Origin: an uncultured virus (IMG/VR IMGVR_UViG_3300029288_005821)
Lineage: Duplodnaviria; Heunggongvirae; Uroviricota; Caudoviricetes
DNA: 20,000 nucleotides
Reading direction: 5' to 3' (one strand)
IMG/VR virus record: IMGVR_UViG_3300029288_005821
Positions 1-20,000 of the stretch are shown here, piece after piece. A program made the translations under genes and the position numbers. The stretch's first letter is position 1. Every line of letters starts with the position of its first letter. The notes beneath the pieces are model-generated. The model was not told the DNA's origin and did not search any database. It saw only the letters and a list, made by a program, of their open reading frames with translations.

Positions 1-382
1 TATTCAATACGAGTGATACTTCCCCTTCATATTCACCGGGAACATAACACATTGACATTTCAATGACATCCTGATTGTTTAAAGTGTTGGATGAAAAAGA
101 AATGGTTGTTACAGCTATAATGATATAACCGGAATAACCTGAAGTATACGCCAATTTCGCTGCCGCACGTTTAATACTCTCAATAATTACTACATTAGAA
201 TTAGTCATCTCAAATAATGGGAGGGTTATTTGGGAATTGCCTTTCGTAGGTAAAAAAGAAAGAGTGTTGATGAAATCGAATTTATCTATATAATGAATAG
301 GGATATCACCATCATATTCATAACGTGGGATTGCTCCTTGCGATAATAACTCAGCGATAATTGGAATGAAACATTTTTTCAT
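1..382 (-). CDS. Hypothetical protein, runs off the left edge; paralog of 383..841
   Basis: Own translation from ATG at 382 (MKKCFIPII...QITLPLFEM...AKLAYTSGYSGYIII) is open to the window edge. It shares CFI, TLP and LAxTxGYxGY with the adjacent ORF, and its start abuts the upstream stop. Confidence 0.75.
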   Translation of the reverse strand, partial: MKKCFIPIIAELLSQGAIPRYEYDGDIPIHYIDKFDFINTLSFLPTKGNSQITLPLFEMTNSNVVIIESIKRAAAKLAYTSGYSGYIIIAVTTISFSSNTLNNQDVIEMSMCYVPGEYEGEVSLVLN

Positions 383-841
383 TCAAGTTGCCATGATATC
401 AGCAATAACCAAGTTTTTTCTCATTCGTTCTTCATTCATGCTTGGGTAGTATCTCAATATATTAACTTTTTCCGGGATGTAAGTAATAGATGATAAGTCA
501 TCAGTTTTATCACCTGGAACGTAAAACATACATAGAATAGTTTTTGATCCAGCATCATCTCTTCTTGCATAAGAACGGATGAGAATCTGTGCATACCCCC
601 AATACCCAACAGTATGTGCTAGAGTCGCTACTCGTTCTTCAATATATAACCGGATATTGTTTGTTGAAATATGAACCATAGGAAGAGTGACCCCGGAGTC
701 AACTCCTTTATATCCATAATCTATATCCCCAGAAATACTTAAGTGAGCTATCGGAGTATTAAACTGGGAGAAAATTTTAAACCATGAAGATGAATTATTG
801 GTTTCCACCCATGCTGAGTCTATTTTTATAAAACAACTCAC
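383..841 (-). CDS. Hypothetical protein (152 aa)
   Basis: ORF track; paralog of 1..382; ends LVIADIMAT. Confidence 0.75.
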   Translation of the reverse strand: MSCFIKIDSAWVETNNSSSWFKIFSQFNTPIAHLSISGDIDYGYKGVDSGVTLPMVHISTNNIRLYIEERVATLAHTVGYWGYAQILIRSYARRDDAGSKTILCMFYVPGDKTDDLSSITYIPEKVNILRYYPSMNEERMRKNLVIADIMAT

Positions 842-849
842 GAGAGAAT

Positions 850-1377
850 TTATTTAGCAGTAGCTTCAACTTGTGCAAATGGAGGAGGTGCTGCACTCGC
901 TGGACGAGGTGATATACCAGGAAGAACATCGGTAGGTGCTTCCGGTGCTTCTGACATATCAGCCATTTTTACAGCCGGAGTCTGATTCACATTATTCTTC
1001 ATTGCATTAAATGGCGGATTCTTCACAGTTGGTTTCGAAAAGAATAATGGAGTCAAAGTACTTGATGCACTAGGTGCAGGCGAAACAAGAGTTGCTATTT
1101 TTCGAGCTTCACCTTTAGTATATCCATCAAGATATGAACGAAGTGACTGAATATCATCATGATTACTTTCTGTAGCTTTAGCGATTTCGTTCGTTCTATT
1201 AACAAGAATTTCGTAGCTTGCCTTCGTGACTTTCATATCTTGTGGTTTAAACCAACCAACAAGAGCTGTCACGATAGCAACAACAGCCAAAACAAGTTCT
1301 TTAATACTTACAATGTAAGAAATTATTCTAATGAATTTAGATTTTGGACGATCCTGAGAGACCTCATCATTTGCCAT
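850..1377 (-). CDS. Hypothetical membrane protein (N-terminal TM, coiled segment, Pro/Ala-rich tail)
   Basis: Hydrophobic stretch LVLAVVAIVTALVGWF; TGTATTGT lies 8 nt upstream of the ATG. Confidence 0.75.
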   Translation of the reverse strand: MANDEVSQDRPKSKFIRIISYIVSIKELVLAVVAIVTALVGWFKPQDMKVTKASYEILVNRTNEIAKATESNHDDIQSLRSYLDGYTKGEARKIATLVSPAPSASSTLTPLFFSKPTVKNPPFNAMKNNVNQTPAVKMADMSEAPEAPTDVLPGISPRPASAAPPPFAQVEATAK

Positions 1378-1408
1378 GATTTAGAACAATACATGAATTA
1401 AATATAGA

Positions 1409-1450
1409 TGAAGGGATTCCCGGGAAGATGATTAACCGAGAACCCCTTCA
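1409..1450 (-). terminator. 15-bp hairpin, terminator-like or 3' domain of an ncRNA
   Basis: TGAAGGGGTTCTCGG/CCGGGAATCCCTTCA pairs fully only on the minus strand (two G-U pairs). The U-tract after it is weak. Confidence 0.5.
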
Positions 1451-1453
1451 AAC

Positions 1454-1535
1454 AGAGCAACGACACCAAATGACAAAAACTGGAACACCGAGGGCAGGCG
1501 AACAAAACCTGCGACCGCAAAAATGTCGTTGCTCT
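1454..1535 (-). ncRNA. Candidate structured small RNA (~82 nt)
   Basis: Perfect 12-bp closing stem (1454-1465/1524-1535) and an internal GCAGG/CCTGC hairpin. The 5' end lies exactly 5 nt after a TGTATTCT motif (1541-1548). Confidence 0.5.
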
Positions 1536-1540
1536 TTCAG

Positions 1541-1548
1541 AGAATACA
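1541..1548 (-). promoter_or_regulatory. Class B promoter motif TGTATTCT
   Basis: 5-nt gap to the first base of the candidate ncRNA stem. Confidence 0.55.
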
Positions 1549-1555
1549 ATTAGAG

Positions 1556-1891
1556 TCAAGCAGCTTCATCACAGTCAACGATAGTGATTTCACCAACTTT
1601 TCTAATATCAGAAAAAATTTCGAGAGTGGTTCTTACAGGAATTTTCTTCGCCAATTCCTTAGCTTCTTTTACCAGGAATTCTAGAAAAACAGGGATATTT
1701 CTTTCCTTATCAGCAATTCTTTTAGTTGTTCCTGAAAGAAGATACACCATTGCCGTCCATTGACCGTAACGATTTTCTTCGATATTATCGGACGGTAAAC
1801 GAACCTGAATAATAAATTTGGTTAAGGTTGATCCTATAAATATTAAGGGATCCCAGTTAAGTGATCCACATAGATCCATCTTCTCAGACAT
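1556..1891 (-). CDS. Hypothetical protein (111 aa)
   Basis: ORF track; TGTAAAGT (1898-1905) lies 6 nt upstream of the ATG. Confidence 0.7.
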   Translation of the reverse strand: MSEKMDLCGSLNWDPLIFIGSTLTKFIIQVRLPSDNIEENRYGQWTAMVYLLSGTTKRIADKERNIPVFLEFLVKEAKELAKKIPVRTTLEIFSDIRKVGEITIVDCDEAA

Positions 1892-1920
1892 AGCTACACT
1901 TTACATAGATCAGATGAATA

Positions 1921-2133
1921 CTAAATTCTGTATCTCTCTTTAATATACTGAACTGCTTCCCAAAAATTAGGAGATCCCGGGACTTTCAATTCTTTACAGA
2001 GATGATCTAACATCTCATGATAAGTTGGTGGAGTCCAAGAGTCGTCTTCTGGTCTTGGACTCAACACCAATTCTATTCTTTCAGAATGCTGTTCAGGATC
2101 AGCAACCTCCGATCCTGGATCTGTTTCATTCAT
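1921..2133 (-). CDS. Hypothetical acidic protein (~70 aa)
   Basis: Start moved to MNETD: GGTGA SD-like sequence upstream, and it removes the overlap with the upstream gene. Confidence 0.6.
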   Translation of the reverse strand: MNETDPGSEVADPEQHSERIELVLSPRPEDDSWTPPTYHEMLDHLCKELKVPGSPNFWEAVQYIKERYRI

Positions 2134-2137
2134 ATGA

Positions 2138-3151
2138 TCACCAATATGGATCATAGAATACATCGAACATATACGCAGAAATCAAAACATCATATGGATC
2201 AACCCAACCGTAACTAACATACCCATAACTTTGGGTGAAGACAACCGGAGTTTCAGTAATAATAGTGTCAGTTTGACTTGCCCCTAATGGGAGTGAAAGA
2301 TCAACTAAAGAACCACAACCAGAGCAAACTTGGTCACCCGGATATAAAAGTGATTTGCACTTAGGACATTCAAAAGCATCAGGAGGCGGAGGTGCAAACT
2401 GATGTCCACATGACGGACAACCTGTAAAAGGTTGTCCATTTTGTTTAGCATCATCTTGAAACATAGCGAGAGGAATTCCGCAATTTCCGCAAGGAAAACT
2501 ATCGCGTTTCCTATTTTCAATTTGGCAAGCAGTATATAAAGCCTGCATTCGTCGTGAAGCAACTTCAGGATCACCATCTTGATCCATTTCTTGCCATTTG
2601 AAAGAACCCGCGACAGTTTCTTCTATTTGCTTAAAGATTCTCCCATCGAGTAAGTGGAAATAGAAGTTGTTACTCGAATAATGACCAGAACCTAATCGAT
2701 AAAGAAAAACCACTTCATGTGGATCGATTTCTTTCCCGATCTTATTCCCTGACCATTGAATGAGAGCCAGACGCATATCTACAGCATCTGGATTGTCTAC
2801 TTGAACAAACCGGGGATCGAAAATATCCCAGCGAACTTCAGCTGGTCTTTCTGGTGAGATCCATTCATCCGGAGTAAGTTCACGTAAATCGACTGCGATA
2901 CAAGGATTGAATTGTCGAATCGTATCGATAGCTCCGATAAAGGTCTTCATGAGTCGTCGACCTTTATCGGTAGCAGTATATCGACCTGCTTCATCAACCA
3001 TTAAACCAGCCTTCACCATATCAGCAAGAACATGACTCAAGAATCTCTCATCGCCTTTAAGCGGTGAAGTGAAACGAATATTTTGTTCAAGTGATAGGTA
3101 AAGAATGGACGCCGCAAGAATTCGAGCTTGCCAGGGGATTAATTCAGCCAT
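2138..3151 (-). CDS. Putative winged-helix protein with C-terminal double zinc ribbon (337 aa)
   Basis: wHTH-like wing (LADMVKAGLMVDEAGRYTATDKGRRL); four CxxC pairs (CGNC, CPSC, CPKC, CSGC). Start moved to MAELIP, 1 nt after the lipoprotein stop. Confidence 0.75.
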   Translation of the reverse strand: MAELIPWQARILAASILYLSLEQNIRFTSPLKGDERFLSHVLADMVKAGLMVDEAGRYTATDKGRRLMKTFIGAIDTIRQFNPCIAVDLRELTPDEWISPERPAEVRWDIFDPRFVQVDNPDAVDMRLALIQWSGNKIGKEIDPHEVVFLYRLGSGHYSSNNFYFHLLDGRIFKQIEETVAGSFKWQEMDQDGDPEVASRRMQALYTACQIENRKRDSFPCGNCGIPLAMFQDDAKQNGQPFTGCPSCGHQFAPPPPDAFECPKCKSLLYPGDQVCSGCGSLVDLSLPLGASQTDTIITETPVVFTQSYGYVSYGWVDPYDVLISAYMFDVFYDPYW

Positions 3152-3152
3152 A

Positions 3153-4085
3153 TTAGCGTCCCTTACTTCTGGAAACTGGTGCTGAAGCTTTTGAAGGTGT
3201 CGAAGCTCTTGAAGGTGTCGAAGCACCTGAGGAAGATTTCATGGTCGGTGTTGATTGTTGTCTTGGAGCAGGTGAAGGTGTGGAAGCTCGAGGAGTGTTA
3301 TCAAATGCAGCACCCTTTGGTCTCACATTATTTGAATTTGTCCGAAAATCGCCAGAGACGCCAGATGCAGCTGATCGGAGGGAATTCGAATTCGTAGCAG
3401 GTGCTGATCGATTTACGAAACTTGACTGACTGAAAGTTGCCGGAGGTTTTGAAACTGGCGCCGGATTGATTCGAGTCGTAGTTTGATAAGTTCGTTGCGT
3501 CTGCACGAATTGCTGACGTGGAACTGAACGAACATAAACATAGCTACTCGGAACTGTCCCGTAATAAGCAGCCCGGTTTATTGCATGTGCCCAAAGAAGA
3601 AAACTCAGACTTCGTTCTAATGGATTAGTATAATAATAGTCCCGATAACCGGAAACGACATTCGTATAATTCGCATTCATCACGGGTTGACCATTTTCCT
3701 CCGTGAATCTGATAACTGCGATTTGTTGTTCCGGACCACCCCCTGATGGTTTTGCAACAAAGTCGAATTCTCTATCGACTGGAGAATTCGTTTGAGCTTC
3801 TCTTACTTGAACATAATCACGTTGTTGATCTTTATCGATATCAACATTATTGATCGGATTTTGCGCACCCTCGTTGATTTTTACTTCAAGTGCTGAAGCA
3901 TTTTCAATACCGGAATTGATGAGGCCACCTATCAAATTCAACCCGAAGTCTTCAGGTGCAAGCATTGCTTGCATTTGATTTACTTGAACAACCGGAGGTA
4001 AATTCCCATTTTGACGGTAACCACTCGGTTGATTATTGTTGCAAGCGGTGAACACTAGAATCAATAACATCGCCCAAATTTTCAT
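3153..4085 (-). CDS. Putative lipoprotein with low-complexity Ser/Pro/Arg-rich tail
   Basis: Signal peptide with lipobox-like VFTA-C; SD AAGGAG; DxDxD-type loop NNVDIDKDQQRDYV. Confidence 0.8.
   Translation of the reverse strand: MKIWAMLLILVFTACNNNQPSGYRQNGNLPPVVQVNQMQAMLAPEDFGLNLIGGLINSGIENASALEVKINEGAQNPINNVDIDKDQQRDYVQVREAQTNSPVDREFDFVAKPSGGGPEQQIAVIRFTEENGQPVMNANYTNVVSGYRDYYYTNPLERSLSFLLWAHAINRAAYYGTVPSSYVYVRSVPRQQFVQTQRTYQTTTRINPAPVSKPPATFSQSSFVNRSAPATNSNSLRSAASGVSGDFRTNSNNVRPKGAAFDNTPRASTPSPAPRQQSTPTMKSSSGASTPSRASTPSKASAPVSRSKGR
3191..3224. repeat. 18-bp-period tandem repeat within the coding sequence (ASTPS units)
   Basis: TTGAAGGTGTCGAAGC at 3191-3206 and 3209-3224; degenerate copy near 3273. 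Confidence 0.7.
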
Positions 4086-4121
4086 ATACTCTCCTTAAAA
4101 TTAGTGACTTCAAAAAACTCG

Positions 4122-4140
4122 AATTTACATCTAGTATAAT
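4122..4140. promoter_or_regulatory. Back-to-back class B promoter motifs
   Basis: TGTAAATT on minus (4122-4129); AGTATAAT on plus (4133-4140), 5 nt before ATG 4146. Confidence 0.5.
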
Positions 4141-4145
4141 TCATC

Positions 4146-4313
4146 ATGGCTGAATTCAAATGCGTAGCATGTCATTTTCACTGGAAAGGTGAATCAGGTA
4201 TGTATGCACATTGTCCAAAATGTGAAAATCTATATATTATATGGATTGATTACGAAAAAATAGCTAAAGAATATCGTATCAATAATCCCGACAGTAAAGC
4301 TTTCGGGGGCTAA
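4146..4313 (+). CDS. Small zinc-ribbon protein (55 aa), absent from the ORF track
   Basis: MAEFKCVACHFHWKGESGMYAHCPKCENLYIIW...; two CxxC pairs; promoter motif 5 nt upstream. Confidence 0.75.
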   Translation: MAEFKCVACHFHWKGESGMYAHCPKCENLYIIWIDYEKIAKEYRINNPDSKAFGG

Positions 4314-4627
4314 TCATTCATTATATTTCGAACTATCAAATATTTTTCTATTTTTCGAATTCGATATTTTTTCCAAAGAAATAATATATACAGAAGTGAT
4401 GCTATCCCTGTTTGAATAAATAAATACCTCCAAATTCCTCGGTTAGTTATCATGAAAATCGAGTAAATTGATGAAGGGGTCATTATACAAAAAATAGGTA
4501 ATCTTATGGCAGTTAAATCATCTTTAAGTATATTAAGTCTTTGATCTGGGGTAAGTTGGACTTCACCTTCTTCCATATAATGGAATTTTCCAATTGGATC
4601 ATATTTTCGAATCATCCCAGTTCTCAT
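4310..4627 (-). CDS. Hypothetical two-TM membrane protein
   Basis: Two hydrophobic segments; ends YLIVRNIMND. Confidence 0.65.
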   Translation of the reverse strand: MRTGMIRKYDPIGKFHYMEEGEVQLTPDQRLNILKDDLTAIRLPIFCIMTPSSIYSIFMITNRGIWRYLFIQTGIASLLYILFLWKKYRIRKIEKYLIVRNIMND

Positions 4628-4672
4628 TATTTAAATATTTCCTTCGTAGATTAACGTGTATGTACTTTATTC

Positions 4673-5110
4673 ATGAATATGAGAAAGAACCCAAAGAATC
4701 TTCTTCGATATGATTATAAGAGAAGTCATGGTTGGTGGGTACGATTTGAACGCAAGGGCGGGAATATAAGTAGATTATTTTCAGATTCTATCTATGGAGG
4801 ACGGAGAAAAGCTTACAAAGAAGCTGTTAAATTTCGTGATCACACCCGTAAAACTCTTCCAAAATATATAAGAGTCTACTCTCCAGGTCCAGGTAGAATC
4901 AAAAGGGAGATCCGGTGTTATATAACATTATCTGGTCATCGAGCATATTATGACGCCTGGGTAGCTTGGATTCGGGTAGCTCCTGGAAAAAACGCATCTA
5001 CAAATGCTTCTATCGACAAATGGGGGGTTCGAGAAGCCAAGAAAATGGTCCTCCGTTGGCTTGAAAAGAAACGAATTGAACAGAAACGAAATTACGCGAG
5101 AATTAAATAA
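4673..5110 (+). CDS. AP2-domain DNA-binding protein (two AP2-like repeats)
   Basis: GWWVRF...SRLFSDSIYGGRRKAYKEAVKFRD and AWVAWI...SIDKWGVREAKKM fit the AP2 three-strand-plus-helix pattern. TGTACTTT at 4661-4668. Confidence 0.75.
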   Translation: MNMRKNPKNLLRYDYKRSHGWWVRFERKGGNISRLFSDSIYGGRRKAYKEAVKFRDHTRKTLPKYIRVYSPGPGRIKREIRCYITLSGHRAYYDAWVAWIRVAPGKNASTNASIDKWGVREAKKMVLRWLEKKRIEQKRNYARIK

Positions 5111-5463
5111 TGGGAAGTCATAGCTGGAAACTTGGGGATGATGAATGGTATCACTGTCAATTTTGTCCAGAAGTGGTACATCAGGTTCTCTTTAATGGAG
5201 AAGATATTACCCTAATAAAAAGAAGTGAAGCCATGCACGGAAATTGCATAGCTTCCGCAAATTACGACACTCATCCAAGAGTTGACTGTTGTAAAGAAGG
5301 TAGTGAATATATCGTAGAGTATCCAAATGATCAAGCAGTGGATCCTGGATATCGGCATATTAGATTAAATATTCAAACTCTCGACAAAGGATGGATAGGA
5401 AATCTTAGAATTCGCTTCTGCCCATTCTGTGGAACAGAGTATAAATTAATAAAAATGAGTTGA
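5110..5463 (+). CDS. Cys-rich hypothetical protein, probable Zn-binding
   Basis: CQFC, CC and FCPFCG motifs; TAATG coupling to the AP2 gene. Confidence 0.75.
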   Translation: MGSHSWKLGDDEWYHCQFCPEVVHQVLFNGEDITLIKRSEAMHGNCIASANYDTHPRVDCCKEGSEYIVEYPNDQAVDPGYRHIRLNIQTLDKGWIGNLRIRFCPFCGTEYKLIKMS

Positions 5464-5493
5464 TGTGCTACCGAGTCAAATCAGTAGCACATC
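5462..5493. terminator. Hairpin between convergent genes
   Basis: GATGTGCTAC/GTAGCACATC perfect 10-bp stem (13 bp with one G-U on minus). Confidence 0.6.
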
Positions 5494-5503
5494 TTCAGTT
5501 ATA

Positions 5504-5887
5504 TTAGATCGGGAAGCCTAATCGATCTTTCGTAGCCTGAAATGCTTCTGGCTGAATTTCCATACCATCATCAGTTGCTCGAGCTCCAGGGAATTTAGCC
5601 TCGAGAGATTGATTGAGTCGTGAAGCAACCTCAATTTGTTCTTCAAGTAAATCTTCTCGACGAATCACATGTCTCTCGATGAGAAGTTCAATAAGGCCAC
5701 CAAGTTCAATCTGAGTTTTTATCGCATCCTCACGATGATCCTGAATCGCCCGGTTTTCCCCGTTTACTTCATCACGAGTTCCTACTTGCCACTGAGAGAA
5801 AATGGATTTCCATTTTGTTACTTTGGCTAGTATTTTCGTATATTGATTTTGCAACACTTCAAGTCTTGATGGGCCGTGGGGTATCAT
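5504..5887 (-). CDS. Hypothetical helical protein (~127 aa)
   Basis: Start moved to MIPHG, behind GGAGAGGTG SD; removes a 65-nt overlap. Confidence 0.7.
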   Translation of the reverse strand: MIPHGPSRLEVLQNQYTKILAKVTKWKSIFSQWQVGTRDEVNGENRAIQDHREDAIKTQIELGGLIELLIERHVIRREDLLEEQIEVASRLNQSLEAKFPGARATDDGMEIQPEAFQATKDRLGFPI

Positions 5888-5903
5888 TTTAATCACCTCT
5901 CCG

Positions 5904-6482
5904 TTAGCTTGCAAGATAAGCGGATGAAGCGTCTGCCACACCCTGTAGAGTTGTTGCTGCTCGAACATTCTGGATCACAGTTTCAGCTTCTGTGAACAAT
6001 ATCGTTATCCGAACCCAGATTGCTTCTACTACTGAAGTAAAATCTTGAGCCCTGGTGATATCAGTATAGGTTGATCCATCTCGAGAATGAACCCGGAATG
6101 GATAGCTCATTCCGAGAGCAGCCCATTTACCGCCAATACTATTCCACCCAAGCCATCGAGATTGATCTTCATCACTGATGGATAGATACTGTCCCGATGC
6201 TGCTGGGTATTCTACTTGCCCGGTATCTATTTTATTTTCTCGCTTTTGACATATTAGAGGGATGACTCGATTTTTCTCCGCAAGAAGTTCTGCTGCATCT
6301 ACTACAGCCTTTTCTGCTGGAGTCATCTCAGTTAGTGTGTCCCCTACCAATTTCAGGTAGTGCATAGGGACTGTCTCGAGGATGGTCAAATCTGGATTGA
6401 TTACCCAGTATACTGGGTCATAATCAGGGGTGTTGACACTATATATTATGACGAGTGTTTCTCGATTTAATACGTTTCCCAT
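5904..6482 (-). CDS. DUF4376-like / tail-fibre-assembly-type protein
   Basis: EMTPAEKAVVDAAEL linker, then R..KI..G...S..DQ..W and C-terminal I..AT pattern, recalled from phage tail-associated DUF4376 proteins; SD GAGGA. Confidence 0.55.
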   Translation of the reverse strand: MGNVLNRETLVIIYSVNTPDYDPVYWVINPDLTILETVPMHYLKLVGDTLTEMTPAEKAVVDAAELLAEKNRVIPLICQKRENKIDTGQVEYPAASGQYLSISDEDQSRWLGWNSIGGKWAALGMSYPFRVHSRDGSTYTDITRAQDFTSVVEAIWVRITILFTEAETVIQNVRAATTLQGVADASSAYLAS

Positions 6483-6566
6483 AATTCCTCATTTCATGAA
6501 TTACTGTTTCATGAATCGTCACTAAAAAGAACGAAGAATTATGGGCTTAGTAAATATCGACCATAT

Positions 6567-6740
6567 TTAGCTAAGTTCAAGTAATCTTTCAGTTCGTTCT
6601 TCCTCATCTCGTTCGTGACAAGCACGACAACGTGGGATGTCAGGATATATCAGAAATAAATCATCCGGATAGGGTTCATTACATGGATCAATTCCTGATC
6701 CTCCACAAATCTCACAATTATCGTAATCAGCTTGGCTCAT
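6567..6740 (-). CDS. Small zinc-finger protein (57 aa), absent from the ORF track
   Basis: MSQADYDNCEICGGSGIDP...PRCRACHERDEE...; DnaJ-type CxxCxGxG plus CxxC; TGTATCTT 5 nt upstream. Confidence 0.75.
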   Translation of the reverse strand: MSQADYDNCEICGGSGIDPCNEPYPDDLFLIYPDIPRCRACHERDEEERTERLLELS

Positions 6741-6745
6741 GAAAT

Positions 6746-6768
6746 AAGATACATTTATGGTGTAATTT
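6746..6768. promoter_or_regulatory. Back-to-back class B promoter motifs
   Basis: TGTATCTT-N5-ATG on minus (6746-6753) and TGTAATTT-N5-ATG on plus (6761-6768). Confidence 0.65.
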
Positions 6769-6773
6769 ATATC

Positions 6774-7001
6774 ATGGCGCTCGCAAAGATCGATAAACGC
6801 AAGAAATTATCAAAAGGACGAATCGGTTGCACATTCGTAAATACTATTGGTCTACCAGTATCTCTTCCGATAGGGACGGTAATTACAGATATAACTGGTA
6901 ATACTTTCAGAGTGACAGCTCATCATTCTGAAGACGGAGAATTTACCCCATTATTGTCTCTATCTGGTGCCAAATCACCAGGTGAAAATATTGAATATTA
7001 A
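6774..7001 (+). CDS. Hypothetical protein (75 aa)
   Basis: Start moved to MALAK by the promoter motif. FTNxxG..V.LP.GT.I resembles baseplate-J-type strands, but only weakly. Confidence 0.6.
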   Translation: MALAKIDKRKKLSKGRIGCTFVNTIGLPVSLPIGTVITDITGNTFRVTAHHSEDGEFTPLLSLSGAKSPGENIEY

Positions 7002-7009
7002 TCAAAACT

Positions 7010-7474
7010 GTGAAGATAAAAGTAAAGAAAACTAAAGGTTACGTAATCATGACTCTTGTCGGGATCAACAAGAGATCAAATGAAAATACTGATATAACCA
7101 TTAGTAGCGCACGTCATATAAGTGTTGGATATAAACGAGGATTCGTAATCATTGATTATATTGATAATTTAGCTTTGAATCCTAAAGGAACCCGAGTATC
7201 TCTCGGTTACGGTTTTCCTTGGCATGAAGATGATAAAGATGTCTGTGAATTTTCACGAGCTCGAAGTCAGGGATTTGCTGAAATTAGAAGAAAAATCGGA
7301 TATATACCGAAAGGATTAACCACTAATTTTGATAGATTCCTTGCTTTAATATATGAAGATCGACGAAGAGGAGAGATAGAAAGACTTGTTGACAAACTCA
7401 TTAATTTCTCAAATCCTGAGGAAATTGCTAGAATTATGAATACTGCTATCGTCAGACAAGTAATGAAGATATGA
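7010..7474 (+). CDS. Hypothetical protein, paralog of 7471..7932
   Basis: Shared FSRA, IPxG, FL..I.EDRRxGE and QVMK motifs. Confidence 0.8.
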   Translation: MKIKVKKTKGYVIMTLVGINKRSNENTDITISSARHISVGYKRGFVIIDYIDNLALNPKGTRVSLGYGFPWHEDDKDVCEFSRARSQGFAEIRRKIGYIPKGLTTNFDRFLALIYEDRRRGEIERLVDKLINFSNPEEIARIMNTAIVRQVMKI

Positions 7475-7932
7475 ATTTTAAATTGAGAAAAGCTGGGAAA
7501 TTTATTTCCATAGTTATCAATAATGCACCAGCAGGAAAACCTGGAAAATTTGCTGAAAGTCTTCTCATCATTAGTTGTGCATATCAGGAATTCAGTCCGT
7601 ATACTCCAGGGTATATCGTAATATCATATCAAGAAGAAATGAGAACTAGTAAAAATGAAAGTAAAATAAGACAATATTCAGCAAAATGGCACTCAGGTAA
7701 TGAACCTTTTTCACGTGCCAAGAGAGATTTATTAGGAATCGTCAGAAAACTTTTCAAACATATTCCTGACGGATTCACTGAAATTGTCAATGAATTTCTT
7801 TCAGTTATTCACGAAGATCGAAGAAAAGGAGAACTGAAAGAACACATTCGGTTCATGTTGGATATATCGAACCAAGAAGAAATTGAAAATATGGTTCGGA
7901 TGGAGATCGCCGAACAGGTAATGAAATTTTAA
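7471..7932 (+). CDS. Hypothetical protein, paralog of 7010..7474
   Basis: ATGA overlap with the previous gene; shared motifs. Confidence 0.8.
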   Translation: MNFKLRKAGKFISIVINNAPAGKPGKFAESLLIISCAYQEFSPYTPGYIVISYQEEMRTSKNESKIRQYSAKWHSGNEPFSRAKRDLLGIVRKLFKHIPDGFTEIVNEFLSVIHEDRRKGELKEHIRFMLDISNQEEIENMVRMEIAEQVMKF

Positions 7933-8384
7933 CCTTCAGGTTTAAACTGGGCTAACATTAAAATATTTCGTGTATATCGCTTTAACGTATCCTTGACTGA
8001 ACTAGACTGAATCATGTCAAGAGTTACCGTCTCGAGTTCGGCAGCATTCATTATTCTGTAACGAGAACCGGCAGCATTGATCATCACTGGATACCGATTT
8101 ATTGGGATGAATATTGAGCAGATATTTTCTTCAAATAGAAAATCTGGCTTCAAACTAGTAAATCTTACTGAAATATACCAAGATGTTGCATCACGATTCA
8201 CTGAGTTATCGACATAAGGACGAAATACTACTTCAGCATCTGGAAAAAGATACTGTTGAAGTATTTTAGCGAACCGCTCGAAATGATTCCTGATCTCTGA
8301 AATATCAGGAACTTCACCCACTTCTCGCGCTATCTCTTGTAATGAATCGATTATGATGTCTTGTGGGCTATCTTGATCTGACAT
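7929..8384 (-). CDS. Hypothetical protein (151 aa)
   Basis: ORF track; TGTAATTT-N5-ATG upstream. Confidence 0.75.
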   Translation of the reverse strand: MSDQDSPQDIIIDSLQEIAREVGEVPDISEIRNHFERFAKILQQYLFPDAEVVFRPYVDNSVNRDATSWYISVRFTSLKPDFLFEENICSIFIPINRYPVMINAAGSRYRIMNAAELETVTLDMIQSSSVKDTLKRYTRNILMLAQFKPEG

Positions 8385-8389
8385 AGCCC

Positions 8390-8397
8390 AAATTACA
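8390..8397 (-). promoter_or_regulatory. Class B promoter motif TGTAATTT
   Basis: 5 nt before ATG 8384; no SD. Confidence 0.6.
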
Positions 8398-8398
8398 T

Positions 8399-8659
8399 TT
8401 ATTTGGTAGTTTTTGCTACCATTTCATCGAAATCCTTGAACCCATAGGACTTAACGATATCACCTAGAAAGGCAAAACCGTCGAGTTGCGCCGTAACTCT
8501 CCCTGAATTATCTGAATTTTTCGAAATAACAGCTAAGCCTACAGTGCCGTCCGGGTTTTCTACCTTAGCAACATTCATAGCCAACATCAAATGAATGATT
8601 CCTTCAATCACTCGCTCTTTGGCGGAATCAGCTTTCAGTGTCTCTAGTTGTGTCGGCAT
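8399..8659 (-). CDS. Hypothetical protein (86 aa)
   Basis: ORF track; TGTAATAT-N5-ATG upstream. Confidence 0.75.
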   Translation of the reverse strand: MPTQLETLKADSAKERVIEGIIHLMLAMNVAKVENPDGTVGLAVISKNSDNSGRVTAQLDGFAFLGDIVKSYGFKDFDEMVAKTTK

Positions 8660-8664
8660 CTAAT

Positions 8665-8672
8665 ATATTACA
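8665..8672 (-). promoter_or_regulatory. Class B promoter motif TGTAATAT
   Basis: 5 nt before ATG 8659; no SD. Confidence 0.6.
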
Positions 8673-8673
8673 G

Positions 8674-9099
8674 TTACGATTCCATGACGAGTTTGATGAG
8701 TTTTACTCGATCACGATAAGCTATTGAAGTCTCCGGATCAAATTCAATTTGATTGGCATCAACAAGCTTTGACCAAAAACGTTGTTTAGGGAATGGTTTC
8801 TTATTTTTCGGATTTATAGTTCTCCAGGTAATACTATCATAATCATTTTCATCTTTGACATAGGACTTGTTGAAAGTTCTGATATAGACACGATCAACTT
8901 CGAGTATCGTGCCTGCTGGAAGAGTTACTTCGAACCTCTTCATTTCATTACCGAAGCCGCCACCCCAACGGCTCATATTCTTATCAACAAGTTCTTTTAC
9001 TTTGGCGAATTCAATATTTCGATGCTCAAGATATAAAGTAAATGTCCAAGGGGCTGCGAGAGTAATTCTATCTCCGCAAGCGGGAATATATAAATTCAT
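8674..9099 (-). CDS. Hypothetical phage protein (141 aa)
   Basis: LYIP..GD.I.L...W.F.L..E.RN...LP.GT.L.VDR.YIR...YDSIT pattern, recalled from large-phage hypotheticals; ends LIKLVMES. Confidence 0.8.
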   Translation of the reverse strand: MNLYIPACGDRITLAAPWTFTLYLEHRNIEFAKVKELVDKNMSRWGGGFGNEMKRFEVTLPAGTILEVDRVYIRTFNKSYVKDENDYDSITWRTINPKNKKPFPKQRFWSKLVDANQIEFDPETSIAYRDRVKLIKLVMES

Positions 9100-9104
9100 A
9101 ACTC

Positions 9105-9112
9105 AAAATACA
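9105..9112 (-). promoter_or_regulatory. Class B promoter motif TGTATTTT
   Basis: 5 nt before ATG 9099; no SD. Confidence 0.6.
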
Positions 9113-9131
9113 CACGAATATTCCTAATTTA

Positions 9132-9551
9132 CTATTCTAAGAGGCTACGAATCTCCATTAGAATTTTCCCGAGATGATTCTCGCCTCGACCATTACAGAC
9201 ACCCCAGTAAGTGTCATTCCAAACGTTGCCTTCGATCAGGATTGAATTCCCCGTATCAAGAAGTTTCTTTCGAAGTTCTGGAATACTAAATTTCACCACC
9301 AGAATTTGGTGCATATAATAGGTACGCCACTTTTTCCAATCAGGACGAATTCTGATGTCCTTACCAGCTCGTTTTGCTTTTCCTGGAGAATTGAGCTCCC
9401 GAATCATTTTTCTTACGTCTGGATCAGTAGTTTTCGCTGCTTGATATGCGTGTTCCGCAGACGGATATGTACCCCCTTCAAATTCTACTTCACAAAGATA
9501 AAAATTAGATAGAAAAGCGTATTGACCGCTAAAAATATCGATAGTTTCCAT
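9132..9551 (-). CDS. NADAR family protein (YbiA-like, DUF1768)
   Basis: Hallmarks FLSNFY, EHAYQAAK, PGKAKRAG, KF...LLDTG, E...DTYWG, GENHLGKILMEIR. Confidence 0.95.
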   Translation of the reverse strand: METIDIFSGQYAFLSNFYLCEVEFEGGTYPSAEHAYQAAKTTDPDVRKMIRELNSPGKAKRAGKDIRIRPDWKKWRTYYMHQILVVKFSIPELRKKLLDTGNSILIEGNVWNDTYWGVCNGRGENHLGKILMEIRSLLE

Positions 9552-9559
9552 ACAATATA

Positions 9560-9658
9560 TTATATTTCAATAGCGGAAAAAGCAACTACAAAAGAAGCAC
9601 ATAGAATGAGAGCTGCTAAACCGCAAACTCCTATCACTACAACTGATGATGCCGGCAT
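9560..9658 (-). CDS. Small single-TM protein (32 aa), absent from the ORF track
   Basis: MPASSVVVIGVCGLAALILCASFVVAFSAIEI; SD AGGAG; fills the intergenic gap exactly. Confidence 0.6.
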   Translation of the reverse strand: MPASSVVVIGVCGLAALILCASFVVAFSAIEI

Positions 9659-9659
9659 T

Positions 9660-10184
9660 TTATCTCCTTCTTCTCATAAAATTTGTGCGTCGAGTAGTTA
9701 GACGTAATGTCTCATCCATTGGAGTTTCCCCATCATCCTTATTTGGATCTTCAAGCAATCCGAGTTCTTCTTCTATCTCCAATGATCTCTCATGCGATGG
9801 ATGGAAAGGCTTCCCTGTCTTCATCTGCTCGCATTCAGCAATTTCATGGGCAGCACAACTAATAAAATATTCCTTTGAAACTTCAGAATCACCTTCATCA
9901 CAGCCGCATCTATTATCTATACTTTCATTCCAATGATGTGTACCTACCCAAATTTCACCCATCGGAATAAATTCATGGACATATGGGTGACCTCCGTGAC
10001 CAAAGATAATGCTCAAATTATTACGTACCCATGTTCCGTCTACGGCGAAAACAGAATATCCTAACATATCAAATATATATTTTTTCCAATCACCTTCAGG
10101 TTTAAACGAAGGATCTTTATAAGGCGTTCTTTCCTGTATTTCTGCTTCCATCAAAGGTAAGCTTATGGTTCGATTGTCTGGCAT
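9660..10184 (-). CDS. Hypothetical protein with HExxE...H motif (possible metal-dependent hydrolase)
   Basis: VDG..VR, GGHPYV.EFIP..EIW, AHEIAEC..M..G.....H; start uncertain. Confidence 0.7.
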   Translation of the reverse strand: MPDNRTISLPLMEAEIQERTPYKDPSFKPEGDWKKYIFDMLGYSVFAVDGTWVRNNLSIIFGHGGHPYVHEFIPMGEIWVGTHHWNESIDNRCGCDEGDSEVSKEYFISCAAHEIAECEQMKTGKPFHPSHERSLEIEEELGLLEDPNKDDGETPMDETLRLTTRRTNFMRRRR

Positions 10185-10294
10185 ATTTCCATATATCGAT
10201 AATAACACTATGAGAAAAATTAGTAGTTAAAACGGCGAAGCCGTAAAACGTATATTGTCTCTCGAACAGTTTCGTGTGTGTAGGAGAAGGACTT

Positions 10295-10528
10295 CTAACG
10301 GGTTCGTTTATCCCATTCAATCACTTCAACTTTATCTTTTCTTTGTTCATTCAATTTCGCAAGTCTGTTTTGCAGATATTTATTACGAATTTTAAGATAA
10401 CGCTCCCGCTTCACAGTTCCTTCGATTGGATTGATACGGTCAATTTCCTCTTCATTTGAAGCTATTTCAGCTTCAATTAATTCAATATCAGCATCAATTT
10501 GCTTAAGATCTTCTTCGTGGGTTGACAT
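10295..10528 (-). CDS. Small coiled-coil protein
   Basis: Heptad pattern; TAATG coupling with the upstream gene. Confidence 0.7.
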   Translation of the reverse strand: MSTHEEDLKQIDADIELIEAEIASNEEEIDRINPIEGTVKRERYLKIRNKYLQNRLAKLNEQRKDKVEVIEWDKRTR

Positions 10529-10830
10529 TATTCATCAGCCTGATAGGTAAATCGAAGAAGTTTCCCTGTTTCGTCATCGAATGATGCTATGATGTGACCG
10601 TTACTCACTCCCATGAAACCGTTGAGAACGCCGAGAAAACCCACCTGCGGTACTGCGCGCTCATCCTCTTTCAACACCTGAACTGTCGGGTGATTAAGAA
10701 GTTGCTCGTTGCAAGGAACTCGAGCTTCAATCAACTCCCCGATAGCGTCAGGGTCGATTTCAATTAGTGTATTCAAATATTCAATAAGTTCGTGAGCGAT
10801 ACGGATTTTTGAAAGTCCTTCAGCAACCAT
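10528..10830 (-). CDS. Hypothetical phage protein (100 aa)
   Basis: DPDAI..L...RVPCN..L..HPTVQV...VGFLGVLNG; TGTATGAT 8 nt upstream. Confidence 0.8.
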   Translation of the reverse strand: MVAEGLSKIRIAHELIEYLNTLIEIDPDAIGELIEARVPCNEQLLNHPTVQVLKEDERAVPQVGFLGVLNGFMGVSNGHIIASFDDETGKLLRFTYQADE

Positions 10831-10855
10831 AATGACTAATCATACACTAAAATTA

Positions 10856-11668
10856 CTACTCACCCACAGCCCAAAGAGACCTATCCGTTTCAGATGGTTC
10901 TGGATTTATAGGAGAATTTTTTATTTGGGGAATTCGTTGTCCGTCTTCCGTGAGAAGCCATATATTCGATATATCAAGAAACATTTGCGGATTCGATTCC
11001 AGCAATAATTTCTGGGATAACATCTGGTCATAAAGCGGAATGTGACTCTTAGTTACGATGCAATATTCGAATGTTCGACGACCGTCTTCAATGCGGAAGA
11101 CGTTGTGTTGATATCGGCCTGTGACGAGATAAACGAAACCATCTTTTCCTACAACGTGAAATGACTTCTTTTTCTTGAATTCTATCTGCTGCGTCTCGTC
11201 GAGCAAGGAAAAAAGAATTTTTCGAGAACGTCTCTTTATCGCATCTTCTTTCCTCTTATCGTCTTTTCTCTTTTTCTCAATGAGTTCAAGATAAACTCGG
11301 GCGATTTCTTGATCGTGTTCTCTTCCCGCTAAAGCCAAACAAGTCTGTTCAATAAATCGAACTGGAGACTCGTTGCCAATATCAGCACCTGCTTGGCAAT
11401 TTTCAGCGTAAGAAAGCCCACCAAGAATGAGAACGCCATGGCGGTCGTTAACCTGACCGCCGGCAGAATCAAGTATGCCGTCGAAATTATCCCAACGGGT
11501 GACGGAACGCAGAACTAGAACTAATGTGTCGTTAGTTCTATCGCCTTCCGGAAGCAAAGCTAGACGTGCCAGAAGTTCATCAACCAAAAGTGTCAGAGGT
11601 TCATCGAGGTCACAATTGAGGAAAACTCGAGATGACCTAATAGCGCGAACGTTCCAAGTCGGCGCCAT
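10856..11668 (-). CDS. Hypothetical protein with Cys-containing C-terminal domain; candidate partner of the E1/GG pair
   Basis: C-terminal domain LL...Q..EF.....F.V.G..G..Y....YC......P..DQML.QKL.L; lies directly downstream of the GG protein. Confidence 0.8.
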   Translation of the reverse strand: MAPTWNVRAIRSSRVFLNCDLDEPLTLLVDELLARLALLPEGDRTNDTLVLVLRSVTRWDNFDGILDSAGGQVNDRHGVLILGGLSYAENCQAGADIGNESPVRFIEQTCLALAGREHDQEIARVYLELIEKKRKDDKRKEDAIKRRSRKILFSLLDETQQIEFKKKKSFHVVGKDGFVYLVTGRYQHNVFRIEDGRRTFEYCIVTKSHIPLYDQMLSQKLLLESNPQMFLDISNIWLLTEDGQRIPQIKNSPINPEPSETDRSLWAVGE

Positions 11669-11754
11669 CCAAGTATAAACATACCCCTCCTTACCGTCTA
11701 AATCGAGGAGAGGAAGTTGCCCCTGACCGAGATGATTGATTAGGAGATGAATTT

Positions 11755-12054
11755 TTAGCCCCCGGACATTTGAGGGGAGACGACGTAATCGGCTTCAGGA
11801 GTGAACTCAGTCACCATCTCGGGAGCGGTGAAGAGGTATTTCTCGGCGTTTCCGTCAAAAGTGTCTACTGGCTCCTTCTTTAGACCGAGAAACTTCACCT
11901 TAAAGACAAGAAAGCCCTTCGCGCGCAAAGAGTCAAAATGTTCCTTTGCCGCTTGAACTTCCAATTCGTTCTTCCGGTCCCAAGTATATTTAGTATCCCC
12001 TTCATGATTTAGATGAGAAATACTGCCGGTTGTAATAGGGTCAATCTTTTTCAT
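11755..12054 (-). CDS. Small protein with C-terminal Gly-Gly; candidate ubiquitin-like or sulfur-carrier protein
   Basis: Ends YVVSPQMSGG-stop, similar to the MoaD tail FFPPVTGG; ATGA overlap with the E1 gene. Confidence 0.75.
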   Translation of the reverse strand: MKKIDPITTGSISHLNHEGDTKYTWDRKNELEVQAAKEHFDSLRAKGFLVFKVKFLGLKKEPVDTFDGNAEKYLFTAPEMVTEFTPEADYVVSPQMSGG

Positions 12055-12785
12055 AACTTATTTCCGTTGCAAAGAGGACATTTCGGGTCCTTCTTTAATT
12101 CTACTGTCTTGAAAGACATATCTAGGGCGTAGAAAGTCAAAAGCTTTCCCACTAAATTATCCCCGAGCCCTAAGAGCAATTTGAGTGTCTCAGTGGCCTG
12201 GAGCATGCCAATAATACCGGGCACTACTCCGAGAACACCCGCTTCCATCGGAAGCGTCCTCAAATTACTGTTCGGATACAGACATTGGTAACAAAGAGAG
12301 TCCTTCGTAAATACTGAAACCTGTCCATCGAATTGACTTACGGCTCCATGAACCAACGGAATCCCTTTTTTCCGACAAGCAGCATTGAGTATATATCTGG
12401 TCTCAATATTGTCGGTGGCATCTATGACGACGTCATAGTCTTCTTCCGGAAATCGACCATTTAGTAATCGTGTGCAATGCCCGATTACATTTATATCATC
12501 ATTCAAACGGAGCATGGCATCTCTAGCCGACGCCACTTTATTGACGCCTGGAACGCTATGAATCACCTGCCTTTGCAGGTTTGATAAACTCACCCTTCCG
12601 TCATCAACCAAACTAACGAATCCAACTCCGGCCGCTGCCAGATACATAGCTATTGGACTTCCCAATCCTCCTACGCCGACGAGAAGGACCCGACTCTCCA
12701 ATAGCTTTATCTGTCCCTTTTCCCCGATTCCCCGAAGAAGAATGTGTCGTTTATATCGCTCGAGTTGTCCTTGACTTAATTCCAC
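12051..12785 (-). CDS. moeB: ThiF/MoeB/HesA family E1-like adenylyltransferase
   Basis: RYxRHI, GVGGLGS, D...VSLSNLQRQ, K, DATDN, CYQC and CPLC Zn ligands, EAGVLG. No rhodanese domain. The symbol denotes the family only. Confidence 0.93.
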   Translation of the reverse strand: MELSQGQLERYKRHILLRGIGEKGQIKLLESRVLLVGVGGLGSPIAMYLAAAGVGFVSLVDDGRVSLSNLQRQVIHSVPGVNKVASARDAMLRLNDDINVIGHCTRLLNGRFPEEDYDVVIDATDNIETRYILNAACRKKGIPLVHGAVSQFDGQVSVFTKDSLCYQCLYPNSNLRTLPMEAGVLGVVPGIIGMLQATETLKLLLGLGDNLVGKLLTFYALDMSFKTVELKKDPKCPLCNGNKL

Positions 12786-12790
12786 GGGAC

Positions 12791-12798
12791 AGAATACA
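12791..12798 (-). promoter_or_regulatory. Class B promoter motif TGTATTCT
   Basis: 5 nt before the GTG start of the E1 gene. Confidence 0.6.
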
Positions 12799-12853
12799 TC
12801 TTGGGTCCCGACAGAATGACGTATATATATTGAACTTTCTCGTCGGAAAAGGT

Positions 12854-13249
12854 TTATATTGTGATACTAACCGGAAGAGAAAGTTCAGTGCACTGCTCTT
12901 TGGGCATTTCCTCGAAAACCACTTCTTCAGTAACATATCCGAGTCCGATTAAACTATAGCAGTCTTTTTCAGACTTCACGTGGTCTCGGATAACCCCGAC
13001 GAAACTCCCCTTGATACCGCGTCGTTCTCCCTCATCATGGAGAATCTTCATGCAGCCGAGAATCCTACTATAAACAGCAATCGGGGTTTTTGCCGATATC
13101 ATGAAATATGCGAGAATACCTCTTGAACCCTTCGTCTGGTCAATTATTTCATTATCGGACAAAACCAATAAAGGAGAGTCTTCTGTCTTATCAAAAGCCG
13201 GAATTTGCGCGTTGTCCATCCTGGCCCATCTGCATGAAATAGTAGTCAT
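12854..13249 (-). CDS. Hypothetical protein (131 aa)
   Basis: ORF track; TGTATTAT-N5-ATG (13255-13262). Confidence 0.7.
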   Translation of the reverse strand: MTTISCRWARMDNAQIPAFDKTEDSPLLVLSDNEIIDQTKGSRGILAYFMISAKTPIAVYSRILGCMKILHDEGERRGIKGSFVGVIRDHVKSEKDCYSLIGLGYVTEEVVFEEMPKEQCTELSLPVSITI

Positions 13250-13264
13250 AGTGAATAATACATC

Positions 13265-13459
13265 TCAACTTTCAAGTATCTCAATCACTAAAGCTTCTTC
13301 AGGGGTTATCGTTTCCCAATAATCCGGCAAGCTTCTCTCATGGAAAGCACAAAATCGAAGAACCGTATTCATCTTCCTGTATATACATATATGGGTCGCT
13401 TCATTTATGCATCGGGTCGTATATCCAGCCACAAAATCATATCGGCAAGCAGGCATCAC
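13265..13459 (-). CDS. Small Cys/His protein (C..C...CxxH)
   Basis: Putative Zn ligands; ends TPEEALVIEILES; GTGA overlap with the upstream gene. Confidence 0.7.
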   Translation of the reverse strand: MMPACRYDFVAGYTTRCINEATHICIYRKMNTVLRFCAFHERSLPDYWETITPEEALVIEILES

Positions 13460-13659
13460 ATCTTTCGCTCTGGGAATTGTTCATCCAGGAATTTCTCTAG
13501 ACTTGAACCTCCAGGAAAACCGCGTTCTCCCAGTCTTAGCGCTTCATCAACTTGCGCCCATATACCATGGTCAGTAGTTGGCCATCTTCCAATATTAGAG
13601 TAGTATCTCACTGCAGCATCTCGAATCATTCCTACAGTGAAGTTACTCCGATTTTCCAT
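13456..13659 (-). CDS. Small helical protein, single copy of a G.WP...W..VD.AL..G.RG.PGGSSL repeat unit
   Basis: Motif recalled from multi-repeat proteins of Planctomycetota; not verified. Confidence 0.7.
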   Translation of the reverse strand: MENRSNFTVGMIRDAAVRYYSNIGRWPTTDHGIWAQVDEALRLGERGFPGGSSLEKFLDEQFPERKM

Positions 13660-14270
13660 ATTCCGACTGTTCGAGAAAAGAGATAACTCATTTCGGAAAT
13701 GAATTCATTTCAGGGACCCGGAAAAGACGTATGTATTAGAGAATTTTGTCTCTGAAAAAGGTTTACTTGTTGCCGGGGAAGAATTGCTCACTGGGGATTT
13801 TTTCCGAGGAGATGCTTCTCATCAGGGATAATTGTTACTGGGAAAATTTTACCTACACACACCTACATGAACTAAACAGTTCAAATCGGGCTTCACGGCG
13901 CGTATATCGAATCGGTATTTCGAAATACCTAAAATCCCCTATTTTCCCAAGCATGTGTCTCCCCACCCACTAGGTATTATAAAGATACTTTACTCCCTAC
14001 CCCCTACCCCATATATCCTTATATACTAGTAATACCCCCTTATAGATAATTACCTACCCCTATCTTGGTAATAATCTTTACCCGGGACCGCAGGCGTCCC
14101 GGGACTGTCTTCTATCGTCAAAGGTCTTTCAAGGACCGTCTCGTTTCCAATTAATTCGTCGAGGGTTCATGTTTTCCTTTCCGGCGTCCGAGTTTGGCGC
14201 GAGAGGAGCCGGGGTTTTTGCTTTTGCGCTCCCTCAATCGGCGAGGGGCTGGTCTCAATTGCAGTTTGTT
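13660..14270. other. Large non-coding gap at the compositional and regulatory boundary
   Basis: No convincing ORF; five TACCC copies (13998, 14005, 14033, 14055, 14079) in AT-rich context. Confidence 0.55.
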
Positions 14271-14531
14271 CTACGCAGCGTGGGTTCTGATTTCCGCCGG
14301 GACAAACGCTGAACTGAAGATAGCACTGAATTCTTCGGCTTCAAAATCGAATCCGGAACTGCCGGGTACGAGAGCGTAGATTTTTCCGTTAGGACTGAAT
14401 TCGATAAGCCCGTCTATCATGAGTGACTTGAGACAGAATTCGGTTTGCTTGGGTCCGAATACTGCGCTTAGCTCCCACACCTCTGAAACTCCGCCCGCCC
14501 CAAGAATCATGTCCAGAATGATTTCTTTCAT
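14271..14531 (-). CDS. Small hypothetical protein, possibly winged helix (86 aa)
   Basis: Start set by the class A module; LKSLMIDGLIEF...KIYAL pattern. Confidence 0.7.
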   Translation of the reverse strand: MKEIILDMILGAGGVSEVWELSAVFGPKQTEFCLKSLMIDGLIEFSPNGKIYALVPGSSGFDFEAEEFSAIFSSAFVPAEIRTHAA

Positions 14532-14554
14532 TGTCGTCAATCTCCACCCCCAGA

Positions 14555-14578
14555 TACTTTTCAGGGGTGACGATTTAC
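14555..14578 (-). promoter_or_regulatory. Class A promoter module
   Basis: GTAAAT-N14-AGTA-N9-GGAG; hairpin 14562-14589. Confidence 0.7.
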
Positions 14579-14596
14579 TGTCACCCCTGCTTGAAA

Positions 14597-14863
14597 TCAA
14601 TGTCCGTAGTTGAACCCGTAGCGATACATCTTGCCGGTCGGGCTCGGTCCGAACTCGATATCTACTTTCCCACAACACCCGGCCTGCTCTTGCTGCTCAT
14701 ATAGGGCCATCTCCTCGAGATTCCCCACCTGACATGTGCGGTGATTATCTGCACAGTCGAAGTCCTCACCCTTATCCTCTTCAGCCTGGTACCAAGCTGT
14801 GAGATATCCCCTGATGAAACTTCCGTCAACCTGGCCGTATCTCTCTTCAAGAGTAGGTTCCAT
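14597..14863 (-). CDS. Hypothetical phage protein (88 aa)
   Basis: CADNHR...GCCG...YGFNYGH; ATG lies 9 nt after CGTA. Confidence 0.8.
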   Translation of the reverse strand: MEPTLEERYGQVDGSFIRGYLTAWYQAEEDKGEDFDCADNHRTCQVGNLEEMALYEQQEQAGCCGKVDIEFGPSPTGKMYRYGFNYGH

Positions 14864-14872
14864 AGGTCCAAA

Positions 14873-14896
14873 TACGAGCCAGGGCGGCCAATTTTC
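14873..14896 (-). promoter_or_regulatory. Class A promoter module
   Basis: GAAAAT-N14-CGTA-N9-ATG; hairpin 14877-14914. Confidence 0.7.
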
Positions 14897-14980
14897 GCTT
14901 TGACCGCCCTGGCTTTTTCTGTTTGGAGGTGGCGATGGAGGTGACGTATCGATAAGAACTGCGAGAAAGCCAAAAGAAGG

Positions 14981-15130
14981 TCAGGAAGAGGCCATCTCGC
15001 GGTAAACTGTGCGGTTTCGCCTTGACCGGGATAGAACTAGCTTGCGCCGTTCACCTTCCCTGGTACGAATGCGGTACCGGCTTGGGTCATTTTTGGCAAC
15101 CAGTGCCAATGTGTGGTTACGGGGTTTCAT
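14981..15130 (-). CDS. Small basic protein (49 aa), weakly ArfA-like
   Basis: MKPRNHTLALVAKNDPSRYRIRTREGERRK...; start uncertain. Confidence 0.5.
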   Translation of the reverse strand: MKPRNHTLALVAKNDPSRYRIRTREGERRKLVLSRSRRNRTVYREMASS

Positions 15131-15236
15131 GACGGGTTGTAGGTAGGAGCAGGAGATAAAGACCTCAGGGAGTTTCTTTACCCATGGCTTGAACCTTAAA
15201 GTCAAGCTAGAAATCCTTATCTCTTGCTAAGTCTGG

Positions 15237-15434
15237 TTAGGCGTCCCTCGTCTGGATCTCGGCGTCCTTATCTCGAAGGGACTGGATCTTACGGTCGAAA
15301 GCCGCTTCTGTTTTCGGGGTACATCGCTTCCATTCTCCCATTGCGTACCCACGTTTCGGGTTTGGGATTCGGTATGCGATTTCTTGAGGTTTCCACATCG
15401 CTCGGGAAAGTCTCGATTCAAGTGATTGGTCCAT
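15237..15434 (-). CDS. Hypothetical protein (65 aa)
   Basis: Start set by the class A module SD. Confidence 0.75.
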   Translation of the reverse strand: MDQSLESRLSRAMWKPQEIAYRIPNPKRGYAMGEWKRCTPKTEAAFDRKIQSLRDKDAEIQTRDA

Positions 15435-15453
15435 CGTCATCTCCATCCTTGAA

Positions 15454-15477
15454 TACGGAAAGAGGGGTGAGATTTAC
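15454..15477 (-). promoter_or_regulatory. Class A promoter module
   Basis: GTAAAT-N14-CGTA-N9-GGAG; the TAA is the upstream gene's stop. Confidence 0.8.
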
Positions 15478-15728
15478 TCGTCGTGATTGGTTGTGGCGGG
15501 AGTCGTTCGAAATTGACTCTGGCGACGGCCCTTTGGTTTCCAACGTTCGCGAAGTTCCTGCATTGTAATCCGGCCTTCAAAGAGATCTGTCACGTCATGA
15601 ATCGGACCGGATGCGATGACGATTTGTTGACAGAGAACGCCATCAACTACAACTTCGGTGACCAGACTAGCTCGTTGTCCATCACCGCTGGGTTGAATGT
15701 GGGTGTTTCGAATCTTCGGTTCAATCAT
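15474..15728 (-). CDS. Hypothetical protein (84 aa)
   Basis: 8-nt overlap with the upstream gene; GGAG SD. Confidence 0.65.
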   Translation of the reverse strand: MIEPKIRNTHIQPSGDGQRASLVTEVVVDGVLCQQIVIASGPIHDVTDLFEGRITMQELRERWKPKGRRQSQFRTTPATTNHDE

Positions 15729-15966
15729 TGACTTGGACTCCCTGGTCGGCTAGAAGCTTGCGGATGATGGGCTCTGCCTTGGCCTTAGCCGCTGTTGATC
15801 GCTCCCCTGGCGTCTTACCACCAACTTCCACGGTTGCCCAACGGGAGGGGTCATTCTCATCCTCAGGACGGAAGACGTAGAAAGTGGTGATGGTGGAGCT
15901 CCCATATAGGCGCTTGGCTCGAACTCCACCGTTATATCGATTCTTTGAAGAAGTTGTGAGTTTCAT
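15721..15966 (-). CDS. Hypothetical protein (81 aa)
   Basis: Start set by the class A module SD. Confidence 0.75.
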   Translation of the reverse strand: MKLTTSSKNRYNGGVRAKRLYGSSTITTFYVFRPEDENDPSRWATVEVGGKTPGERSTAAKAKAEPIIRKLLADQGVQVND

Positions 15967-15988
15967 TGCCGTCATCTCCAACTTCGGA

Positions 15989-16012
15989 TACGATGGTAAA
16001 GATAGGATTTAC
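15989..16012 (-). promoter_or_regulatory. Class A promoter module
   Basis: GTAAAT-N14-CGTA-N9-GGAG; the TAA is the upstream gene's stop. Confidence 0.8.
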
Positions 16013-16338
16013 GAATTCTCGGGATGACTTGACTCTCGCTTGGTTACTGGCTCTTCGTCTTCCATCCCCCCATACTCTTCATCGTCCTTCCATTCGATGA
16101 AGTTTCCGTCCTCGTCAATGACGCCCTCTTCCATGAGGAACGACTTGAATGTCGAATTGTGTGTGGCGTACTCCGAATCATCAATGGCCGTACTGAGATT
16201 GGCGAACCAATAGGCCTTTGCATTGGGCCAACTTGCAGTGCGACGAGCCAAGGATTCGATTTCGCTCTTGCATTCTTGAAGTTTGATGTAAAGCTTGTAA
16301 AGCTCTTCACGTTCCATGTCATCTAGTTTGCTTGCCAT
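16009..16338 (-). CDS. Hypothetical acidic protein (109 aa)
   Basis: Start MASKLDD, behind the class A module. Confidence 0.8.
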   Translation of the reverse strand: MASKLDDMEREELYKLYIKLQECKSEIESLARRTASWPNAKAYWFANLSTAIDDSEYATHNSTFKSFLMEEGVIDEDGNFIEWKDDEEYGGMEDEEPVTKRESSHPENS

Positions 16339-16359
16339 GTCGTCATCTCCAACCTTGAA

Positions 16360-16383
16360 TACGGGTAAGGCCCGGGAATTTCC
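16360..16383 (-). promoter_or_regulatory. Class A promoter module
   Basis: GGAAAT-N14-CGTA-N9-GGAG; AGGCCCGG/CCGGGCCT hairpin 16368-16389. Confidence 0.8.
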
Positions 16384-16394
16384 GGGCCTCCGTT

Positions 16395-16754
16395 TTAGGC
16401 GACTGCAAGAACTGGCGAAATCGAAATGAGATTCTTCTCTGCCCATTCTGACGAGAAGTAGATGGCGTACACACGTTGTCCGAGTTCAGCCGATACGCAG
16501 TTGCTTTCCCACTCGAGTGTCAGAGCACCTTGGAGAAGGCCGAGAATTTTGCGAACGAGACCGTCATTGATTTCATCGACGTCATAGACATAGCCACGTT
16601 CTTTGCTAGCGGCGTCACGGTTCACTTTGCTAGTTCGATGAATACCACTACAGCCACACCAGCAACCCTTATCTTTCCTGCCACTATAGACAGAAATGAT
16701 GTCTTCGAATTTGATCATATTCACGTTCCCAACAATTTTGGTGGTCGTCGTCAT
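16395..16754 (-). CDS. Hypothetical phage protein with YSG...GCxCGCxG motif (119 aa)
   Basis: Start set by the class A module. Confidence 0.8.
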   Translation of the reverse strand: MTTTTKIVGNVNMIKFEDIISVYSGRKDKGCWCGCSGIHRTSKVNRDAASKERGYVYDVDEINDGLVRKILGLLQGALTLEWESNCVSAELGQRVYAIYFSSEWAEKNLISISPVLAVA

Positions 16755-16776
16755 TGTCGTCATCTCCATTTTCAAA

Positions 16777-16800
16777 TACGGATGAGGCCCGGTTATTTAC
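16777..16800 (-). promoter_or_regulatory. Class A promoter module
   Basis: GTAAAT-N14-CGTA-N9-GGAG; same 8-bp hairpin stem, 16785-16809. Confidence 0.8.
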
Positions 16801-16817
16801 GCCGGGCCTTCCGATTC

Positions 16818-17084
16818 TTACCAGCGAACGTCAGCTGGCAGTTGATTGTAGCAGAGCTCACAACTGTGTTCGTAAATAGTGGCTCCGTTGATATCGCCGT
16901 CAAGGCGGAGGCCGACTGCGCAGGATTTGTTGATCGCGTAGTTGGCTAGGGTTTCCATGATGCTCCTAGCATCTTTCCTCACACCAACAAACTCAATCGC
17001 TGCTTTCCTAGTGGGACGGTGCCACTTGGCCCAAAATTCACGAAGCTCTTCTTGACTCATCGTATCAAAGTTTGGGGTTTCCAT
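16818..17084 (-). CDS. Hypothetical phage protein (88 aa)
   Basis: LANYA.NK..A...RL.G.I..A..YE..C...Y..LP..VRW; start set by the module. Confidence 0.8.
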   Translation of the reverse strand: METPNFDTMSQEELREFWAKWHRPTRKAAIEFVGVRKDARSIMETLANYAINKSCAVGLRLDGDINGATIYEHSCELCYNQLPADVRW

Positions 17085-17106
17085 TGTCGTCATCTCCAAC
17101 CAATGA

Positions 17107-17130
17107 TACGAGAGAAGAAAGGGGATTTAC
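17107..17130 (-). promoter_or_regulatory. Class A promoter module
   Basis: GTAAAT-N14-CGTA-N9-GGAG; the TAA is the upstream gene's stop. Confidence 0.8.
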
Positions 17131-17387
17131 GGGCAAAGACTGCGCAAAATTCCGAGTCCTTGATTGGCCTCGGCTTCGGTCCCGTCCATCAACTCGAGAT
17201 AGACGATGCCATTGTGGGTGTCAGGTACGACAACCCATTGGAAAGGTTGAGATGCCCGTTCAACATCAGATGCAAGTCGATAGACTTCGGCCGCTAAAGA
17301 ACGGGACGGCACCCCATCATTGAGTGTTATCTGAATTTGGGGTTGAGGGTTTCCGTATTGACTCTTGATTATTGAAGCTTCTCTCAT
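17127..17387 (-). CDS. Hypothetical protein (86 aa)
   Basis: Start set by the class A module. Confidence 0.75.
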   Translation of the reverse strand: MREASIIKSQYGNPQPQIQITLNDGVPSRSLAAEVYRLASDVERASQPFQWVVVPDTHNGIVYLELMDGTEAEANQGLGILRSLCP

Positions 17388-17406
17388 CACTATCTCCGAT
17401 CATTGG

Positions 17407-17430
17407 TATGATAGAAACCCTGAGATTTTC
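17407..17430 (-). promoter_or_regulatory. Class A promoter module
   Basis: GAAAAT-N14-CATA-N9-GGAG. Confidence 0.65.
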
Positions 17431-17436
17431 GAGAAA

Positions 17437-17673
17437 TCACTTCCACTGATTCTGTTCGTCAAATTCCTTTGAAGGAATTGTCATTTCCTCTGAACCGTCC
17501 CAGATTCCCATTGCGGTACGAATGACTGTTTCGTCCCCCTCGATGTCGTACAGAACTTCTTCATCCAACCAACTCGCAGAGTGCTTTTCTCCAAGATGAA
17601 GAACTTCAACCGTGTTGATTTCCGGATTTGAATTTGGGTTCTCAGTTACACGAATTGTCGTCATTTCGGCCAT
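17437..17673 (-). CDS. Hypothetical acidic protein (78 aa)
   Basis: Start set by the class A module. Confidence 0.75.
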   Translation of the reverse strand: MAEMTTIRVTENPNSNPEINTVEVLHLGEKHSASWLDEEVLYDIEGDETVIRTAMGIWDGSEEMTIPSKEFDEQNQWK

Positions 17674-17695
17674 CGTCGTCATCTCCAACTATGAA

Positions 17696-17719
17696 TACGA
17701 CAGAAGGGATCCGACTTCC
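17696..17719 (-). promoter_or_regulatory. Class A promoter module
   Basis: GGAAGT-N14-CGTA-N9-GGAG; 13-bp hairpin with GGAA loop, 17703-17732. Confidence 0.75.
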
Positions 17720-17737
17720 GTCAAATCCCTTCCGAAG

Positions 17738-17974
17738 TTAGTTGGTGAGATGCTTACCTGATGGTTTGGTGCCGTCTACCCAGTGCTGATAGCTCCCTTC
17801 AATGACCGTCAATGTATCCCGGTTATCCCAAACTTGACGTTTCGCTGCTATCTCCTGTTCTCGTTTCAAGTGCTGTCTAGCTCGATGTAGCACCCAAACT
17901 GCGATGGCAAGAATGATGAAAGCTAAGACCGTTGCAGTACTAGCTGCAATTGTCAGATAGTGAATGAGTTTCAC
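17738..17974 (-). CDS. Small single-TM membrane protein
   Basis: Hydrophobic TVLAFIILAIAVWVL; GTGA overlap with the upstream gene. Confidence 0.7.
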   Translation of the reverse strand: MKLIHYLTIAASTATVLAFIILAIAVWVLHRARQHLKREQEIAAKRQVWDNRDTLTVIEGSYQHWVDGTKPSGKHLTN

Positions 17975-18192
17975 AGCTCAAGATCTTCCATGACCCGTGC
18001 ACGGCCTTCATGACGAGCATGGCGCTTCTGACTGCGACGAGTCCTAGCCCGATCTTCGCCATGAGCATAACCGCGAAAGTCTCCGCCCTTTTTCCGATAT
18101 CGCCCGGCTGAACTCTTCAATCCGAGTCTCTGAATGTCAGCAACATCGGGGTATTCGAGTTCAGGAGTTCGTTGCATTCCGTAGGGTCTCAT
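17971..18192 (-). CDS. Small basic protein (73 aa)
   Basis: Start MRPYG behind GGAGG and a class A module; Arg-rich C-terminus. Confidence 0.75.
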   Translation of the reverse strand: MRPYGMQRTPELEYPDVADIQRLGLKSSAGRYRKKGGDFRGYAHGEDRARTRRSQKRHARHEGRARVMEDLEL

Positions 18193-18212
18193 ATATCGCC
18201 TCCAACACTTGT

Positions 18213-18236
18213 TATATTTGGAATGACTTGATTTAC
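18213..18236 (-). promoter_or_regulatory. Class A promoter module
   Basis: GTAAAT-N14-TATA-N9-GGAG. Confidence 0.7.
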
Positions 18237-18244
18237 AAACGAAT

Positions 18245-18388
18245 GTCGTGACAGTGAACTCCCTAGGGGAGCCGCTAGAAGCCTCGACTCGAGACTGCGG
18301 GAATTGAACCCGCAACTAAGGTAACTAATCTTAGTTACTTCCGGAGTTTTTCGAGTAGTTAATTCGATCGACCCATCACTGTCACGAC
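18245..18388 (-). ncRNA. Circularly permuted tRNA-like RNA (YrlA / bacterial Y RNA-like), 144 nt
   Basis: 13-bp terminal stem; T arm GCGGG-TTCAATT-CCCGC; loop-closed 7-bp acceptor-like stem; D-like arm with GG in the loop. Confidence 0.7.
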
Positions 18389-18391
18389 TAG

Positions 18392-18474
18392 TGGCCCCTC
18401 CCGGACTTGAACCGGGACTGTGTTACCACAAAGGGATTTTAAATCCCCGGCGTCTGCCATTCCGCCAAGGGGCC
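18392..18474 (-). tRNA. tRNA-Leu(UAA)
   Basis: Acceptor GGCCCCT/AGGGGCC plus discriminator A; D arm GCG-GAATGGCAGA-CGC; anticodon loop TT-TAA-AA; long variable arm; T arm CCCGG-TTCAAGT-CCGGG. CCA is not encoded. Confidence 0.95.
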
Positions 18475-18487
18475 TTGTGTTTTCTTG

Positions 18488-18511
18488 TACGTCAAAAACA
18501 GCCGAATTTAC
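18488..18511 (-). promoter_or_regulatory. Class A promoter module upstream of the tRNA
   Basis: GTAAAT-N14-CGTA, 13 nt before the tRNA 5' end, with no SD part. Confidence 0.8.
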
Positions 18512-18738
18512 TTTACAACTTCCGGCTGAAAAACGACAACTGGTTCTAGGTTATCGCCTTTCCCGATGCGTTTTCCGACTTCGACCCGTTCCTTCATCAA
18601 ATCAAGGGCTCCTTGAATGCGATCAATTGAACCCTTAACCGTGTCGAAATTTTCGCAGGGTACATCAGTGGCATTAACAACGATGACTGCGAAGTGAGCC
18701 TTGAGTGAAGACGCGATATCGAGAGGTGTGATCTTCAT
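18508..18738 (-). CDS. Hypothetical protein (76 aa)
   Basis: ATG lies 9 nt after CGTA. Confidence 0.7.
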   Translation of the reverse strand: MKITPLDIASSLKAHFAVIVVNATDVPCENFDTVKGSIDRIQGALDLMKERVEVGKRIGKGDNLEPVVVFQPEVVK

Positions 18739-18747
18739 GTTTCCCTA

Positions 18748-18771
18748 TACGTCTCAAACTGTCAGATTTAC
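18748..18771 (-). promoter_or_regulatory. Class A promoter module
   Basis: GTAAAT-N14-CGTA-N9-ATG; overlaps the 3' end of the upstream gene. Confidence 0.75.
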
Positions 18772-18960
18772 AATGACTGGAACTGTCACTGTGATCGAAA
18801 TCCGGACATTGGCAACGCCAACTTCATCTTCCATCAATTCAAGATTGCCCGATCTCTCACAGTAGTCAATGAAAACGTCCTTGGCTTTTTCAAAGTCTCC
18901 TGCTTTGACGAGATACTTTGTATCGATATTTCGCCATTGAATCAAGAAGAGCTTGTCCAT
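18754..18960 (-). CDS. Hypothetical protein (68 aa)
   Basis: Class A module with SD upstream. Confidence 0.75.
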   Translation of the reverse strand: MDKLFLIQWRNIDTKYLVKAGDFEKAKDVFIDYCERSGNLELMEDEVGVANVRISITVTVPVIVNLTV

Positions 18961-18981
18961 ATCGTCATCTCCAACCGAAAA

Positions 18982-19005
18982 TATGAGTAAAGGGCCCGAA
19001 TTTAC
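18982..19005 (-). promoter_or_regulatory. Class A promoter module
   Basis: GTAAAT-N14-CATA-N9-GGAG; hairpin 18990-19013. Confidence 0.8.
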
Positions 19006-19019
19006 AGGCCCCTCTCAGA

Positions 19020-19226
19020 TCACACCCTTTCGTTCAATGTAGCAATCGAGTCAACCAGGCAGAGTCGGCTTGAAAGATCCGTAACCCGAGCTTCCCATTT
19101 CGCAATTTCAGCTAGTCGCCAACACGGACAAGCTCGAAGTTCTTGGCGTGCTACACTTAGCTTCATCCTGAGTTGATCGCCAGCTCTAACTGCACGTCGA
19201 ACGGTTCGTCTCGGGGTGGTTTTCAT
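19020..19226 (-). CDS. Small basic hypothetical protein (68 aa)
   Basis: Start set by the class A module. Confidence 0.7.
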   Translation of the reverse strand: MKTTPRRTVRRAVRAGDQLRMKLSVARQELRACPCWRLAEIAKWEARVTDLSSRLCLVDSIATLNERV

Positions 19227-19248
19227 TGTCATCATCTCCAACTCAGGA

Positions 19249-19272
19249 TACGAGCGGATAGAGATGATTTAC
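19249..19272 (-). promoter_or_regulatory. Class A promoter module
   Basis: GTAAAT-N14-CGTA-N9-GGAG; the TAA is the upstream gene's stop. Confidence 0.8.
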
Positions 19273-19511
19273 GAAAGCAGTGGATGTTCTGGGTTCGTCA
19301 TTGACGCACGGCCGTCACGAACTCGAACATTCTTGAACCCCTTCTTTACGAGAAATCGCTGATAGCGCATATCCTCGTCATCCGGGTCTTCATTTGGCCG
19401 TCGCTTCATGAAACCGAGTTCAGAGTGCCCGATCTCATCGTCAGACATCACGAGAGTATAGCTAGCACTAGAACCGAGAATAGTCTTTGACTCACCAGAT
19501 TCTGTCGTCAT
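19269..19511 (-). CDS. Hypothetical protein (80 aa)
   Basis: Start set by the class A module. Confidence 0.75.
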   Translation of the reverse strand: MTTESGESKTILGSSASYTLVMSDDEIGHSELGFMKRRPNEDPDDEDMRYQRFLVKKGFKNVRVRDGRASMTNPEHPLLS

Positions 19512-19523
19512 CGTCATCTCCAA

Positions 19524-19709
19524 TTAGTGATATGATGGAGGTGGCGAGATTTCCGAAGGCTCGGAATTCTCTTGATCTTTGAGGTAGAGCTTAGCTGCAG
19601 CTATCTCAAGTGAATTATAGCTAGAGACATCTTGCTCATAACTCAGAAGTTGAGCGATACGCCGTATTCTGATGTTGAATTCGTCTAGCTCGTCCATTGG
19701 TTCCCTCAC
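19524..19709 (-). CDS. Hypothetical protein (57-61 aa)
   Basis: Start is either GTG 19709 (9 nt after CATA) or ATG 19697 behind GAGGG. Confidence 0.65.
   Translation of the reverse strand: MREPMDELDEFNIRIRRIAQLLSYEQDVSSYNSLEIAAAKLYLKDQENSEPSEISPPPSYH
19531..19554 (-). promoter_or_regulatory. Class A promoter module
   Basis: GGAAAT-N14-CATA-N9-GGAG; lies inside the 3' end of the upstream gene. Confidence 0.7.
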
Positions 19710-19718
19710 ATCAGTTAA

Positions 19719-19742
19719 TATGAGGACAGAACCATCATTTAC
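19719..19742 (-). promoter_or_regulatory. Class A promoter module
   Basis: GTAAAT-N14-CATA-N9-GTG; the TAA is the ACP stop. Confidence 0.7.
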
Positions 19743-19978
19743 GAAAGACGTTTGACTATGTAGTCAACTATCTCTTGAACAGTCTTGAGTGGTTCAGCGT
19801 CCTCATCGGGAATGTCAATCTCGAACACCTCTTCCAAAGAGAGCAGTAATTCCACGTAACTAAGTGAATCGATATTGAAATCCCTTAAAACAGACTCAAG
19901 TTGAATCTCGTCATTCGGGATGTCCAGTTGTTCGTGAATAACATGCTTGACTTTGGTTTCGATCTCTTGCTGGTTCAT
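19739..19978 (-). CDS. acpP: Acyl carrier protein
   Basis: KVKHVIHEQL...DSLSYVELLLSLEEVFEIDIPDEDAE...TVQEIVDYI; intact DSL phosphopantetheine site; TGTACCGT 6 nt upstream of MNQQ. Confidence 0.93.
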   Translation of the reverse strand: MNQQEIETKVKHVIHEQLDIPNDEIQLESVLRDFNIDSLSYVELLLSLEEVFEIDIPDEDAEPLKTVQEIVDYIVKRLS

Positions 19979-20000
19979 CCAGTCACGGTACACTCAGCCG

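What the first reader, a model, noticed from the sequence alone, without database searches (positions are those of the whole stretch)
10856..12785. Candidate phage-encoded ubiquitin-like conjugation trio: E1, Gly-Gly protein and Cys-containing partner
Seen: a ThiF/MoeB E1 with its own promoter motif overlaps (ATGA) a 99-aa protein ending PQMSGG. A 270-aa protein with a Cys in its C-terminal domain (EYCIV...PLYDQMLSQKL) follows. No thiamine, molybdopterin, cysteine-desulfurase or tRNA-thiolation genes are in the window. Known: E1s adenylate C-terminal GG carriers, and bacterial Bil and CBASS Cap2 systems conjugate such proteins in anti-phage defence. The GG protein does not resemble ThiS/MoaD outside its tail. 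Inference: a phage-side protein-tagging system or a decoy against host ubiquitin-like defence, with the 270-aa protein as a non-canonical E2/E3.
Basis: partly seen in the sequence, partly recalled or inferred. Interest (0 to 1): 0.85.

Follow-up and report, generated by a model that had tools for sequence, protein, structure and literature searches.

The report
Phage ubiquitin-like tag, partner and E1
A giant phage carries three adjacent genes that look like a small ubiquitin-style protein-tagging kit: an activating enzyme, a tag ending in Gly-Gly, and a partner with one cysteine that never changes. Related phages usually carry only the tag and the partner, so this complete set could be tested directly at the bench.

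Summary
The genes exist as described, on the minus strand of a large-phage contig that was mis-binned into a high-GC MAG.

- **E1:** it is derived from MoeB. Unlike its nearest bacterial relatives, it has lost both the crossover-loop cysteine and the rhodanese domain.
- **Tag:** the 99-aa protein has a beta-grasp-like model. Its Gly-Gly end is kept in all full-length homologs.
- **Partner:** the "270-aa" protein is probably 298 aa, starting at a conserved ATT codon.
- **Linkage:** across phages the conserved core is the tag plus partner pair, found in 30 of 39 loci. The E1 sits beside it only in this window's subclade, and most complete phages with the pair have no ThiF gene.

Best reading (about 0.5): a phage ubiquitin-like conjugation module in which a Cys-less E1 adenylates the tag and the partner's cysteine accepts it. 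No chemistry has been shown.

This scan has noted the pair before on other DNA, as lacking an activating enzyme. The linked E1 is what this window adds. I found no published description. The promoter claim is not supported, and complex prediction never ran.

The parts
12051..12785 (-). E1-like adenylyltransferase, 244 aa, MoeB-derived. It keeps the GxGxxG nucleotide loop and both CxxC zinc motifs. It has no crossover-loop Cys and no rhodanese domain.
   Evidence: Pfam ThiF 7e-65. NCBIfam MoeB 1.4e-91 and UbaA 6.6e-81, both below their equivalog cut-offs. E. coli MoeB 1jw9_B 2e-51, aligned end to end. The crossover column is Cys in 111 of 121 homologs and Pro in this clade.
11755..12054 (-). 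Tag protein of 99 aa with a predicted beta-grasp-like fold, ending PQMSGG. Its start overlaps the E1 stop (ATGA).
   Evidence: ORF and overlap. 19 homologs, GG kept in all full-length ones. AF2 model with pLDDT 72.5 and strand-strand-helix-strand...strand order. Fold hits are nearly all ubiquitin-like or beta-grasp, but weak.
10856..11752 (-). Partner protein, probably 298 aa from an ATT start.
   Evidence: Conserved in-frame N-terminal extension. ATT at the homologous position in WIN, L082, L084, L088 and L085, and ATG in L002. 24 homologs. No hit in Pfam, PHROGs, PADLOC or NCBIfam.
11750..11752 (-). Probable non-canonical ATT start codon of the partner gene, 2 nt after the tag's stop codon. 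This spacing suggests translational coupling.
11330..11752 (-). N-terminal domain of the partner, specific to the large-phage subfamily. E107 and D119 are invariant and C110 nearly so (270-aa numbering). Its fold is unassigned.
   Evidence: Alignments A2 and A6. Only about 28 of the 150 best representatives match it over its full length.
10934..11221 (-). Conserved C-terminal Cys domain (residues about 150-245 of the 270-aa numbering): helix, four-strand meander, two helices. Q160, F170, N189, C203, P211 and D214 are invariant.
   Evidence: Model with pLDDT 81. VIA-align hits to Ubc9, RWD, UEV and FANCL at Z no higher than 4.5. 5,358 cluster representatives at E<=1e-3. Conservation tables.
11060..11062 (-). 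Codon of the invariant cysteine (C203, or C231 in the 298-aa protein), at the end of strand 4 of the meander in the model.

Best explanation
This is a phage-encoded ubiquitin-like conjugation module.
1. The MoeB-derived E1 binds the Gly-Gly tail of the 99-aa beta-grasp tag and adenylates it with ATP. This is inferred from family membership.
2. The E1 clade has lost the crossover-loop cysteine and the rhodanese domain. It therefore cannot hold the tag as a thioester or make a thiocarboxylate itself.
3. The acyl-adenylate is instead taken directly by the invariant cysteine of the partner's C-terminal domain. That domain would work like an E2, using its invariant Asn, Pro and Asp. This step is inferred.
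4. The partner's variable N-terminal region then selects the protein to be tagged. This step is also inferred.
5. Most phages carry only the tag and partner. They would borrow a host MoeB/ThiF-type enzyme, which the MoaD-like PPxAGG tails of many family members would suit.

Shown here: the genes, their conservation, their linkage and the losses in the E1. Not shown: any adenylation, thioester or conjugate.
For: **Phage origin**
- C1-C3 are 41% GC in a MAG whose overall G+C is 63.5%.
- They encode terminase, DNA polymerase, UvsX, clamp loaders and ribonucleotide reductase.
- None of 300 other genomes of the MAG's phylum has the Cys domain.

**E1**
- ThiF 7e-65 and E. coli MoeB 2e-51.
- The nearest non-phage relatives are 50-55% identical bacterial MoeB-rhodanese fusions.
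- The crossover column is Cys in 111 of 121 sequences. It is Pro, Arg or deleted in the 10 short forms, at least 9 of which are tied to contigs carrying the module.
- The phage clade has support 1.0.

**Tag**
- GG is kept.
- The model is beta-grasp-like.
- Fold lists are dominated by Ubl, SUMO, MoaD and SAMP.
- Family tails resemble the bacterial MoaD tail FIPPVAGG.

**Partner**
- Cys is invariant in 166 of 166 non-gap positions, together with N, P and D.
- Its topology matches UBC/RWD, with best hits Ubc9 at Z 4.5 (rmsd 3.1 over 83 residues) and RWD at Z 4.1-4.2.

**Linkage**
- 30 of 39 viral loci found through the Cys domain alone have a tag gene directly upstream on the same strand, mostly -14 to +4 nt away.
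- The E1 is directly upstream in 8 of 16 metagenome loci of this subfamily.
- The E1 lies within 1-6 kb of the pair or of a Cys-domain paralog in three IMG/VR phage records, two of about 200-230 kb and one of 436 kb.
- The E1 is the only neighbour that recurs across diverged loci.
- Several paralogous partners can share one tag (L023, L027).

**Precedent**
- The Bub E1 BubCD lacks a catalytic Cys yet conjugates (PMC11601596; abstract and sections 7 and 9 read).
Against: - No biochemical evidence exists.
- The E2-like fold signal is weak: Z is no higher than 4.5, where the tool warns that Z under 8 may be a common arrangement, and Foldseek against the PDB found nothing.
- There is no HPN motif, and no Pfam UBC-clan hit even at E 10.
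- hhalign against one prokaryotic E2 gave probability 0.9%.
- The tag shows no global sequence homology to ThiS/MoaD.
- Most phages with the pair, including complete genomes of 41-88 kb, have no ThiF gene: it is found in 6 of 34 records, and in 5 of the 16 that are at least 90% complete. The pair may therefore work without any E1.
- No JAB or other deconjugating enzyme was found nearby.
- A Cys-less MoeB-like E1 is also what a sulfur-carrier pathway of the E. coli type uses (recalled knowledge).
Confidence: 0.5

Rival explanations
1. Sulfur-carrier system. The E1 adenylates the tag, a host persulfide converts it to a thiocarboxylate, and the Cys partner uses that sulfur to thiolate a nucleic acid or metabolite, as in MoeB-MoaD, ThiF-ThiS or TtuC-TtuB.
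For: - The E1 is closest to MoeB.
- Many family tails match MoaD's PPVAGG.
- The pairs often sit in DNA replication and recombination modules.
- E. coli MoeB itself needs no catalytic Cys (recalled).
Against: - Relative to its nearest bacterial kin, the phage E1 clade has lost exactly the parts that carry sulfur: the rhodanese domain and the crossover Cys.
- No desulfurase, rhodanese, PP-loop or radical-SAM gene appeared among the scanned neighbours.
- The partners have highly variable, partly low-complexity N-termini and occur as several paralogs per tag. This is unlike a metabolic enzyme.
Confidence: 0.13
2. Decoy or inhibitor. The MoaD-like tag and its partner bind and block a host E1-type enzyme (MoeB/ThiF, or the E1 of Bil or type II CBASS defence) without tagging anything.
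For: - Most phages with the pair have no E1.
- The tails mimic MoaD.
- The window E1 also matches the E1 part of PADLOC Cap2 E1-E2 models, best at 6.6e-16.
Against: - A decoy would not need its own adjacent, translationally coupled E1.
- A decoy would not need an invariant Cys/Asn/Pro/Asp set in a second protein.
- It would not need several paralogous partners.
Confidence: 0.12
3. The Cys domain is a cysteine peptidase or isopeptidase that processes the tag or strips host ubiquitin-like conjugates.
For: - The Cys is invariant, with a nearby Asn and Asp.
- Two loci with the same sequence have a tag ending GGSR, which would need trimming.
Against: - There is no invariant His: H188 is present in 110 of 169 and H171 in 103 of 169.
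- Nearly all tags already end at GG, so no processing is needed.
- No peptidase fold appears among the hits.
Confidence: 0.07

Closest known systems
E. coli MoeB-MoaD (molybdopterin synthase adenylyltransferase and its sulfur carrier; PDB 1jw9)
   Same: - The E1 aligns with MoeB end to end at 2e-51, with both CxxC zinc motifs kept.
- The tag ends in GG after a hydrophobic strand, and many family members end PPxAGG like MoaD.
- The E1 and tag genes are adjacent.
   Different: - The tag is not a Pfam ThiS/MoaD member, and only its last 13 columns align in hhalign.
- There are no MoaE or Moco genes.
- The partner is an unnamed Cys-domain protein.
- The genes are carried by phages.
Bacterial ubiquitination-like defence operons: Bil (BilABCD), type II CBASS Cap2/Cap3, and Bub (PMC11601596, PMC10557695)
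   Same: - The logic is the same: an E1, a GG-ended beta-grasp tag and a small partner with a catalytic-type residue.
- The Bub E1 also lacks the crossover Cys (PMC11601596, section 7).
- A Bub complex chain (9eav_D) appears among the weak fold hits at Z 3.1.
   Different: - This module is on the phage side, not the host side.
- No JAB or other peptidase gene was found.
- Only the E1 matches PADLOC models.
- The partner matches no E2 family.
- The E1 is usually absent from the module.
E2-independent modifier and sulfur-carrier systems: Urm1-Uba4, archaeal SAMP-UbaA, Thermus TtuB-TtuC
   Same: - The E1 is a MoeB-type non-canonical E1, with NCBIfam UbaA at 6.6e-81.
- The tag is small and ends in GG.
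- SAMP1 and MoaD structures are among the tag model's fold hits.
   Different: - In those systems the E1 keeps a catalytic Cys and/or a rhodanese domain (recalled; PMC7527816 seen as abstract only). Here both are lost.
- Those systems have no dedicated, always-adjacent Cys partner.
Lambda and T1 tail-assembly protein I (TAPI), with TAPK carrying JAB and NlpC/P60 domains (Iyer et al. 2006, PMC1779556; passages read)
   Same: It is a phage-encoded ubiquitin-like beta-grasp domain with a conserved C-terminal Gly, encoded next to a cysteine-enzyme gene.
   Different: - TAPI sits in tail modules, is fused to a C-terminal domain and is paired with peptidases.
- The pair here lies in early or replication regions, ends at a free GG, and its partner is not JAB or NlpC/P60.

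Membership tests
ThiF/MoeB/E1 superfamily (PF00899) | Match to the family profile above its curated cut-off, with the nucleotide-binding Gly-rich loop | tested here: met
   218.9 bits against a cut-off of 28.1, covering 1-237 of 238 positions. GVGGLG is read in the translation.
ThiF/MoeB/E1 superfamily (PF00899) | Two CxxC zinc motifs of the MoeB/ThiF type | tested here: met
   CYQC and CPLC align with the MoeB and ThiF motifs.
Canonical thioester-forming E1 (UbaA, Uba4, Uba5, Cap2, BilD) | Catalytic cysteine in or beside the crossover loop | tested here: not met
   Pro sits at the position of the MoeB/ThiF loop Cys. That column is Cys in 111 of 121 homologs and Pro in the 7 members of this clade. 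The loop is shortened and Cys-free in all linked phage E1s checked.
MoeB equivalogs (NCBIfam NF006444, TIGR02355) | Score above the curated equivalog cut-off | tested here: not met
   307 bits against a cut-off of 449, and 202 against 376.6.
ThiS/MoaD family (PF02597) | Profile match over the whole domain | tested here: not met
   No Pfam hit for the window protein. No ThiS hit for any of 20 family members at E 10. hhalign aligned only the last 13 columns, at probability 39%.
Ubiquitin-like beta-grasp modifiers and carriers (fold level) | Beta-grasp fold with an exposed C-terminal Gly-Gly | tested here: inconclusive
   The model has pLDDT 72.5 and strand-strand-helix-strand...strand order. Foldseek top hits are UBX, ISG15 and SUMO at E about 0.1. 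The VIA list is nearly all beta-grasp, at Z no higher than 4.5. The GG end is conserved.
UBC/E2 superfold (UQ_con, Prok-E2, RWD, UEV) | Helix, four-strand antiparallel meander and two helices, with structural similarity to solved members | tested here: inconclusive
   The model's topology fits. VIA hits are Ubc9 at Z 4.5, RWD at 4.1-4.2, and FANCL, UEV and several E2s at 2.8-3.6. Foldseek against the PDB found nothing.
UBC/E2 superfold (UQ_con, Prok-E2, RWD, UEV) | Catalytic Cys after strand 4, preceded by an HPN-type Asn | tested here: inconclusive
   The invariant Cys lies at the end of strand 4 and an invariant Asn lies 14 residues before it. There is no HPN motif, and the Asn sits at the start of strand 3.
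UBC/E2 superfold (UQ_con, Prok-E2, RWD, UEV) | Sequence-profile match to a UBC-clan family | tested here: not met
   None of 30 members matched at E 10. hhalign against one Prok-E2_B sequence gave probability 0.9%. A proper profile library (HHpred) was not available.
UBC/E2 superfold (UQ_con, Prok-E2, RWD, UEV) | Forms a thioester with the tag | not testable with these tools
   This needs biochemistry. Complex prediction was never accepted by the tool.
Bil / CBASS type II / Bub operons | Operon with E1, E2, Ubl and a JAB or other deconjugating peptidase, located in host defence islands | tested here: not met
   No JAB among the 14 neighbouring ORFs. Only the E1 matches PADLOC models. The context is a phage genome.

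The most novel reading that the evidence does not exclude
Tailed phages carry their own minimal ubiquitin-like tagging system, built from two protein families that no library names.
- The tag is activated either by a borrowed host MoeB/ThiF or, in large phages, by a captured MoeB stripped of its cysteine and rhodanese domain.
- The acyl-adenylate passes directly to the cysteine of a mini-E2.
- The mini-E2's fast-evolving N-terminal regions aim the tag at host proteins, perhaps defence or replication proteins.

This would be a viral counterpart of the bacterial Bil, CBASS and Bub systems, and a two-step E1-adenylate-to-E2 route without an E1 thioester.
Probability: 0.3. Interest if true: 0.9.

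Novelty: new variant of a known kind. Interest (0 to 1): 0.8.

Why it matters
- Ubiquitin-like conjugation in bacteria is so far known as a host weapon against phages. A widespread phage-side version would add a new layer to that conflict and to the history of ubiquitin signalling.
- The tag plus partner pair is very common in uncultured phages, with over 5,000 cluster representatives of the Cys domain. It has no name in Pfam, PHROGs, NCBIfam or PADLOC.
- The open question about the pair has been what activates the tag. This window and its relatives provide a dedicated, adjacent E1, which gives a complete three-gene set to co-express and assay.
- The specific loss of the E1 cysteine and rhodanese domain makes a sharp, testable prediction about the chemistry.

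Tried and rejected
**Complex prediction**
No complex evidence exists either way.

**Family and homology searches that found nothing**
- Pfam, PHROGs, PADLOC and NCBIfam gave no family for the tag or the partner.
- PDB profile searches returned only coiled-coil noise.
- Foldseek against the PDB found nothing for the partner.
- To build an E2 profile for hhalign, I searched 401 genomes for Prok-E2_B and found only 1. The single-sequence comparison was empty.
- The ESM Atlas returned only hypothetical clusters. The nearest named one for the tag is a ThiS cluster at 0.77, which is a lead only.

**Cultured phages**
- blastn and tblastn against 50,697 GenBank phages gave no match.
- BFVD gave two unnamed viral proteins (E 1.4e-4 and 9.7e-4) and an Atu_ph07 protein (E 0.07).
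- The Atu_ph07 record has no sequence match to the Cys domain, the tag or ThiF, so I dropped that lead.

**Other scans**
- The genome search on metagenome loci failed because the records are not held.

**Expression**
- No RNA holder is listed. Two runs labelled RNA-Seq are probably DNA, and laying them gave short adapter-ended contigs only.

**Literature**
- Five full-text searches found no description of a phage tag, E2-like partner and E1 module.

**Ideas considered and rejected**
- MoaE-like, ThiG-like or TtuA-like partner: no family hit.
- Clan CE-type His-Asn-Cys peptidase: the His is not conserved.
Full report
**What is there**

All three genes lie on the minus strand, inside a long run of genes pointing the same way.
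- **E1:** 12785..12051, 244 aa, GTG start. It is a full-length ThiF-family protein (PF00899, 7e-65, 1-237 of 238 profile positions).
- **Tag:** the E1's stop overlaps the start of the 99-aa gene 12054..11755 as ATGA. That protein ends PQMSGG.
- **Promoter:** a sigma-70 consensus scan found no site in the 68 bases upstream of the E1. The whole 3-kb region holds 7 sites against 5.1 +/- 2.1 in shuffles.

**Where it comes from**

- The window is the end of contig C2 of a 5.03-Mb, 520-contig assembly whose overall G+C is 63.5%. Its three largest contigs (103, 76 and 69 kb) are 41% GC.
- Of their 53 ORFs of at least 300 aa, many match phage families. These include large terminase, DNA polymerase, UvsX, clamp loaders, DnaB-like helicase, ribonucleotide reductase, NAD ligase and a sigma factor.
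- None of 300 other genomes of the assembly's phylum has the partner's conserved domain.
- This is a large phage binned with an unrelated bacterium.
- Almost identical DNA is held in landfill, wastewater, bioreactor and groundwater metagenomes from about ten studies.

**The E1**

- It aligns end to end with E. coli MoeB (2e-51) and ThiF (7e-46), and both CxxC zinc motifs are kept.
- NCBIfam ranks MoeB and the archaeal SAMP-activating UbaA first, but below their equivalog cut-offs.
- Among its homologs, six are 75-89% identical and equally short. The next are bacterial MoeB-rhodanese fusions at 50-55% identity.
- In an alignment of 121 sequences, the crossover-loop column is Cys in 111. This is the position of the loop Cys in MoeB and ThiF; the residue numbers C187 and C184 are recalled.
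  - It is Pro in the 7 members of the window's clade.
  - It is Arg in two other short forms. One of these shares its contig length (41,193) with a partner homolog.
  - It is deleted in the E1 of locus L001.
- More diverged linked E1s (L091, L084) also have a shortened, Cys-free loop.
- The phage clade is monophyletic, with support 1.0, or 0.79 when L001 is included.
- So this E1 lineage has lost both parts that carry sulfur or a thioester. Adenylation is all it can be expected to do on its own.

**The tag**

- It has 19 homologs. All 18 full-length ones and the window protein end in Gly-Gly.
- In a wider set taken from phage loci, 32 of 33 end in GG and one ends GGSR. G19, A36, F40, P94, G98 and G99 are invariant.
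- The AlphaFold model (pLDDT 72.5) has the strand-strand-helix-strand...strand order of a beta-grasp, with a long low-confidence insertion.
- Foldseek's best hits are UBX, ubiquitin-like, ISG15 and SUMO domains, but only at E about 0.1.
- The VIA-align list is almost entirely beta-grasp proteins, including MoaD, SAMP1 and SUMO, at Z no higher than 4.5.
- No member matches Pfam ThiS. Profile-profile comparison with 23 bacterial ThiS/MoaD sequences aligns only the last strand and tail, at probability 39%.
- Many family tails (LVPPVAGG, LIPPMAGG) are nearly the same as the bacterial MoaD tail FIPPVAGG.

**The partner**

- It has 24 homologs of similar length, several on contigs of 228-458 kb.
- The gene model needs correction.
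  - The frame is open upstream, and the 28 extra residues align with the N-termini of homologs, with two invariant Trp.
  - The codon aligned with their Met is ATT here and in L082, L084, L088 and L085. In L082 it is the first sense codon after a stop. It is ATG in L002.
  - The protein is therefore probably 298 aa, starting two bases after the tag's stop codon.
- The model of the 270-aa form (pLDDT 81) has three parts: an N-terminal alpha/beta domain, a long helix, and a C-terminal domain. The C-terminal domain is a helix, a four-strand meander and two helices.
- A profile search of 1.84 billion representatives found 5,358 proteins at E<=1e-3, but only 42 at E<=1e-30. Most match only the C-terminal domain.
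P211 and D214 show the same counts, and N189 is present in 164.
- In 30 short members, Q, F, N, C, P and D are invariant. Their N-terminal regions are unrelated and often Thr/Ser/Trp-rich.
- The domain has no name in Pfam, PHROGs, PADLOC or NCBIfam, even at E 10.
- Foldseek against the PDB found nothing.
- VIA-align over 48,161 chains gave only weak matches, but the list is rich in one superfold:
  - Ubc9 (Z 4.5, rmsd 3.1 over 83 residues);
  - three RWD domains (Z 3.0-4.2);
  - FANCL, UEV domains, about ten E2s and a Bub complex chain.
- In the model the invariant Cys ends strand 4, which is about where E2 enzymes carry theirs.
- The order Asn, Cys, Asp matches the E2 catalytic set. This comparison rests on recalled knowledge of UBC enzymes, and the spacing differs.
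- I rate E2-likeness as suggestive, not shown.

**Linkage**

- Scanning IMG/VR with the C-terminal domain alone returned 39 loci.
  - In 30 of them a tag-family gene lies directly upstream on the same strand, mostly -14 to +4 nt away. Some of these loci are near-duplicates.
  - Two loci are cut by a contig end.
  - Seven have none. These are mostly extra paralogs in phages over 400 kb.
- One tag can be followed by two partners (L023), and one locus has three partners around one tag (L027).
- ThiF is rare in these records. It is found in 6 of 34, and in 5 of the 16 that are at least 90% complete. Complete phages of 41-88 kb have the pair but no ThiF.
- Where an E1 exists, it tends to be close:
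  - adjacent in the window;
  - 2.8 kb away in L001;
  - about 1 kb from a paralog in L010;
  - about 6 kb away in the record of L014.
- In 16 metagenome loci of the window's tag subfamily, the E1 is directly upstream in 8, which fall into five non-redundant groups.
- Clustering all neighbours showed the E1 as the only family that recurs across diverged loci. The others (RNA ligase, Metallophos, YAcAr) are confined to close kin.
- In smaller phages the pair sits among replication and recombination genes.

**Reading**

- The conserved core is a tag plus Cys-partner pair. This window's subclade adds a dedicated activating enzyme.
- The simplest mechanism that fits all parts has three steps:
  1. 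The E1 adenylates the GG tail.
  2. The partner's cysteine takes the acyl group directly, because the E1 has no cysteine to hold it.
  3. The variable N-terminal regions choose targets.
- The Bub pathway is a precedent for a real conjugation system whose E1 lacks the cysteine (PMC11601596; abstract and sections 7 and 9 read).
- A paper on Methanoperedens elements predicts that a mobile-element ThiF pairs with host ThiS (PMC13444090; passages read). This shows that cross-use between element and host has been proposed before.
- Phages without an E1 would then borrow host MoeB/ThiF, which their MoaD-like tails would suit. This is inference.
- The rivals are a sulfur carrier, a decoy and a peptidase. 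They are weighed in their own sections. None explains the loss of the sulfur-handling parts, the invariant catalytic-type set and the multiple variable partners together.

**Novelty**

- Five full-text searches found no description of such a phage module. Iyer et al. 2006 describe only the lambda TAPI/JAB case in phages (PMC1779556; passages read).
- Supplements were not consulted.
- Within this scan the pair has been reported repeatedly on other DNA, always as lacking an activating enzyme.
- One of those reports shares 122 of 180 words with locus L027's partner, which my profile places in the same family. So it is the same family.
- What this window adds:
  - the linked, Cys-less, rhodanese-less E1;
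  - the ATT start;
  - the finding that the E1 is a subclade feature.

**Limits**

- There is no biochemical evidence and no usable expression evidence.
- Complex prediction never ran.
- The N-terminal domain's fold is unassigned.

Noticed in passing
window 11750-11752 (-); L082, L084, L085, L088: The partner gene appears to start at ATT. This is conserved in five diverged homologs and replaced by ATG in another. The codon sits 2-3 nt after the tag's stop codon in the three loci where the genes abut. Non-canonical starts of this kind are sensitive to initiation factor 3 in E. coli (recalled), which hints at regulated or coupled translation.
   Followed up: yes
G000 contigs C1, C2, C3: Three 41%-GC contigs (103, 76 and 69 kb) with phage hallmark genes sit in an assembly whose overall G+C is 63.5%. 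A large phage has been binned with an unrelated bacterium, and its host is unknown.
   Followed up: partly
window 9132-9551 (-): A NADAR-domain protein (Pfam 5.5e-25, phrog_1017, PADLOC PDC-M42C 2.9e-11) lies about 1.3 kb downstream in the same gene run. NADAR proteins act on ADP-ribose adducts (recalled), so this is a second possible protein- or nucleic-acid-modification function nearby.
   Followed up: no
window 9660-10208 (-): A 182-aa protein with no family hit carries a HEIAE stretch and several His/Cys. It could be a metal-dependent enzyme.
   Followed up: no
L018 4255-4533 and L020 4255-4533: One tag variant ends GGSR instead of GG. It would need trimming, but no peptidase was seen nearby.
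   Followed up: no
L095, L096, L097: In three distant metagenome loci the gene order is reversed, with the Cys-domain protein first and the tag second. The partners there are long (451 and 585 aa) and have no Pfam domain.
   Followed up: partly
L001 4793-5734; L003, L085, L088, L089, L091, L092: An RNA ligase family protein (PF09414, 1.1e-15) recurs within a few kb of the module in 7 related loci, but not in the window.
   Followed up: partly
model md359cdffcdb4 against BFVD: Two unnamed viral proteins (A0A1P8DIP4 and A0A1P8DIR1) and a protein of the jumbo Agrobacterium phage Atu_ph07 resemble the partner model. The Atu_ph07 genome shows no sequence match to the module.
   Followed up: partly
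window 14001-20000: G+C rises to 0.47-0.51 in the last 6 kb, against 0.34-0.45 before it. ORFs there are short and overlapping.
   Followed up: no
L010 6332-6916 (-): A short, divergent ThiF-family protein (194 aa, 2.3e-22) without the CxxC motifs lies about 1 kb from a Cys-domain paralog in a 436-kb phage. It is a second, different E1-like type associated with the family.
   Followed up: partly
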